Shown here: piece after piece, positions 1 to 64,000 of the stretch
How the letters are laid out: the number at the start of each line of letters is the position of its first letter
Numbering within the stretch: position 1 is the stretch's first letter
Assembly (NCBI RefSeq): GCF_039541115.1
Contig: NZ_BAABFP010000008.1
Span: forward strand, 62,001 to 126,000
Length of the DNA: 64,000 nt
Direction of reading: 5' to 3'
Origin: Angustibacter luteus
GTDB lineage: Bacteria > Actinomycetota > Actinomycetes > Actinomycetales > Angustibacteraceae
The notes under the pieces: generated by a model
The model's database searches: none
Told to the model about the DNA's origin: nothing
What the model saw: only the letters and a program-made list of their open reading frames with translations
Position numbers and translations under genes: made by a program

Positions 1-19
1 GCCGCACGGGTGATGCGGC

Positions 20-868
20 TCAGTCGGGGATGTAGTCGAACTCGTCGGGGTTGGGGCCGGTGCGCCCCTGCTCCCCGCGGTCGAGGCCGCCGACCGCCGC
101 GAGCTGGGCGTCGTCCAGCTCGAAGTCGAACAGCTCGAAGTTCTCCTTCACCCGCTCCGGCGTCACGGACTTGGGGAAGATCACGTCACCGCGCTGGATG
201 TGCCAGCGGAGCACGACCTGCGCCGGGGTGCGCCCGACCTGCTCGGCGACAGCGGTGATCGCCTCGTCGTCCAGCACGCCACCCTGGGCGATCGGTGACC
301 ACGCCTCGGTGACGATCTGGTGGTCGTGGCCGTACGCGCGCACCTGCTCGTTGGTCAGGAACGGGTGCACCTCGATCTGGTTGACCGCCGGCACCGTGTC
401 GGTCTCGGCCGCCAGCCGCTGAAGGTGCGCGACCTGGAAGTTGGAGACCCCGATCGACCGCGCCCGACCGTCCTTGGCGAACTCCTCCAGCACCTTCCAG
501 GTGGAGACGAAGTCGCCGTCGTAGCGCGTCGGCAGCGGCCAGTGGATCAGGAACAGGTCGACGTAGTCCGAGCCGAGCGCCTCCAGCGTGCGGTCGAAGG
601 CCCGGCGGGCGTCGTCCGGACGGTGGAAACCGTTGTTCAGCTTGCTGGTGATCCACACGTCCTCGCGGTCGAGGTCGCTCTCGCTCACGGCCTGGCCCAC
701 CTCGCGCTCGTTCCCGTACATCTGGGCCGTGTCGATGTGCCGGTAGCCGATGTCGAGGGCGGCCCGGGTGGCCTGCGCCGTCTGCGCCGGGTCGATCTGG
801 AAGACGCCGAACCCCAGCTGGGGGATCGCGCGCCCGTCGTTCAACGTGATGGTGGGAACGGTGGTCAC
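20..868 (-). CDS. Aldo/keto reductase (2,5-diketo-D-gluconate reductase-like)
   Basis: IPQLGFGVFQ, GYRHIDTAQMYGNE, DLFLIHWP, IGVSNF and IFPKS motifs of the AKR family. Confidence 0.93.
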   Translation of the reverse strand: MTTVPTITLNDGRAIPQLGFGVFQIDPAQTAQATRAALDIGYRHIDTAQMYGNEREVGQAVSESDLDREDVWITSKLNNGFHRPDDARRAFDRTLEALGSDYVDLFLIHWPLPTRYDGDFVSTWKVLEEFAKDGRARSIGVSNFQVAHLQRLAAETDTVPAVNQIEVHPFLTNEQVRAYGHDHQIVTEAWSPIAQGGVLDDEAITAVAEQVGRTPAQVVLRWHIQRGDVIFPKSVTPERVKENFELFDFELDDAQLAAVGGLDRGEQGRTGPNPDEFDYIPD

Positions 869-965
869 CGGTCGACTCCTCGGGTGCGGACGTACGGGCG
901 GACCTAGCGATCCTCGCGGACGCCAGGGCCGCCCGCATCCCGGCGCCCCACCACCACAGCCCTGG

Positions 966-1451
966 TCAGCCCCCGGCGAGCAGCTCGTCGAGCTGCTCGT
1001 AGCCCTCGACGACGCCGACGTCCATGCCGCTGGCCATGATCATGTCGCGGATCTCCATCGACTCGACGACCGACAGGACGGTCGTGCGGGTGCGCCCGTC
1101 GCCGAGGTCCTCGAGCGTCAGGGTGTCCAGGCTGACGCCGTCCGGTGCGCCGTCGAAGCTGAAGGTCTGCACGATGCGGTCCTCGCGGACGTCGTGGAAC
1201 GAGCCCCAGAAGCCGGCGATCCGCTCGCCCTCGCGCCAGGCCGTGTAGCGGTAGCTGCCGCCGGTGCGCAGGTCCCAGTGCTCGATCGTCATCTCGAGGT
1301 TGCGCGGACCCATCCAGCGGGCCACCAGCTCGGGGTCGGTCCAGGCGCGGAAGACCTTGTCCCGCGGGTGGTCGAAGTCGCGGACCACCTTCACGGTCGG
1401 CAGCTTCGGGTCGGCCTCGATGCGGGTCTCGTGCGTTGCGGTGGTGGTCAC
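966..1451 (-). CDS. SRPBCC/AHSA1 (START-like) domain protein
   Basis: VFRAWTDPELVARWMGP, DLRTGGSYRY; GTG start at 1451 overlaps the ArsR stop (GTGA). Confidence 0.88.
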   Translation of the reverse strand: MTTTATHETRIEADPKLPTVKVVRDFDHPRDKVFRAWTDPELVARWMGPRNLEMTIEHWDLRTGGSYRYTAWREGERIAGFWGSFHDVREDRIVQTFSFDGAPDGVSLDTLTLEDLGDGRTRTTVLSVVESMEIRDMIMASGMDVGVVEGYEQLDELLAGG

Positions 1452-1819
1452 GATGCTGCTCCTGCCTGGTCGGGGCCGGTCGTGCGGACCGTGCCGTCGT
1501 CGTCCATCTGGTCGAGCAGGGCGTCGAGGCGGCGGTAGCGCTCCTCGGCCTCCTTCCGGTATCGCTCGATCCACTTCGTCATGAGGTCGAACACCTCCGC
1601 CTCGAGGTGCCGCGGCCGGCGCTGCGCGTCCTTGCTGCCGCTGACCAGCCCGGCGTCCTCCAGCACCCTGAGGTGCTTGGACACGGCCTGGACCGAGACG
1701 TCGTAGGGCTCGGCCAGCTGGCCGACCGTGGCGTCCGCGGTGGCCAGCCGGGCCACCAGGTCACGCCTGATCGGGTCGGCGAGGGCCGCGAACACCCGGG
1801 AGAGCTGGTCGTCCGCCAC
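1448..1819 (-). CDS. ArsR/SmtB family transcriptional regulator
   Basis: FAALADPIRR...AVSKHLRVLEDAGLV; AAGGAGG SD upstream of GTG 1819. Confidence 0.92.
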   Translation of the reverse strand: MADDQLSRVFAALADPIRRDLVARLATADATVGQLAEPYDVSVQAVSKHLRVLEDAGLVSGSKDAQRRPRHLEAEVFDLMTKWIERYRKEAEERYRRLDALLDQMDDDGTVRTTGPDQAGAAS

Positions 1820-1832
1820 GACGCCTCCTTCG

Positions 1833-1894
1833 TCAACCGTTTGGTTGAGGACGACGCTACGGCCGCCTCCAGCCGTTGTCAACCCTTTGGTTGA
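1833..1894. promoter_or_regulatory. Two palindromic operators TCAACC-N4-GGTTGA, probably for the adjacent ArsR
   Basis: TCAACCgtttGGTTGA at 1833-1848 and TCAACCctttGGTTGA at 1879-1894. Confidence 0.7.
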
Positions 1895-1970
1895 ATAAAC
1901 GGCGCAACCGCCCTGGCAAAGCAGGAACGGCGACCCGCTCGATGCAGGTCGCCGTCCTCAGGTGATCGGG

Positions 1971-2043
1971 TGGAGCTGAGGGGACTCGAACCCCTGACCC
2001 CCTCGTTGCGAACGAGGTGCGCTACCAGCTGCGCCACAGCCCC
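1971..2043 (-). tRNA. tRNA-Ala(CGC)
   Basis: GGGGCTG acceptor, AGCTGGTAG D loop, CCTCG-TT-CGC-AA-CGAGG anticodon arm, GGTTCGAGTCC T arm; CCA not encoded. Confidence 0.96.
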
Positions 2044-2107
2044 TTGAACCGCAGACAAGGTTATCAGCCAGGAGCCACTGCTCCGGACACCCCACCGGTG
2101 TTGCGGG

Positions 2108-3034
2108 TCAGCCGTTGGCCGCGATGCGGCGCTCGAGGATCTCGTCGAGGTCGAACCCGCCGGCCTCGGCCGCCGCGGCCACCACAGCCGGCTCGCCGAC
2201 CGGCTCGCTGACCGGCTCGGCCACCGGCGCGTCCGGGGCGGGGTCGTTCGAGTACGCCGCCGGGCGGACCTGGACGGGGGGAGCCTTGGGCTTGAGCGTG
2301 TACGTCGGGGGCGGCACGGGCACGGGCTGCCAGCTGCCGTCGTCCGGCCCGGACTCGACCTCGGACGACGCACCGTCCACCGCGGCGGCGCTGCCGGCTG
2401 CGGCGGCGCGGTCCCGGTTGGCGGCGACGACCTGTCCGACGACGTCCCGGCGCGACTGCCGGCGAGCCAGCGAGGCCGAGCGCAGCTCCTGACGCGCCTG
2501 GCGACGACGCTGGTCACGCGCCCGCCGCACCGTGTGCCGCTGCCAGCCCACCATGGCGACCAGCGCGGCGGTGACCAGCGCGCCGAGCCACCAGGCCAGC
2601 GCGGTGAACGGGACCAGCAGCCAGACCACGGGGGTGACGACCAGCAGGCCGAGCAGCACCAGCCCGCGGACCGGGGTCCTCGGCGACGCGATCGCCGGAC
2701 GCGCCGGACGCACCGGACGCTCAGCGACAACCGGTGACGCCGGTGACGGCGCCGGACGCCCCACGGCCGGCGCGCGCTTCACCACGACGTCGGACGGCGG
2801 GCGCGCTGACGAGCGCGATGACGGGGCGACCACGTACGAGCGGGGGTTCGGGCGGGACAGCGGCACGGCGCGCACCGCGGGCCGGCGCTCCAGCACGCGC
2901 ATGGCTTCCGAGAACCGGTCGACGGACCGGACGGTGGCCAGGTGATCGCGACGCCGAACCCAGTGCCCGAGCAGGTAGGCAGCCCAGATGGCCACGATGA
3001 CCACGAAGATGAGGCTGCTGGGATCCACGGTCAC
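2108..3034 (-). CDS. glpR: Divisome-associated membrane protein SepX/GlpR family
   Basis: N-terminal TM then SVDRFSEAMRVL, two further TMs, WQPVPVPPPTYTLKP motif; lies between GNAT-moeA-galU and tRNA-Ala. Confidence 0.72.
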   Translation of the reverse strand: MTVDPSSLIFVVIVAIWAAYLLGHWVRRRDHLATVRSVDRFSEAMRVLERRPAVRAVPLSRPNPRSYVVAPSSRSSARPPSDVVVKRAPAVGRPAPSPASPVVAERPVRPARPAIASPRTPVRGLVLLGLLVVTPVVWLLVPFTALAWWLGALVTAALVAMVGWQRHTVRRARDQRRRQARQELRSASLARRQSRRDVVGQVVAANRDRAAAAGSAAAVDGASSEVESGPDDGSWQPVPVPPPTYTLKPKAPPVQVRPAAYSNDPAPDAPVAEPVSEPVGEPAVVAAAAEAGGFDLDEILERRIAANG

Positions 3035-3061
3035 AGACGGTAGGCGCGCTGCGACAAGTGT

Positions 3062-3697
3062 TCACGCAGGCGGCTCGGTGTGTCGCGGATGAGACTCGTG
3101 TGGTTTCTGTGACTGGACGTCGTGCCAGCGCCCGAGCAGGCCACCGGGGCCGAGCTCCTCGCGGGTGAGGGCGAAGGTCCGGTGGTCCCGCCACGCCCCG
3201 TCGATGTGCAGGTACGCCCGCCGCAACCCCTCGTCGCGGAAGCCGAGCTTGTCGACGACGCGCAGGCTCGCGGCGTTCTCCGGCCGGATGTTCACCTCCA
3301 TCCGGTGCAGCCCTAGCGTGATCAGGCAGTGGTCGGTGGCCAGCGCCACGGCGGTCGGGGTGATCCCGCGACCGGCGACGTGCTCGGAGACCCAGTACCC
3401 GACGTTGGCCGAGCACAGCGACCCCCAGCCGATCCCGCTGACCGACAGTTGGCCCACCATCACCTCGCCGTAGGTGATGGCGAAGGGCAGCCCGCGTCCG
3501 CCGCGCGCCTCCCGAGCCAGGGCGCGGACCAGCTGGGCGTAGGACATCCCGGGGGCCTGCGGGTCCGGCGGCGTCGCCTCCCACGGCTCGAGCCAGTGCC
3601 GGTTCGCCGTCCGCAGCTCGCGCCAGCGGGCGCCGTCCCGCAACCGCAGCGGCCGCAACCCGACCAGCCCGTCGGACAGCGTGACCGGCCAGGCCAT
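3062..3697 (-). CDS. RimJ/RimL-type GNAT N-acetyltransferase
   Basis: NRHWLEPWE, GYWV...AGRG, LHRMEVNIRPENAASLRVVDKLGF, IDGAWRDH. Confidence 0.9.
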   Translation of the reverse strand: MAWPVTLSDGLVGLRPLRLRDGARWRELRTANRHWLEPWEATPPDPQAPGMSYAQLVRALAREARGGRGLPFAITYGEVMVGQLSVSGIGWGSLCSANVGYWVSEHVAGRGITPTAVALATDHCLITLGLHRMEVNIRPENAASLRVVDKLGFRDEGLRRAYLHIDGAWRDHRTFALTREELGPGGLLGRWHDVQSQKPHESHPRHTEPPA

Positions 3698-4167
3698 CAG
3701 TGGTCGCCGCCGCGGATCTGCTCCACCGCGTGCACCAGCACGGGCGACAGGACGGCGAGCCCGTCCCGGCAGCCGCCGGTCGAGCCGGGCAGGTTGACGA
3801 CCAGGGTCCGACCGGCGATCCCGGCCACCCCCTGGGAGAGCATCGCGGACGGAACCCCTTGGGCGACACCGAAAGCCCGGATCGCGTCGGCGATGCCGGG
3901 CGTCTCGCGGTCCAGCACGCGCCGGGTCATCTCGGGCGTCAGGTCCCCCGGCGTGAGCCCCGTGCCCCCGGTGGTCAGGACCACGTCGATGCCGTCCGCG
4001 ACCGCGGTGCGCAGCGCTTGCTCGACGGGCTCACCGTCGGGCACGACCACCGGGTCCGGGACGTCGAGACCGAGCTCGCGCAGGCCCGCCACCAGGATCG
4101 GACCGCCGCGGTCGGCGTACACCCCGGCACTGGCCCGGTTGGACGCCGTGATCACCAGGCCCTTCAC
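3697..4167 (-). CDS. moaB: Molybdenum cofactor biosynthesis protein MogA/MoaB
   Basis: TTGGTGLTPGDLTPE, VNLPGS. Confidence 0.9.
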   Translation of the reverse strand: MKGLVITASNRASAGVYADRGGPILVAGLRELGLDVPDPVVVPDGEPVEQALRTAVADGIDVVLTTGGTGLTPGDLTPEMTRRVLDRETPGIADAIRAFGVAQGVPSAMLSQGVAGIAGRTLVVNLPGSTGGCRDGLAVLSPVLVHAVEQIRGGDH

Positions 4168-4682
4168 GCCGGCGCCTCGCCGGGCTCGACCCAGTCACCG
4201 GAGCGGCCACCAGACTTCGCCGTCACCCGGACGTCGGTGATCCGGGCGTGCTTGTCGACCGCCTTCACCATGTCCACCAACGCCAGTGCCGCCACGGTGA
4301 CGCAGGTGAGCGCCTCCATCTCGATGCCGGTCCGGTCGGCGGTCCGCACGGTCGCGGCGATCTCGACGCCGTCGTCCACGACCTCCAGCTCCACGACCGC
4401 CGCGTGCACCGCGACCGGGTGCGCCAGCGGCACCAGGGTCGGCGTCAGCTTGGCGGCCTGCAGCCCGGCGATCCGGGCGACCGCGAGCGCGTCCCCCTTG
4501 GGTACCTCACCGTCGCGCAGCGCGGCGACCGCGGCGGGCGAGAGCAGCACCCGGCCGCGGGCCGACGCCGACCGCGCGGTCACCGGCTTGCCGGACACGT
4601 CGACCATCCGCGCCGCCCCGCGCGCGTCGACGTGGGTGAGCCGCGCCTGCTCGGGCTGGCCCTCGGGCTGCTGCTCGCTCAT
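4164..4682 (-). CDS. moaC: Cyclic pyranopterin monophosphate synthase
   Basis: LTHVD...ARMVDV, KGDALAVARIAG, TGIEMEAL, DMVKAVD, KSGGRSG. Confidence 0.95.
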   Translation of the reverse strand: MSEQQPEGQPEQARLTHVDARGAARMVDVSGKPVTARSASARGRVLLSPAAVAALRDGEVPKGDALAVARIAGLQAAKLTPTLVPLAHPVAVHAAVVELEVVDDGVEIAATVRTADRTGIEMEALTCVTVAALALVDMVKAVDKHARITDVRVTAKSGGRSGDWVEPGEAPA

Positions 4683-5905
4683 CGGGCCCGCCGGTCCAGC
4701 ACCAGGCAGCGCACCTCGTCACCCGCCTCGACCCGGGTCACCGCCTCGGGCACCACGACCAGCGCGCTGGCCCGGGCCAGCCCACCCAGCACGTGCGAGC
4801 CCTGTGCGCCGGACAGCCGGACCACCCGCGACCCGTCCTCGGCCGTGCCGAGCTCGGCGCGGGCGAGCTGCAGCTTGCCGGGTGGCGAGGACCATCCCTC
4901 CAGCGCCGTCGCCATCTCGCTGCGCCGGAACAGGCCCCGGTGGCCGGCCATCTTGCGGATCGCCGGCCGGACGAACATCTCGAAGGACACGTAGGAGCTC
5001 ACCGGGTTGCCGGGCAGGGTGAAGATCGGCGTCGCGTCGGGGCCGACCGTGCCGAAGCCCTGCGGCATCCCGGGCTGCATCGCGACCTTGCCGAACCAGA
5101 CGGTGCCCAGGCCGCGCAGCACCTCCTTCACCGTGTCGTAGGCGCCGGCGCTGACCCCGCCGGTGGTGACCACGAGGTCGGCGCGCACCAGCTGGTCGGT
5201 CAGCGTCTGCAGGAACGTGCCGGCCTCGTCGCGCACCACCCCGACCCGGTACGGCCGGGCGCCGGCGTCGATCGCGGCCGCGGTCAGCATGATGCCGTTG
5301 CTGTCGACCACCTGGCCGAAACCGGGCGTCACGCCGGGGTCGACCAGCTCGCTGCCGGTGGACAGCACCACCACCCGCGGCTGCGCGTGCACCTTGACCC
5401 GGGCGCGGCCCACGGCCGCCAGCAGGGCGAGCTGGGTCGGGCCGAGCAGCGTGCCCGCGCTCAGCACGCGGTCACCGGCTCGGACGTCGCTGCCGGCCAC
5501 GCGCACGTGCTGCCCGGACGGCGCCGCTGCACTGAGCAGCACCGTGCGCACGCCGCCGTCGCTGAGCTCGACCGGGACGACGGCCTGGGCGCCGGACGGC
5601 AGGGGCGCCCCGGTCATGATCCGCATCGTCTGCCCCGCGGCCAGGTGCTGCGCCGTGGTCGAACCGGCCGGGATGTCGCCGACCACGGGCAGCTCCACCG
5701 GGTGCTCGGACGACGCCGCCGCCACGTCGGCGGCGAGCACCGCGTAGCCGTCCATCGCGGAGTTGTCGAAGCCGGGGACGTCCATCGGGCTCACGACGTC
5801 CTCGGCGAGCACGCAGTCCTGCGCCTCGAGCAGCGCCAGGTCGATCGGGTCGAGGGGCTGCACACCGTCGAGGCACCGTTGCAGGTGGTCCTCGACGCCG
5901 ATCAC
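4679..5905 (-). CDS. moeA: Molybdopterin molybdotransferase
   Basis: PGFDNSAMDGYA, RIMTGAP, STGSEL, TTGGVSAG, LPGNPVS; GTG start overlaps the galU stop. Confidence 0.95.
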   Translation of the reverse strand: MIGVEDHLQRCLDGVQPLDPIDLALLEAQDCVLAEDVVSPMDVPGFDNSAMDGYAVLAADVAAASSEHPVELPVVGDIPAGSTTAQHLAAGQTMRIMTGAPLPSGAQAVVPVELSDGGVRTVLLSAAAPSGQHVRVAGSDVRAGDRVLSAGTLLGPTQLALLAAVGRARVKVHAQPRVVVLSTGSELVDPGVTPGFGQVVDSNGIMLTAAAIDAGARPYRVGVVRDEAGTFLQTLTDQLVRADLVVTTGGVSAGAYDTVKEVLRGLGTVWFGKVAMQPGMPQGFGTVGPDATPIFTLPGNPVSSYVSFEMFVRPAIRKMAGHRGLFRRSEMATALEGWSSPPGKLQLARAELGTAEDGSRVVRLSGAQGSHVLGGLARASALVVVPEAVTRVEAGDEVRCLVLDRRAR

Positions 5906-6798
5906 GGGCGCGACCTCAGCCAGCTGCTGAAGTCCTTCCCGAACTCCGGGTGGCCCTCGGCGAGCTGGACCACGGCCTGCAGGTAGCTGAGCCGGTCGCC
6001 GGTGTCGTAGCGGCGGCCGCGGAAGATCACCCCGCGCACCCCGCCGCCGTCCTCGGGAGCCATCGCAGCCAGCTCCTGCAGCGCGTCGGTCAGCTGGATC
6101 TCGCCGCCCCGGCCGGGAGCGGTGTGCCGCAGCACCTCGAAGACCGCGGGGTCGATCACGTAGCGCCCGATCAGCGCCAGGTTGCTCGGGGCGTCCTCGG
6201 GGGCGGGCTTCTCCACCAACCCGGTCACCCGGACGACGTCCGCGCCCTCGTCGGCACGCTCGTCGATGGCCGCGCAGCCGTAGAGGTGCGCCTGGTCCGG
6301 CGGCACCTCGAGCAGTGCGATCACGCTGCCACCGTGCTCGGCTCGCACCCCGAGCATCGTCTCGAGCAGGGTGTCCCGCGCGTCGATCAGGTCGTCGCCG
6401 AGCAGCACCGCGAACGGCTCGTCGCCGACGTGCTGCGCGGCGCACAGCACCGCGTGGCCGAGCCCCTTCGGGTCGCCCTGGCGGACGTAGTGCACGTCGG
6501 CCAGCACCGCGGCGTCCCGGACGCGCTCCAGCCGGAACTCGTCGCCCTTCGCCTCCAGCGCCTGCTCGAGCTCCCAGCTGCGGTCGAAGTGGTCCTCCAG
6601 CGCGCCCTTGTTGCGGCCGGTGACCATCAGCACGTCGCTCAGGCCGGCCTTGACCGACTCCTCCACCACGTACTGGATGGCCGGCTTGTCGACGACCGGC
6701 AGCATCTCCTTCGGGATCGCCTTGGTGGCGGGCAGGAACCTGGTTCCCAGACCGGCCACGGGGATGACGGCCTTGCGGACCGGGCGCTCGTCGCTCAT
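5902..6798 (-). CDS. galU: UTP--glucose-1-phosphate uridylyltransferase
   Basis: KAVIPVAGLGTRFLPATKAIPKEMLP, GLGHAV, VEKP, GEIQLTDA. Confidence 0.96.
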   Translation of the reverse strand: MSDERPVRKAVIPVAGLGTRFLPATKAIPKEMLPVVDKPAIQYVVEESVKAGLSDVLMVTGRNKGALEDHFDRSWELEQALEAKGDEFRLERVRDAAVLADVHYVRQGDPKGLGHAVLCAAQHVGDEPFAVLLGDDLIDARDTLLETMLGVRAEHGGSVIALLEVPPDQAHLYGCAAIDERADEGADVVRVTGLVEKPAPEDAPSNLALIGRYVIDPAVFEVLRHTAPGRGGEIQLTDALQELAAMAPEDGGGVRGVIFRGRRYDTGDRLSYLQAVVQLAEGHPEFGKDFSSWLRSRP

Positions 6799-6844
6799 GC
6801 GGGCCAGGCTAGCGGCAGCCGGTGACGGCGACGTGTCGAGGAAG

Positions 6845-8857
6845 TCACCGGTCCAGGACCGGCTCCTCCCCTGCGGCCAGGCCCTGGGGCGGAACGTGCG
6901 ACGTCGCGGCGACCTGCCACTGGTTTCGCCCCGCCCGCTTGGCGGCGTACAGCCCGTCGTCCGCGGCCCGCACCAGGTCGCCACTCGCCGACCCGTGCAT
7001 CGGCAGGGAGGAGATGCCGACGGACACGGTGACGTCCACGCTGTCCTCGCCGACGATGAACGGCTCCTCGCGCACGGCCTCGCAGATCCGCTCGGCCAGG
7101 TGCTCGGCGCCCTCGGTGTCGGTCTCGGGGGTGACCACGACGAACTCCTCGCCGCCGTACCGGGCCACGGTGTCGACCTCGCGCACCACGCTGGCCAACC
7201 GCCGGGCGAGCTCGCGCAGGACGGCGTCCCCGACCGTGTGCCCGTAGGTGTCGTTCACGTTCTTGAAGTGGTCCAGGTCCAGCAGCAGCACCGACAGCGG
7301 CCGCTCGAACCGGCTCGCGCGCTCGACCTCGCGGGCCAGCGTCGTGGTCATGTGCCGCAGGTTGCCGGCGCCGGTCAGCGGGTCGGTCACCGACAGCCGC
7401 TGGGCCTCGCGGTGCAGCAGCACGTTGTCGACCGCGATGCCGGCCGGGCCGGCCAGCGAGACCAGCATCGCCTCGGCGTCGGTGTCGTAGGCCGGGCGCG
7501 AGGGCTCGCGCTCCACCACGATCACCCCGACCGTGTGGTGCCCGCGACGCAGCGGGGCGGCGAGCGCGGGCCCACCGAGCACCGTCGTGGAGTCCTCGTG
7601 GCCGTGCCCCAGGCGCCGCGGCATGCCGTCCACGGCCACCTCGCCGGCCAGGTCGCCGCCCAGCGGCAGCCGGCGCACGACCGCGCGGGGGGCGCCGGCC
7701 GGCACCGACGCGCGCGCCACGACGGAGCCGCCCTCGACCAGCCAGGCGGTGGCCCGCTGGGACTCGGTCGCGGACGCCGCGGCCGACAGCACCGTGCCCA
7801 GCAGCCCCTCCAGGTCGTGGGTGCGCTCCAGCGTGTCGCCGAGGCGTGCGACGTTCTCGCGCAGCAGGTTCCGGCTGCGCTCCAGCTCGGTGAGCTTGAG
7901 CTCCAGCTCGTCGGTCATGTGGTTGAAGGCGCCGGACAGCCGGCCCAGCTCGTCCTGCCCCGCGGCGGGCAGCCGGGTGCTGAGGTCACCGCGGGCCACC
8001 CGCTCGGCGGCCTCGGTGAGCGCCAGCACCGGCCGGGTCAGGCTCGCCGCCAGCCGGACCACGAGCAGCATGCCGATCACCAGGGCGAGCACCAGGGCGA
8101 GGGCAAGCCAGCCTTGGGTGAGCGCCAGACCTGGCGCGGCGATGGCGGCCGCGACGCCGCAGTACTGACCCTGCGCCTTGGTGGAGATCGCGACCTTGCG
8201 GTCCTCGATGTCCCGCACGCCGGGGCTGGACGCCGCCGCCATCCGCAGCTTGGCGCCCAGCGCGCCGGTCTGGGTGGAGACGCCTCGGCCCTGGGGGCAG
8301 GCCAGCGCGAGGTCGGTCTCCGACGGCAGGCCGAGCACGGCCGCCAGCGCGTTGAGCCGCTGCTGGTCGTAGACCTGGCCGACGATCGCGGTGCCGAGCT
8401 CGTTGTCCTTCGCGTCGACCGCCTGGACGACCTCGGACACGACGGGCAGCCCGGTCGGCACCAGCGGCTGCACGCCGATGGCACTGGCCTTGGAGCAGGA
8501 CGAGGTGAGCAGCTCGGAGACCGGCATGTCCGGGGTCGTGCCGGCGGACGCGACGACCTTGCCGTCCTTCACGAACATCGAGAAGCCGTCGGACTGGCGG
8601 GAGATCGCGTTGCGAGCCGCGATCTGCAGCTTCTGCGTGCGGGCCTGCAGGGCGAGCACGCGGGCGGCCTCGCCCATGGCCAGGCACCGGGCCTGGAGCG
8701 CAGCGCCCACCGAGCTCGCCGCCTGGGTCATCGACAGACCCGCGGCCTGGTTGACCTGGCGGGGAGCGAGCACGCCGATCGCGAGGAGGGCGGCGAGGGC
8801 CGGGATCAGCAGCACGACACCCAGCACCACGGCCAGGCGGCTGCGAACCGACTTCAT
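6845..8857 (-). CDS. Membrane diguanylate cyclase (2 TM, HAMP, GAF-like, GGDEF)
   Basis: DELGRLSGAFNHM (HAMP), TDPLTG, DLDHFKNVND, RYGGEEF with upstream RxxD (REVD). Confidence 0.9.
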   Translation of the reverse strand: MKSVRSRLAVVLGVVLLIPALAALLAIGVLAPRQVNQAAGLSMTQAASSVGAALQARCLAMGEAARVLALQARTQKLQIAARNAISRQSDGFSMFVKDGKVVASAGTTPDMPVSELLTSSCSKASAIGVQPLVPTGLPVVSEVVQAVDAKDNELGTAIVGQVYDQQRLNALAAVLGLPSETDLALACPQGRGVSTQTGALGAKLRMAAASSPGVRDIEDRKVAISTKAQGQYCGVAAAIAAPGLALTQGWLALALVLALVIGMLLVVRLAASLTRPVLALTEAAERVARGDLSTRLPAAGQDELGRLSGAFNHMTDELELKLTELERSRNLLRENVARLGDTLERTHDLEGLLGTVLSAAASATESQRATAWLVEGGSVVARASVPAGAPRAVVRRLPLGGDLAGEVAVDGMPRRLGHGHEDSTTVLGGPALAAPLRRGHHTVGVIVVEREPSRPAYDTDAEAMLVSLAGPAGIAVDNVLLHREAQRLSVTDPLTGAGNLRHMTTTLAREVERASRFERPLSVLLLDLDHFKNVNDTYGHTVGDAVLRELARRLASVVREVDTVARYGGEEFVVVTPETDTEGAEHLAERICEAVREEPFIVGEDSVDVTVSVGISSLPMHGSASGDLVRAADDGLYAAKRAGRNQWQVAATSHVPPQGLAAGEEPVLDR

Positions 8858-8970
8858 GTCCCCCTCCATCCCCGAAAGTTGCGGCAGGCTCGCGCGCGCG
8901 ATGTCGTGGCATGGTGGCATGAAAGGCCGAGCGACGTCACGGCGCACCTGGCAATTCGGGACACAAAGGG

Positions 8971-9600
8971 GTGTTCATCACGAACTTTTCACCAACATCC
9001 GAACAGGACCGCCCCGGTACAGCCCCGTCCAAGCCAGAACTTCGGCGGCAACGTCGGGACGTGCGCCGCTCCCGCGAGGATACCGCCGCAGGAGCGGACG
9101 GCGACAGACTCGCGGACGTCGTCGAGTCCCTCGCGCCGGTCCGGGCCGCCAGCACCGTGGCGGCCTTCGCCTCGCGCGGGGACGAGCCGTCGACCGGGCC
9201 GCTGCTCGCTCGGTGGCGGGCCGCGGGTCGGCGGGTGCTGCTGCCCGTCGTCCGACCAGACCTCGACCTGGACTGGGCCGTGGACGGCGGCGAGCGCCGG
9301 ACGAGCGCCGTGGTCGACGTCCCGGAGCCCACCGGTCGCCTGCTCGGCGCGACCGCGATCGCCGCGGCGGCCGTCGTCCTGGTTCCCGCGCTGGCGGTGG
9401 ACCGCCGGGGCACCCGGCTCGGTCAGGGCGGCGGGAGCTATGACCGGGCGTTGGCCCGCACCGCGCCCGGGACACTGGTCGTCGCGGTGCTGCACCCCGG
9501 CGAGCTGCTCGACGACCCGCTCCCCCGCGAGCCGCACGACCGACCGGTGCACGTGGTGGTCACGGTGGACGGCGTCGCCTGGCTCAGCTCCCCGGCTTGA
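8971..9600 (+). CDS. fthC: 5-formyltetrahydrofolate cyclo-ligase
   Basis: VLVPALAVDRRGTRLGQGGGSYDR, PHDRPV; start uncertain. Confidence 0.9.
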   Translation: MFITNFSPTSEQDRPGTAPSKPELRRQRRDVRRSREDTAAGADGDRLADVVESLAPVRAASTVAAFASRGDEPSTGPLLARWRAAGRRVLLPVVRPDLDLDWAVDGGERRTSAVVDVPEPTGRLLGATAIAAAAVVLVPALAVDRRGTRLGQGGGSYDRALARTAPGTLVVAVLHPGELLDDPLPREPHDRPVHVVVTVDGVAWLSSPA

Positions 9601-12139
9601 GCGTGAGCTCGTCCGAGCTGGCGTCCTTGACCGCGGCCTGGGTGAAGGGCCAGGGGTAGCTGCGGCCGGTGGCCCAGTGGTCGACCTGGTCGTCGTAGTG
9701 CGCGTCGTAGGCGTGCCCGGACGCGCCGGTCAGGTTCACCCAGGTCGACTTGTCGAGGTCGGACAGGTCCACCACCATCCGCATCGACGGCACGGCGGTC
9801 ACCTCGTAGCCCTCGGCCGCGTTCCACCCGGTGGCGTCGACCAGGCCGGACCCGCCGCCGAGCTCGATCGGGCCGCGGTTGACCATGGCCCGGATCGGCC
9901 CCGGCACCGACGGGCCGCCCAGCGGCGTGTGCTCGAGCTCGAGCCGGTGCAGCCGGCCCCACTGCCAGCGCGACGCGTCCTTGCCGAGCTGGCGGGTCAG
10001 CTCCAGCCGCGCCGACACCATCGCCTGGCGCACGATCTCGTCCCGGTTCTCGATGGCGCCCGGCGTGGCCCGGTTGTCCCACCACGGGTCGCTCTTGCGC
10101 TTGAGCAAGGTGGTGACGACCTGGAACCAGCGGTCCCCGCCGTCGGCCTGCAGGTCGTCCCCGAGCTCGTCGTCAAAGCCCAGCCGCATCAGGTTGCGCC
10201 ACACCGCGTTGTAGTACGCGGCGGCCGCGGAGTCTGGTGGCTGGGTGTAGTTCCAGCCCTTGAGCAGCTGCTGCGCCTCGCGGGTGAACGCGTCGTCCGA
10301 CAGGTCCGTGGCCAGCAGCAGCGGCACGAGCGTGGGCGCCATGCCGTTGCGGTTGTCGAACTGGATCTTCGCCATGTCCGCGGCGGTCAGCCCGGTGCGG
10401 CCCTGCAGCAGGTCCCGGATCCGCTGCGAGCGGTAGCCGTAGGACCAGTCCTGGGTCAGGTACGGGTCGTCCGCAGCCTGGACCTGCTGGTTCGCGGTCA
10501 CCACGAAACCCTCGGGCGGGTTCTCGACGGACGGCATCTGCGCGAACGGGACGTACGAGGCCCACCGGTAGCGGCTGGACCAGCCCGGCACCGGCCAGCG
10601 GCCGTCGAAGCCCTCGCGCACCGGGACCTTGCCCGGGGACTGGTAGCCGATGTTGCCGTCGACGTCGGCGTACACGAGGTTCTGCGACGGCACCTCGAAC
10701 TGTGCGGCCGCGGCGCGGAACGACGGCCAGTCGGTCGCGGTGTCGATGGCGAAGATCGCGTCCGCGGTCCGCCCCGGGCTCAGCGCCGTCCAGGACAGCG
10801 CGACGTCGTACGTCGGCGCCTCGGCGTCGTTGTCCCGGTAGTCGCGGCCGGCGTCCTTCACGTCGTCGAGGACGTCGGACAGCAGCGGCCCGTGCCGGGT
10901 GGTGCGGACGGTCAGCGGGACGTCGTCCCCGCCGCGCACCTTGATCGTCTCCTCCCGGGACTCCACCTGGGTGTACCGGCCGTCGTACTCGACCTTGTCG
11001 CCGACGAGACGCTCGAGGAACAGGTCGGTGACGTCGGGCGCGAGGTTGGTGAACCCCCAGGCGACCCGGGCGTTGTGGCCGATGATGACGCCCGGCGTCC
11101 CGGAGAAGGTGAACCCGGCCACGTCGAACGGGCACTGGGCACTGACCGTGCGGCAGTGCAGGCCCATCTGGTACCAGAGGCTGGGGATCGCCGGCGACAG
11201 GTGCGGGTCGTTGGCCAGCATCGGCTTGCCGCTCTTGGTCATCGACCCCGCGACGACCCAGGAGTTGGAGCCGATGCCGTCACCGCGGCCCATCAGCTCG
11301 GGCACCGACGCGAGCGCCTTCTGGGCCAGCGCGAGGGCCGAGCGCCCGGACGGCGCCTGCGCGGCCCGCACGGTGCCGGACGGAACGGCGGCCGCGCTGC
11401 CGGCGCCGACCGTCGAACCGGTCGCGGTGTCGGCCTCGGACAGGATCGGCGCGTGGTCCTTGGTCGGGTACGGCGGGTACAGCTGCTCGATCCGCCGGGT
11501 GGACAGGTACGCCGAGAGCCGGGCCCGGGTGATCTCGTCGTCGTAGTTGCTCTTCAGGTCCCAGGCCATCGCCTTGAGCCAGGCCAGCGAGTCCACCGGC
11601 GTCCACGGCTCCACGTGGTAGTCGGGCAGCTGCAGGTCCAGCACCGCGTACTCCACGCCGAGCTCGGACGTCGAGCGGCCCGAGATGTAGGCGTTGACCC
11701 CGTCGGCGTACGCCTGCAGGTACTGCCGGCTCGACGGGGACAGCAGCGGCAGCTCCTGCTCGGCGACCCGCCGCCAGCCCAGGGTGCGCACGACCTTGTC
11801 GGCGTCCAACGCGTCCTTGCTCTCCCCCACCAGCTCCGAGAGCCGGCCCGCGGTGATGTGCCGGCGCAGGTCCATCTCGAAGAAGCGGTCCTGGGCCTGC
11901 ACGTAGCCCTGCGCGGCGAACAGGTCGTCGGCGGTGTCCGCGTACACCTGGGGCACGCCCTGGTCGTCGCGCAGCACGGTGACCGGGGCACTCAGGCCGG
12001 GCACGTCGACGTCCCCGCCGCGGTCCGGGAAGGACCGCCGGACCACCGTCGTGACGGCGATCGTGGCCACCAGCGCGACCACGACGAGCGCGGCGCAGAC
12101 GACGACGAGGACACGAACGATCGGGTTCAGGCGGGCCAC
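9584..12139 (-). CDS. Penicillin acylase (Ntn hydrolase, S45) family protein
   Basis: N-terminal TM, AQGYVQAQDRFFEMD, GSNSWVV nucleophile site, ANDPHL. Confidence 0.93.
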   Translation of the reverse strand: MARLNPIVRVLVVVCAALVVVALVATIAVTTVVRRSFPDRGGDVDVPGLSAPVTVLRDDQGVPQVYADTADDLFAAQGYVQAQDRFFEMDLRRHITAGRLSELVGESKDALDADKVVRTLGWRRVAEQELPLLSPSSRQYLQAYADGVNAYISGRSTSELGVEYAVLDLQLPDYHVEPWTPVDSLAWLKAMAWDLKSNYDDEITRARLSAYLSTRRIEQLYPPYPTKDHAPILSEADTATGSTVGAGSAAAVPSGTVRAAQAPSGRSALALAQKALASVPELMGRGDGIGSNSWVVAGSMTKSGKPMLANDPHLSPAIPSLWYQMGLHCRTVSAQCPFDVAGFTFSGTPGVIIGHNARVAWGFTNLAPDVTDLFLERLVGDKVEYDGRYTQVESREETIKVRGGDDVPLTVRTTRHGPLLSDVLDDVKDAGRDYRDNDAEAPTYDVALSWTALSPGRTADAIFAIDTATDWPSFRAAAAQFEVPSQNLVYADVDGNIGYQSPGKVPVREGFDGRWPVPGWSSRYRWASYVPFAQMPSVENPPEGFVVTANQQVQAADDPYLTQDWSYGYRSQRIRDLLQGRTGLTAADMAKIQFDNRNGMAPTLVPLLLATDLSDDAFTREAQQLLKGWNYTQPPDSAAAAYYNAVWRNLMRLGFDDELGDDLQADGGDRWFQVVTTLLKRKSDPWWDNRATPGAIENRDEIVRQAMVSARLELTRQLGKDASRWQWGRLHRLELEHTPLGGPSVPGPIRAMVNRGPIELGGGSGLVDATGWNAAEGYEVTAVPSMRMVVDLSDLDKSTWVNLTGASGHAYDAHYDDQVDHWATGRSYPWPFTQAAVKDASSDELTLKPGS

Positions 12140-12216
12140 GCTGCGAGACTAAGCCACCTGCACCCCCGCACCGGACACTGGAGGCCGCGAGTGACCTCAC
12201 GAACTGGGCACGGCTG

Positions 12217-13743
12217 GTGACAGTCGACCTGCTCAACCAGTCGCTGCTCGTGGGCGCCGTGGTGGTGCTGGTGGCCGTCGCCGCGGTGCGGTTCTCGTTG
12301 TCCTCCGGGCTGCCCTCGCTGCTGCTCTACCTCGGGCTCGGCGTGGTGCTGGGCGAGGCCGGCCCGCTGGGGATCAAGTTCGACAACCAGGAGCTCACCC
12401 AGGTGCTCGGCTTCAGCGCGCTGGCGCTGATCCTGGCCGAGGGCGGCCTGACCACCCGCTGGACGACGGTCCGGCACGCCCTCGCACCGGCGTCCGTGCT
12501 GGCCACCGTGGGCGTCCTCGTGTCGGTGCTGGTCGTCGGCGCCGCCGCGCACCTGCTGCTCGACCTGCCCTGGACCGTGGCCATGCTCGTCGGTGCCGTG
12601 CTCTCCTCCACCGACGCCGCCGCCGTGTTCTCGGTGCTGCGCCGGGTGCCGATCCACCCGCGGCTGGCCGGGGTGCTGGAGGCCGAGTCCGGGCTGAACG
12701 ACGCCCCCGTCGTGCTGCTGGTCGTGGTGCTGTCCGAGCAGGCGACCAGCCACGGCGCGCACCACACCTGGTACGAGCTGGTCGCGCTCGGCGTGTTCGA
12801 GCTCGCCGCGGGCGCTGCGATCGGCCTGGCCATCGGCTGGCTCGGGGCCCAGGGGTTGCGCCGGCTCGCCCTCCCGTCGTCCGCGCTCACCTCGCTGGCC
12901 GTGCTCGCGCTGACCATCACCGCCTACGCCCTCGGCGCGAACCTGCACGCCTCCGGCTTCCTCGCGGTCTACGTGGCGGGGCTGGTGCTCGGGAACGCCG
13001 AGATGCCGCACCGGGCGGCGGTCCGCGGCTTCGCCGAGGCCGTCGGCTGGCTCGCCCAGATCGGCCTGTTCGTACTGCTCGGGTTGCTCGCGTCGCCGAG
13101 CGACCTGCGCGACCAGCTGTGGCCCGCCCTGGCCCTCGGCGCGGTGCTGCTGCTGCTCGCCCGACCGCTGTCCGTGCTCGTCTCGCTCACGCCGTTCCGG
13201 ATGCCGTGGCGCCAGCAGGCGTTCCTGTCCTGGGCGGGCCTGCGCGGCGCCGTCCCGGTCGTGCTGGCCACCGTGCCGGTGACCACCGGTGTGCCCGGGG
13301 TGGAGTGGCTGTTCGACCTGGTCTTCGTCCTGGTCGTCGTGTTCACCCTGGTGCAGGGCCCCACGCTGCCGTTCATGGCGCGCAAGCTGGGGGTCGAGCA
13401 CACGATGGACAGCCGCGACCTGGCTGTCGAGTCCGCCCCGCTGGACGAGCTGGGCGCCGAGATCCTGCAGGTCAGGATCGGGCAGGACTCGCGGCTGCAC
13501 GGCCTGGAGGTCTTCGAGCTGCGGCTGCCCCGCGGCGCGAACATCGCCCTGGTCGTCCGCGAGGGCGAGAGCTTCGTGCCGGGCGACCGCACCGTGCTGC
13601 GCCGGGGCGACCAGCTGCTCGTGGTCGCCACCCAGAAGGTCCGGCGGGACACCCAGCGCCGGCTGCGCGCGCTCAGCATGGGGGGCCGGCTCGCGCTGTG
13701 GGGCAAGCGGGCGGAACGCCAGCCGGGCCGGCGGCTACCGTAG
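12217..13743 (+). CDS. cvrA: K+/H+ antiporter (CvrA/NhaP2-type) with TrkA-C domain
   Basis: LILAEGGL, SSTDAAAVF, EAESGLND, WAGLRGAVP; many TMs. Confidence 0.9.
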   Translation: MTVDLLNQSLLVGAVVVLVAVAAVRFSLSSGLPSLLLYLGLGVVLGEAGPLGIKFDNQELTQVLGFSALALILAEGGLTTRWTTVRHALAPASVLATVGVLVSVLVVGAAAHLLLDLPWTVAMLVGAVLSSTDAAAVFSVLRRVPIHPRLAGVLEAESGLNDAPVVLLVVVLSEQATSHGAHHTWYELVALGVFELAAGAAIGLAIGWLGAQGLRRLALPSSALTSLAVLALTITAYALGANLHASGFLAVYVAGLVLGNAEMPHRAAVRGFAEAVGWLAQIGLFVLLGLLASPSDLRDQLWPALALGAVLLLLARPLSVLVSLTPFRMPWRQQAFLSWAGLRGAVPVVLATVPVTTGVPGVEWLFDLVFVLVVVFTLVQGPTLPFMARKLGVEHTMDSRDLAVESAPLDELGAEILQVRIGQDSRLHGLEVFELRLPRGANIALVVREGESFVPGDRTVLRRGDQLLVVATQKVRRDTQRRLRALSMGGRLALWGKRAERQPGRRLP

Positions 13744-13747
13744 CCGG

Positions 13748-14410
13748 GTGACCAGTGCGGCGGTGGCCCCGACCACCGGAGGGCCACGCGCCGTGCGCGC
13801 GGGTGCCTTCGCGCTGGCCGCGGTGAGCCTGTCGCTCGCCGCGCACACCATCGCCGGTGGTCCGCTGCCCGCTCCGCTCGCCCTGCTCACCGCGGTGGTC
13901 GGCGTCGGCTGCGTGGCGGTCGCCGCGACGGGGCGCCGGATCGGCGGCCTCGGCATCGGGGCCGGCCTGGTCGCGATGCAGGGGCTGCTGCACGTCTGGT
14001 TCTCGCTGACCGGCGGGCACGGCTGCGACGTCGGCGGCATCGTGCTGTCCGGTCACCACCACGGTGCGGCGGCCTGCGCGCAGGGGGTGAGCGCGGCGGC
14101 CACCGCGTCGCACCCGGCAACCTCGTCGAGCGCCGGTGGGATGAGTGGCCTGGCGATGCCGGTCGCGCACGTCCTGGCCGTGCTGCTCACCAGCGCGCTG
14201 CTGGCCCGCGGCGAGCGGGCGCTGTGGCAGCTGGCCACCCTCGCCCGCACCTACCTCACCTCCGGGTCGCTCGTCCCGGCCCGCGCCACGGTGGACGCGG
14301 CGCCCGCCGTCCGGCGTCCGGCACCGGTCGACGTCCGGGTGACCGGGCCGGCGGACCCGGGCCGCACGGCAATCGGGCGGCGCGGGCCGCCCGCGCTCGC
14401 CTGCGGCTGA
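13748..14410 (+). CDS. His/Cys-containing membrane protein ending in RGPP, upstream of copC
   Basis: About 4 hydrophobic segments, LAAH, QGLLHVW, GHGC, GHHHG, AHVLA, C-terminal RRGPPALACG; start inferred. Confidence 0.7.
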   Translation: MTSAAVAPTTGGPRAVRAGAFALAAVSLSLAAHTIAGGPLPAPLALLTAVVGVGCVAVAATGRRIGGLGIGAGLVAMQGLLHVWFSLTGGHGCDVGGIVLSGHHHGAAACAQGVSAAATASHPATSSSAGGMSGLAMPVAHVLAVLLTSALLARGERALWQLATLARTYLTSGSLVPARATVDAAPAVRRPAPVDVRVTGPADPGRTAIGRRGPPALACG

Positions 14411-14495
14411 GCGCCCCCGCGTGCGGGGGGCCGGCCGCTGCCGACCCATCTCACCCGTCCCGGCGCACCCGCGCCGCCGCACCACCGGAGCGCCC

Positions 14496-15101
14496 ATGCC
14501 CCGTCCTGCACCCGCCCGCCCATGGCCGGCCCTCGCCGCGCTGCTGACCCTTGTCACCGCCCTCCTCCTGGTCGGTGCTCCCACCGCCCAGGCGCACGAC
14601 CAGCTCAAGAGCACGACCCCCGCCGACGGTTCCCGGGTGAGTGGCCCGTCCGTCGTCCGGGTCACCTTCGGCGAGCCGGTGCTCGACGTCGGGAGCGGCA
14701 ACCGGATCGTCGTCGTCGGACCCGCGGGACGGGTGCCCGGCCACCTTGCCGTGGACGGCGCGGTGGTGAGCACCACGTTCGACCAGCCGCTGCCGGCCGG
14801 GCGGTACACCGCCACCTGGCGGGTGGCCTCGGACGACGGTCACCCGGTCTCGGGGACGTTCCACTTCACGTCGCTGGGTACCACTGCGAGCGCCACGCCC
14901 AGCGCCACGCCCAGCGCCACCCCGAGCGCGGATCCGTCCTCGACCACCGCCACCCCGGTACCGTCGTCCTCGAGCGCGCACGAGGACGAGGACCAGGCAG
15001 GCGGCCCAGGACGGGTCCTGCTGCTGGTGCTGATCGTGGGCGCGGCGCTCAGCGCCGGCACGATCGTGCTGGCGAAGCGTCGGCAGCGGGAGGCGCCGTG
15101 A
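14496..15101 (+). CDS. copC: Copper resistance protein CopC with C-terminal TM anchor
   Basis: Signal peptide ending AQA|HDQL, WRVASDDGHPVSG; SATP linker repeats at 14889-14924. Confidence 0.9.
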   Translation: MPRPAPARPWPALAALLTLVTALLLVGAPTAQAHDQLKSTTPADGSRVSGPSVVRVTFGEPVLDVGSGNRIVVVGPAGRVPGHLAVDGAVVSTTFDQPLPAGRYTATWRVASDDGHPVSGTFHFTSLGTTASATPSATPSATPSADPSSTTATPVPSSSSAHEDEDQAGGPGRVLLLVLIVGAALSAGTIVLAKRRQREAP

Positions 15102-15625
15102 GCACCGACTACGCCCCGGCCTGGCGGCTGTGGCTGGCCACCGTGCTGCGCCTCGTGCTGGCCGGGGTGCTCATCGTCGCTGGGTGGCTGAAGCTGCCGG
15201 AGCCCGCCGCGTCCGTCCGGGCGGTCCGGGCCTACCAGCTGCTGCCCGAGTCGGTCGTGCCGTCCGTCGGCCACGCCCTGCCGCTGCTCGAGATCATCGT
15301 CGGGGTGCTGCTGCTCGTCGGTCTGGCGACCCGCTTCGCCGCCGCGGTGGCAGGCCTGCTGATGCTGGCCTTCATCATCGGCATCTCCTCCGCGTGGGCT
15401 CGCGGCCTGACCATCGACTGCGGCTGCTTCGGCGGTGGCGGAACGGTCGCGGCCAACCAGACCAAGTACGCGCAGGAGATCGCGCGGGACGTCGGGCTGC
15501 TGCTGGCGGCCGCGTTCCTGGTGGTCTGGCCGGCCAGCCGCCTCTCGATCGACCACACCCCGTCCGCGGGCAGGGACCCCATGACTGACACCGAACCGTT
15601 GACCGAGAAGGAGACCGGACGATGA
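15098..15625 (+). CDS. MauE/DoxX family redox-associated membrane protein
   Basis: AVRAYQLLP, LPLLEIIVG, RGLTIDCGCFGGGG, RDVGL. Confidence 0.88.
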   Translation: MSTDYAPAWRLWLATVLRLVLAGVLIVAGWLKLPEPAASVRAVRAYQLLPESVVPSVGHALPLLEIIVGVLLLVGLATRFAAAVAGLLMLAFIIGISSAWARGLTIDCGCFGGGGTVAANQTKYAQEIARDVGLLLAAAFLVVWPASRLSIDHTPSAGRDPMTDTEPLTEKETGR

Positions 15626-16374
15626 CCTCTGGCAAAGCATCCCGCGACGACCGCGAAGCCAAGGCAGCCGAGCGGCGGGCCGCCGTCGCGAAGAAGGAGG
15701 CCCGGCGCCGCAACGGCATCATCACCGCGGTGGTGGCCGTCGTCGTCCTCGTCGTCGTCGGCGCGTACGTCCTGGTGCAGAACGACAACAGCTCGCAGAC
15801 GTCCAGCAGCTCGGCCTCGCCCAAGGCGACGACCGGCAAGCAGAACCAGTCGATCCTGCTGGGCTCGGCGTCGGCGACTGTGGTCGTGGACGCCTACGAG
15901 GACTTCCAGTGCCCGATCTGCAAGCAGTTCGAGGAGCAGTCGGGGCCGCTGCTCAAGCAGTACCTGGACCAGAAGCTCATCAAGATCAACTACCGCCCGA
16001 TCGCCATCCTGGACAACGCGTCGACCACCCAGTACTCGACCCGGGCCCTGAACAGCGCGGGGTGCGTGGTCAACACCAGCCTGGACGCGTTCCCCAAGTA
16101 CCACGCGCTGCTGTTCGCGAACCAGCCGCCGGAGAACAGCGCGGGCCTGCCGGACAGCAAGCTCATCGAGCTCGCCAAGCAAGCCGGCGCGACGGACGTG
16201 AGCACCTGCATCAACGACCAGACCTTCAAGGGCTGGACGCAGCGCGTCACCGAACAGGCGAGCAAGGACAAGGTGGTCGGGACGCCGACGATCCTGGTGA
16301 ACGGCACCGTGGTCCAGGACTGGCAGCCGGCGAACCTGAAGACGGTCATCGACGCCGCACTGAAGAACGGCTGA
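15622..16374 (+). CDS. Membrane-anchored DsbA-type thiol-disulfide oxidoreductase
   Basis: YEDFQCPICKQFE, GTPTILVNG, one TM. Confidence 0.9.
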   Translation: MTSGKASRDDREAKAAERRAAVAKKEARRRNGIITAVVAVVVLVVVGAYVLVQNDNSSQTSSSSASPKATTGKQNQSILLGSASATVVVDAYEDFQCPICKQFEEQSGPLLKQYLDQKLIKINYRPIAILDNASTTQYSTRALNSAGCVVNTSLDAFPKYHALLFANQPPENSAGLPDSKLIELAKQAGATDVSTCINDQTFKGWTQRVTEQASKDKVVGTPTILVNGTVVQDWQPANLKTVIDAALKNG

Positions 16375-16395
16375 GCCCTTCGAAGGGTCCCCCGC

Positions 16396-17517
16396 TCAGC
16401 CCGGCTGCGGCCCCGGGTACACCTCGACCTCCGTCGCCTTGACGGAGAGCCACACGGTGGACCCGGGCCGCAGGCCGAGCTCGGCGACCGCCGCTGCGGT
16501 GACGTCCACGAGCAGGGACGGCCGGCCCTCGACGTGCACCCGCACCCTGTCGTGCAACGGTTCGAGGCCGTCCACGACCCCCGGCCAGACGTTGCGGGCG
16601 CTGCCCGGGCCCGGCTCGGCGGTCAGCAGGCTCACCGCCGAGGGAGGGACGGCGACCAGCACCCGGGCCCCCGGCAGCTGGTCCCCGGTGCCCTGCAGAC
16701 CGCCGCCGTCGTCCAAGCGGACGTGACCACCGGACTCGGCGGCGCCGGCCAGCAGGTTCAACCCGACCAGGCGGGCGACGTAGTCGGTCGCCGGCCGCCG
16801 GGCGACGTCGGCCGGGCGGCCGCGCTGGACGACGCGACCGCCCTCGACGACGACCAGCCGGTCCGCCATCACCATGGCCTCGACCGGGTCGTGCGAGACG
16901 ACCACCACGGGTCCGCCGAAGTCCACCAGGTGCCGGCGCAGGGCGACCCGCACCTCGAGCCGGGCGCGGGCGTCGAGCGCGGCCAGCGGCTCGTCGAGCA
17001 GCAGGGCCTGCGGGCGGCGGGCCAGCGCGCGGGCCAGCGCGACCCGCTGCGCCTGACCACCCGACAGCTGGCTGGGACGGCGGTCGGCCAGCCCGTCGAC
17101 GTCCAGCCGGGTGAGCCAGTCCCGAGCCTCGGCTCGGGCCTGGCGCCGCGACGCCCCGCTCGAGCGGGCGGCGAAGGCGACGTTGTCCAGCACCGACAGG
17201 TGCGGGAACAGCCGGTAGTCCTGGAAGACCAGTCCGACCGGCCGTTCCTCGGGCGGCACGAAGACGTCGGCGCCGTCGTCGAGCAGCCGGCCGCCCAGCT
17301 CGATCCGCCCGCGCTGCAACGGTTCCAGGCCGGCGATCGCGCGCAGCAGGGTCGTCTTGCCGGCACCGTTGGGCCCGAGCAGCACCACGACCTCGCCGGG
17401 ATCGACGTCCACCTCGAGCTCGACCGTAAAGGCGCCGCGGGTGATCGCTCCGTGCACCCGCAGCCCTGAGGAACCCAGCCCTGAGGAACCCAGCCCTGAG
17501 GAGTCCACCCCGCTCAT
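16396..17517 (-). CDS. modC: Molybdate ABC transporter ATP-binding subunit
   Basis: GPNGAGKT, LSGGQAQR, LLLDEP, C-terminal TOBE (VKATEV). Confidence 0.92.
   Translation of the reverse strand: MSGVDSSGLGSSGLGSSGLRVHGAITRGAFTVELEVDVDPGEVVVLLGPNGAGKTTLLRAIAGLEPLQRGRIELGGRLLDDGADVFVPPEERPVGLVFQDYRLFPHLSVLDNVAFAARSSGASRRQARAEARDWLTRLDVDGLADRRPSQLSGGQAQRVALARALARRPQALLLDEPLAALDARARLEVRVALRRHLVDFGGPVVVVSHDPVEAMVMADRLVVVEGGRVVQRGRPADVARRPATDYVARLVGLNLLAGAAESGGHVRLDDGGGLQGTGDQLPGARVLVAVPPSAVSLLTAEPGPGSARNVWPGVVDGLEPLHDRVRVHVEGRPSLLVDVTAAAVAELGLRPGSTVWLSVKATEVEVYPGPQPG
17461..17502. repeat. 15-bp tandem repeat (cagccctgaggaacc, about 2.8 copies) encoding SSGLG
   Basis: Read directly; in-frame near the modC start. 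Confidence 0.85.
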
Positions 17518-18320
17518 GAGGCGACCCCGGTGCGCAGCCACCGGTCGCGCAGCAGCACCAGCACCGTGACGGACACGACGAGCAGCACCAGCGAGAGCGC
17601 GATGGCGGCGTCCGGGTCGGTCTGCAACGCGATGTAGACGGCGACCGGCATCGTCTGGGTGCGGCCCGGGAAGTTGCCGGCGAAGGTGATGGTGGCGCCG
17701 AACTCGCCGAGCGCTCGGGCCCAGGACAGCACCGCGCCGGCCACCAGCGACGGCGCGACCAGCGGCAGGGTGACCCGCCGGAACACCGTCATCCGGCTCG
17801 CGCCCAGGGTGGCGGCGGCCTCGTCCATGCCGCGGTCGGCGCTGCGGAACGCGCCTTCCAGCGTCAGCACCAGGAACGGCATCGCGACGAACGCCTCGGC
17901 GATCACCACCGCCGCCGGGGTGAAGGGCAGGGTCAGTCCGAACCACTGGTCGAGGTACTGCCCGACCACGCCGCGCCGGCCGAGCGCCATCAGCAGCGCC
18001 ACCCCGCCGACGACCGGGGGCAGCACCAGCGGCACCGTCACCAGCGCGCGCAGCAGGGCCGTGCCGGGTAGCCGCGAGCGGGCCAGCACCCAGGCCAGCG
18101 GCACGCCGAGCACCACGCAGACGAGCGTGGCCAGGGTGGCGCTGACCAGCGACAGCTTCAGCGCGCTCGCCACCTGGCTGCTGGACAGCAGCTCGGGCAG
18201 GTTGCGCCAGGGGGCACGCACGAGCAGCGCGACGATCGGCAGGACGAGGAACGCGACGGCGAGCGCCGCGGGGACGGCCAGCGGCCAGGGCGCCCGGGCG
18301 GGCTGGCCGCGACGTTGCAT
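17514..18320 (-). CDS. modB: Molybdate ABC transporter permease
   Basis: PLVLPPVVGG, EAAATLGA, WARALGEFGATITFAGN. Confidence 0.95.
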   Translation of the reverse strand: MQRRGQPARAPWPLAVPAALAVAFLVLPIVALLVRAPWRNLPELLSSSQVASALKLSLVSATLATLVCVVLGVPLAWVLARSRLPGTALLRALVTVPLVLPPVVGGVALLMALGRRGVVGQYLDQWFGLTLPFTPAAVVIAEAFVAMPFLVLTLEGAFRSADRGMDEAAATLGASRMTVFRRVTLPLVAPSLVAGAVLSWARALGEFGATITFAGNFPGRTQTMPVAVYIALQTDPDAAIALSLVLLVVSVTVLVLLRDRWLRTGVAS

Positions 18321-18325
18321 GGACC

Positions 18326-19123
18326 TCAGGGTGCCTGGAATCCGGCCGCCGTCAAGGCTGCCGTGCCGGTGGGCGAGAGCACGTAGTCGACGAAGGCCTG
18401 CGCGGTCGCCGCGTTCTTCGAGCCCTTCAGCGCGGCGATGGGGTACGACGTGGAGGCGTTGACGTCGGCCGGGATCTCGACCCCGGCGACCTTGTCACCG
18501 GCGGACTTCACGTCGGTCACGTAGACCATGCCGGCGTCCACCTCGCCGAGGGTCACCTTGGCCAGCACGGCCTTCACGTCGGCCTCCTCGGTCACCGGCT
18601 TCACCGTGATGCCGGCGTTCGTGAAGACCTGGGCGGCGACGGTGCCGCACGGCACGGCGGCCTGGCAGAGGGCGACCTTGACGCCGGACCTGGCCAGGTC
18701 GTCCACGCCGGTCACCTTGGCCGGGTTGCTCGGCGGTACCGCGATCTCCATGACGTTCTTGGCGAAGTCCTGCGGGTTGGCGGCATCCCCGGCGTCGCTC
18801 ACCTGCGTCATGTTCTTCTTGCTGGCCGAGGCGAACACGTCGGCCGGCGCGCCCTGGGTGATCTGCTCGGCCAGTCCCGAGCTGGGACCGAAGCTGAAGG
18901 TCACCTTGGTGCCCGGGTGCGCCGCCTCGAAGCTCTTGCCGAGTGCGGTGAACGACTCGGTGAGCGACGCCGCCGCGAACACGGTGATCGTGCCGGTGAT
19001 GGCGGCGGACGACGTCGACGAGCCCCCAGCGCTCGTCGTGTCGTCGCTGTCGCCGCAGCCCGCCATGACCAGGGCCAGGGACGCCACGAGGGCGACGACG
19101 AGGGTACGGCGGAGGTTTCTCAC
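18326..19123 (-). CDS. modA: Molybdate-binding lipoprotein
   Basis: Lipobox MAGC, VFAAASL, GAPADVFASA, VPCG, DAGMVYVTD. Confidence 0.95.
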   Translation of the reverse strand: MRNLRRTLVVALVASLALVMAGCGDSDDTTSAGGSSTSSAAITGTITVFAAASLTESFTALGKSFEAAHPGTKVTFSFGPSSGLAEQITQGAPADVFASASKKNMTQVSDAGDAANPQDFAKNVMEIAVPPSNPAKVTGVDDLARSGVKVALCQAAVPCGTVAAQVFTNAGITVKPVTEEADVKAVLAKVTLGEVDAGMVYVTDVKSAGDKVAGVEIPADVNASTSYPIAALKGSKNAATAQAFVDYVLSPTGTAALTAAGFQAP

Positions 19124-19165
19124 GGCTGCTCCAGGTTCACGGCTGCTCCAGGTTCACGGCTGCTC
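19120..19165. repeat. 17-bp tandem repeat (tcacggctgctccaggt, about 2.7 copies) at the regulator-modA junction
   Basis: Copies at 19120, 19137 and a partial copy at 19154. Confidence 0.85.
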
Positions 19166-19564
19166 GGGCTTCTCGACGACGACGTGGGTGGACTTCACGG
19201 ACGCGACGGCCAGCACGCCGGGCTCGAGGCCGAGGTCGTCGGCGGCCTCGCGGCTCATCAGCGACACCAGCCGGTGCGGACCCGCCTGGACGTCCACCTG
19301 GGCCATCACCGTGTCGCGGACCACGCGGGTGACGAGCCCGACGAACCGGTTGCGCGCCGACTCGACCAGGATCGGTCGCGGGGCGGGGCGCTCGGCGGCG
19401 TCGGCGACCTCGGTGGCCAGCCGGGCGAGCTCCGCGCCGTCCACCACCAGCCGGCCCGCGCCGTCCGACTCGGTGGTCAGGCGTCCGGCGTCCACCCAGC
19501 GGCGCAGGGTGTCGTCACTGACGCCCAGCAGCTCGGCGGCCTCACGGATCCGGTACAGCGGCAC
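19154..19564 (-). CDS. HTH + TOBE molybdate-responsive regulator
   Basis: EAAELLGVSDDTLRRW, SARNRF, LGLEPG...VKST; heads modABC. Confidence 0.9.
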   Translation of the reverse strand: MPLYRIREAAELLGVSDDTLRRWVDAGRLTTESDGAGRLVVDGAELARLATEVADAAERPAPRPILVESARNRFVGLVTRVVRDTVMAQVDVQAGPHRLVSLMSREAADDLGLEPGVLAVASVKSTHVVVEKPEQP

Positions 19565-19745
19565 AGGCGCACCCTAACCGCATCTGCGGCTCGATGACCA
19601 CGTTCTTCCCGCACCCGCGCCCTCGCCCGCCGCGCCGCCACCGCAAATATCCCGCTATCCGGGCTTGTGGAGGCCGTTTGACCCCGAATAGCGGGACATC
19701 TGCGGGTATGTGCGGGGGTCAGGGGGTTCGGGTCAGGGGTTCGGG

Positions 19746-21410
19746 TCAGGCCGTGGCGTGCGCGGCGGCGCGGCCGGCGGTCCGGCCGCTGAACAGGCAG
19801 CCGCCGAGGAAGGTCCCCTCCAGGGACCGGTAGCCGTGCATGCCACCGCCGCCGAAACCGGCCACCTCGCCCGCGGCGTACAGCCCCGGCACCGGCTCGC
19901 CCGGCGCGCCCGGACTGGTTCGCAGCACCCGACCGGACAGGTCCGTCTCGAGCCCACCGAGGGTCTTGCGGGTCAGCACCCGCAGCCGGACGGCGATCAG
20001 CGGGCCCATCTTGGGGTCGAGCAGCTTGTGCGGGGTGGCCGTCCGGATCAGCTTGTCCCCGCGGTACTTGCGGGCACCGTGGATCGCGGTGACCTGCAGG
20101 TCCTTGGTGAAGTCGTTGTCGATCTCTCGGTCGCGGGCCAGCACCTGCCGCTCGACGTCGGCGAAGTCCAGCAGGTCGTTGCCGGCCAACGCGTTCATCC
20201 CGTCGACCAGCTCGCGCAGGGTGTCGCGGACCACGAAGTCGACGCCCTTCTCCTTGAACGCCTCGACCGGCCCGGGCGCGCCGGGCTTCACCCGGGACAG
20301 CACCTGCCGGACGTCCTTGCCGGTCAGGTCCGGGTTCTGCTCCGAGCCCGAGAGCGCGAACTCCTTCTCGATGATCTTCTGGGTCAGCACGAACCAGGTG
20401 TGGTCGTGGCCCGTGCCCAGGATGTGCTCGAGCGTGCCGAGGGTGTCGAAGCCCGGGAAGTACGGGACCGGCAGCCGCCGGCCGGTGGCGTCCAGCCACA
20501 GGGACGACGGCCCCGGCAGGATCCGGATGCCGTGGCCGGGCCAGATGGGATCCCAGTTCTGGATGCCCTCGGTGTAGTGCCACATCCGGTCGCGGTTCAC
20601 GATCGAGCCGCCGGCGCTCTCGGTGATCGCGAGCATCCGCCCGTCGACGTGCGCCGGGACGCCGGTCAGCATCTCCCGCGGCGGCTCACCCATCGCCGTG
20701 GGCCAGTTCGCCCGGACGAGCTCGTGGTTGCCGCCGATCCCGCCGGAGGTGACCACCACGGCCTGGGCGCGCAGGGTGAACTCGCCCGTGGACGTCCGGG
20801 ACGACGACTCGCCCCGCCGCACGTCGCTGGCCTCCAGCGTCACCCCGGTCACGCCGTCCACCGCGCCGTTGGTCGTCGTCAGCGCGTCCACCCGGTGCCG
20901 GAACGCCAGCCGGACCAGCCCGCGCTCGACCCCCGTCCGGACCCGCCGCTCGAACGGCTCCACGACGCCCGGGCCGGTGCCCCAGGTGATGTGGAACCGG
21001 GGCACCGAGTTGCCCGGACCGTCGGCGAGGTAGCCGCCGCGCTCGGCCCAGCCGACCACCGGGAAGAACCGGACGCCCTGCTCGCGCAGCCACTGCCGCT
21101 TCTCGGTCGCGGCCCACTCGACGTAGGCGCGGGCCCACCGGCGCGGCCAGTGGTCCTCGCGGTCGCGGTCGAAGCCGGCCGTGCCCTCCCAGTCCTGCCA
21201 GGCGAGGTCGAGCGAGTCCTTGATGCCCATCCGGCGCTGCTCGGGGCTGTCCACCAGGAACAGTCCCCCGAACGACCAGAACGCCTGGCCGCCCAGCGAC
21301 TGCTCCGGCTCCTGGTCGACCAGGACCACCCGGCGTCCGGCGTCCACCAGCTCGGCGGTGGCGACCAGCCCGGCCAGGCCGGCTCCGACCACGATGACGT
21401 CTGCGTCCAT
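19746..21410 (-). CDS. FAD-binding dehydrogenase
   Basis: VVGAGLAG, GGQAFWSFGG, RKTLGG, GLYAAGE, LEGTFLGGC. Confidence 0.9.
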   Translation of the reverse strand: MDADVIVVGAGLAGLVATAELVDAGRRVVLVDQEPEQSLGGQAFWSFGGLFLVDSPEQRRMGIKDSLDLAWQDWEGTAGFDRDREDHWPRRWARAYVEWAATEKRQWLREQGVRFFPVVGWAERGGYLADGPGNSVPRFHITWGTGPGVVEPFERRVRTGVERGLVRLAFRHRVDALTTTNGAVDGVTGVTLEASDVRRGESSSRTSTGEFTLRAQAVVVTSGGIGGNHELVRANWPTAMGEPPREMLTGVPAHVDGRMLAITESAGGSIVNRDRMWHYTEGIQNWDPIWPGHGIRILPGPSSLWLDATGRRLPVPYFPGFDTLGTLEHILGTGHDHTWFVLTQKIIEKEFALSGSEQNPDLTGKDVRQVLSRVKPGAPGPVEAFKEKGVDFVVRDTLRELVDGMNALAGNDLLDFADVERQVLARDREIDNDFTKDLQVTAIHGARKYRGDKLIRTATPHKLLDPKMGPLIAVRLRVLTRKTLGGLETDLSGRVLRTSPGAPGEPVPGLYAAGEVAGFGGGGMHGYRSLEGTFLGGCLFSGRTAGRAAAHATA

Positions 21411-21444
21411 GCCCGCGCTCATGCGGGGCATCGTTCCACGTCCG

Positions 21445-21810
21445 TCAGCCCAGGTAGGCCAGGTGCTCCTCGCGCGGGTCCAGCACCGCGGCGAGCCGCA
21501 GCCAGCGCCGGGCCAGGTCCTTCTCGCCCTGGCGCATCAGGGTGCGTCCGAGCAGGTGCGCGGACTCGGCGTCCGACGGATCGGCGGTGACGAGGCGCTC
21601 CGCGATCTCGCGGGCGCGGCCCAGCGCGGCGAACCGGTAGCTGGCCAGCGCCAGCAGCCGCTGGGCCGCGGGGGCGGCAAGGTCGTCGGCGGCCATCCGC
21701 TCCAGGGTCGAGATCGCGTGCCGCGGGTGGCCGTCGTCCAGGTACTGCTCGGCGAGCCGGAACAGCTCGTAGCCGTCCGGGGTTGTCATGGCCGTCGTCG
21801 TCATGGGCAC
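21445..21810 (-). CDS. Small TPR-repeat protein
   Basis: ADPSDAESAHLLGRTL...ARRWL TPR-like pattern; start uncertain (21789, 21804 or 21810). Confidence 0.7.
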   Translation of the reverse strand: MPMTTTAMTTPDGYELFRLAEQYLDDGHPRHAISTLERMAADDLAAPAAQRLLALASYRFAALGRAREIAERLVTADPSDAESAHLLGRTLMRQGEKDLARRWLRLAAVLDPREEHLAYLG

Positions 21811-21855
21811 GGAACGTGCTCAGGTGGCGGCGCATTCCGTGCCTTGCCCGTACAC

Positions 21856-21882
21856 TTGGCACTCGATCGACCGGAGTGCCAG
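21856..21882 (+). promoter_or_regulatory. CIRCE element (HrcA operator)
   Basis: TTGGCACTC-N9-GAGTGCCAG versus consensus TTAGCACTC-N9-GAGTGCTAA. Confidence 0.85.
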
Positions 21883-21910
21883 AGCCGGTGCGCACCTGTG
21901 GAGGACTTGG

Positions 21911-22267
21911 ATGCCGACGTACGACTACGCCTGCACGCACTGCGACCACGCGTTCGAGATCGTGCAGTCGTTCACGGACGACGCGCTGACCGTGTGCCCC
22001 GAGTGCGGTGGCCGGCTGCGCAAGGTCTTCGGATCCGTGGGTGTCGTGTTCAAGGGGTCGGGCTTCTACCGCACCGACTCGCGCAACTCCTCCACCGTGC
22101 CGGCGAGCAAGTCGTCGGACGGCAAGTCGTCCGAGAGCAAGTCCTCCGACAGCTCGTCGTCGAGCGGCTCGTCCTCCGACAGCAAGTCCTCGTCGTCCTC
22201 GTCGTCGGACAGCAAGGCGTCGAGCTCGTCGTCCACGGGTTCGGGCGGCTCCACCTCCGCCGCCTGA
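21911..22267 (+). CDS. FmdB family zinc-ribbon protein with Ser-rich tail
   Basis: MPTYDYACTHC...CPECGG...FKGSGFYRTD; GGAGG SD. Confidence 0.93.
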   Translation: MPTYDYACTHCDHAFEIVQSFTDDALTVCPECGGRLRKVFGSVGVVFKGSGFYRTDSRNSSTVPASKSSDGKSSESKSSDSSSSSGSSSDSKSSSSSSSDSKASSSSSTGSGGSTSAA

Positions 22268-22361
22268 CGGTCCTGTCCCACGGGACGGCGCTTGGTCCCG
22301 TTGTCCACAGGGCGCCGTCGCGACCACCGCCGCGGGCCGCGGGCCCCCTAGGGTTGGCGTC

Positions 22362-23210
22362 ATGACCGATCCGGCCCACGCCCACGCTTCCCGTTCTGCC
22401 ACAGCGACGTCAGCCCCGATCGGGGTGATCGGCGGGTCGGGGTTCTACTCCTTCCTGGACGACGCGGCCGAGGTCTCGGTGCCGACCCCGTTCGGCGAGC
22501 CCAGCGGGCCGGTCACGCTGGGGGCGGTCGGTGGGCGCGAGGTCGCGTTCATCGCGCGGCACGGCAAGGACCACCGCTTCCCACCGCACCGGGTGAACTA
22601 CCGGGCGAACCTGTGGGCGTTGCGGGCGGTCGGCGTGCGCCAGGTGCTGGCCCCCTGCGCCGTCGGGTCGCTGCGCGCCGAGAACGGGCCGGGCACGATC
22701 GTGCTGCCCGACCAGGTCGTCGACCGGACCTGGGGGCGCGAGCACACCGTGTACGACGCGGAGGGTCCGGTCGTGCACGTGTCGATGGCGGACCCGTACT
22801 GCCCGCGCGGGCGACGCGCCGTCCTGGCCGTGGCGCAGGCGCAGGACGAGCAGGTGGTGGACGGCGGCACCCTCGTCGTCATCAACGGCCCGCGGTTCTC
22901 CAGCCGGGCCGAGTCGCAGTGGCACGCCGCTGCGGGCTGGTCCGTCGTCGGCATGACCGGCATGCCGGAGGCGTCCATCGCGCGCGAGCTCGCGGTGTGC
23001 CTGACCTCGATCGCCCTGGTCACCGACCTGGACGCCGGTGTCGAGGAGGGCCAGGGCGTCACCCACCACGAGGTGCTGGAGGTGTTCGCGCACAACGTCG
23101 AACGACTGAAGGCGATGCTCTCGCAGGTGATGCCGACCATGCCGGACGACGACGAGTGCGCCTGCCGGCACGCGCTCGACGGTCAGCGGCTGCCGTTCGA
23201 CCTGCCGTGA
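22362..23210 (+). CDS. mtnP: S-methyl-5'-thioadenosine phosphorylase
   Basis: IGGSG, RHG...NYRAN, AVGSL, GPRFSSRAES, VGMT, VTDLD. Confidence 0.92.
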   Translation: MTDPAHAHASRSATATSAPIGVIGGSGFYSFLDDAAEVSVPTPFGEPSGPVTLGAVGGREVAFIARHGKDHRFPPHRVNYRANLWALRAVGVRQVLAPCAVGSLRAENGPGTIVLPDQVVDRTWGREHTVYDAEGPVVHVSMADPYCPRGRRAVLAVAQAQDEQVVDGGTLVVINGPRFSSRAESQWHAAAGWSVVGMTGMPEASIARELAVCLTSIALVTDLDAGVEEGQGVTHHEVLEVFAHNVERLKAMLSQVMPTMPDDDECACRHALDGQRLPFDLP

Positions 23211-23920
23211 CGCGGCTGCTCGACCGGCTGCGCGCGCGTTCCGAACGGACCCCGCCGGCCGGCGTCGGCGGCTGGGTCCCGTTGCGCCGCAGGGGGCACG
23301 GGCTGCGCCGCTGGTTGGCCGCGGGCTGCGCGGCGGCCGCGACCGCCGTCGCGCTGGGCACCCTGGCCCCCGATCCGCGCCCTGGCGTGCCGGTGCTGGT
23401 GGCGGCCCGCGACGTGCCGGCCGGCGCGGCCCTGCAGGACGGTGACCTGGACGTCGTCCGCCGGCCGGCGACCGAGGTTCCGGCGCAGGCGCTCACGAGC
23501 ACTGATGCCGCCGTGGGCCGGGTCGTGGCCGCCCCACTGCGAGCCCGCGAGGTGCTGACCCGGTCGCGCCTGGTCGGCCGCAGCCTGCTGGCGGCGCGGC
23601 CGGCCGGTGACGTGATGGTCCCGGTGCGAATGGCGGACGGCGCGGCCAGTGCCCTGCTGACGCCGGGCAGCCGGGTCGACGTGCTGGTGGCCGCGCCGGA
23701 CCAGCCCGCCGCCCGCACCGTGGCGCGCGGGGCGACCGTGCTGGCCGTGCCGGGCGCCGCGTCGTCCGGCGCCAGCACCGGTGGCAGCACCCTGCTCGGC
23801 GGGTCGGCCGCCACGGATCCTGGGCAGGGTGGGCTCGTCCTGCTCGCGGTGCCAGCGTCCACGGGCAACGACTTGGCCCAGGCGGCGGTCGTCGGCCAGC
23901 TGTCCTTCCTGGTCCGCTAG
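23207..23920 (+). CDS. SAF domain / RcpC-CpaB-like protein
   Basis: TM then VLVAARDVPAG, LLTPGSRVDVL. Confidence 0.8.
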   Translation: MTRLLDRLRARSERTPPAGVGGWVPLRRRGHGLRRWLAAGCAAAATAVALGTLAPDPRPGVPVLVAARDVPAGAALQDGDLDVVRRPATEVPAQALTSTDAAVGRVVAAPLRAREVLTRSRLVGRSLLAARPAGDVMVPVRMADGAASALLTPGSRVDVLVAAPDQPAARTVARGATVLAVPGAASSGASTGGSTLLGGSAATDPGQGGLVLLAVPASTGNDLAQAAVVGQLSFLVR

Positions 23921-24080
23921 CCCCGCCCCACCCGCACCATTCGCGCTCTCCGTGGTTTTCCGGGCAGCACAGCCACGGGTAGCGCGAATGGTGCGTGGGG
24001 GATCCGGGTCACGTGACGGTCGGAGGCGGCGGTTGCGCTACGTTCGATGCGTTCCGGAACTCGAGCAGATGGGCGATCAG

Positions 24081-24485
24081 ATGCTGAAGGGCTTCAAGGA
24101 CTTCCTGATGCGTGGGAACGTCGTCGACCTCGCGGTCGCCGTCGTGATCGGCGCTGCGTTCGCACTCGTCGTCAAGTCGCTCCTCGACGGGTTGATCAAC
24201 CCGCTGATCGCAGCGATCTTCGGCAAGCCCGACCTCACGGGCGTCGGCAACTTCACCATCAACGGTGCCAACTTCTCGATCGGCCTCGTCCTGACCGCCG
24301 TGATCAACTTCGTCATCATCGCCGCGGCGATCTACTTCATCGTCGTCGTGCCGATGAACCACCTGGCCGAGCGGCGCAAGCGTGGCGAGGAGCCGGAGCC
24401 CGAGGCGCCGAGCGAAGAGGTCATCCTGCTCACCGAGATCCGCGACCTGCTCAGCCGCACGAGCGGCGCGCCGACCCAGGAGTAG
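24081..24485 (+). CDS. mscL: Large-conductance mechanosensitive channel
   Basis: GFKDFLMRGNVVDLAVAVVIG, LLTEIRDLL. Confidence 0.97.
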   Translation: MLKGFKDFLMRGNVVDLAVAVVIGAAFALVVKSLLDGLINPLIAAIFGKPDLTGVGNFTINGANFSIGLVLTAVINFVIIAAAIYFIVVVPMNHLAERRKRGEEPEPEAPSEEVILLTEIRDLLSRTSGAPTQE

Positions 24486-24488
24486 CAC

Positions 24489-24695
24489 TCACTCCCAGTG
24501 CGGCGGGCGCTGCTCGTGCAGCCACTGCTCGTGCTGGTCACGCTTCTCGTCCCGGTCGGGCGCCTCGCCCCACCCGGCGTCCGTATCGTCCTTGGTCTGC
24601 TCCCCCGCTGACTCGCTCGCGGGGCCGCCGGTCGCCGGGCGGGTGGCCCGGCGTCGGCGCCGGGGGCCCGGCGTCGGCTCCTCGGACGGCGTCAC
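24489..24695 (-). CDS. Small hypothetical protein (DDTDxGWGE...RPPH)
   Basis: 68 aa; GTG start overlaps the helicase stop. Confidence 0.65.
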   Translation of the reverse strand: MTPSEEPTPGPRRRRRATRPATGGPASESAGEQTKDDTDAGWGEAPDRDEKRDQHEQWLHEQRPPHWE

Positions 24696-27600
24696 GACCC
24701 GCCACCCGTGCGTACCCGCGCGATCGCGGCGTCCACGGCAGCGTCGATCCGGCTACCCCGACGGCTGAAGCCGAGCTGCTGACGGGTCAGCGCGGCGACC
24801 TCGTCGTGGGTGCGCAGCAACGTGTCCGAGCAGATCCAGCCGACGACAGCGTCCAGGTCCGCCTCGGTGTAGTCGTCGATGGGCAGCCCGGACGGCACCC
24901 GAGGGCGCGGTCCCACCCGCTGACCGGCCGACGTCCCCGACCCGCCGGGCGCGGGCTCGTCGCCGTCCCACTGCACCTGCGGCCCGGACGGCGCGACCGG
25001 AGCCAGCACCGGCGCCGCCGTCGCGGTGGCCGCCGAGGAGGCCCGGCCCACGGCCGCCCGGATCCGGGCCACCTCGCGCGCCGGGTCGCGGAACACGTCG
25101 GTGGACCACACCCGCAGGTGCCGCCAGCCCAGCCGCTCGAGCTGCTCGCTGCGCAGCCGGTCCCGCTCGCGCGAGCTGGTCACCGCCGCGTAGCCGGGAC
25201 CGTCCGACTCGACGGCCACCAGCAGCGGTCCGCCGACCTCCCCCACCGCGAGGTCGATCCGCGCGTCAGACGCACCGTGCTGCTCGACCACCTGCAGGTC
25301 CTGTCCGCGCAACCGCACGGCCAGGTCCCCGAGCAGCGCGTCCGCATGCGGCGCGTCCGCCTGCGGCGCGTCGCCGAGCGACGTATGCCGCCCGCCATCC
25401 GCAGCCGATTCCGCCGGTGCGGCAACGGTTTCGACCGGGAGCTCACCACCACTGGCCGCGTACGCCAGGTACTCGCGCAGCAGCTTGGCCCCCTCGGCGG
25501 ACAGCCGGGTCGGGTCCAGGTCGGCTGGCCCGAACGAGGCCACCACGGTCATCCGTGCGCGGGCCCGGGTGATCGCCACGTTGAGCCGGCGCTCACCGCC
25601 GGCCTGGTTGAGCGGCCCGAACCGGTGCAGCACCCGGCCGTGCGGCGTCCGCCCGAAGCCGACGCTGAGGATGATCGCGTCCCGCTCGTCGCCCTGCACC
25701 CGCTCCAGGTTCTTCACGAAGAAGCGCTCGCGGCCCGGCGCGGTGAGGAACTCCGCGACGTCGGGGTGCTCGGGCAGGGCCAGCCGCAGCGCGTCGTCCA
25801 GCCGGGCGGCGTGTCGCAGACCCAGGGCGATGACGCCCAGCGACTCGTGCGGGCGGGTGCGGGCGTGCTCGATGACCAGCCGCACCACCTCGGCCACCTC
25901 GGCGTCAGTGCTCTCCACCGACTCGGCGTCGGGCGCGAGCACCCCGCGGCCGTCGACCTCGACGAACGAGAGCACCTGACCCGAACCGGCCGCCGGGAAG
26001 GTCACCAGCGACCCGTCGTACACGTGCTGGTTGGCGAACGAGACGAGCCGCTCGTCCCGGGACCGGTAGTGCCAGCGCAGCTGGGCCACGGGCAGGCTGG
26101 CCGTCAAGGCGTCCAGCACCGACTCGAACCCCTCGGTGTAGGGCTCGTCGGCGTGCGCACCGGCCGCCGCGTCGTCGGGGACGGCGCTGGTGAAGAAGGC
26201 GGTCGGTGGCAGCTGTCGCTCGTCGCCGGCGACGACGACCTGCCGGGCCCGGCTGATCGCGGCCACTGCCTGGGACGGCGGCACCTGGGAAGCCTCGTCG
26301 AACACCACGACGTCGAACTGCTCGCCCGGCGGCAGCACCTGTGACACGACGAGCGGGCTGAGCGCCCAGCAGGGCTTGGCCGCGCCGAGCACGTCTGGTC
26401 CGCCCACCACCAGGTCGCGCAGCGGACGGTGCCGGCGCTGCTTGGCCGCCTCGGCGCGCAGCAGGGCGGCCTGCTCCGGGAACCGGTCCAGCGTCGCCAC
26501 CAGCCGCTCGGCCGTGGCCCGGCGCACCCGCGCCGCCCCGGCGGACAGGTGCTCGCGGTCCGCCGCCGCGAACTCGGCAGCGACCTGGCGCAGCAGGTCG
26601 CCGTCGTGCGCGCCGTACCGCGGGTCGCCGACCGCCAGGTCCTCCAGCACCGACGTCCACCAGACCAGCTCAAGCTCGGCGCCGACGTCCTGCGCCGCGA
26701 CGTCCCGAGCCGCCAGGTCGGCCAGCAGGGGCTCCAGGCCGGCGGCCCGCAGCCGCTCGCGCAGGGCCACCGTCCGCGGGATCACGGGCAGGGACGTCGT
26801 CCGCTCCCCGAGCAGCTCGAGCCGCCCGGCCAGCAGGCCGAGGTCGGTCTCGGCGAGGTCGCCGCCCGCGGGGGTCGTGGCCAGCCGCTCGGCCAGCCAG
26901 GTCATCGGCTCGGCCGCGTCCAGGTAGGCGTGCTCGGCGTCGTCCAGGCCCGCGGGCAGGGCGGGACGCGCGCCGCGGCCGGCCAGCACCTGCCACTCCT
27001 CGCGCTGGCGGTGGGCGAGCTCGAGGGCCGCGTGCAGGTCCGGCGGCGGGGCGCCGGGTCGCAGCAGCCGGCGGGCCGCGCGGGCCAGTCGCCGCCGCTG
27101 CCACCAGCCGAGCTCGATACCTCGCTCGGTTCGCCACTCCCGCGTCGCCGTGGCCGCGACCGCGTCGGCCAGCGACGTGTCGAACACGTTGGGGGAGAAC
27201 ACGTCCAGCGTGCGGCGCACCGAACCGACCAGGCCGAGGTTGCGGCCGAGCTCGGCCATGCTGGCGGCGGGCGGCATGCCCGCCTCGGCCAGCACCGGCG
27301 GGACGACGGACAGCGCGGCGGGCAGGGCCTCCTGGCTCAGCAGGGTGACCTTCTCCAGCGCCTCGCGGGCCTCGTCCGGGGTGCGCAGCAGCGCACCGAA
27401 CCAGGGGTCGTCGTCCGGGGCGGTGCGGAAGGCGCCGAGGCTGGCGGCCTCGCGCAGCTCCTCGCGCAGCGCGTCCAGCTCGGTGCGGTCGAGCGCCTTC
27501 AGCGCCGCGCCGCGCACCCGGACCCGCGAGCGCGGCGCGGGACGGCGGTCGGTCAGCCCGGCGAGGGCCTGCTGGGCGTCGTAGGCGCTGACGTGCCAGG

Positions 27601-28819
27601 GGTCGCGCCCGGCGTGCAGGGCCTGCACGTGCCCGGTCAGCCGGCCGCGCCGCTCGAGTAGGGTCGACGTGACGGCCTCGAGGTCCGGGCGAGGCACCCG
27701 GCCGGCCCGTTCCAGGGTCAACGCGATCTCGCGGGCCACCCGGCGCCGGTTGGTGGCGCCGTCGTGCAGGTCGAGCACGAGGTCGTCGAGCCCGACGGCG
27801 GCCAACCGGGAGAGCACGGCGTCGATGGCTGCGCGCTTCTCGGCGACGAACAGCGTGCGCTTGCCGGCCGCGGCCAGGCTGGCGACGAGGTTGGCGATGG
27901 TCTGGGACTTCCCGGTGCCGGGCGGGCCCTTGACGACCAGGTGCGAGCCGGCCAGGACGGCGTCCACGACCGCCTCCTGGGACGCGTCGGCGTCCAGCAC
28001 GAGGAACTCGGTGCTGGGATCCGCGTCCGCGGGGCCCGGCTGGCCGACCGGGCGGGCGGCCACGGCGGCCAGCGCGCCGGCGTCCCCGGCGAGGGCCGCG
28101 ACGACGTCGTGCCCGGCGAGGGTGTCGCGCTGGGCCTCCAGGTCGGTGACCATCGGCAGGCGGGCGTAGGAGAACGTGCCCACCACCAGTCGGTGCTGCA
28201 CCGAGAACCCCGGGACGTCGCGGCAGGTCTGGGCGACCCGCTCCAGCACCGGGGTCGGGTCGAAGCCGTCGTCGGTCATGGCCAGGTCGGCGATGACGTC
28301 GGCGTCCAGGGTGATCCCGTACTCGGACGCGAGGAAGTGCACCAGCACGGGGTTGAGCTCGGCGGCCGGCCCCAGGTCGACGTCGAAGTCCTCCCCCGCC
28401 GCGCCGCGGGGTCGCAGCTCGCACGAGCGCAGCAGCACCGGCGCGGCCGGCGGGCGCGAGGCGTCGGGCGCGCTCCAGGTAGCCATGCCGACGGCGAGCC
28501 AGCCGGCCGCGATGCCGCGCTCCTCGGCGAGCTCGGTGGTCTTGGCGCGGATCGCGCGGGCCCGCCGGCGGCTGTCGGCGAGCGACCCGGGTTCGCGGAT
28601 GAGGGTGGACAGCCTCGTCGGACGCCCGGCCAGCAGCATCGCCAGACCGCTGGGGTGGGCGTTGGTCAGGTCGAGGGTGCCGACCGTGAGGTCGCGGTAC
28701 CACAGGAGCGTGTTGCGCCCGCCGAGGTCGACCAGCTCACGCGCCCAGGCGTCGACGGCGTCCCGGACCCGCTGCTCACGGGAGGGGGCTGGTGCGTCCT
28801 GGGAGTCGGCTTCGGTCAC
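24692..28819 (-). CDS. DUF4011-type SF1 (UPF1/DNA2-like) helicase with C-terminal Vsr/REase-like domain
   Basis: W..ELVDL..RNTLL N-terminus, GPPGTGKS, DEASQ, GDERQLPP, HYRS, QGDERD, RRLNVAITRAR, IDLAV..AVESDG..RDRLR..LGW. Confidence 0.88.
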   Translation of the reverse strand: MTEADSQDAPAPSREQRVRDAVDAWARELVDLGGRNTLLWYRDLTVGTLDLTNAHPSGLAMLLAGRPTRLSTLIREPGSLADSRRRARAIRAKTTELAEERGIAAGWLAVGMATWSAPDASRPPAAPVLLRSCELRPRGAAGEDFDVDLGPAAELNPVLVHFLASEYGITLDADVIADLAMTDDGFDPTPVLERVAQTCRDVPGFSVQHRLVVGTFSYARLPMVTDLEAQRDTLAGHDVVAALAGDAGALAAVAARPVGQPGPADADPSTEFLVLDADASQEAVVDAVLAGSHLVVKGPPGTGKSQTIANLVASLAAAGKRTLFVAEKRAAIDAVLSRLAAVGLDDLVLDLHDGATNRRRVAREIALTLERAGRVPRPDLEAVTSTLLERRGRLTGHVQALHAGRDPWHVSAYDAQQALAGLTDRRPAPRSRVRVRGAALKALDRTELDALREELREAASLGAFRTAPDDDPWFGALLRTPDEAREALEKVTLLSQEALPAALSVVPPVLAEAGMPPAASMAELGRNLGLVGSVRRTLDVFSPNVFDTSLADAVAATATREWRTERGIELGWWQRRRLARAARRLLRPGAPPPDLHAALELAHRQREEWQVLAGRGARPALPAGLDDAEHAYLDAAEPMTWLAERLATTPAGGDLAETDLGLLAGRLELLGERTTSLPVIPRTVALRERLRAAGLEPLLADLAARDVAAQDVGAELELVWWTSVLEDLAVGDPRYGAHDGDLLRQVAAEFAAADREHLSAGAARVRRATAERLVATLDRFPEQAALLRAEAAKQRRHRPLRDLVVGGPDVLGAAKPCWALSPLVVSQVLPPGEQFDVVVFDEASQVPPSQAVAAISRARQVVVAGDERQLPPTAFFTSAVPDDAAAGAHADEPYTEGFESVLDALTASLPVAQLRWHYRSRDERLVSFANQHVYDGSLVTFPAAGSGQVLSFVEVDGRGVLAPDAESVESTDAEVAEVVRLVIEHARTRPHESLGVIALGLRHAARLDDALRLALPEHPDVAEFLTAPGRERFFVKNLERVQGDERDAIILSVGFGRTPHGRVLHRFGPLNQAGGERRLNVAITRARARMTVVASFGPADLDPTRLSAEGAKLLREYLAYAASGGELPVETVAAPAESAADGGRHTSLGDAPQADAPHADALLGDLAVRLRGQDLQVVEQHGASDARIDLAVGEVGGPLLVAVESDGPGYAAVTSSRERDRLRSEQLERLGWRHLRVWSTDVFRDPAREVARIRAAVGRASSAATATAAPVLAPVAPSGPQVQWDGDEPAPGGSGTSAGQRVGPRPRVPSGLPIDDYTEADLDAVVGWICSDTLLRTHDEVAALTRQQLGFSRRGSRIDAAVDAAIARVRTGGGS

Positions 28820-29169
28820 CGCCCTACGCTAACCGCCGCCCTCACCGGGGCCGTCCGCGCCGCGCCCCGAAGGGGTCCGCGCCGGGAAAAGTCCCGGGAC
28901 ATGGTTGACGGTGTGCACCGCGCAGGGGGGGCAAGCGGTGCACACCGTCGAGTGACAGCATGCGACACCATCCGTTGCAGCGTCAAGCAGATCGCTGAGA
29001 CTGTGACGCGTTTCGTCGTCCGAACCCACGAGGTCGACGGTTTTGGCCCGACTTTGCCACGAATTTCGCGGTCGGAACCACAAACCCTCCGTCACCCGAA
29101 CGGCGTAACGTCGCCGCGCGGACGGGGCCGGGTGGGCGTACAAGACCCCGAACGGGGAGAATCGACGAC

Positions 29170-30417
29170 GTGACCACCCCCGCCCAGGTTCCCGCGCACG
29201 CTGAGGTGCTCGTCGTCGGCGCCGGTCCGGCCGGGTCCGCCGCGGCCGCGTGGGCGGCCCGCGCGGGCCGCGACGTGGTGCTGGCCGACAAGCACACGTT
29301 CCCGCGGGACAAGGCGTGCGGCGACGGCCTCACCCCCCGAGCGATCGCCGAGCTGCGCCGGCTGGGCCTGGGCGACTGGCTGGCCGGGCGCACCGTGAAC
29401 TGGGGCCTGCGGGCGCACGGGTTCGGCCAGGAGCTGTTCCTGCCCTGGCCGGGCGGCAGCCTGCCCGCGTACGGCAGCGCCGTGCCGCGCACCGAGCTCG
29501 ACCACACGATCCGGCAGGTAGCGCTGGACAGCGGCGCGCAGCCGCTGGACGACGCCCGCGCCGTAGACGTGGAGCGGGACGGCGAGCGGGTGTCAGGCGT
29601 GGTGTTCCGGCGGCGCAACCAGACCTTCACGGTGACCTGCGACCGGCTGGTCGTCGCGGACGGCGCGCGCTCCCAGCTCGGCCGCGTCCTGGGCCGCGAG
29701 TGGCACCGCAGCACCGCCTACGGGGTCGCGATCCGCGGCTACATCAAGTCCGCCCGCGCGGACGACCCGTGGATCAGCTCGCACCTGGAGCTGCGCGGCG
29801 CCGACCGCGAGATCCTGTCCGGCTACGGCTGGGTGTTCCCGCTCGGCGACGGCGAGGTGAACATCGGCGTCGGCACGCTCGCGACGTCCCGCCGCCCGGC
29901 GGACGTCGCGCTGCGCGGGCTCCTCGACGTCTACACCGCCCAGCGCCGGGAGGACTGGGGCCTGGTCGGCGACGTCCGGGCGCCCTGGTCGGCGTTGCTG
30001 CCGATGGGCGGCGCGGTGTCCGGGGTGGCCGGTCCGAACTGGGGCTTCGTCGGTGACGCCGCCGGGTGCGTGAACCCGCTGAACGGCGAGGGCATCGACT
30101 ACGGGCTGGAGACCGGCCGGCTGCTGGCCGAGCTGATCGAGTCCGGCCAGCCGCTGGACCGGGCCTGGCCGCAGACCCTGCGCAGGCACTACGGCGAGGC
30201 GTTCTCGATCGCGCGCCGGCTGGCCGGACTGCTGACCGTGCCCGGCCTGCTGCCGGCCGCGGGGCCACTGGGCATGCGGTCGCGCTCGCTGATGACGCTC
30301 GCGCTGCGACTGATGGGCAACCTCGTCCAGCCCGAGGACGCGGACGTCGTCGCGAGGCTGTGGCGGCTGGCCGGCCGGACCTCCACCCACCTGGACGCCC
30401 GCCCGCCCTTCAGCTGA
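29170..30417 (+). CDS. Geranylgeranyl reductase family flavoprotein (MenJ-like)
   Basis: VVGAGPAG, FPRDKACGDG, GYGWVFP, GDAAGCVNPLNGEGI. Confidence 0.9.
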   Translation: MTTPAQVPAHAEVLVVGAGPAGSAAAAWAARAGRDVVLADKHTFPRDKACGDGLTPRAIAELRRLGLGDWLAGRTVNWGLRAHGFGQELFLPWPGGSLPAYGSAVPRTELDHTIRQVALDSGAQPLDDARAVDVERDGERVSGVVFRRRNQTFTVTCDRLVVADGARSQLGRVLGREWHRSTAYGVAIRGYIKSARADDPWISSHLELRGADREILSGYGWVFPLGDGEVNIGVGTLATSRRPADVALRGLLDVYTAQRREDWGLVGDVRAPWSALLPMGGAVSGVAGPNWGFVGDAAGCVNPLNGEGIDYGLETGRLLAELIESGQPLDRAWPQTLRRHYGEAFSIARRLAGLLTVPGLLPAAGPLGMRSRSLMTLALRLMGNLVQPEDADVVARLWRLAGRTSTHLDARPPFS

Positions 30418-30422
30418 CCCCA

Positions 30423-30466
30423 CCCAGCCCCGCCCCTCCCAGCCCCGCCCCCTCCCAGCCCCGCCC
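30423..30466. repeat. 15-bp C-rich tandem repeat (cccagccccgcccct, about 3 copies)
   Basis: Read directly, just after the reductase stop. Confidence 0.8.
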
Positions 30467-30552
30467 CCACCCGCTTCCGCCACCCAGGCCGGTTTCCGCC
30501 ACTCAGGCCGGTTTCCGACGTCCCGAACCGGCTTGGACGGCGGACCCGCGGC

Positions 30553-30604
30553 CTTAGTTGACGTATGCAACCTTCTTACATATGGTTGCTATCTATCAAC
30601 TAAG
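30553..30604. promoter_or_regulatory. Paired GTTG..CAAC palindromes, likely MarR operators over the MFS promoter
   Basis: GTTGacgtatgCAAC (30557-30571) and GTTGctatctatCAAC (30585-30600) inside outer IR cttagttga/tcaactaag; AT-rich patch. Confidence 0.65.
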
Positions 30605-30618
30605 CCTCAGGAGCAGCC

Positions 30619-32244
30619 TTGAGTACCACCACGTCCGCCCCGGCCAGCGACGTCGAGCACGAGCCCGCGTCGGGCGCCCCCGCCATGACCCACGGCGAGG
30701 TCCTCGAGGCCCTGTCCGGGCTGCTGCTCGGCATGCTGGTCGCGATCCTGTCGAGCACGGTCGTCTCGACCTCCCTGCCCAAGATCATCGGCGACCTCGG
30801 TGGCGGCCAGTCCGCCTTCACCTGGGTCGTCACGGCCACGCTGCTGGCGACCACGGTCAGCACGCCGATCTGGGGCAAGTTCGCGGACCTGTTCAACCGC
30901 AAGCTGCTCCTGCAGACCTCGCTGTTCGTGTTCGTGCTGGGTTCGGCGCTGGCCGGCTTCTCGCAGAGCTCCGGGCAGCTCATCACGTTCCGCGTCCTGC
31001 AGGGCCTCGGCGCCGGCGGCCTGACCGCCCTGTCGCAGGTCGTGCTGGCCGACATCATCAGCCCCCGCGAGCGCGGCCGGTACATGGGCTACCTCGGCGC
31101 CGTGATGGCGGTCGGCACCGTGGGCGGTCCGCTGCTCGGCGGCGTCGTCACCGACGGCATCGGCTGGCGGTGGAACTTCTTCATCGGCATCCCGCTGGCC
31201 GCCGTCGCCATCGCGGTCATCCAGAAGACCCTGCACCTGGCCCCGCGAGCCCGTCGGGAGAACGTCCGGATCGACTACCTCGGCACCGCGTTGATCGCCG
31301 GCTCGGTCAGCCTGCTGCTGATCTGGGTCACGCTGGCCGGCGACCACTTCGACTGGGTCTCGCCGACCTCGGCCCTGATGGTCGGTGGCAGCCTGCTGAT
31401 GGGCGTGCTGCTGGTGCTCGTCGAGCGCCGCGCCGCCGAGCCCGTGCTCCCCATGAGCCTGTTCAGGAACCGCACCATCGCCCTGGCGCTGGTCGCCAGC
31501 GTCGCCGTTGGCGTCGCGATGTTCGGCACCTCGGTGTTCCTCAGCCAGTACATGCAGCTCGCGCGGGGCAAGACCCCCACCGTGTCCGGCCTGCTCACCA
31601 TCCCGATGATGGTCGGGCTGCTCGTCTCCTCCACGATCGTCGGCCAGCTGATCAGCCGGACCGGCATCTGGAAGCGCTACATGGTGACCGGCGCGGTGGT
31701 GCTGACCGTCGGCCTGGCCCTGATGGGGACCGTGCGCTACGACACCGCGTGGTGGGAGCTGGCGGTGTTCATGGCGCTCGTCGGCATGGGCATCGGCATG
31801 GTGATGCAGAACCTCGTGCTCGTCGTCCAGAACGTGCTGCCGCCGCGGCAGATGGGGTCCGGTAGCGCCTCGGTCGCGTTCTTCCGCAGCCTGGGTGGGG
31901 CCATCGGCGTCTCGGCGATGGGCGCCCTGCTGGCGCACCGGGTGACCGCGCTCGTCACCGAGGGGCTGGCCGCGCTCGGCGTGCAGGGCAACGGGTCCGG
32001 CGCGCTGCCGAACCTCGCGACACTGCCCGCGCCGGTGCGCGCCGTCGTGGAGTCCGCGTACGGCGAGGGCGTCGGTGACGTGTTCCTGGCTGCGGTACCG
32101 CTGGGCGTCATCGCACTGATCGCCATCGCGTTCCTGCCCAACCGCCCGCTCGGCACCCAGTCCGCCTCCGAGCAGCTGGCCGAGGAGGAGCTGGCCGCCG
32201 CCGGGATGGGGGTCGACCCCGAGCACGCTGGGGCCGGCCGATGA
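30619..32244 (+). CDS. MFS DHA2 (14-TM) efflux transporter
   Basis: WGKFADLFNRK, RVLQGLGAGG, PRERGRY, WRWNFF. Confidence 0.92.
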   Translation: MSTTTSAPASDVEHEPASGAPAMTHGEVLEALSGLLLGMLVAILSSTVVSTSLPKIIGDLGGGQSAFTWVVTATLLATTVSTPIWGKFADLFNRKLLLQTSLFVFVLGSALAGFSQSSGQLITFRVLQGLGAGGLTALSQVVLADIISPRERGRYMGYLGAVMAVGTVGGPLLGGVVTDGIGWRWNFFIGIPLAAVAIAVIQKTLHLAPRARRENVRIDYLGTALIAGSVSLLLIWVTLAGDHFDWVSPTSALMVGGSLLMGVLLVLVERRAAEPVLPMSLFRNRTIALALVASVAVGVAMFGTSVFLSQYMQLARGKTPTVSGLLTIPMMVGLLVSSTIVGQLISRTGIWKRYMVTGAVVLTVGLALMGTVRYDTAWWELAVFMALVGMGIGMVMQNLVLVVQNVLPPRQMGSGSASVAFFRSLGGAIGVSAMGALLAHRVTALVTEGLAALGVQGNGSGALPNLATLPAPVRAVVESAYGEGVGDVFLAAVPLGVIALIAIAFLPNRPLGTQSASEQLAEEELAAAGMGVDPEHAGAGR

Positions 32245-32708
32245 GCCCGCTCGAGCCGGCGGACCGGGTGCTGACCACCCTGCGCGAGCTGCTGCTGCGG
32301 GCCCGCCGGGTCAAGGCGCAGGAGGCGACCGCGGTGCACCCGGCCCTGCACGGCGGTCCGTGGACGTTGCTGGTCCGGCTGATCGAGGACGGCCCGACCC
32401 GGGCGTGCACGATCGCCCAGCGGCTGGAGGTCCCGCCCAGCGTGGTCACCCGGCAGGCCGACGAGCTGGCCGCGCTGGGCCTGCTGGAGCGGCGGGTCGA
32501 CCCCACGGACGGGCGGGCCCGGCTGCTCGCCGCGACCGACGACGCCCGGCACCGCTGCGGTGACGAGCCGCGTCCGTACGGCCGGTTGGTCCGGAGCGCG
32601 CTGGCCGGGTGGGAGCCACGGGACGTCGAGACGCTGGCAGGTCTGCTGGAGCGACTCTCGCGGGTGCTCGAGCCGGCGGACGAGCCGGTGGACGTCGCCT
32701 GCCCGTGA
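32241..32708 (+). CDS. MarR family regulator
   Basis: SVVTRQADEL..GLLERRVDPTDGRA. Confidence 0.8.
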   Translation: MSPLEPADRVLTTLRELLLRARRVKAQEATAVHPALHGGPWTLLVRLIEDGPTRACTIAQRLEVPPSVVTRQADELAALGLLERRVDPTDGRARLLAATDDARHRCGDEPRPYGRLVRSALAGWEPRDVETLAGLLERLSRVLEPADEPVDVACP

Positions 32709-33190
32709 TGGTCCACACTGCCCAGATGAGCGAGACCAGGCCCAGCAGCCGGGCTACGGACGAGGACGTGCGCCGGATCCAGCTCGAGCTGGGCGTGCTC
32801 ATCTCGCACGCCCGCCGCTCGATCCGCGAGGCCGCGACCTTCGTCCACCCGGACCTGCAGTCCTCGGGCTACGCGATCTTGTTCCACCTCGTCCAGGAGG
32901 GCCCGACGCTGGCCCGCGGGCTGGCGGAGTCGTTCGGCCTGGACAAGGCCGCGATCAGCCGGCAGGTGGCCCAGCTCGAGCAGCTCGGGTTGATCGCCCG
33001 GACGCCGCACCCCGTCGACGGCCGGGCGCAGCTGCTCACCGTCACCGACGAGGGACGGCGACGCTGCGCCGACGACATCGACCGCCGGGCCGCCATCCTC
33101 CGCTCGCACCTGAGCAGCTGGTCGGGCGCGGACCTGCGCTCGCTCGGTGAGCTGCTCGGCCGGCTGAACGGCTCGGTCACGCGCCCCTGA
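32708..33190 (+). CDS. MarR family regulator
   Basis: DKAAISRQVAQLEQLGLI..HPVDGRA; start 32708 or 32726. Confidence 0.88.
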   Translation: MVHTAQMSETRPSSRATDEDVRRIQLELGVLISHARRSIREAATFVHPDLQSSGYAILFHLVQEGPTLARGLAESFGLDKAAISRQVAQLEQLGLIARTPHPVDGRAQLLTVTDEGRRRCADDIDRRAAILRSHLSSWSGADLRSLGELLGRLNGSVTRP

Positions 33191-33461
33191 GCGAGGCGTC
33201 CTCCAGCAGGGCGGCGGGCGCGGCGTCCAGTGCCTGGGTGATGGCCGCAGCGAGCGCCCGGGCCGACTCGGCGGTGAGCTCGAGCGCGACCCGCGCGGAC
33301 GGGCCGAGCGCCGGCGCCAGCACGTCGATGTTGAGCGTGTGCTCGGCCTGGGCGCGCACGGGGTGGTCGAACGACACCGAGGCGAGCGTCGCGTCGAACC
33401 AGCCCGTTGCTCCCTTGCCGCAGCCCTGCACGTCGACCGTGAACGTCTCGTAGGTGCACAT
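33177..33461 (-). CDS. Small conserved protein (DUF6295-like)
   Basis: MCTY..GCGKG..WF..DHP..EHTLNID..ARVALEL; GAGGAGG SD. Confidence 0.7.
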   Translation of the reverse strand: MCTYETFTVDVQGCGKGATGWFDATLASVSFDHPVRAQAEHTLNIDVLAPALGPSARVALELTAESARALAAAITQALDAAPAALLEDASLRGA

Positions 33462-33472
33462 GCGCTGCCTCC

Positions 33473-34225
33473 TCAGGCCAGGGTCCGGGCGAAGAAGTCC
33501 TCGATGATCCGCCAGCCCTGCGTCGCGGCGTGCTGGCGGTAGCCGGGACGGTCGACGGCGAAGAAGGCGTGACCGGCGTCGTCGAACGAGTGGAACTCGT
33601 GCCGTTTGTCGTTGTCCCGCAACGCCTTCGCGAGCTCTTCGACCTGCTCGGGCGAGGGGTAGGCGTCCTCCGTGCCGAAGAGCCCGAGCAACGGGCAGGC
33701 GAGCTGCGCGGCACGGCCCACGAGCGGGCGGGCCTTCAGGGTCGAACCCGCCGGCGGTTCTCCGACGACGAACGCGCCGTAGCAGTCCACGGCCGCCTGC
33801 AGCGGCAGGCTGGTGGCGGCGAGGAAGGCGTGCCGCCCACCGCTGCAGTGGCCGATCACGGCCACCTTCTGGTTGGACGACGGCAGCGCCCGCAGCGCGG
33901 CGGCGGCCCCGGCGACGTCGCCGACCAGGCGTTCGTCGGGCACCCCGCCGAGCGCCCGCACGGTGGCGGCGGCGTCGTCCGGGTCGGCGCCGGGAGCCTC
34001 ACGGAAGTAGAGGTTCGGGCAGATCGCGTCGTAGCCCATGACGGCGAACCGCCGGGTCATCTCCTTCGTCGCGGCGTCGTAGCCGGGCAGGTGGTGGATG
34101 ACGACCACGCCGCCCCGGGATCCCTCGCCCATCCGGCCGGCCGCGTACGCCTCGAGCTCGTCACCGCCGTCCCCGGTGATCGTGGTCGTGCCGGCCCAGA
34201 TGGTGTCGGCTGCGGTGTGCGGCAT
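33473..34225 (-). CDS. Dienelactone hydrolase family protein
   Basis: GHCSGG nucleophile, FGTED, AGHAFF; GAAGGAG SD. Confidence 0.9.
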   Translation of the reverse strand: MPHTAADTIWAGTTTITGDGGDELEAYAAGRMGEGSRGGVVVIHHLPGYDAATKEMTRRFAVMGYDAICPNLYFREAPGADPDDAAATVRALGGVPDERLVGDVAGAAAALRALPSSNQKVAVIGHCSGGRHAFLAATSLPLQAAVDCYGAFVVGEPPAGSTLKARPLVGRAAQLACPLLGLFGTEDAYPSPEQVEELAKALRDNDKRHEFHSFDDAGHAFFAVDRPGYRQHAATQGWRIIEDFFARTLA

Positions 34226-34334
34226 GCGTTCTCCTTCTCCCGAGATGTCACGGTCGCCCCCTTGGCGGACGCTACGCCGACCCACCCAGGTCGGGTGATG
34301 GCGGGTCTTCCGGCGGCGTGGTCCACTGTTCGCC

Positions 34335-34826
34335 ATGAACAGGCAGAGCTGGAGCTGGGTGGGCACGCTGGCGGCGCTCATCCTGGTGTCGGTTCTCTAT
34401 GCCGTGCTGCCGTGGCGGACGATGCAGCCGTCCAACGGCTTCCTCGTCGCGTTCGCGTTCACCTTCGGACTGATCGCGGCCGGGGCCCTGGTCCTGTGGC
34501 AGGTCACCCGCTACCGCAGCGGCCGCGGTCGTGGCGCCGCGCAGCTGCGCGGCCTGGCGACGGCCATGTGGATCGCCGTGCTGTTCTTCTCCGGCACCTA
34601 CTACAGCCTCGCCGTCAACGACCCCGGGCAGATGAGTGGCAGCCTGCACACCCGGTTGGACGCGCTCTACTTCACCATGTCGACGGTCTCCACCGTCGGC
34701 TTCGGCGACATCACCGCCAGCGGCCAGGCCGCCCGCGCCATCGTGTGCCTGAACATCGCGTTCAACCTGGTGGTGCTGGCCCTCGCCGTCACCACCATCC
34801 GCGAGCTGCACCGCCACCGCGCCTGA
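34335..34826 (+). CDS. Small potassium channel family protein (Ion_trans_2)
   Basis: DALYFTMSTVSTVGFGDI pore/filter motif flanked by TMs. Confidence 0.88.
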   Translation: MNRQSWSWVGTLAALILVSVLYAVLPWRTMQPSNGFLVAFAFTFGLIAAGALVLWQVTRYRSGRGRGAAQLRGLATAMWIAVLFFSGTYYSLAVNDPGQMSGSLHTRLDALYFTMSTVSTVGFGDITASGQAARAIVCLNIAFNLVVLALAVTTIRELHRHRA

Positions 34827-34832
34827 GCGTCC

Positions 34833-35561
34833 TCACTGGACGACCGTCAGCGCCCCGGCGACGAGGAACCCGAGCACGGTGACGAGGCCGACGCTGTCCC
34901 CACCGTGCTGGAACGCCTCCGGCATCATCGAGTCGGCCAGCATCGTGAGCACCGCTCCCCCGGCGAACGCCTGGGCGTAGACCCCGCTGCTGCCCATCGA
35001 CGTCGACACGACGAAGCCCAGCACGGCCACCACGGCACAGGCGACCGTGAGCGCCGTCCACATCCGGAAGATGCGCCCCGAGGAGTACCCGGCGTCCTGC
35101 AGGCTCGTCGTCCCGGCCACACCCTGCGGGATGTTCGAGACGAACACGGCCGCGACGAAGGCGATGCTGATGCCGCCGCCGAGCGCGATGGTCGAGCCGA
35201 GGATGAACGCCTCGGGGATGCCGTCCAGCAGAGCCCCGACGAACATCGCCGCCCCCGAGGACCCGCTGGCCGCGGAGTCGATCGACGAGCGGTCCGACCC
35301 GCCGCCCTGGTCCACCAGGCGGTCCCCGACGTAGTACGCCAGGGCGCCGACCAGGAGCGACACCGCGACCCAGGGGCCCTTCTCCAGGATGGACTCCGGG
35401 ACGAGCTCGTACGCGACCGCGCTGAGCAAGGTGCCGGCCCCGAACCCCATCACCAGCCCGGTGATCTTGTTCTTCCCGGTGAGCGGGCGGGCCAACGCCT
35501 GGCCCAGGTACAGCGAGGCGGACGAGAAAGCGCCCCAGAAGACCGCCGTCCAGACACCCAC
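34833..35561 (-). CDS. ZIP (GufA-like) family metal transporter
   Basis: FGAGTLLSAVAYEL, LLDGIPE, SNIPQG, MLADSMMPEAF. Confidence 0.85.
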   Translation of the reverse strand: MGVWTAVFWGAFSSASLYLGQALARPLTGKNKITGLVMGFGAGTLLSAVAYELVPESILEKGPWVAVSLLVGALAYYVGDRLVDQGGGSDRSSIDSAASGSSGAAMFVGALLDGIPEAFILGSTIALGGGISIAFVAAVFVSNIPQGVAGTTSLQDAGYSSGRIFRMWTALTVACAVVAVLGFVVSTSMGSSGVYAQAFAGGAVLTMLADSMMPEAFQHGGDSVGLVTVLGFLVAGALTVVQ

Positions 35562-35647
35562 GCGCCCACCTCTCGCTGCTGCCGCCCCGACTTCCTAGCG
35601 GAACCGTACCGACGGGGCATCGAGGGCGCCGAGGGTACGGTCTCGAC

Positions 35648-37024
35648 ATGGACGACTTCCACGCGTTGCTGCACCGCGTCGCCGACATCACCAGCCAGTA
35701 CCGAGCCGGCCTGGCCGAGCGGCGGGTGATCGCGAGCTCGGACGTCGAGACGCTCGCCGCCGCCGTCGGCGGACCCCTGCCGGCCGGGCCGACCGACGCC
35801 GCGGAGGTCGTCGACGAGCTGGCCGCGGCCGTGCAGCCGGGACTGGTCGCGACCGCCGGGACGCGGTTCTTCGGGTTCGTCATCGGCGGCGCGTTGCCTG
35901 CGGCCACGGCGGCGGACATGCTCGCCACCGGCTGGGACGCGGTGGCGTTCAACGCGGCCACCTCCCCAGCGGCCATGGCGGTGGAGCACGCGGCCGGGTC
36001 GTGGGTGAAGCAGCTGCTCGGCGTCCCGGACGGCGCGTCCGTCGGCTTCGTCACCGGCGCCCAGGCCGCCAACACCGTCGGGCTCTCGGCGGCACGGCAC
36101 CACGTCCTGGCCCAGGCCGGGTGGGACGTTGAGCGCCGGGGCCTGATCGGAGCGCCGGCCGTGCGGGTGCTGGCCTCGCAGGAGCGGCACGCGACGGTCG
36201 ACCGGTCGTTGCGGCTGCTGGGTTTCGGCTCCGACCTGGTCGAGGCCGTCGACGCCGACGGCAACGGCGCGATCGACGTCCGGCACCTGGAGACCCTGCT
36301 GGCTCAGGGGGAGCCGGACCAGCCGCTCATCGTCTGCCTGCAGGCCGGCAACGTGAACACCGGCGCGTGCGACGACCTGCGTGCCGCCTGCGACCTGGTG
36401 CACGCGCGCGGAGGCTGGGTGCACGTCGACGGCGCCTTCGGGTTGTGGGCCGCCGCCAGCCCCGGGCTTCGGCACCTGGTCGACGGCGTCGAGCTCGCCG
36501 ACTCCTGGGGCTGCGACGCCCACAAGTGGCTCAACGTGCCCTACGACTCGGCCTTCGCGATGGTGTCCCGCCCGGACGTGCACGCGGCCGCCATGTCGTA
36601 CACCGCCGCCTACCTCGTCGGCTCCGGGGTGCTGCCCGTCGGCGCGGACTTCACCGCCGAGTCCTCGCGGCGCGGTCGCGGGTTCGCCGTCTGGGCCGCG
36701 ATCCGCGAGCTCGGCGCGAGCGGCGTGGCCGAGCTGGTGGACCGCTGTTGCGCACTGGCGGGACGCTTCGCCGATTCCCTTGCGGCACAAGGGTTCGAGA
36801 TCGCGAACGACGTCGTCCTCAACCAGGTGCTGGTCTCCTTCGGGGACGACGAGCGCACCGACGCGGTGACGGCCGCCGTGCAGCAGGACGGCACCTGCTG
36901 GATGGGCGGCACCACCTGGCGGGGCCGACGGTTCATGCGGATCTCGGTGTCGAACTACGGCACGACCGAGCAGGACGTCGACCGGTCCGTCGCGGCGATC
37001 GTCCGCCTCGCCGCCCAGGTCTGA
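35648..37024 (+). CDS. Group II PLP-dependent decarboxylase
   Basis: WVHVDGAFG, ADSW..DAHKWLNVPYD, SRRGRG. Confidence 0.92.
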   Translation: MDDFHALLHRVADITSQYRAGLAERRVIASSDVETLAAAVGGPLPAGPTDAAEVVDELAAAVQPGLVATAGTRFFGFVIGGALPAATAADMLATGWDAVAFNAATSPAAMAVEHAAGSWVKQLLGVPDGASVGFVTGAQAANTVGLSAARHHVLAQAGWDVERRGLIGAPAVRVLASQERHATVDRSLRLLGFGSDLVEAVDADGNGAIDVRHLETLLAQGEPDQPLIVCLQAGNVNTGACDDLRAACDLVHARGGWVHVDGAFGLWAAASPGLRHLVDGVELADSWGCDAHKWLNVPYDSAFAMVSRPDVHAAAMSYTAAYLVGSGVLPVGADFTAESSRRGRGFAVWAAIRELGASGVAELVDRCCALAGRFADSLAAQGFEIANDVVLNQVLVSFGDDERTDAVTAAVQQDGTCWMGGTTWRGRRFMRISVSNYGTTEQDVDRSVAAIVRLAAQV

Positions 37025-37033
37025 GGGCGCGGC

Positions 37034-37813
37034 TCAGGGCTGGTTCGTCGGCGCCCGCCAGACCAGCGTGTGCATGAGGTCACCCGACAGGCGCTCGCAG
37101 CAGTTGCGGTGCTTGGGTTTGGTGGTCCGGCCGACGTGGTCGTTCCCCAGCCACGGTGGCACCCCGAACGGCAGGTCGCGCGCGGGGACCGGCGCGTAGT
37201 CGACCTCCGCGACGCTGCTGCCGTAGTTGGGGCCGGTCGCGTCACCGTCGTCGTCCGGGGTGACGATGCCACGAAGCGCGGTGATGGCGGCCCGCCAACC
37301 GGCGACCAGCGCGTCGGCGTTACGGCTCGAGGGGTGCGCGACCTCAAAGAGCGGCACGTCGGGCCGGTCGTCCCACAGGGCGACCGCGGCCTGCGCCTGC
37401 CCGCCGAAGGCCACGACCGCCTGCAGCTGCGGCCCGATGATCTTGCCCAGCAGCGTGTTGCGCCAGGCCAGGTGCGCCGGCTCGCTCAGGATGGGAGTGC
37501 CCTTGCTGGCCTTGGACGGCAGCAGTGCGTACGCGAACGCGTTGACCAGGACGTAGCTGTGGGTCAGCCCGACCTTGGTCAGGAAGCCCTGCACCCGTTG
37601 GCCCGCGTCGCCCACCAGGGTGCGGCCGGCGATGCGCTCCGTAGGGCCGGGATCGGAGGCGATGCAGAGGAGCTTGGCGGACCGGTCCAACCGGCCGCGG
37701 TAGAACACCGGTCCCCAGTCGTACCAGAACAGCTCACGGTGCGGCGCGTACGACGGCACGGCCATCAGGTGCTTGGCGACCGCCTTCGGCGGGCCGGGGT
37801 CGAACTCGACCAT
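37034..37813 (-). CDS. Uracil-DNA glycosylase-like superfamily protein
   Basis: RGRL..LLCIASDPG.TE....LVGDAG (motif A region), VNA, VAFGGQA, HPSS (motif B); CAGGAGG SD. Confidence 0.75.
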   Translation of the reverse strand: MVEFDPGPPKAVAKHLMAVPSYAPHRELFWYDWGPVFYRGRLDRSAKLLCIASDPGPTERIAGRTLVGDAGQRVQGFLTKVGLTHSYVLVNAFAYALLPSKASKGTPILSEPAHLAWRNTLLGKIIGPQLQAVVAFGGQAQAAVALWDDRPDVPLFEVAHPSSRNADALVAGWRAAITALRGIVTPDDDGDATGPNYGSSVAEVDYAPVPARDLPFGVPPWLGNDHVGRTTKPKHRNCCERLSGDLMHTLVWRAPTNQP

Positions 37814-37850
37814 GGAGTGCCTCCTGGTTGGTAGGTCAGCTTTCGGCCGG

Positions 37851-39524
37851 TCAGGTCTGGGCCAGGACGTCGGCGCAGAACGCGTACAGGTCCCGGTTCT
37901 CGTGCAGCAGGTCGTCCCGGGTCATGGCGTACGGGATCCCACTGATCCCCAGGTCCTCGATGGGGATGCCGTCGGACAGCCCGGACCGGATGGCGCGGCG
38001 GATCGCCACCGTGAAGCCGACGTCGGCGGGCAGCGGGTCGAACTGGTGGTCCGTCCCGGTCAGCGCATCGCGCAGCTGGTTGCTGGTCCACACGTTGGCC
38101 CCACCGGCGCCGGTCGCCTGACCGACGCAGACGAGCGGGCCGACCTCGTTGTCCACCCAACCCGCCGAGAACAGGTCACCGGAGGAGTAGGTGTTCGCGT
38201 CCACCACCGCGACGGCCTGCCCGGGGTACGCGCGCGGCCGGTCGTTGCACCACGACGGGTCGGTGAGCGGTAGCGGCTGGGCGTACTGCTCGCCGGTCGA
38301 CACGGCGTCCTCCAGCGACTCGCTCCACGCCTGCAGCTCCAGCCGGTTGAACGGGCTCGCAGCGAGCTGTCGGGTCAACGGCGACGCGACGAGCTGGAAC
38401 CGGGTCGGCACGATCGGGTGCTCGGGCGGGTGGTCGGCGAACAGCTGCAGCATCCGCTCCGCGGCCCAGACCAGACCACCAGGGTTGCCGCGGAGGTCCA
38501 CGATGAGGCGCTGCTGCGGCAGCAGGCCCAGCAGCCGGGCCGCCTCGTCGAGGAACGCGTCGTCGTCGTCCACGTCGAAGGACCAGATGCGCAGGTACCC
38601 GAGGTCGGACGTGAGCGCCTGGGCGGCCAGCGTGTCCTGGAAGGTGGTGGTCAGCGGGGCCCGCGACCGGCCGGCGCGCAGCGCCCGCGACGGTGGCGGA
38701 ACCGGCTGCTCGTCATCCTCGCTGGCCCACAGGGTCGGGGCGAAGAGCTGTTTCTTGGCGCGTCGCACAGCCTCGGCCGCGGGGTCCGCGGCCTGCTTGG
38801 TCTGGGCCCGCGACCCCGGCTTCGCGGCAGTCGCCGCCTTTCCGGGCGCGAGCATCCGCCACGGGATGGTCAGCTCGCGCTTGGCGCCCCGTCGCGTCCG
38901 GTACCCGAGGACGACCCAGTGCTCGTCCGGCGGCGGACCGTAGTCGAGCGAGCGGAACGTCAGGCTCTCCAACGCCCTGGCCCGGCGCGAGTCGGGCCGC
39001 CCACCGGTCTCCCGGTCGGCGTAGAGCTCCACCGCCCGGGCGAACGGGATGCCGTTCCACCACTCCAGGCGCACGCCCGGCTCGAACGTCGGGTCGCCCG
39101 GGACCGCGCCGGCCGTCTTGGTGACCAGGTACTGCGGGTCGTCGTCCGGGCCGAACTGCTCGACCAGGAAGGGCAGGGCGGCCACCTGGCCGCGCAGGCT
39201 GCTCGGCCCGATGTACCGGGTGTGCGCGTCCCGCAGCCGGGTGACGACCCCGGTGACGGCGAGGTGGAACTCCGCGTCGCTGAGGTCGGAGGCCCTGCGG
39301 CGCAACAGCTCCAGCTCGTGCACCGGGTCGATCGCGTACGCGGCCCGCTTGCCCGGAAGGTGCGCGTAGGCGCCACCCAGCACGGCGATCAGGGTGTCCA
39401 GCACCGCCTGCCGCTCACCGCCGTCCAGCCGGCCGTCGTCGTCCTGGCCGGCCAGCTCCTGGGTCAGCGATCGACCACGGAGGGTGGACGAGACGTCCAG
39501 GCGCTTGCCCCACTTGCTCGCCAC
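37851..39524 (-). CDS. S41 family (tricorn/tail-specific-like) peptidase, no evident signal peptide
   Basis: LRDAHT, PDZ-like middle, GYLRIWSF, IVDLRGNPGG, YSSGDLF, VGQATGAGG; GTG 39524 one base after the upstream stop. Confidence 0.85.
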   Translation of the reverse strand: MASKWGKRLDVSSTLRGRSLTQELAGQDDDGRLDGGERQAVLDTLIAVLGGAYAHLPGKRAAYAIDPVHELELLRRRASDLSDAEFHLAVTGVVTRLRDAHTRYIGPSSLRGQVAALPFLVEQFGPDDDPQYLVTKTAGAVPGDPTFEPGVRLEWWNGIPFARAVELYADRETGGRPDSRRARALESLTFRSLDYGPPPDEHWVVLGYRTRRGAKRELTIPWRMLAPGKAATAAKPGSRAQTKQAADPAAEAVRRAKKQLFAPTLWASEDDEQPVPPPSRALRAGRSRAPLTTTFQDTLAAQALTSDLGYLRIWSFDVDDDDAFLDEAARLLGLLPQQRLIVDLRGNPGGLVWAAERMLQLFADHPPEHPIVPTRFQLVASPLTRQLAASPFNRLELQAWSESLEDAVSTGEQYAQPLPLTDPSWCNDRPRAYPGQAVAVVDANTYSSGDLFSAGWVDNEVGPLVCVGQATGAGGANVWTSNQLRDALTGTDHQFDPLPADVGFTVAIRRAIRSGLSDGIPIEDLGISGIPYAMTRDDLLHENRDLYAFCADVLAQT

Positions 39525-39525
39525 C

Positions 39526-41085
39526 TCAGCCCCCTCGCGTCGGGTAGTACCGGGACAGGTCGTCCAGCAGGCCACCGTGGAAGCCCTTGCCCACCAGGCC
39601 CTTCAGCCACTCCGCGTCGTGGGTGAGCGACTCCAGTGCCGGCACGTGCACGTCGCCCAGGTCCTTGGGCAGCCCGCCGACCGGACCCAGCCCGGTCGGC
39701 ATGTCCAGAGCCAGCCGCAGCGGCGCCTCGTCCTGGTCGAGCCGCCCGGCGAAGGCGCCGATCGTGGTCTGCGCCTTCTCGATCTCGCCCTTGGGGTCGG
39801 CGCGCACCTGCTCGATCCGAGCCACGACGTCCGCCCACTGCCAGCGGGTGGCGGTGTCGTCCGCGTGCGTGAGCTGCAGCGAACGGTCTTGTCCCGCAAC
39901 GGAGATGGTCGTGACCGGCTGGCTGGTCGCCTCCGCCATCAGCGCCGGGGTCCCGTACCGGGCCTGCCCGGCCACGACGACGAGCTCGACGTCGCGCTCG
40001 GTCGCGCCGACCACCGCGGCGTACGGGTTCGCCCGGGCGCCGGCCCTGAGGACGAGGACGTCACCGATCGCCTCGGGCTGCAACCGCCCCAGCTGGCGGC
40101 GCCACGCCCGGGCCAGCACGTCCCCCGGCGAGGACGTCATCATCGCGACCAGCTGCTCGTCGCTCAGTCCCCACCCCAGGTCGTCGCTGACCAGGCGGGC
40201 GACCTTAACCTCACCGAGGACGTGCTTGGTGCCCGAGGGCGCCCAGTCCGAGCCCAGGCAGACGGTGATCCGCTCCCGTTGCGCCGCAGGCACATCGGTG
40301 GTCCTGCCGTACAGCCACAGGTTCGAGAACGGCGACCAGGCGATGGCGCCAGCCTTGGCCCGCCACGCCTTGAACCGCGCGGGGTCGGCGGCGTTGGCGT
40401 GCACCGCGACGAATCGCGCCTGCAGGCAGCCGGCGCGCTCGGCGTCCACGAACTCCTTCGCCACCACCGAGCCCGGCTGGCCCTCGGAGCAGTGGTAGAT
40501 GAAGGCGGAGCCCTTCCGCATCCGCTGCGCCCGGGTGGCCAGCGCGGCCGGCTTGTCGGTCAGCACGCTCGCGTAGATGCGGTCGTCGTCTCCGGTGCCG
40601 AAGGTCTCGTCCTCGACGTTTCGGACGAGCCAGCCGTCCCGCGGGCGGTTCATCGGCGGCGACCCCTGGATGGTCGTGGTGCCGCCGATGATCGCCTTGG
40701 TCTCCACGTAGGCCAGCAGCTCGGCCGGGCACGCGGTGATCAGCGCGTACGCCGGCCAGGTGGTGGACGCCGAGTAGGTCGGCGCCCGGGTCCACGAGTT
40801 GTGGTGCAGGAACGGGGTGGTCTGCTTCGGCTCGGTCCACAGCGGCAACGTGTTGTAGGCCAGGTGGTTGTGCAGGTCGATGAGGCCGGGCAGGACCAGC
40901 GAGTGGCCGACGTCGACGACCTTCGCGTCGGCGAAGCCGTCGGGCGCCCGCTGCCGCGACGACGTGACCGCCGCGATCCGCCCGTCGTCCTGCAGCCACA
41001 CGGTGCCGCTGAACGCGCCGGAGCGCGCGGAGGGGACGTCGGGATGGTCGGACATCGCCAGGACGCGCCCGCGAATCGCCCACAT
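39526..41085 (-). CDS. Metal-dependent amidohydrolase (deaminase-type)
   Basis: PGLIDLHNH, YHCSEG (HxxE), VHAN, WSPFSN, LGSDW; start 41085 or 41139. Confidence 0.87.
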   Translation of the reverse strand: MWAIRGRVLAMSDHPDVPSARSGAFSGTVWLQDDGRIAAVTSSRQRAPDGFADAKVVDVGHSLVLPGLIDLHNHLAYNTLPLWTEPKQTTPFLHHNSWTRAPTYSASTTWPAYALITACPAELLAYVETKAIIGGTTTIQGSPPMNRPRDGWLVRNVEDETFGTGDDDRIYASVLTDKPAALATRAQRMRKGSAFIYHCSEGQPGSVVAKEFVDAERAGCLQARFVAVHANAADPARFKAWRAKAGAIAWSPFSNLWLYGRTTDVPAAQRERITVCLGSDWAPSGTKHVLGEVKVARLVSDDLGWGLSDEQLVAMMTSSPGDVLARAWRRQLGRLQPEAIGDVLVLRAGARANPYAAVVGATERDVELVVVAGQARYGTPALMAEATSQPVTTISVAGQDRSLQLTHADDTATRWQWADVVARIEQVRADPKGEIEKAQTTIGAFAGRLDQDEAPLRLALDMPTGLGPVGGLPKDLGDVHVPALESLTHDAEWLKGLVGKGFHGGLLDDLSRYYPTRGG

Positions 41086-41235
41086 GTGCACCACCGCACC
41101 TGTCGCGCGCAGGACCGCTAGCCCTGCGATCTTGCTCATGGTCCCGCTTCCGGTGGCCCGGCGACAGGCAAACGGCGGGACTGGGCCGGCGGCGGCTCCC
41201 AGAGACGTCTGAGAATCGGGGCGCAGGCTGCCCGG

Positions 41236-41934
41236 ATGGACACCCTGCGACACCTCGACGACCGGTTGGCCGTCGCGGTCAACGACTTCGCCCGGCACAC
41301 CGGTTGGCTGCACGGACCGGCCCTGGCCTTCGCCTCCTACGGCGTGCTGCTCTTCGCGGCGCCGCTGGTCGCCGGGGTGGTCGTTTCCCGGCACCGCGGG
41401 CCGCAGGTGCTGGCCGCGGCGGGGTGGGCGCCCCTCGGCACCCTGCTGGCCGTCGCGGTCAACCAGCCGATCGGACGCGCCGTGGCCGAGAACCGGCCGT
41501 ACGTGACGCATCCCCAGTGGCTGCGCCTGGCCGCGCGCACCAGCGACTTCTCGTTCCCCTCCGACCACGCGACCATGGCCGGCGCCGTCGTCCTGGGCCT
41601 GTGGCTGGTCTCCCGGCGGCTGGGACTCGCCGCGGCGGTGCTCGCCGTCCTGATGGCCTTCACCCGCGTCTACGTCGGGGCGCACTACCCGTGGGACGTC
41701 GTGGCCGGGCTGCTGCTCGGTGGCGCGGTCAGCGGGCTCGGCTGGCTGGTGCTGCGCGGACCCTTGACGCGGACCGCCGCCGCGCTGCGGGTCCTGCCCA
41801 GCCTGCGGGCCGTCTTCGCCGCCGATCCCGCCGCTGCAGGGAACGGTCGCCGGGGATGGCAGGATGGTCACCGTCGGACGCCGCGCGCCGACCCCCGCCC
41901 CCGTAGCTCAGGGGATAGAGCAAGGGTTTCCTAA
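41236..41934 (+). CDS. PAP2 family phosphatase; frame extends into tRNA-Arg
   Basis: RP, FSFPSDHA, TRVYVGAHYPWDV. Confidence 0.88.
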   Translation: MDTLRHLDDRLAVAVNDFARHTGWLHGPALAFASYGVLLFAAPLVAGVVVSRHRGPQVLAAAGWAPLGTLLAVAVNQPIGRAVAENRPYVTHPQWLRLAARTSDFSFPSDHATMAGAVVLGLWLVSRRLGLAAAVLAVLMAFTRVYVGAHYPWDVVAGLLLGGAVSGLGWLVLRGPLTRTAAALRVLPSLRAVFAADPAAAGNGRRGWQDGHRRTPRADPRPRSSGDRARVS

Positions 41935-41972
41935 ACCCTGTGTCGCAGGTTCGATTCCTGTCGGGGGCACCA
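41897..41972 (+). tRNA. tRNA-Arg(CCT)
   Basis: GCCCCCG/CGGGGGC acceptor, AGGGT-TT-CCT-AA-ACCCT anticodon arm, GGTTCGATTCC, encoded CCA. Confidence 0.96.
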
Positions 41973-42021
41973 GTCGAAATTCGGTCGCGAACCGCGCCGG
42001 TGGGGCCCACGATGGTCTGCG

Positions 42022-42552
42022 ATGGACATCACGATCGAGCCCGAGTGCCCCGACGACCAGGCCGAGATCCACGCCGTCGTCCGGGCCGCCTTCGACCACC
42101 ACCAGGGCGTCGCGGACATGGTGGACGCCATCCGCGTCTCGCCGAACTTCGTCCCGGACGCGTCACTGGTCGCCCGGCTGGACGGCGAGGTCGTCGGGCA
42201 CGTGATGCTCAGCTACGTGACGCTGGTGGACGGCGAGGTCCGTCACCGCGTGCTGAGCCTGTCGCCCCTCGCGGTGGCCCCCGCCGTCCAGCGGCGTGGC
42301 GTGGGCTCGGCCCTCGTACCGGCGGCGCTGGCGGTCGGCGAGGCGCGTGGTGAGCCGCTCGTCGTCCTGGAGGGGTCCCCGGTCTACTACGGGCGGTTCG
42401 GCTTCGTGGACTCCCGACCGCTCGGCATCACGCTCGACCTGCCCGACGGGGCGCCGCGCGAGGCCGGCCAGGTCTACCGGCTCACCGCGTACGACCCGAC
42501 GGTCCGCGGGCACCTCGTGTACCCGCCCGCGTTCGCCCTCGCCGACGGCTGA
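42022..42552 (+). CDS. GNAT N-acetyltransferase (YhbS-like)
   Basis: LSPLAVAPAVQRRGVGSALV, VLEGSPVYYGRFGF. Confidence 0.9.
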   Translation: MDITIEPECPDDQAEIHAVVRAAFDHHQGVADMVDAIRVSPNFVPDASLVARLDGEVVGHVMLSYVTLVDGEVRHRVLSLSPLAVAPAVQRRGVGSALVPAALAVGEARGEPLVVLEGSPVYYGRFGFVDSRPLGITLDLPDGAPREAGQVYRLTAYDPTVRGHLVYPPAFALADG

Positions 42553-42637
42553 CGCGCTCACCGGTCACCGACGGGCCACCTAGGCTGGCCCGAGTGCCCC
42601 ATCTCTGACCAGTGAGCGACGACCGGGAGACCCGACC

Positions 42638-43144
42638 ATGGACGCCGATGCCCTGCGCACGCTGCAGGCCCCGCTCAAGCAGCGCTACCGCGACGACCCG
42701 TCGACCGCCGACACCCCGCTGCACGCCAGCGCGACCTTCGACGAGGACGGCATCACCTGCACCGTGCAGACCTGGAGCGGCGAGACCCGCGCCGGACTGC
42801 ACGAGGCGACCGGTGGCGACGGCCAGGACGCGTGCTCGGGCGACATGCTGCTCGAGGCCGTGCTGGCCTGCGCCGGGGTCACGATGCGCAGCGTGGCGAC
42901 GGCACTCGGGATCCAGGTCCGCGGAGCCAGCCTGGCCGCCCAGGGCCGCTTCGACGCCCGTGGCACGCTCGGGGTCTCGCGCGAGGCGCCGGTCGGCGTC
43001 CAGGACATCCGGCTGGTCGCCGAGCTCGACACCGACGCGGACGACGAGGCGCTCGAGAAGCTGCGCACCCTGACCGAGCGCTACTGCGTGGTCGCCCAGA
43101 GCCTGGCCACCCCGCCGTCACTGACGGTGCGGCGCGCCGGCTGA
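42638..43144 (+). CDS. OsmC family protein
   Basis: CSGDMLLEAVLACAG, TERYCVV. Confidence 0.88.
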   Translation: MDADALRTLQAPLKQRYRDDPSTADTPLHASATFDEDGITCTVQTWSGETRAGLHEATGGDGQDACSGDMLLEAVLACAGVTMRSVATALGIQVRGASLAAQGRFDARGTLGVSREAPVGVQDIRLVAELDTDADDEALEKLRTLTERYCVVAQSLATPPSLTVRRAG

Positions 43145-43178
43145 GGAACCTTGGGTCAAGCCCGCCCGTTAGCCGCAC

Positions 43179-43451
43179 ATGAGCCTCAGCTGCCCGAAGT
43201 GCCAGAGCGAGATGCGTTCCTACGAGCGCAACCGCGTCCTCGTCGACCAGTGCACCGGCTGCGGCGGCCTGTTCCTGGACAAGGGTGAGCTCGAGCAGCT
43301 CGCCACCGCCGAGAACAGCTGGCACCAGGCGCAGCCGCAGCCCGTCCAGCAGCAGGGCTACCAGCAGCAGGGCTACCAGCAGCAGGGCTACCAGCAGCAG
43401 CCGTACCGCAAGAAGAAGAAGTCGTTCCTGTCCGAGCTGTTCGACGACTAG
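43179..43451 (+). CDS. zf-TFIIB-like zinc-ribbon protein with QQQGY repeats
   Basis: CPKC..DQCTGCGGLFLDKGEL..KKKSFLSELFD. Confidence 0.85.
   Translation: MSLSCPKCQSEMRSYERNRVLVDQCTGCGGLFLDKGELEQLATAENSWHQAQPQPVQQQGYQQQGYQQQGYQQQPYRKKKKSFLSELFDD
43347..43400. repeat. 15-bp perfect tandem repeat (cagcagcagggctac, 3.6 copies)
   Basis: Read directly. Confidence 0.9.
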
Positions 43452-43472
43452 CGGCGGGTGCAGGATCGGGAC

Positions 43473-44108
43473 GTGACGTTCGACGGCATCTCCCCCGCGG
43501 CCACCGAGTTCTACGCGCGGCTCGAGGCGGACAACAGCAAGGCGTTCTGGACGGCGCACAAGACCGTCTACGAGTCGCAGGTCCGCGCGCCGCTGGAGGC
43601 GCTCGCCGATGCCCTCGAGGACGAGTTCGGAGCCATCAAGCTGTTCCGCCCCTACCGGGACACCCGCTTCGCCCAGGACAAGTCGCCGTACAAGACCCAC
43701 CAGGGCGCGTTCGGCGGTCCGACCACGGGGGTCGGCTACTACCTGCAGCTGGACGCCGACGGGTTGCTTGCCGGCGGCGGGTTCCGCTCGCACTCGGCCG
43801 AGCAGGTCGCCCGGTACCGGGCAGCCGTGGACGACGACACGACCGGCGCGCAGCTGGCGGCACTCGTCGACCGCCTGCGCGCCGACGGCTTCGACATCGA
43901 GGGCGACCAGGTCAAGACCCGGCCCCGCGGCGTCCCGGCGGACCACCCCCGCCTCGACCTGATGCGCAACCGCTCGCTGATGGTGTTCCACCGGTACGGG
44001 ACGCCCGACTGGCTGGCCACTCCGCAGGCCCTCGACCACGTGCAGGCGACCTGGCGTCAGGTCCGGCCGCTCGCCGAGTGGTCCGCCGAGCACGTCGGCG
44101 CCGCCTGA
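43473..44108 (+). CDS. DUF2461 family protein
   Basis: FYARLEADNSKAFW, FRPYRDTRFAQDKSPYKT, RPRG..HPR; start 43458 or 43473. Confidence 0.88.
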   Translation: MTFDGISPAATEFYARLEADNSKAFWTAHKTVYESQVRAPLEALADALEDEFGAIKLFRPYRDTRFAQDKSPYKTHQGAFGGPTTGVGYYLQLDADGLLAGGGFRSHSAEQVARYRAAVDDDTTGAQLAALVDRLRADGFDIEGDQVKTRPRGVPADHPRLDLMRNRSLMVFHRYGTPDWLATPQALDHVQATWRQVRPLAEWSAEHVGAA

Positions 44109-44122
44109 CGCGCACGGCCCCC

Positions 44123-45568
44123 TCAGGCGGCCAGCTCGAGCTCACGGGCCTGCGCCTCCACGTGCGCCAGCACGTCTGCCCGCGCGGGCAGCAGCAGGCT
44201 GGCCAGCGCGGCGACGGCGTAGCCGACCACGGGCACCAAGCCGGCCGTGAGCATGGCGTCGCGCAGCGAGTCCGGGGTGTACGTCGTCCCGACCACGCCG
44301 AAGAACACGACGCCCACGACGGCCACCCCCAGGGCTGCGCCGACCTGCTGCACGGTGCCGTAGGCGCCCGAGGCAGCGCCGGCGTCGCCGGTGGGCACGG
44401 TGGCCAGCGCGACGTCGATCAGCGGGACCACGAGCAGCCCGAGCCCGATCCCGGCGAGCAGCAGCGGGGGCACCACGTCGAGGGTGCGCAGCCCGTCCGC
44501 CTGCGCCCGGACCACCAGCAGCGTCCAGACCACGGCGAGGGACTGCATCGCGCCGCCGGCGACCATGACCAGCTTGCCGACCTTGACCCCCAGCGGCACG
44601 GCCACGGCGACGCCCACGAAGGCGCCGAGGCTGAACGGCAGCAGCGTCAGCCCGGCGTGCATCGCGGTGAAGCCGAGCCCGGTCTGCAGGTAGATGACGG
44701 TGATGAGGGCGAACGCCGCCATGGCGCCCTGGAAGGTGGCCTGGGTGACCAGGCCGGCCGAGAAGCCGCGGTTGACGAACAGGTGCATCGGCAGCAGCGC
44801 CGACCCGTCGCCGCGCTCGCGGCGACGCTGCTGGACGACGAACACCGCCAGCAGCCCGAGACCAGCTGCTTCCATCGCCCAGATCCAGGCGGGCCAGTCC
44901 AGCTGACGGCCCTCGATGATCGGGTAGACCACACCCAGCAGCCCGGCACTGGCCAGGACGACGCCCACCAGGTCGAGGCGCAGCGGCTGCTCGGAGCGGG
45001 TGTTCGGCACGAACCGCAGGGCCAGGACCACCAGAGCCAGCCCGATCGGCAGGTTGATCAGGAAGACGCTGCGCCAGCCGATGCCGAACGCGTCGCTGCT
45101 GATCATCCAGCCGCCGAGCACCGGCCCGATCACCGCGGACAACCCCGAGACCCCACCGATGACCCCGTAGATCGGCGCGCGCTCACGCGGCGCGAACAGC
45201 GCCTGCACCGAGGACAAGGCCTGCGGCACCATCAGCGCGGCGAAGGCGCCCTGCACGACCCGGGCGCCGACCAGCACCTCGGGCGATGGCGCCACGCAGG
45301 CCAGCGCCGAGCCGACGGTGAAGCCCAGCACGCCCACCACGAAGACCCGCTGCCGACCGTAGATGTCGCCCAGCCGGCCTCCGGTGACCAGCAGCACGGC
45401 GAACGCCAGCAGGTAGCCGCCGACGGTCCACTCCAGCGCGGCGGGTGTGGCGTGCAGGTCGGCCTGCAGGCTCGGCAGGGCGACGTTGACGATGGTCGCG
45501 TCCATCAGGTCCATGAAGGACGCGAAGATGAGCACCCCGATCGCCAGCCCTCGGCTTCGTCCCATCAC
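44123..45568 (-). CDS. MFS DHA2 (EmrB/QacA-like) transporter
   Basis: DATIVNVALPS, GGRLGDIYGR, WRSVFLINLP. Confidence 0.92.
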   Translation of the reverse strand: MMGRSRGLAIGVLIFASFMDLMDATIVNVALPSLQADLHATPAALEWTVGGYLLAFAVLLVTGGRLGDIYGRQRVFVVGVLGFTVGSALACVAPSPEVLVGARVVQGAFAALMVPQALSSVQALFAPRERAPIYGVIGGVSGLSAVIGPVLGGWMISSDAFGIGWRSVFLINLPIGLALVVLALRFVPNTRSEQPLRLDLVGVVLASAGLLGVVYPIIEGRQLDWPAWIWAMEAAGLGLLAVFVVQQRRRERGDGSALLPMHLFVNRGFSAGLVTQATFQGAMAAFALITVIYLQTGLGFTAMHAGLTLLPFSLGAFVGVAVAVPLGVKVGKLVMVAGGAMQSLAVVWTLLVVRAQADGLRTLDVVPPLLLAGIGLGLLVVPLIDVALATVPTGDAGAASGAYGTVQQVGAALGVAVVGVVFFGVVGTTYTPDSLRDAMLTAGLVPVVGYAVAALASLLLPARADVLAHVEAQARELELAA

Positions 45569-45604
45569 GTCGTCCTCTCGCCTGCGTTACCCTGGAAGGC
45601 GGGA

Positions 45605-45653
45605 AAGTCCCACTCAGGGACTTCTCCACATCGGAATCTTTCCGATGTGGAGA
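45605..45653. promoter_or_regulatory. Two adjacent inverted repeats between divergent MFS and MarR genes
   Basis: AAGTCCC-N5-GGGACTT (45605-45623) and TCTCCACATCGGAA-N3-TTCCGATGTGGAGA (45623-45653). Confidence 0.7.
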
Positions 45654-45676
45654 GATCGTAGGGAAGGGCGGCCAGG

Positions 45677-46117
45677 TTGTCCAGTCCGTCACCGCGCGCC
45701 GAGGCCACCGAGCGCATCGCCCTGCACATGCAGGAGGTGATCGCCGCGGCCGTCCTCACCAATGAGCGGATCGCGCGGCTGATCGGACTCAACGTCGTGG
45801 ACTTCCAGACCTTCGGTGTCCTGCTGCGCCAGGGCTCGCCGATGACGCCCGGCGAGGTCAGCGCGGCCACCGCGCTGCCGTCCAGCACCACCACCCGGGT
45901 GCTCGACCGACTCGAGGCGAAGGGCATGGTGCGCCGCGAGGCCGACCCGGACGACCGGCGCAAGGTGCTGGTGCACGCACTGCCGTTCGAGGACGCCCAG
46001 GTAGGGCAGGCCTACGGCCAGATCATGAAGGAGATGGCCGAGGTGCACGAGGGCTTCAGCCTGGCCGAGCTCGCGATCGTCGAGCGCTACCTCGCGTCCA
46101 TCACGTCGATCCGCTAG
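45677..46117 (+). CDS. MarR family regulator
   Basis: TTRVLDRLEAKGMVRREADPDDRRKV. Confidence 0.9.
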   Translation: MSSPSPRAEATERIALHMQEVIAAAVLTNERIARLIGLNVVDFQTFGVLLRQGSPMTPGEVSAATALPSSTTTRVLDRLEAKGMVRREADPDDRRKVLVHALPFEDAQVGQAYGQIMKEMAEVHEGFSLAELAIVERYLASITSIR

Positions 46118-46845
46118 CAGCCCTCGGGCCCGCACACCTCGGCCTCGGACGACGCGTCGGACGCGACGACGCCCAGCGGGCTGACCAGCGCGGGCCGGCG
46201 CTCGTCCCAGGCCTGCTTGAGCGCCTGCTCGAACAGCTCGGCAGGCTGCGCGCCGCTCACCCCGTACTTGCGGTCGATCACGAAGAACGGCACGCCGTTC
46301 GCGCCCAGGGCGGCCGCCTCAGCGGCGTCGGCGTCGACGTCCGCGGCGAACTCCTGCGACGCGAGCACCGCGCGCACCCGCTCGGCCGGCAGCCCGACGT
46401 CGGTGCCCAGCGTCGCGAGCACCTCGTGGTCCCCGACGTCGAGCGTCTCGACGAAGTAGGCCGACAGCAGCCGCTCCTTCAACGCGTCCTGAGCGCCCGG
46501 CGCGCCCTCGGCGTGGGCCAGGTGCAGCAGCCGGTGCGCGTCCACGGTGTTCACGAGCTTCGCGTCGTCCAGGTGGTAGTCGAGCCCGTCCTGGGCGGCG
46601 ACCTCGCTGACCCGGGCGTTCATCGCCAGCCCGTTCTCGCGGCCGCCGCCGTACTTGCGTCCCAGGTGCGTCGCGACGTCCTCGGTCGACACCCGGGGCG
46701 CGGTCGGGTCCAGCTGGAAGGACCGCCAGGTGACCTCGACCGGGACGCCGGACGTCACCGCCGCGGCCTCGAACCGGCGCTTGCCGATGTAGCACCAGGG
46801 GCACACCACGTCCGACCAGATCTCGACCTGCAGCGCTTCGCTCAT
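46114..46845 (-). CDS. FrnE-like DsbA family oxidoreductase
   Basis: WSDVVCPWCYIG, GVPFFVID..GAQP, C-terminal CGPEGC. Confidence 0.92.
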   Translation of the reverse strand: MSEALQVEIWSDVVCPWCYIGKRRFEAAAVTSGVPVEVTWRSFQLDPTAPRVSTEDVATHLGRKYGGGRENGLAMNARVSEVAAQDGLDYHLDDAKLVNTVDAHRLLHLAHAEGAPGAQDALKERLLSAYFVETLDVGDHEVLATLGTDVGLPAERVRAVLASQEFAADVDADAAEAAALGANGVPFFVIDRKYGVSGAQPAELFEQALKQAWDERRPALVSPLGVVASDASSEAEVCGPEGC

Positions 46846-46897
46846 GCTGGGGCCAACGCCGCCGGGCGCCCCGGTTACTCCCCCGACCTGGTGTGAT

Positions 46898-47410
46898 CTA
46901 GGCCGCGACGCCGAGGAACTCCTCCCACAGCGGGTCCACGGCCTCGGCCCCACGCAGCGCCCACACCGGACCGGCCGGCGCGTGCGGGCGCACCTGCAGG
47001 CGCCAGCCGAGTTCGTCCGGCGTCCGGTTGCCCTTGATGCCGTTGCAGCGCAGGCAGCAGGCCACGAGGTTCTCCCAGGTGTCCGCGCCGCCCCGCGAGC
47101 GCGGCAGGACGTGGTCGACCGTCGCTGCGTGACCGCGGCAGTAGGCGCAGCGCTGCCCGTCGCGGCGCAGCACCCCGCGCCGGCTGACCGCCACCGCCCG
47201 GCGGCGCGGCGCCCGCACGTAGCGGACCAGCAGGATGACCGAGGGGGTACTCAGTGTCACCCCGTGGCGGTGCAGCGACCCGGGGCTGCGGATCGGTTCG
47301 CCGGTGTCGGCCAGCACGGTGGCCTTCCCCGCGAGGACGAGCACGACGGCCCGCTTGAACGAGACGACGGACAGCGGCTCGTAGCCGGCGTTGAGCACGA
47401 GCGTGCGCAT
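46898..47410 (-). CDS. HNH endonuclease
   Basis: LVLNAGYEPL, RRD..CAYC..TVDHVLPRSRGG..WENLVACC..CN..K. Confidence 0.92.
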   Translation of the reverse strand: MRTLVLNAGYEPLSVVSFKRAVVLVLAGKATVLADTGEPIRSPGSLHRHGVTLSTPSVILLVRYVRAPRRRAVAVSRRGVLRRDGQRCAYCRGHAATVDHVLPRSRGGADTWENLVACCLRCNGIKGNRTPDELGWRLQVRPHAPAGPVWALRGAEAVDPLWEEFLGVAA

Positions 47411-47554
47411 GGCGCGCCCCTCTCTCGCCGGCGGGGCCCAGCTGGCATGCGGGACACGTCGGCGTCCACGGGTCCGCCCGGATTGACGGCCCACGCGTCA
47501 GGGTAAGCGCCCGTACGTGGTGCGGTCACGCACATATGGGCATCGGAAACGCGA

Positions 47555-47582
47555 GAGCCCGGATCCACTCGGATCCGGGCTC
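47555..47582 (-). terminator. Intrinsic terminator-like hairpin after the NlpC/P60 gene
   Basis: Perfect 12-bp stem GAGCCCGGATCC with 4-nt loop, then TCGCGTTT on the minus strand. Confidence 0.7.
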
Positions 47583-47609
47583 GACGCTGGGGCGGGTCGT
47601 GGCTGCTGG

Positions 47610-48386
47610 TCAGCCGACCCGGCCGAACGTGGCGCTGCTGGAGTAGATGGCCCGCTTGGTGACCGACTCGCCGGTGCGCGGGGAGTCCCACATCATGCCG
47701 TTGCCGGCGTAGATGCCCACGTGACCCGGGAAGAACACCAGGTCTCCGGGGACGGCCTCGCTGCGCGAGATCCGGGTGGTGGCGCCGCGCTGGGAGTCCG
47801 ACGTCCGGGGCAGGTTGATGCCCACCTGGGCGAACACGTACTGGGTGTAGCCCGAGCAGTCGAAGCCGGCCGGGGTGGTGCCGCCGTACTGGTACGGGGT
47901 GCCGGCGTAGCGGGCGGCGATCGACAGGACCGCAGCACCGAACTCGGCCGAGCCGGGGTCGCCCGCCTTGATGTGCACGGGGGCGATCGCGGTGCGCTGG
48001 GTGTCGCGGCTGACCCGCTGGGTCGTGCGCTCGCGCACCTGCAGCACGGCGGCCTTGGCCTTCGCCTTGGGCTTCGGCTTGGCCTTCGCGGTGAACCCGA
48101 TGTCGCCGAAGGACGGGGCCTTCGCGACGCCGTCGACGAACGCCGTGGGGACGGCGGACGACAGCTGGGTCGCGGTGCCCGGCTCAGCGGTGCTGGACGA
48201 CGCGTCGGTAGTGGCCGGGGTCGCGGCGTGCGCCTGCAGGCCCAGGGAGGCCACGAGGCCACCGGAGACGGCCAGGACCGCGGAGGTCTTGGCGACAACG
48301 GCGGCCGGGCCAGAGGACTGGACGGCGGCGAGGACGGGCGAGACGGGCGTGGGCTGGCGGTGCCGCCCAGCAGAAGTCATGGTCAC
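47610..48386 (-). CDS. Secreted NlpC/P60 (C40) peptidoglycan peptidase
   Basis: GRHR then hydrophobic segment, PYQYGG..FDCSG, LPRTS, PGDLVF..GHVGIY. Confidence 0.93.
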   Translation of the reverse strand: MTMTSAGRHRQPTPVSPVLAAVQSSGPAAVVAKTSAVLAVSGGLVASLGLQAHAATPATTDASSSTAEPGTATQLSSAVPTAFVDGVAKAPSFGDIGFTAKAKPKPKAKAKAAVLQVRERTTQRVSRDTQRTAIAPVHIKAGDPGSAEFGAAVLSIAARYAGTPYQYGGTTPAGFDCSGYTQYVFAQVGINLPRTSDSQRGATTRISRSEAVPGDLVFFPGHVGIYAGNGMMWDSPRTGESVTKRAIYSSSATFGRVG

Positions 48387-48399
48387 AGGGTGGTGCCTC

Positions 48400-48607
48400 T
48401 CCGACGCCTTCGAGGTGAGCTGTCGGGTTCGGGTGGAGAGTTATCACCCGGCCGGTCCCTGCACCTGGACCCCCTGGCCCACGTGCCGGTACCGGCTTCA
48501 CCCCAAGGTCGGCTGCGAATGGCTTCCGCGCCGACCACAAGTGGTTCCCCCGCCTCTGCCAGACGGTGTCGAACGTTCCTCGCGCGCGGTGGCAGAGCTC
48601 GGCGTCC
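48400..48607 (-). ncRNA. c-di-AMP (ydaO/yuaA) riboswitch
   Basis: Minus strand: CGCCGAG..CTGCCA..TGGCAG..GGGGGAACCA..TTGGGGTGAA..CCCGAACCCGACAGCTCACCTCGAAGGCG, directly upstream of a cell-wall hydrolase. Confidence 0.9.
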
Positions 48608-48772
48608 GCGTTGAGGACCTCCGGACAGGGACCGGAGGCACGTGCCAACCTACACAGCCCGGGTGGGGTCTGTCACCCCGTCGGCGCGTCGCGTTCACCC
48701 AAAAGTTGCGGGCCAGGCAGATCTCTGACACATGGCGGCCCGGAACTCACGAAAACGGACTGCTCAGGACGC

Positions 48773-49465
48773 TCAGGACGCGGTGACGAACACGTGCTCG
48801 GCGATCTGGTGCTGGACCTCGACCTCGTCGCCGTCCGCGGCGTTGACCATCAGGTGGGTGCCGTCGACCCGCACGTGCACCGTGCGCCCCGGCCGCAGCC
48901 CCGCGGCGTGCAGCATCGACAGCACCGTCGGGTCGGCCTGGGCCGGCTCGCCGATCCGGTGCACCACGAACGTCTCGCTGGCCGGTCCGGCCACCTCGGT
49001 GAGCTGGCGCAGCCCCTCACCGAGGAACAGCTCGCCCTCGCCCAGCTCGCCCAGCTCGTCCAGCCCCGGGATCGGGTTGCCGTACGGAGATACCGTCGGG
49101 TGGTCCAGGATCTGCAGCAGCTTGAGCTCGACCCGCTCGCTCATCACGTGCTCCCAGCGGCAGGCCTCCTCGTGCACGTACTCCCACTCCAGACCGATGA
49201 CGTCGACCAGCAGCCGCTCGGCCAGCCGGTGCTTGCGCATCACCCGGGTGGCCTTGGCCCGCCCGTCGGCGCTGAGCTCCAGGTGCCGGTCGCCGCTGAC
49301 GTGCAGCAGCCCGGCCCGCTCCATCCGGGCCACGGTCTGGGACACGGTGGGACCGCTGTGGTTGAGGCGCTCGGCGATCCGCGCCCGCAGCGGGACGATG
49401 CCCTCTTCCTCCAGCTCGAAGATCGTCCGCAGGTACATCTCGGTGGTGTCGATGAGATCGCTCAC
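48773..49465 (-). CDS. ideR: DtxR/IdeR family metal-dependent regulator
   Basis: DTTEMYLRTI, RARIAERL..SGPTVSQTVARM, RKHRLAE, HEEACRWEHV, SPYGNPIPG. Confidence 0.93.
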   Translation of the reverse strand: MSDLIDTTEMYLRTIFELEEEGIVPLRARIAERLNHSGPTVSQTVARMERAGLLHVSGDRHLELSADGRAKATRVMRKHRLAERLLVDVIGLEWEYVHEEACRWEHVMSERVELKLLQILDHPTVSPYGNPIPGLDELGELGEGELFLGEGLRQLTEVAGPASETFVVHRIGEPAQADPTVLSMLHAAGLRPGRTVHVRVDGTHLMVNAADGDEVEVQHQIAEHVFVTAS

Positions 49466-49578
49466 GCCGTCCCCGTCTCCCTCGTGGTTCGCACGGCCTT
49501 GAGCGTACGCGGTCCCGCCGTCATTCCCGACCGCGTCAGCAGCGGGCACGGGCGGCCTCCTCGACCTAGCGTGGCCGG

Positions 49579-50931
49579 GTGCCCGACACCGTGCTGTGGC
49601 TGCGCCGCGACCTGCGCCTGCACGACCACCCCGCCCTGCACGCCGCCGCCCAGGCGGCCGACGGCGGCCGGGTCCTGCCCCTGTTCGTCCTGGACCCCAC
49701 CCTGCTGCGCGCCGCTGGGGCGCCCCGGCGGGCCTGGCTGCTGCGCTCCCTGCGCTCCCTGGACGCCGACACCGGCGGCGCGCTCGTCGTCCGGCACGGC
49801 GACCCGTCCCAGGTGGTCCCGCAGGTCGTCCGCGAGCTGGGCGCGTCGTCCGTGCACGTCAGCGCCGACGGCGGCCCGTACGGGCGGCGCCGGGACGACG
49901 ACGTCACCGGCGCGCTGGACGTCCCCCTCGTGCGCACCGGCACGCCGTACGCCGTCGGCCCCGGCTCGGTCACCAAGGCCGACGGCACGCCGTACCAGGT
50001 GTTCACCCCGTTCTCCCGCGCCTGGCACGAGCACGGCTGGCCCGCCCCGGCCGGCCCGCCGCCGACCGGGCTGCGCTGGGCCCGCACCGTGCCCAGCGAG
50101 GAGCTGCCCGACGACCCCGACCTGGCCGGGGTGCAGCTCCCCGCTGTCGGCGAGCACGCCGCGCACGAGCGGTGGGCGGCCTTCCGCGACGAGGGGCTCG
50201 CCGACTACGCGAGCGCCCGGGACCGCCCGGACCTGTCCGGGACCTCGAGGCTGTCCGCGCACCTGAAGTACGGCGAGATCCACCCGCGGACGCTGCTCGC
50301 CGACCTGAGCCGCCGGCGCGGGGGCGGCGCCGCGACCTTCCGGTCCGAGCTGGCCTGGCGCGAGTTCTACGCGGACGTCCTGTGGCACCACCCGAGGTCG
50401 GCCCGCGAGTACCTGCGTCCCGGCTATGCCGCCATGGCGTACGACCGCCCGGACCAGGAGGCGGTCGACGCCTGGCGCGAGGGCCGCACCGGGTTCCCGC
50501 TGGTGGACGCCGGGATGCGCCAGCTGCTCGCGACGGGGTGGATGCACAACCGGGTGCGGATGGTGACCGCGAGCTTCCTGGTCAAGGACCTGCACGTGGA
50601 GTGGCAGCACGGCGCCCGGCACTTCCTGCGCTGGCTGTGCGACGGGGACCTGGCCAGCAACAACCACGGCTGGCAGTGGGTGGCCGGCAGCGGGACGGAC
50701 GCCGCGCCGTACTTCCGGGTGTTCAACCCGGTCGCCCAGGGGCTGCGGTTCGACCCGGACGGCGAGTACGTCCGCCAGTGGGTGCCCGAGCTGGCGCACC
50801 TGCCGGGCGCCGCCGCGCACGAGCCCTGGAAGGCCGACGACGGCTACACCGGCGGCTACCCGCAGCGGATCGTCGACCACGGCGAGGAGCGGGCCGAGGC
50901 GCTGCGGCGCTACGCCGACGTGCGCGGCTAG
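49579..50931 (+). CDS. phrB: DNA photolyase/cryptochrome family protein
   Basis: WLRRDLRLHD, TSRLS, ELAWREF, TGFPLVDAGMR, WMHNRVRM, GWQW, FRVFNP. Confidence 0.93.
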   Translation: MPDTVLWLRRDLRLHDHPALHAAAQAADGGRVLPLFVLDPTLLRAAGAPRRAWLLRSLRSLDADTGGALVVRHGDPSQVVPQVVRELGASSVHVSADGGPYGRRRDDDVTGALDVPLVRTGTPYAVGPGSVTKADGTPYQVFTPFSRAWHEHGWPAPAGPPPTGLRWARTVPSEELPDDPDLAGVQLPAVGEHAAHERWAAFRDEGLADYASARDRPDLSGTSRLSAHLKYGEIHPRTLLADLSRRRGGGAATFRSELAWREFYADVLWHHPRSAREYLRPGYAAMAYDRPDQEAVDAWREGRTGFPLVDAGMRQLLATGWMHNRVRMVTASFLVKDLHVEWQHGARHFLRWLCDGDLASNNHGWQWVAGSGTDAAPYFRVFNPVAQGLRFDPDGEYVRQWVPELAHLPGAAAHEPWKADDGYTGGYPQRIVDHGEERAEALRRYADVRG

Positions 50932-50940
50932 GTTGACTGC

Positions 50941-51720
50941 GTGACCACGCCTGCGCTGCCCGACCTCGTCGTGCCGAGCCGGTTCAACGGACCGCCGCAC
51001 TCGGGCAACGGCGGCTGGACCTGCGGCGCGCTGGCCACGATGCTGCCGGCTGCCGACCTCGGGTCCACGTCGCCCGTCGTCCAGGTCCGGCTGAGCGCTC
51101 CCCCGCCGCTCGACGTCCCGATGCAGGTCGCTGGGCGCGAGGGATCGGTGACGGCGTCCGACTCCCGTGGGCCGGTGGCGACGGCGGTCGCCGTCCCGAG
51201 CCCGTTCACGGCGGCGGCGCCGGAGCCGGTGTCGTGGGAGGTCGCGTCGGCCGCCGAGGCGCGCTACCGAGGGCTCGCGGACCACCCGTTCCCGACGTGC
51301 TTCAGCTGCGGCACCGCTCGCGACGACGGGCTGGGTCTGCGGCCCGGCCCGCTGCTCGACCGGCCGGACGTGACCGCGTGCACCTGGACGCCGGACGGCT
51401 CGGACGGCTCGGACATCGGCGGTCCGGTGACCTGGGCCGCGCTGGACTGCCCGGGCGGGTGGTCGGTCGACCTGGCGGGGCGCCCGATGGTGCTGGGCAC
51501 GATGACGACCCGCCTGGACGCCGCACCGCGGGCCGGGCAGCGGCACGTCGTGATGGGCCGGGTGCTGCGGCAGGAGGGGCGCAAGGCCTGGACCGAGACC
51601 GCGCTGTACGCCCTCGGGCGATCGGACGCCGCGCCCCGGCTGCTGGCCCGCGCGGCCGCGGTCTGGATCGCGGTGGATGTGAGCGCCGTCTCAGCCGCAC
51701 CGCGGAATGACGCTCAATAG
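50941..51720 (+). CDS. Hypothetical hotdog-fold-like protein
   Basis: RFNGPPHSGNGG, HPFPTCFSCG, WAALDCPG, GRK. Confidence 0.7.
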   Translation: MTTPALPDLVVPSRFNGPPHSGNGGWTCGALATMLPAADLGSTSPVVQVRLSAPPPLDVPMQVAGREGSVTASDSRGPVATAVAVPSPFTAAAPEPVSWEVASAAEARYRGLADHPFPTCFSCGTARDDGLGLRPGPLLDRPDVTACTWTPDGSDGSDIGGPVTWAALDCPGGWSVDLAGRPMVLGTMTTRLDAAPRAGQRHVVMGRVLRQEGRKAWTETALYALGRSDAAPRLLARAAAVWIAVDVSAVSAAPRNDAQ

Positions 51721-51737
51721 TTGACCGTTCAACCAGC

Positions 51738-52343
51738 ATGACAACCGCAACCGACACCCTGGTCCTGTCCGCCGACGCGCAGGACCTGTTGTTCCGCAAG
51801 GCCCGTACCGCGAACACGTTCACCGACGAACCCGTCACCGACGAGCAGGTCGCGGCGATCTACGACCTGGTCCGGTGGGCGCCGACCGCGATGAACAGCC
51901 AGCCGCTGCGAGTCACCCTGGTGCGCAGCGACGAGGCCCGCGCCCGCCTGCTCGACCACATGGCCGAGGGCAACCGTGCCAAGACCGGCGCCGCCCCGCT
52001 GGTGGCCGTGCTGACCGCGGACACCGACTTCCACGAGCACCTGCACCGCACGTTCCCACACTTCCCGGGCGCCAAGGCCGCCTTCGCCGACGACGAGGCC
52101 CGCGAGCGCACCGCCCGGCTGAACGCGACGCTGCAGGTCGGCTACTTCATCCTCGGTGTGCGGGCGGCCGGCCTCGCCGCCGGCCCGATGACCGGCTTCG
52201 ACGCCGCCGGGCTGGAGCAGGAGCTGTTCGCCGGCACCGGCCAGCGCGTGCTCGCCGTCGTCAACATCGGCCGCCCCGGCCCGGACGCGTCCTTCGCGCG
52301 CAGTCCCCGGCTCGACCTCGAGGACGTCGTCACCACCATCTGA
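51738..52343 (+). CDS. rutE: Nitroreductase family malonic semialdehyde reductase
   Basis: LFRKARTANTF, PTAMNSQPLR, GNRAKT, GPMTGFD; palindrome GTTGA-N4-TCAAC at 51720-51733. Confidence 0.88.
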   Translation: MTTATDTLVLSADAQDLLFRKARTANTFTDEPVTDEQVAAIYDLVRWAPTAMNSQPLRVTLVRSDEARARLLDHMAEGNRAKTGAAPLVAVLTADTDFHEHLHRTFPHFPGAKAAFADDEARERTARLNATLQVGYFILGVRAAGLAAGPMTGFDAAGLEQELFAGTGQRVLAVVNIGRPGPDASFARSPRLDLEDVVTTI

Positions 52344-52451
52344 GCACGCCCCGACCCGTTGCCCGACCCCGCACCATTCGCGCTTGACGTGCCTGTGAAC
52401 GCCTCATAGGGCCACCTTGCGCGAATGGTGCGATGGTTTTGCCGCCGGGAC

Positions 52452-52477
52452 CAATCCAGGTGGCGGGCGGCACCGAA
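52452..52477 (+). promoter_or_regulatory. Putative SigK-dependent autoregulatory promoter
   Basis: CAATCC-N15-CCGAA, close to the mycobacterial SigK consensus as I recall it (CCATCC-N15-CCGAA). Confidence 0.65.
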
Positions 52478-52517
52478 GAACGGGAGACATGTGGTTCGGC
52501 TCACGAAGGGGACCCGG

Positions 52518-53126
52518 ATGAGCTCCGGACAGCGACGCCTCAGCGCGGTGCAGGACGATGCCTCGTCTGCCGACGACGGGCCGGCCTCCCTCGAACAGGT
52601 CGTCTCCCAGGTCGCCCGCGGCGACGAGGAGGCGTTCGAGGACCTCTTCCGCCGGGTCAGCGGCCCCGTGCTCGGCCTGGTCCGGCGCGTGCTGCGCGAC
52701 CCGGCCCAGTCCGAGGAGGTCGCCCAGGAGGTGCTCGTCGAGGTCTGGCGGACCGCCACCCGGTTCGACCCCGACCGCGGCAGCGCGACGTCCTGGATCA
52801 TGACCATGGCGCACGCCCGCGCGGTGGACCGGGTGCGCTCGGCGCAGTCCGCCCGGGCCCGCGAGGAGAAGGTCGGACGGCGCGAGACCGTTCGCGAGTA
52901 CGACGAGGTGGCCGAGGAGGTCGAGGTGCGGATGGAGCAGCAAGCCGTGCGCCGGTGCCTGAGTGGCCTCACCGACCTGCAACGGGAGTCCGTGCAGCTC
53001 GCCTACTACGGCGGCTACACCTACCGCGAGGTCGCCGAGCTGGTCGACGCCCCGCTCGGCACCGTGAAGACCCGCCTGCGCGACGGACTGATCCGGCTGC
53101 GCGACTGCCTGGGGGTGACGGCATGA
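52518..53126 (+). CDS. sigK: ECF sigma factor SigK
   Basis: VLRDPAQSEEVAQEV, AVDRVRS, LAYYGGYTY, GTVKTRLRDGLIRLRDCLGV. Confidence 0.92.
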   Translation: MSSGQRRLSAVQDDASSADDGPASLEQVVSQVARGDEEAFEDLFRRVSGPVLGLVRRVLRDPAQSEEVAQEVLVEVWRTATRFDPDRGSATSWIMTMAHARAVDRVRSAQSARAREEKVGRRETVREYDEVAEEVEVRMEQQAVRRCLSGLTDLQRESVQLAYYGGYTYREVAELVDAPLGTVKTRLRDGLIRLRDCLGVTA

Positions 53127-53839
53127 GCCCCGACCTGCACACCCTGACCGGTGCCTACGCCACGGACTCGCTGGACGACATCGAGCGCCGCCAGTTCGAG
53201 GCGCACCTGAACGAGTGCGACGCCTGCGCCGACGAGGTGCGCAGCCTGCGGGCGGTGGGCGCCGTGCTGGGCAGCGCCGAGGCGGTCGCCGTGCCGGCGG
53301 CGCTGCACGACTCGGTGATGGCGCAGGTGCGCACCACCCGACAGCTCCCGCCGCTGGCCGACCCCGCGCAGGACCCCAGCCGCGTGCAGTCGATGCTGCA
53401 CCGGGCGCGGACGACGTCCCGGGCCCTGGTCGCCGTCGCGGCCGCCCTCGTGGTGATCGCCGGCGCGCTCGGCGCGGTCGCGGTGCGCGAGCACCAGCAG
53501 GCCGGCCAGGCCCGCCAGCTCGCCACCCAGATGTCCCAGGTCATCGGCGCCCCGGACGCCCACCAGGTGGACGCGGACGGCGCCCGGGTGATCGTGTCCC
53601 CGTCCAAGCAGGAAGCGGTGTTCGTCGGGCAGAACCTGCCCGCGGTGGACGCCGACCACGTGCTGCAGCTGTGGGTGCTGAAGGACGGCGCCCGCTCGGT
53701 CGGCCTGATCGAGGGCTCGAAGCCGCTGCTGGCCACCGGGGTGGGTCCGGACGCCCAGCTCGGGGTGACCGTGGAGCCGGCCGGCGGTTCGAAGCAGCCG
53801 ACCACGGACCCGGTGCTGACGGTGGACCTCACCGCCTGA
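53123..53839 (+). CDS. rskA: Anti-sigma factor RskA with ZAS motif
   Basis: GAYA, FEAHLNECDAC (HxxxCxxC), one TM, QLW, VTVEPAGGSKQPT. Confidence 0.9.
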   Translation: MSPDLHTLTGAYATDSLDDIERRQFEAHLNECDACADEVRSLRAVGAVLGSAEAVAVPAALHDSVMAQVRTTRQLPPLADPAQDPSRVQSMLHRARTTSRALVAVAAALVVIAGALGAVAVREHQQAGQARQLATQMSQVIGAPDAHQVDADGARVIVSPSKQEAVFVGQNLPAVDADHVLQLWVLKDGARSVGLIEGSKPLLATGVGPDAQLGVTVEPAGGSKQPTTDPVLTVDLTA

Positions 53840-53879
53840 CGTGACCGGCCTGACGTGACCGGACTGACGCCGGACTGCC

Positions 53880-54115
53880 GCCGGGCAGGCAGCGGCCCGC
53901 AGGCTGACCCTCCTGATGAGGGCCTGCCGCGCTGGACGAGGCGCGGCTCCTGCGGGCCAACGGTGACTGCCTGGATCTCGCCAGCCGCTCGACGCCCGAA
54001 GGCGCCGGTGTCGGTGGTGGGATCGAAGAGCCCGTCCAAGTCGACGAGCGGCTAGCGGGTAGCCACCTCACGCGTCCGTTGAGAATTCACTAGCGGACCA
54101 CCTCCTTTCCCGTGT
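53880..54115 (-). ncRNA. Unassigned structured RNA carrying a 12-aa micro-ORF (54052-54090)
   Basis: -10 TACGGT, GAAAGGAGGTGGTCC SD, MNSQRTREVATR*, nested stems, cUUCGg loop; family not recognised. Confidence 0.6.
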
Positions 54116-54192
54116 GCGAGAACCGTACGTCGCGGCCCCCGGCCCCGCAACGAGATTCCGCTTCAGCCCGGTCAGCCCGGGTCCAGGCAGGT

Positions 54193-54864
54193 TCAGCGCA
54201 GGGCTGCGGTGTCCCGGGCCAGGGCCTCGATCTCGTGCCAGGCCCCCTCGGTGATCGCGGACCTCGGTGTCAGCCAGGACCCCCCGACGCACGCGACCGA
54301 CGGCAGGGCCAGGTAGCTCGGCGCCGTCGCGGGCGTGATCCCGCCGGTCGGGCAGAACCGCAGGTGCGGCAGCGGTCCGGCCACGGCGGCGAGGTAGTCG
54401 CGGCCGCCGGACGCCTCGGCGGGGAAGAACTTCATCGCCCCGAGGCCGTGCTCGGCCAGCCGCATCATCTCGGTGATGGTGCTCGCGCCGGCCAGCAGCG
54501 GCAGCCCGCTGCCGAGCGCCGCGCGCAGCACGCCGTCCGGTGCGCCGGGGGTCACGATGAAGCCGGCCCCAGCCGCGGTCACGGCCTCCACCTGGGACGG
54601 CGTGATCACCGTCCCCGCGCCGACGAGCATCTCGGGGACCTGGTCCGCGACCATCTCGATCGCGGCCAGCGCGGCCGGCGTGCGCAGCGTGATCTCGATG
54701 ATGCCCACCCCGCCGCGCAGCAGCGCCTGGGCCAGCGGGACGGCGTCCGCGCTGTCCTCGATCACCACGACCGGGATGACCGGCGAGACGCCGAGCACCC
54801 CGTCGACCCGCTCGACGACCCGCTCGCTCACCCGCTCGTCCACCCGCTCGTCCACTGTGCTCAC
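54193..54864 (-). CDS. eda: KDPG/KHG aldolase
   Basis: IEITLRT, VGAGTV, FIVTPG, KFFPA, FCPTGGI, VGGSW. Confidence 0.95.
54806..54853. repeat. 12-bp tandem repeat (acccgctcgnnn x4) encoding xERV at the eda N-terminus
   Basis: Read directly. Confidence 0.8.
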
Positions 54865-56714
54865 CGTGCACTCTCCTGCAGGTCGGACCCTTGCGGCGCA
54901 AGGGTTCCGAAGACGTGCGCTCCCTGGTCGGCCCGTCCGACCGCTCGGCGCAGCACGCCGAACAGCTCGCGTCCGACGCCGCGCTCCTCCTGGTGGGAGG
55001 GCGCCGCAGGCTCGCGCGAGGCGAACTCGGCCGGGTCGACCAGCACGTCGAGAGTACCTGTCTCGCAGTCGATCCGGACGACGTCGCCGTCGCGGAGCCG
55101 GGCGATCGGGCCGCCGTGCACGGACTCGGGCGTGACGTGGATCGCCGCCGGCAACGCACCGGAGGCGCCCGACATCCGACCGTCGGTGACCAGCGCCACC
55201 GCGTGGCCGCGGCGCTGGAGCACCGTCAGCGATGGTGTGAGCTGGTGCAGCTCGGGCATGCCGTTCGCCGACGGGCCCTGGTCGCGGACGACGACCACGA
55301 CGTCGCGGTCGAGCTCGCGCCGGGAGAACGCCTCCAGCACGGCCGTCTGGTCGGTGAAGACCCGCGCGGGGGCCTCGACCACCCGGTGCTCGGGCTTGAC
55401 CGCGGAGGTCTTGATCACGGCGTGGCCGAGGGTCCCGCGCAGCACCCGCAGACCACCGTCGGTGGAGAACGGCGCGGACGCCGGACGCAGCACGTCCAGG
55501 TCGCCGCTGACCGCCGGGCCGTCGACCCAGGTCAGGGTGCCGTCGTCCGCCAGTGCCGGGCCCTGCCGGTAGCGCTGCAGGTCGTGCCCGGCGACGGTGA
55601 GCACGTCGCCGTGCAGCAGGCCCGCATCCAGCAGGGTGCCCACCAGGAACGGCGTGCCGCCGGCGCGGTGGAAGTCGTTCACGTCCGCCGTGCCGCTCGG
55701 GTAGAGCCGGGTGCAGAGCGGGACGACCGCGGACAGGTCGTCCAGGTCCTCCCAGGTGAGCTGCACGCCAGCAGCGGCCGCCATCGACACCAGGTGCATG
55801 GTGTGGTTGGTGGAGCCGCCGGTCGCCAGCAGCGCGACCGCCCCGTTGACGACGCAGCGCTCGTCGACGACGTCCCCGATGCCGTACGGCGCCTCGCTGG
55901 TCGCGATCTGCGCGACCCGGCGGGTGGCCGCCTCGGTGAGCGCAGCCCGCAGCGGGTCATCCGGGTGCACGAACGCGGCGCCGGGCAGGTGCAGGCCCAT
56001 GACGTCCATCAGGAGCTGGTTGGAGTTCGCCGTCCCGTAGAACGTGCAGGTGCCCTTCGAGTGGTAGCTGGCGACCTCGGCGGCCAGCAGCTCCGGGCGC
56101 CCGACCTTGCCCTCCGCGGCCTGCCGACGGACCGACGCCTTCTCGGCGTTCGGCAGCCCGCTGGCCATCGGGCCGGCCGGCACGAACGCCGTCGGCAGGT
56201 GACCGAACGCGAGCGCCCCGGCGACCAGGCCGGGCACGATCTTGTCGCAGACGCCGAGCATCAGCGCAGCGTCGAACACGTCGTGCGACAGCGCGATCGC
56301 CGTCGACATGGCGATGACGTCGCGGCTGAACAGGCTGAGCTCCATGCCCTCGCGACCCTGGGTGATGCCGTCGCACATCGCCGGCACCCCACCCGCGACT
56401 CGTGCCACGGCCCCCGCCCCCTGCGCGGCGGCCTTGATCAGCTGCGGGTAGGTCTCGTACGGCGCGTGCGCCGAGAGCATGTCGTTGTAGGAGGTGACGA
56501 TCGCGATGCTCGCGCCCTCGCCGCCGGTGAGGGCGGCCCGGTCGCTGCTGCCGCAGGCCGCGACGGCGTGCGCGAGGTTGCTGCAGCCGAGGTTCGAGCG
56601 CCGCGACGGGTTGGCCCGGGCTCGCTCGACCTGGTCGAGGTACTGCGCGCGGGTGTCCTGGCTGCGCGCGGCGATGCGTTCCGTGACGTCGTGGACGACG
56701 CGGTGCACGTTCAT
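54861..56714 (-). CDS. edd: 6-phosphogluconate dehydratase
   Basis: [54 protein letters not shown]. Confidence 0.96.
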
Positions 56715-56780
56715 AGGCTTCCTGTCGCCGGCGGCCCGAGATCCGGGCCGACGGACGGCGACTCTGGCGCCCGCGATGGA

Positions 56781-56799
56781 TGTGACCGCTACCACGGTA
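56781..56799 (-). promoter_or_regulatory. Putative -10 (TACCGT) with adjacent LacI-type operator for edd-eda
   Basis: TGGTAGCGGTCACA fits TGnnAnCGnTnnCA. Confidence 0.55.
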
Positions 56800-56864
56800 C
56801 GGGGTCGGGGCGCGCGGCGGGCAAACATACCGACGGGTAGTCCCGGTATCCGGGACGTCGCGGG

Positions 56865-57824
56865 CTATCCCTGCAGCGCGGCGCCCAGCGCGGAACCCAG
56901 CGCGTCGATGTGCCGGACGTCGGTCCCGCAGCAGCCGCCCAGCACGCTCAGCGCGGGCATCGTGTCGCGCAGCCCGAGCAGCCCGGCGGCCAGCGCGACG
57001 GGGTCGCCGTCGTCCAGCTCGGTGGCCTCGTCCAGCTCGGCGTGGCTGCGGGTCGAGGCGTTCGCCCGCACGCCGACCAGGCGCGACGCCCACGGCGCGG
57101 TCGGGTCCAGGACCGGCGCGATGTGCTCGGGGTGGGCGCAGTTGACCATGAAGTAGGCCGCGTAGCCGTCGGTGGCGTCGTCCACCGCGGTGATCGCGTC
57201 GCCGAGCGCGGTGCCGTCCGGGAGCCGGCCGTCGACCTCGACGGTGAACGACGGCACCGCCGGCACTCCCGTGGCGGCCGCGGCCAGCACGAAGCCGATG
57301 GCCTCCTGCGGATAGCCGAGGGTGAGCAGGCTGACGAGGTCCACGCCGGTCTCGGCGAAGGACTCCACCTGCTGCTGGTGGTAGACCCGGGCCTGCTCGG
57401 CGCTCATCCGCTCGGACACCACGTACCCGTCGCCACGGGGTCCGAGGCAGCCACTGACCAGCGAAGGACCGGCCTGGTTGGGCACCCGCCGACGCACGCC
57501 GTCGACCAGCTCGTAGGCCTCGCGGTTGGCCCGGACGACGTCCGGGACCGACCAGCCCACCGCGGCGGCCCAGCCCGCGCTGGCCCGCCACGTGGGGGTC
57601 TCGACGAGGGAGCCGACCCCGTGTGCCGCAGCGGTTTCCAGGTGCTCGCGGAAGTACCTCTCGAGGAGCACGCGACCGTCGTCGTCGCGCAGCAGGGTGA
57701 ACGCCGCGAAGGCCGGCAGGTCGGCGCCGTGGTGGAAGATCAGGTCCGTCTCGATGCCGGAGTCGGTGACCAGCACAGCCCCGTCCAGCTGGGGGAGAAC
57801 TGCGGACGCTGCGGCTGCCGGCAT
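56865..57824 (-). CDS. Homocysteine S-methyltransferase family protein
   Basis: TDSGIETDL, GPRGDGY, VNCAHP, GGCCGTD zinc ligands. Confidence 0.9.
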   Translation of the reverse strand: MPAAAASAVLPQLDGAVLVTDSGIETDLIFHHGADLPAFAAFTLLRDDDGRVLLERYFREHLETAAAHGVGSLVETPTWRASAGWAAAVGWSVPDVVRANREAYELVDGVRRRVPNQAGPSLVSGCLGPRGDGYVVSERMSAEQARVYHQQQVESFAETGVDLVSLLTLGYPQEAIGFVLAAAATGVPAVPSFTVEVDGRLPDGTALGDAITAVDDATDGYAAYFMVNCAHPEHIAPVLDPTAPWASRLVGVRANASTRSHAELDEATELDDGDPVALAAGLLGLRDTMPALSVLGGCCGTDVRHIDALGSALGAALQG

Positions 57825-57851
57825 GGGACGCCTCCTTCGACGTCCACCACG

Positions 57852-58547
57852 CTAGGGCTGCAGGCGCTCCGTGCGCCAGGACCGCGGGTCGTCCAGGCCG
57901 CCGTCCCCGGTCCGGGTGAACACCAGCCGGTCGTGCAGCCGCGAGCGCCGCCCGACCCAGAGCTCCACGACGTCCGGGCGGAGCAGGTAGCCGCCCCAGG
58001 TGGACGGCGCGGGGACGTCGGCCGGTGAGCCCGTGTCGGGCCACCGGGACTCCTCCGCCGCGACCTTGGCCTCCAGCTCGGCGCGGGTGCCGATCGGCTG
58101 GGACTGCCGGGAGGCTCGGGTGGCCACCTGCGAGCCGCGCGGGCGGGTCGCGAAGTAGGCGGCGGCGTCGTCCGGGCCGGTCGGGGTGACCGCACCGCGC
58201 AGCCGGATCTGCCGGAACATGGGGTGCCACAGCAGGACGAGCGCCGCGTGCGGGTGCGCCGCGAGCTGCTGACCCTTGGCGGACCGGGTGTTCGTGTAGA
58301 AGGTGAGGCCACCCGCCGACAGGCCCTTGAGCAGCACGGTGCGCGCGTCCGGCAGGCCGTCGGCGTCCACGGTGGCGACGACCATCGCGTTGGGCTCGGC
58401 CACTCGCGGGTCGGCCTTCGCCTCGGCGTACCACCGCTCGACCCAGGCCAGCGGGGCGCCGGCGCCGCCGGGCGAGACGTCGTCGCCGATCAGCTCGCCG
58501 TCGTAGTCCAGTCGCGCGGTGGGGTCGACCACTCGTCGTTCGCTCAC
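57852..58547 (-). CDS. pdxH: Pyridoxamine 5'-phosphate oxidase
   Basis: EPNAM, RTVLLK, FYTN..SAKG, YFATRPRGSQ, WGGY, SRLHDR; start inferred. Confidence 0.93.
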   Translation of the reverse strand: MSERRVVDPTARLDYDGELIGDDVSPGGAGAPLAWVERWYAEAKADPRVAEPNAMVVATVDADGLPDARTVLLKGLSAGGLTFYTNTRSAKGQQLAAHPHAALVLLWHPMFRQIRLRGAVTPTGPDDAAAYFATRPRGSQVATRASRQSQPIGTRAELEAKVAAEESRWPDTGSPADVPAPSTWGGYLLRPDVVELWVGRRSRLHDRLVFTRTGDGGLDDPRSWRTERLQP

Positions 58548-58635
58548 CCGCTGAGCGTAGGCGCTGGTCTGACTACCAGCGGGTAGGTGCAGAATGTCCC
58601 CGACGACGAGCTCGACGAGGAGTGGGAGGAGCGTC

Positions 58636-59754
58636 ATGACCGACGCCGACACGACGTTCCGTCCGGGTCTCGAGGGTGTCATCGCCTTCGAGAGCGAGAT
58701 CGCCGAGCCCGACCGCGAGGGCGGCGCGCTGCGCTACCGCGGTATCGACATCAACGACCTGGTGGGCCAGGTGTCGTTCGGGAACGTGTGGGGCCTGCTG
58801 GTGGACGACGAGTTCAACCCCGGCCTGCCGCCCGCCGAGCCGTTCCCGCTGCCCGTGCACACCGGCGACGTCCGGGTGGACGTGCAGAGCGCGTTGGCCC
58901 AGCTGGCGCCGATCTGGGGCTACCGGCCGCTGCTGGACATCGACGCCGAGCAGTGCCGCGAGGACCTCGCGCGCGCGTCCGTGATGGCGCTGTCGTTCAT
59001 CGCGCAGTCGGCCCGTGGCCAGGAGCTGCCGATGGTGCCGCAGCGCGAGGTGGACCGCGCGCACACCATCGTCGAGCGGTTCATGATCCGCTGGCGCGGC
59101 GAGCCCGACCCACGGCACGTCGAGGCGGTCGACGCCTACTGGGTGTCCGCGGCCGAGCACGGCATGAACGCCTCGACCTTCACGGCGCGGGTGATCGCCT
59201 CGACCGGGGCGGACGTGGCGGCCTGCCTGTCCGGTGCCGTGGGGGCGATGAGCGGCCCGCTGCACGGCGGGGCGCCGTCCCGCGTGCTGCACATGATCGA
59301 GGGCGTGGAACGGACCGGCGACGCCGGCGCGTACGTGCGCGGCGTGCTGGACCGCGGCGAGCGGCTGATGGGCTTCGGGCACCGCGTCTACCGCGCCGAG
59401 GACCCGCGGGCCCGGGTGCTGCGGGCCACCGCGCAGCGGCTCGGTGCGCCGCGCTACGAGGTCGCGGCGGCGCTGGAGAAGGCGGCCCTGGACGAGCTGC
59501 ACGCGCGCCGTCCGGACCGCGTGCTGGCGACCAACGTGGAGTTCTGGGCCGCCGTGATCCTGGACTTCGCCGAGGTCCCGGCGTCCATGTTCACCCCGAT
59601 GTTCACCTGCGCGCGCACGGCGGGCTGGTCCGCGCACGTGCTGGAGCAGAAGCGCACCGGACGGCTGATCCGGCCCAGCGCGCGATACATCGGGCACGGC
59701 CCGCGCACGCCGCAGGACGTCATCGGCTGGAGCGACGCCGTCGCGCACCACTGA
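58636..59754 (+). CDS. citA: Citrate synthase 2
   Basis: GLEGV, EHGMNASTF, GPLHGGA, MGFGHRVY..DPR, NVEFW. Confidence 0.94.
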   Translation: MTDADTTFRPGLEGVIAFESEIAEPDREGGALRYRGIDINDLVGQVSFGNVWGLLVDDEFNPGLPPAEPFPLPVHTGDVRVDVQSALAQLAPIWGYRPLLDIDAEQCREDLARASVMALSFIAQSARGQELPMVPQREVDRAHTIVERFMIRWRGEPDPRHVEAVDAYWVSAAEHGMNASTFTARVIASTGADVAACLSGAVGAMSGPLHGGAPSRVLHMIEGVERTGDAGAYVRGVLDRGERLMGFGHRVYRAEDPRARVLRATAQRLGAPRYEVAAALEKAALDELHARRPDRVLATNVEFWAAVILDFAEVPASMFTPMFTCARTAGWSAHVLEQKRTGRLIRPSARYIGHGPRTPQDVIGWSDAVAHH

Positions 59755-61989
<2,235 letters not shown>

Positions 61990-61993
<4 letters not shown>

Positions 61994-63183
61994 CTGCGCG
62001 GCCGGGACAGCGCGGCCGTCACCTCGGGGTCGAGCAGCCGGGCCAGCGCGGGGTGCACGTTCCAGTCGGAGGTCATGGCCCGGTACTCCGCGAGCACCGA
62101 GTCCTTGGCCGGGGCCGTCGTCCGGGTGGCGCGGATCATGGCGTTGCGCGGGGTGTGCCGGGAGTCGACGAACTCGACCACGTCGACCCGGTAGCCGACC
62201 ATCCGCAGCACCAGGGCGCGCAGCGAGTCGGTGAGGACGTCGGCGAAGCGCTCGCGCAGGATCGGGTGCCGGGCCACCGCGCCGTACGGATTGGGCGCCC
62301 CGGGGCCGGCGGCGAGCTGCCGCTGGACGTCGTGGTGGCAGCAGGGCGCGGCGAGGACGACGGCCGACTCCCACCGCTTGGCCCGGGCGAGGGCGTCGTC
62401 GGTGGCGGTGTCGCAGGCATGCAGCGCGAGGACCAGCACGGGCGGCTGCCCGCCGAAGGGGTCGGCGTCCCCGATCGCGCCGACCCGGAAGGTGAGGCCA
62501 TCGAGACCGGCCTCGGCGGCCAGCCGGGTGTTGCGCTCGACGACGTCCGGGCGGATGTCGATGCCGACGGTCTGCACGTCGCCCAGCCGTTCGGCCAGGA
62601 ACCGGTGCGCGGCGAAGGTGAGGTAGGCGTTGCCGCAGCCCAGGTCGACCACCCGGACCGGCCGGTCGGTCGGCAGCTTGTCCAGCGTGGGCTCGAGCAG
62701 GCGCAGGAACGCGTCCACCTGCCGGCGCTTGTCGCCGTCCGCGCCGAGCACCCGGAACAGCGGGTCGTCCGGCGAGACCAGCCGCTGGCGGACCCGGTCG
62801 TGCGAGCGCACCTCGACGACCCGGCGGCTGGCCGGCGCCCGGTGCACCTGCGCGGCACCCTTCTTGGTGACCCGCAGCTGCACGGTCTCGTCGACGGTCT
62901 CGACGTGCCAGTTGCCGAACGGCTCGGCCAGCAGCGCGTCCACGGTGGCCGCGGCGGCGCCGTACGGGGTGTTGCGGGTCGTCGCGGCGCGCCCGTCGTG
63001 CGTGACGACCTGCAGGACGCGGCCGCTCTTCAGGTCGACCGGCCGCAGCTCGGCGCGCGTCACGGACGGGTGCGCGGTGCGGCGGCGGCCGGCCGCGACG
63101 GCCCGGACGAGCTTGTCGGGGTCGAGCAGGGCGGGCCGCAGCTGGGCCAGGGCGTCGTCGAGGTCGAGCACGTCGTCCATCAT
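61990..63183 (-). CDS. Class I SAM-dependent methyltransferase
   Basis: VVDLGCGNAYLTF, ALHACDTATD, APCCH, EFVDSRHTPRN. Confidence 0.9.
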
Positions 63184-63220
63184 CACCGATCCCAGCGACC
63201 CTCCGCGCATCCCCAATCTT

Positions 63221-63269
63221 CTTTGCAAAGGAGTCTTGGCAAAGAAGTCTTTGCAAAGTAGCTTTGGCA
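63221..63269. promoter_or_regulatory. Array of CTTTGCAAAG-like palindromes, about 14-bp period, upstream of ArsR-like gene
   Basis: ctttgcaaag 63221, cttggcaaag 63235, ctttgcaaag 63249, partial ctttggca 63262. Confidence 0.72.
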
Positions 63270-63271
63270 CC

Positions 63272-63910
63272 ATGAACGAGACCCCCGACGGCAGCCAGCA
63301 GCCCGAGCCGGCCCAGGACCCCCAGGAGCTGCGGCTGGACGCCCGCACCCTGCGCGGCCTGGCCCACCCGCTGCGGGTGCGCATCCTCGGCATGCTGCGC
63401 CGCGACGGCGCCGCCACCGCGACCGGACTGGCCGAGAAGCTCGGCCAGTCCAGCGCCGCGACCAGCTACCACCTGCGCCAGCTCGCCGAGTACGGCTTCA
63501 TCGTCGAGGTCGAGGAGCTCGGCCAGGGCCGGGAGCGGTACTGGAAGTCGGCCAGCCGGTCGACGACGCTGGACGTCGGCGCCTACGTCACCGACCCCGA
63601 GCTGGCCGCGAACACGGAGACCTACCTGCGGGCCGTCACCCGGATGTCCGCGGACCTGGTGCAGAGCCACCTGGACGAGAAGGTCGCGCTGCCGGGCCAC
63701 TGGCAGTCCGCCGGCACGTTCAACGACATCCGGCTGCGCCTGACCCCCGACCAGGCCGACGAGCTCGCCGAGCGCATGTGGGCGCTGGTCAACGAGTACC
63801 CGCGCGCTGACGAGCTCGCGCCGCCGGTGGACGACACCGACCCGGGCGAGGCCCTGCGCCCCGTCGACGTCCAGCTCAACGTCTTCCCGGTCCCTGGGGA
63901 CGCGCGATGA
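63272..63910 (+). CDS. ArsR-like winged-HTH regulator
   Basis: LRGLAHPLRVRIL, SYHLRQLAEYGFI, GRERYW. Confidence 0.9.
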   Translation: MNETPDGSQQPEPAQDPQELRLDARTLRGLAHPLRVRILGMLRRDGAATATGLAEKLGQSSAATSYHLRQLAEYGFIVEVEELGQGRERYWKSASRSTTLDVGAYVTDPELAANTETYLRAVTRMSADLVQSHLDEKVALPGHWQSAGTFNDIRLRLTPDQADELAERMWALVNEYPRADELAPPVDDTDPGEALRPVDVQLNVFPVPGDAR

Positions 63911-64000
63911 GCCGGACGACGGCGCCCGCCCGCGCCTCCCTGCGCCCGATGATCGCGCTGCTGACCGCGTACGGCATCTCGCTGGTCGGCACCCGGCTCT
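63907..64000 (+). CDS. Partial CDS, probably an MFS transporter N-terminus
   Basis: ATGA overlap; MSRTTAPARASLRPMIALLTAYGISLVGTRL; cut by window end. Confidence 0.55.
   Translation, partial: MSRTTAPARASLRPMIALLTAYGISLVGTRL

Follow-up and report, generated by a model that had tools for sequence, protein, structure and literature searches.

A member of the Ms_IGR-5 RNA family in the eda-rskA gap of Angustibacter luteus, most likely a mini-mRNA acting through the ribosome

Ms_IGR-5 is an RNA family entered in Rfam as RF02471 ('Actinobacteria sRNA'), and its members have surfaced in several studies, cited here from the portions of each that were accessible. One was validated as an RNA in S. lividans by RNA-seq (PMC8079986), another is an sRNA transcription unit in S. 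avermitilis (PMC8780764), and IGR-5 of M. smegmatis corresponds to ncMSMEG15794c (PMC10454040). The M. smegmatis RNA was also captured as NAD-capped, where it is called 'uncharacterized' and begins with an A, 30 nt from the previously reported start (bioRxiv 10.1101/2021.12.14.472595). In both M. abscessus and M. smegmatis, MS_IGR-5 homologues carry ribosome-protected reads, though the M. abscessus authors caution that non-coding RNAs often give footprints since RNPs co-sediment (PMC4974804). The literature searched under the family name assigns Ms_IGR-5 no function, and in the accessible text of the papers just cited, all of them later than the original description (Li et al. 2013), a 16S-tail complement, a micro-ORF and a fold go unmentioned. 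The accessible literature on small ORFs and the anti-SD in actinobacteria likewise yielded nothing on this RNA.

The described RNAs that come closest in architecture are from a different phylum, and the likeness is one of architecture only. According to the accessible text of Hahn et al. 2016 (PMC5711450), the 165-nt mRNA rreB of Bradyrhizobium combines a 17-nt SD with a 14-codon ORF; it co-sediments with 30S, is weakly translated owing to its extended SD, and is stabilised by removal of the start codon. The rreB/rreR RNAs of alpha-proteobacteria are presented there as stand-alone short transcripts with a sigma-70-type promoter. In them a complement of at least 16 nt to the entire 16S 3' tail stands directly upstream of a 12–18-codon ORF, which commonly begins with a codon other than ATG and is followed by a structured 3' part; the locus described below has the same plan. 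Experiments on rreB demonstrated its binding to 30S, its weak translation and a turnover that depends on the start codon (PMC5711450, accessible text).

The window, by which we mean the whole 64,000-nt stretch of A. luteus DNA that was analysed, contains a gap between eda and rskA for which a preliminary description had proposed a stand-alone structured RNA that it could not assign to a family. Reading the minus strand of this gap, we found every element of that description present at its coordinates. An Rfam scan of the whole window returned four matches above threshold, among them RF02471 at 53887–54115 on the minus strand, with a covariance-model score of 91.6 bits (E 4.4e-19) against the Rfam gathering score of 45 bits. 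The match spans model positions 1–184 of 184 and is full length, not a fragment, so the family can be assigned after all; the novelty of the object falls with this confident match, an outcome that the preliminary description had itself named. The locus has the score, the full length, the intergenic and independent placement, the phylum and the copy number of a family member (a family-model search finds one Ms_IGR-5 copy in the A. luteus genome), and at the level of the object it does not differ from RF02471. The gap holds a real, separately transcribed RNA of an already catalogued, unexplained actinobacterial family. The features of the locus are as follows.

54193–54864, minus strand: eda (KDPG aldolase), upstream neighbour of the RNA, which lies 78 nt downstream of the eda stop
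54145–54150, minus strand: -35-like TTGCGG, 17 nt upstream of the -10, read from the sequence
54122–54127, minus strand: -10 element TACGGT (TAnnnT), from the sequence and homologue comparison
53890–54115, minus strand: transcript of about 226 nt, an Ms_IGR-5 family member, from the Rfam match and RNA contigs
54111–54114, minus strand: 5' strand of helix P1, CACG, pairing with 54072–54069
54095–54110, minus strand: SD1, GGAAAGGAGGUGGUCC, a purine-rich 16-nt complement of the whole 16S 3' tail
54052–54090, minus strand: micro-ORF, GTG plus 11 codons plus TAG, encoding MNSQRTREVATR and a stop, read from the sequence
54073–54077, minus strand: D, GGACG, codons 5–6 and 5' arm of a pseudoknot, pairing with 53938–53934
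54069–54072, minus strand: 3' strand of P1, CGUG, codon 7 and the first G of GAGGUG
54058–54069, minus strand: SD2/B, GAGGUGGCUACC; GGUGGCUACC is the 5' arm of helix B-C; GAGGTG is present in 56/56 homologues
53979–54057, minus strand: P2, a long hairpin from the stop codon, arms 54057–54040 and 53993–53979, from MFE folds
53962–53971, minus strand: C, GGCAGUCACC, which resembles the 16S tail from within the RNA and forms the 3' arm of helix B-C
53894–53958, minus strand: P3, closing helix 53958–53949/53903–53894 and two inner hairpins
53934–53938, minus strand: E, CGUCC, loop of the first inner P3 hairpin and 3' arm of the pseudoknot
ending at 53839, plus strand: RskA gene, convergent neighbour downstream of the RNA

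We compared the locus with 56 homologues, of which the class supplied 36 and other classes 20 (L019, L029 and L032 are from unpublished genomes). The RNA starts ACAC at 54115, and its first base is A in all 56. The TACGGT proposed as a -10 is where it had been placed, at 54122–54127 on the minus strand, and a TAnnnT ending 7–8 nt upstream of the first A is kept in 43/56 homologues, though their upstream genes differ; a TTG stands 15–26 nt upstream of the -10 in 29 of these 43. An E. coli-type scan returned 0 promoters and 0 terminators, its E. coli consensus saying little for Actinomycetota.

Public RNA data suggest boundaries for this transcript. The 22 runs listed include 20 with part of a 701-nt stretch, 18 of those recorded as RNA; four were mapped, and the word shares of the others (0.07–0.13) are uninformative. 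Three runs from two studies each yielded one short contig of 215–250 nt, at positions 53890–54115, 53891–54115 and 53898–54112, with 4–5 differences from A. luteus. The contig of run X1 passes straight into sequencing adapter past 53890, while run X4 gave short pieces of the conserved 5' part only. By the contig 3' ends the RNA finishes 3–4 nt past P3, without a U tract. No contig in the four mapped runs covers the rest of the gap, rskA, the 78-nt gap or the 3' part of eda, and a single 42-base piece falls within eda (54319–54360, run X1). The RNA is abundant enough to assemble from soil and plant metatranscriptomes, and the discrete transcript expected to start near 54115, at about 235 nt, is matched by contigs covering 53890–54115, about 226 nt; the contigs come from close relatives, not from the A. 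luteus strain itself, and cannot prove RNA ends, which are to be taken as a hint.

Homologues sought across the Actinomycetota were found. Family-model searches at E <= 0.001 matched Ms_IGR-5 in 44/151 evenly drawn genomes of the phylum (20 above the cut-off) and in 108/151 genomes of the class (~70%; 107 above the cut-off), nearly all with one match per genome; both 151-genome tallies include G000 and the unpublished G001, G018, G048, G120, G155, G163, G172, G177, G183 and G190. Flanking genes were called for the first 30 oriented loci by GC3 and Pfam (85 ORFs scanned), and in these loci the neighbours are conserved within lineages only. Among the sets seen are GCV_T with aminotransferase IV, GCV_T with LmeA, MDMPI, acyl-CoA dehydrogenase with LigA, and citrate synthase, and in A. 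luteus edd/eda and rskA/sigK. The closest downstream ORF is on the opposite strand, and so convergent, in 21 of the 28 loci where it is callable; the other seven are same-strand ORFs of six different Pfam families plus one ORF without a match. Because the flanking genes change between lineages, the RNA is neither the leader nor the 3' UTR of a particular gene. The earlier judgement that it is not a 5' leader, made from the convergent rskA, is upheld by these neighbourhoods, and its status as a stand-alone RNA gene follows from a conserved -10 of its own, a single copy, varying neighbours and contigs confined to 53890–54115.

The genome's own 16S gene ends ...GGATCACCTCCTTTCT, and bases 54110–54095 of the RNA can pair with 16/16 positions of this tail, two of them as G-U, in a duplex predicted at -29.9 kcal/mol. 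The complementarity described before is therefore present, with its size corrected to 16 nt and two G-U pairs from 15 nt and one. A search of the 4.16-Mb genome, both strands included, gives only two sites able to pair with the tail at 16/16 positions, SD1 and the antisense of the 16S gene, and the next-best tail-pairing sites are one of 15 and five of 14. SD1 can pair at 16/16 positions in 52/56 homologues and at 15/16 in the other four. Six SD1 positions opposite an rRNA U vary between A and G (27/27, 48/8, 51/5, 38/18, 54/1 and 5/50), six opposite an rRNA C are G in 56/56, and two opposite an rRNA A are U in 56/56, while the four bases upstream of SD1 vary freely. The variation is one-sided, just as pairing to a fixed partner predicts, and on the evidence of the homologue alignments shows the tail pairing to be under selection. 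The exact tail 16-mer is present in 5/5 genomes from five families, two of them outside the class, with presence scored genome-wide, not at 16S ends.

No internal partner for SD1 with covariation support was found in the homologue alignments. The first helix of the Rfam consensus (SD1 GGUGGU/GCUGCC) pairs in 93% of cells with 0 compensatory changes, every shuffle doing equally well, and the column-63 changes that break it are compensated in B-C instead. A hairpin between SD1 GUCC and GGAC is 91% paired in the class alignment with weak covariation, and loses a pair in five CGAC/CGAU sequences and also in L024; in these the compensating change is in E, the loop partner. In the MFE fold of A. luteus part of SD1 pairs with the ORF, and freeing SD1 costs ~6.4 kcal/mol (-110.7 vs -117.1); the SD1-B alternative to B-C is nearly isoenergetic (-117.1 vs -116.6 kcal/mol).

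The GTG start at 54090–54088 opens a frame ending CGC TAG, and reading the minus strand bears out both this micro-ORF at 54052–54090 and the second GAGGTGG inside it. Its conservation, suggested earlier as a check, is clear: the frame is open in 56/56 homologues, and the stop always stands three codons past the invariant GAG GTG (TAG in 45, TGA in 7, TAA in 4). The frame has 12 codons in 36 homologues, 13 in 15, 14 in three and nine in two (12–14 in 54/56), the two 9-codon frames belonging to the CTG lineage. Start codons are TTG in 23, ATG in 18, CTG in 8, GTG in 6 and ATA in 1; an ATG, GTG or TTG start is thus found in 47/56, and in 45 of these it lies 7–13 nt from GGAGG. CTG occupies the start position in 10/56, eight scored as CTG and two (L015 and L020) scored by a later in-frame start, and given these ten and the one ATA-only start, translation may be weak or dispensable in some lineages. 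The variable part of the frame contains 0 stop triplets in frame, compared with 35 and 25 in the other two frames. A frame kept open and closed at a fixed place argues for the passage of a ribosome.

The peptide is another matter. Residues 2–4 change freely between lineages, while the C-terminal residues ..(R/W)T(R/C)EVA.. recur among the homologues; the conserved codons are also fixed at synonymous positions, with GAG GTG invariant and codon 10 usually GCT or ACT, unlike the real genes in the same loci, whose GC3 is 0.76–0.97. Conservation of the peptide is confined to the paired parts of the RNA. As residues 2–4 are free and the conserved codons are fixed at third positions too, the peptide is a poor candidate effector.

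Stems occupy about 160 nt after the micro-ORF, and the region folds below its shuffles (-130.2 kcal/mol, z = -3.77, with 1/200 shuffles as good). Helices were derived from structure-blind MAFFT alignments, A1 with 36 sequences and A2 with 20, and the homologues are related to one another, so the counts that follow overstate independence. Within that limit, covariation supports a new fold of P1, B-C and a D-E pseudoknot, all of which cross the micro-ORF; the Rfam consensus for RF02471 contains none of the three. P1 (RNA bases 2–5), which RNAalifold proposed independently, forms all 4 bp in 52/56 homologues, with 98.6% and 98.8% of cells paired against 1–74% with slid partners. Its compensated variants are CACG/CGUG, CACA/UGUG, CGCG/CGCG, CAGG/CCUG, CGAG/CUCG and CUUC/GAAG, with one more in one unpublished genome only. 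In the pseudoknot four core D-E pairs form in 56/56 homologues and the fifth in 45/56, and the variants are all compensated (CGAC/GUCG in four, GGAU/AUCC in two, CGAU/GUCG in one and AGAC/GUCU in one).

Helix B-C joins GGUGRCUGYC in the 3' half of the ORF to GGCAGUCACC ~90 nt downstream; 97.2% of cells are paired, 5/10 pairs are changed on both sides, and RNAalifold recovers this helix too. A. luteus pairs at 9/10 positions, with one A-C mismatch. In other classes, where a first simple search gave 5 bp only, the helix has a one-base bulge and covaries as GGUGA/UCACC or GGUGG/CCACC, then CUG/CAG or CCGG/CCGG. An 8-bp bulged match is found in 19/20 other-class sequences, a count that is an upper bound because the search takes the first match, which in five sequences is not the aligned C block. 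The P2 apical part varies between homologues and the P2 base is paired in 75.5% of cells (MAFFT aligns this part poorly), while 7/10 pairs of the P3 base are changed on both sides. Taken jointly, D-E, B-C, the P2 base and P3 have 90.9% of cells paired against 29–45% when slid, and 18 compensated pairs against 5–9 when slid; 0/500 shuffles reach the observed values. Between P2 and C the model leaves a conserved stretch, A..CC, unpaired.

Covariation, which the preliminary description had suggested looking for, is seen as compensated pairs in P1, B-C, D-E and P3. Of the stems first described, 53983–53991/54045–54053 (inside P2), 53894–53903/53949–53958 (the P3 base) and the two inner hairpins stand. 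The outer stem 53886–53892/53967–53973 does not, since covariation gives its 5' arm, the GGCAGUCACC block, a partner in the ORF instead; it appears in the MFE of a longer piece, but passes the 53890 contig end and competes with the covarying B-C.

Set beside the rre RNAs, the A. luteus locus pairs at 16/16 positions with its own 16S end (two G-U) and a 12-codon ORF follows. Two differences concern the complement itself: in rreB, by the accessible text of its report, complementarity runs into the start codon and the SD lies mostly inside a hairpin in the authors' prediction, whereas the Ms_IGR-5 RNA here leaves 4 nt and its SD1 has no covariation-supported internal partner. By this analogy, the best reading is that the locus would be a ribosome-docking mini-mRNA like rreB. 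We regard it as a stand-alone gene for a ~226-nt mini-mRNA of RF02471 that most likely acts via the ribosome and not via its peptide. The alternatives first offered, a dual-function sRNA/micropeptide gene or an RNA that captures ribosomes, fare unequally, as the design points to ribosome capture and/or a translated micro-ORF; the dual-function idea is the weaker half, because the conserved part of the peptide is fixed at the RNA level and the N-terminal codons vary.

More specifically, we give somewhat better than even odds (a probability of roughly 0.55) to an RNA that is docked on and read by the ribosome, its own fold and lifetime being the thing controlled. The 16 bases after P1 would pair with the entire free 16S tail and so dock a 30S subunit; the pairing potential and the selection on it are shown by the homologues, and from these we infer the binding. 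In the model, the only long unpaired stretch is the loop closed by P1, which extends from the tail complement through a 4-nt spacer and the start codon to three free codons; structure sets in with the D-E pseudoknot, at +14 from the start. This is about where mRNA enters the 30S channel, the position of the entry site being established. As structure begins only at +14, a 30S could dock with the GTG in the P site and nothing melted, and the geometry suggests that the GTG would reach the P site with the fold still intact. The ribosome would then read 12 codons, unzipping the pseudoknot, the P1 3' strand, B-C and the P2 base, and halt at the fixed stop codon; translation is suggested by the selection on frame and stop. 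At this stop the internal GAGGUG sits 6 nt upstream of the P-site codon, and can thus pair again with the 16S tail. Each passage would unfold the RNA and free the UCACC tail look-alike and the 3' half, and, by analogy with rreB, RNA shape and lifetime would be coupled to ribosome availability. Our best guess for the gain to the cell is a small, self-limiting hold on free 30S subunits.

Several observations count against the docked-and-read RNA. Full 16-bp pairing leaves 4 nt to the GTG, and in rreB such extension suppresses translation (PMC5711450, accessible text). SD1 lies inside the P1-closed loop, and part of it is paired with the ORF in the A. luteus MFE. The accessible text of the same report describes rreB overexpression without a growth phenotype, and its authors doubt simple ribosome titration (PMC5711450).

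Other explanations share parts of this evidence. The RNA may instead act on the ribosome, as an abundant decoy: by covering the 16S tail along its full length it would park or protect 30S subunits, for example keeping the tail from single-strand nucleases or premature initiation in dormancy, with translation of the micro-ORF as the exit. Selection on full-length tail pairing at a site unique in the genome, and the assembly of the RNA but not its flanks in metatranscriptomes, agree with such a decoy, as do, in the accessible parts of the sources, the presence of rreB mostly in the ribosome fraction (PMC5711450) and the removal of the anti-SD by a mycobacterial MazF (PMC12274833). We nonetheless hold it to be an unlikely though serious candidate, given that rreB overexpression left growth unaffected and its authors judge rreB far rarer than ribosomes (PMC5711450, accessible text), and that the literature searched under the family name reports no phenotype for any Ms_IGR-5 member. 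A wider and slightly more speculative version groups Ms_IGR-5, the rre mRNAs and relatives outside the phylum as the ribosome's counterpart of 6S RNA: a widespread 'perfect mRNA' decoy that would park 30S and let the subunit go only on translation of the 12-codon frame, which would unzip the RNA and mark it for decay. Between them, B-C and D-E reproduce the tail/anti-tail duplex as two separate parts. RNA polymerase releases 6S RNA on 'reading' it (pRNA synthesis). The comparison with 6S RNA and Ms1 is an analogy only: all are abundant, single-copy, structured RNAs imitating the natural substrate of a core machine, but 6S RNA and Ms1 target RNA polymerase whereas Ms_IGR-5 would target the ribosome, they are unrelated to it in sequence and structure, and the Rfam scan of the window found no 6S or Ms1 match. 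Were this reading true, the RNA would set or report the idle small-subunit pool in dormancy and regrowth.

The remaining explanations set the ribosome aside or make it incidental. An ordinary small-protein gene, with the 12-residue peptide as effector and RNA structure merely tuning expression, would account for the open frame with its fixed stop in 56/56 homologues and the recurring C-terminus, yet it is improbable when residues 2–4 differ freely between lineages and the codons that are conserved are fixed at synonymous positions, the same bases being arms of P1, B-C and the pseudoknot; the synthetic RreB peptide, moreover, is unstructured (PMC5711450, accessible text). We are equally doubtful of a classical trans-acting base-pairing sRNA or sponge that works through the SD-like and UCACC/GUCC motifs and binds ribosomes incidentally. 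RF02471 is filed as an sRNA in Rfam, the title of a reference indicates that the family originated in an Hfq pull-down from M. smegmatis, and the unpaired A..CC stretch could serve such a role; against this, the candidate seed motifs are taken up by covarying internal helices, the variation of SD1 matches, position for position, what the 16S tail allows across exactly 16 nt, and pure base-pairing gives no reason for selection on start, open frame and stop. A cis element of a neighbour, either an eda 3' UTR or terminator or an antisense or convergent regulator of rskA, would fit the location of the RNA, which shares the strand of eda, follows the eda stop by 78 nt and converges on rskA, but this reading is contradicted by the data and we consider it highly improbable: each lineage has its own neighbours (GCV_T/aminotransferase IV, LmeA, MDMPI, LigA, citrate synthase and others), the promoter stays with the RNA when they change, and the contigs begin at 54115, with none on the 78-nt gap or the eda 3' part. 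Leader peptides and attenuators likewise have a short ORF whose translation remodels downstream helices, but they precede a regulated gene and Ms_IGR-5 does not, the gene downstream being convergent here and in 21/28 loci; a regulated same-strand gene is absent, and the same-strand ORFs in 7/28 loci are mutually unrelated.

Taken by itself the A. luteus locus is ordinary: it adds a new member to a known, catalogued sRNA family whose copies annotation pipelines often omit. Mechanistically the family is interesting, and it is under-described. It merits attention as a single-copy RNA of ~70% of the sampled class genomes, assembled from metatranscriptomes and built around the genome's only sequence, besides the 16S antisense, able to pair with the whole 16S tail. 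The fold crossing the micro-ORF (P1, B-C and D-E) offers concrete mutants with which to separate ribosome sensing, parking or both.

Further candidates in the same stretch were set aside. Matches to COG3860 RNA (18.3 bits vs a threshold of 42.5) and mir-2766 (21 bits vs 60) are at chance level, and an 80-codon ORF at 53829–54071 on the minus strand, which overlaps the RNA, has no Pfam match and lies where homologues differ by many indels, so that it is not a gene. The four differences from A. luteus that the contigs share fall in the P2 apical hairpin and keep its pairs (G-U to A-U, C-G to U-G, and G-C to G-U).

The RNA contains two internal pairings in addition to the predicted contact between SD1 (54095-54110, the complement of the whole 16S 3' tail) and that tail. 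In one, segment D (GGAC, 54073-54077), within codons 5-6 of the micro-ORF, pairs with loop E (GUCC, 53934-53938) as a pseudoknot; in the other, segment B (GGUGR, 54058-54067), in the 3' half of the ORF, forms a helix with segment C (UCACC, 53962-53971). Read jointly, D and C give the GGA..UCACC of the 16S tail, while their partners E and B read as a 3' extension of SD1, and the two pairings therefore copy the SD1/tail duplex, split in two. This two-piece copy may have arisen by mimicry, by duplication or by chance.

Helix B-C carries a substitution in A. luteus at window position 54060, which is A (GCUACC) where G is usual (GCUGCC). This A introduces an A-C mismatch within the helix and, in an alternative pairing with SD1, replaces U-G with U-A. 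With A at this position the gap between the two folds is just 0.5 kcal/mol. The substitution may be neutral, or it may mark a switch whose balance has moved in this lineage. Adjoining C, between it and the long hairpin P2, a short unpaired stretch (window 53972-53978; columns 163-169 of the 36-sequence class alignment) has a conserved A..CC core, which is GAUCC in A. luteus and mostly AAUCC elsewhere, and is kept across the phylum. The covariation-based fold model predicts no partner for this stretch.

The first base of the RNA (window 54115) is A in all 56 homologues compared. In M. smegmatis, the family member was captured in NAD-capped form, with +1A (10.1101/2021.12.14.472595). A 5' cap adjoining P1, the 4-bp helix whose 5' strand lies just upstream of SD1, could bear on stability or ribosome entry.

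The start codon of the micro-ORF varies. In the lineage of family f12 (L013, L015-L017 and L020-L023) the start position is CTG, whereas other loci have TTG, and the codons that follow are the same as those after TTG elsewhere (H-K-P or S-E-P). CTG also occupies this position in two loci from family f7, L025 and L029, and L026 lacks any canonical in-frame start. Despite these changes, the tail complement, frame and stop are all retained in the CTG loci and in L026.

A pattern scan for SD1, spacer, GAGGTGRC and stop returned at least 119 loci, and the majority among the matches listed were from Actinomycetota. Three loci labelled as Blastocatellia MAGs (L134, L104 and L103) scored 52.3, 49.6 and 41 bits against RF02471 (cut-off 45), and one labelled as a Syntrophobacter MAG (L094) scored 32.9 bits. 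At E ≤ 0.01, RF02471 did not match the scan loci that carry the labels Ignavibacteria, Terriglobales or Rickettsiales. The Ms_IGR-5 family seems to extend past the Actinobacteria of its Rfam name, with mis-binning of MAGs a possible alternative source of these labels.

The surroundings of the RNA gene are variable even between close relatives, as flanking genes differ among three loci of one genus, g4 (L007, L008 and L009): one pair per locus, comprising hydrolase with citrate synthase, PAS with 2OG oxygenase, or beta-lactamase with an unknown ORF. Besides Ms_IGR-5, the remaining Rfam matches in the 64-kb window were one riboswitch and two tRNA genes:

48390-48578, minus strand, c-di-AMP riboswitch (RF00379; 52.4 bits against 38)
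1971-2043, minus strand, tRNA gene
41897-41969, plus strand, tRNA gene
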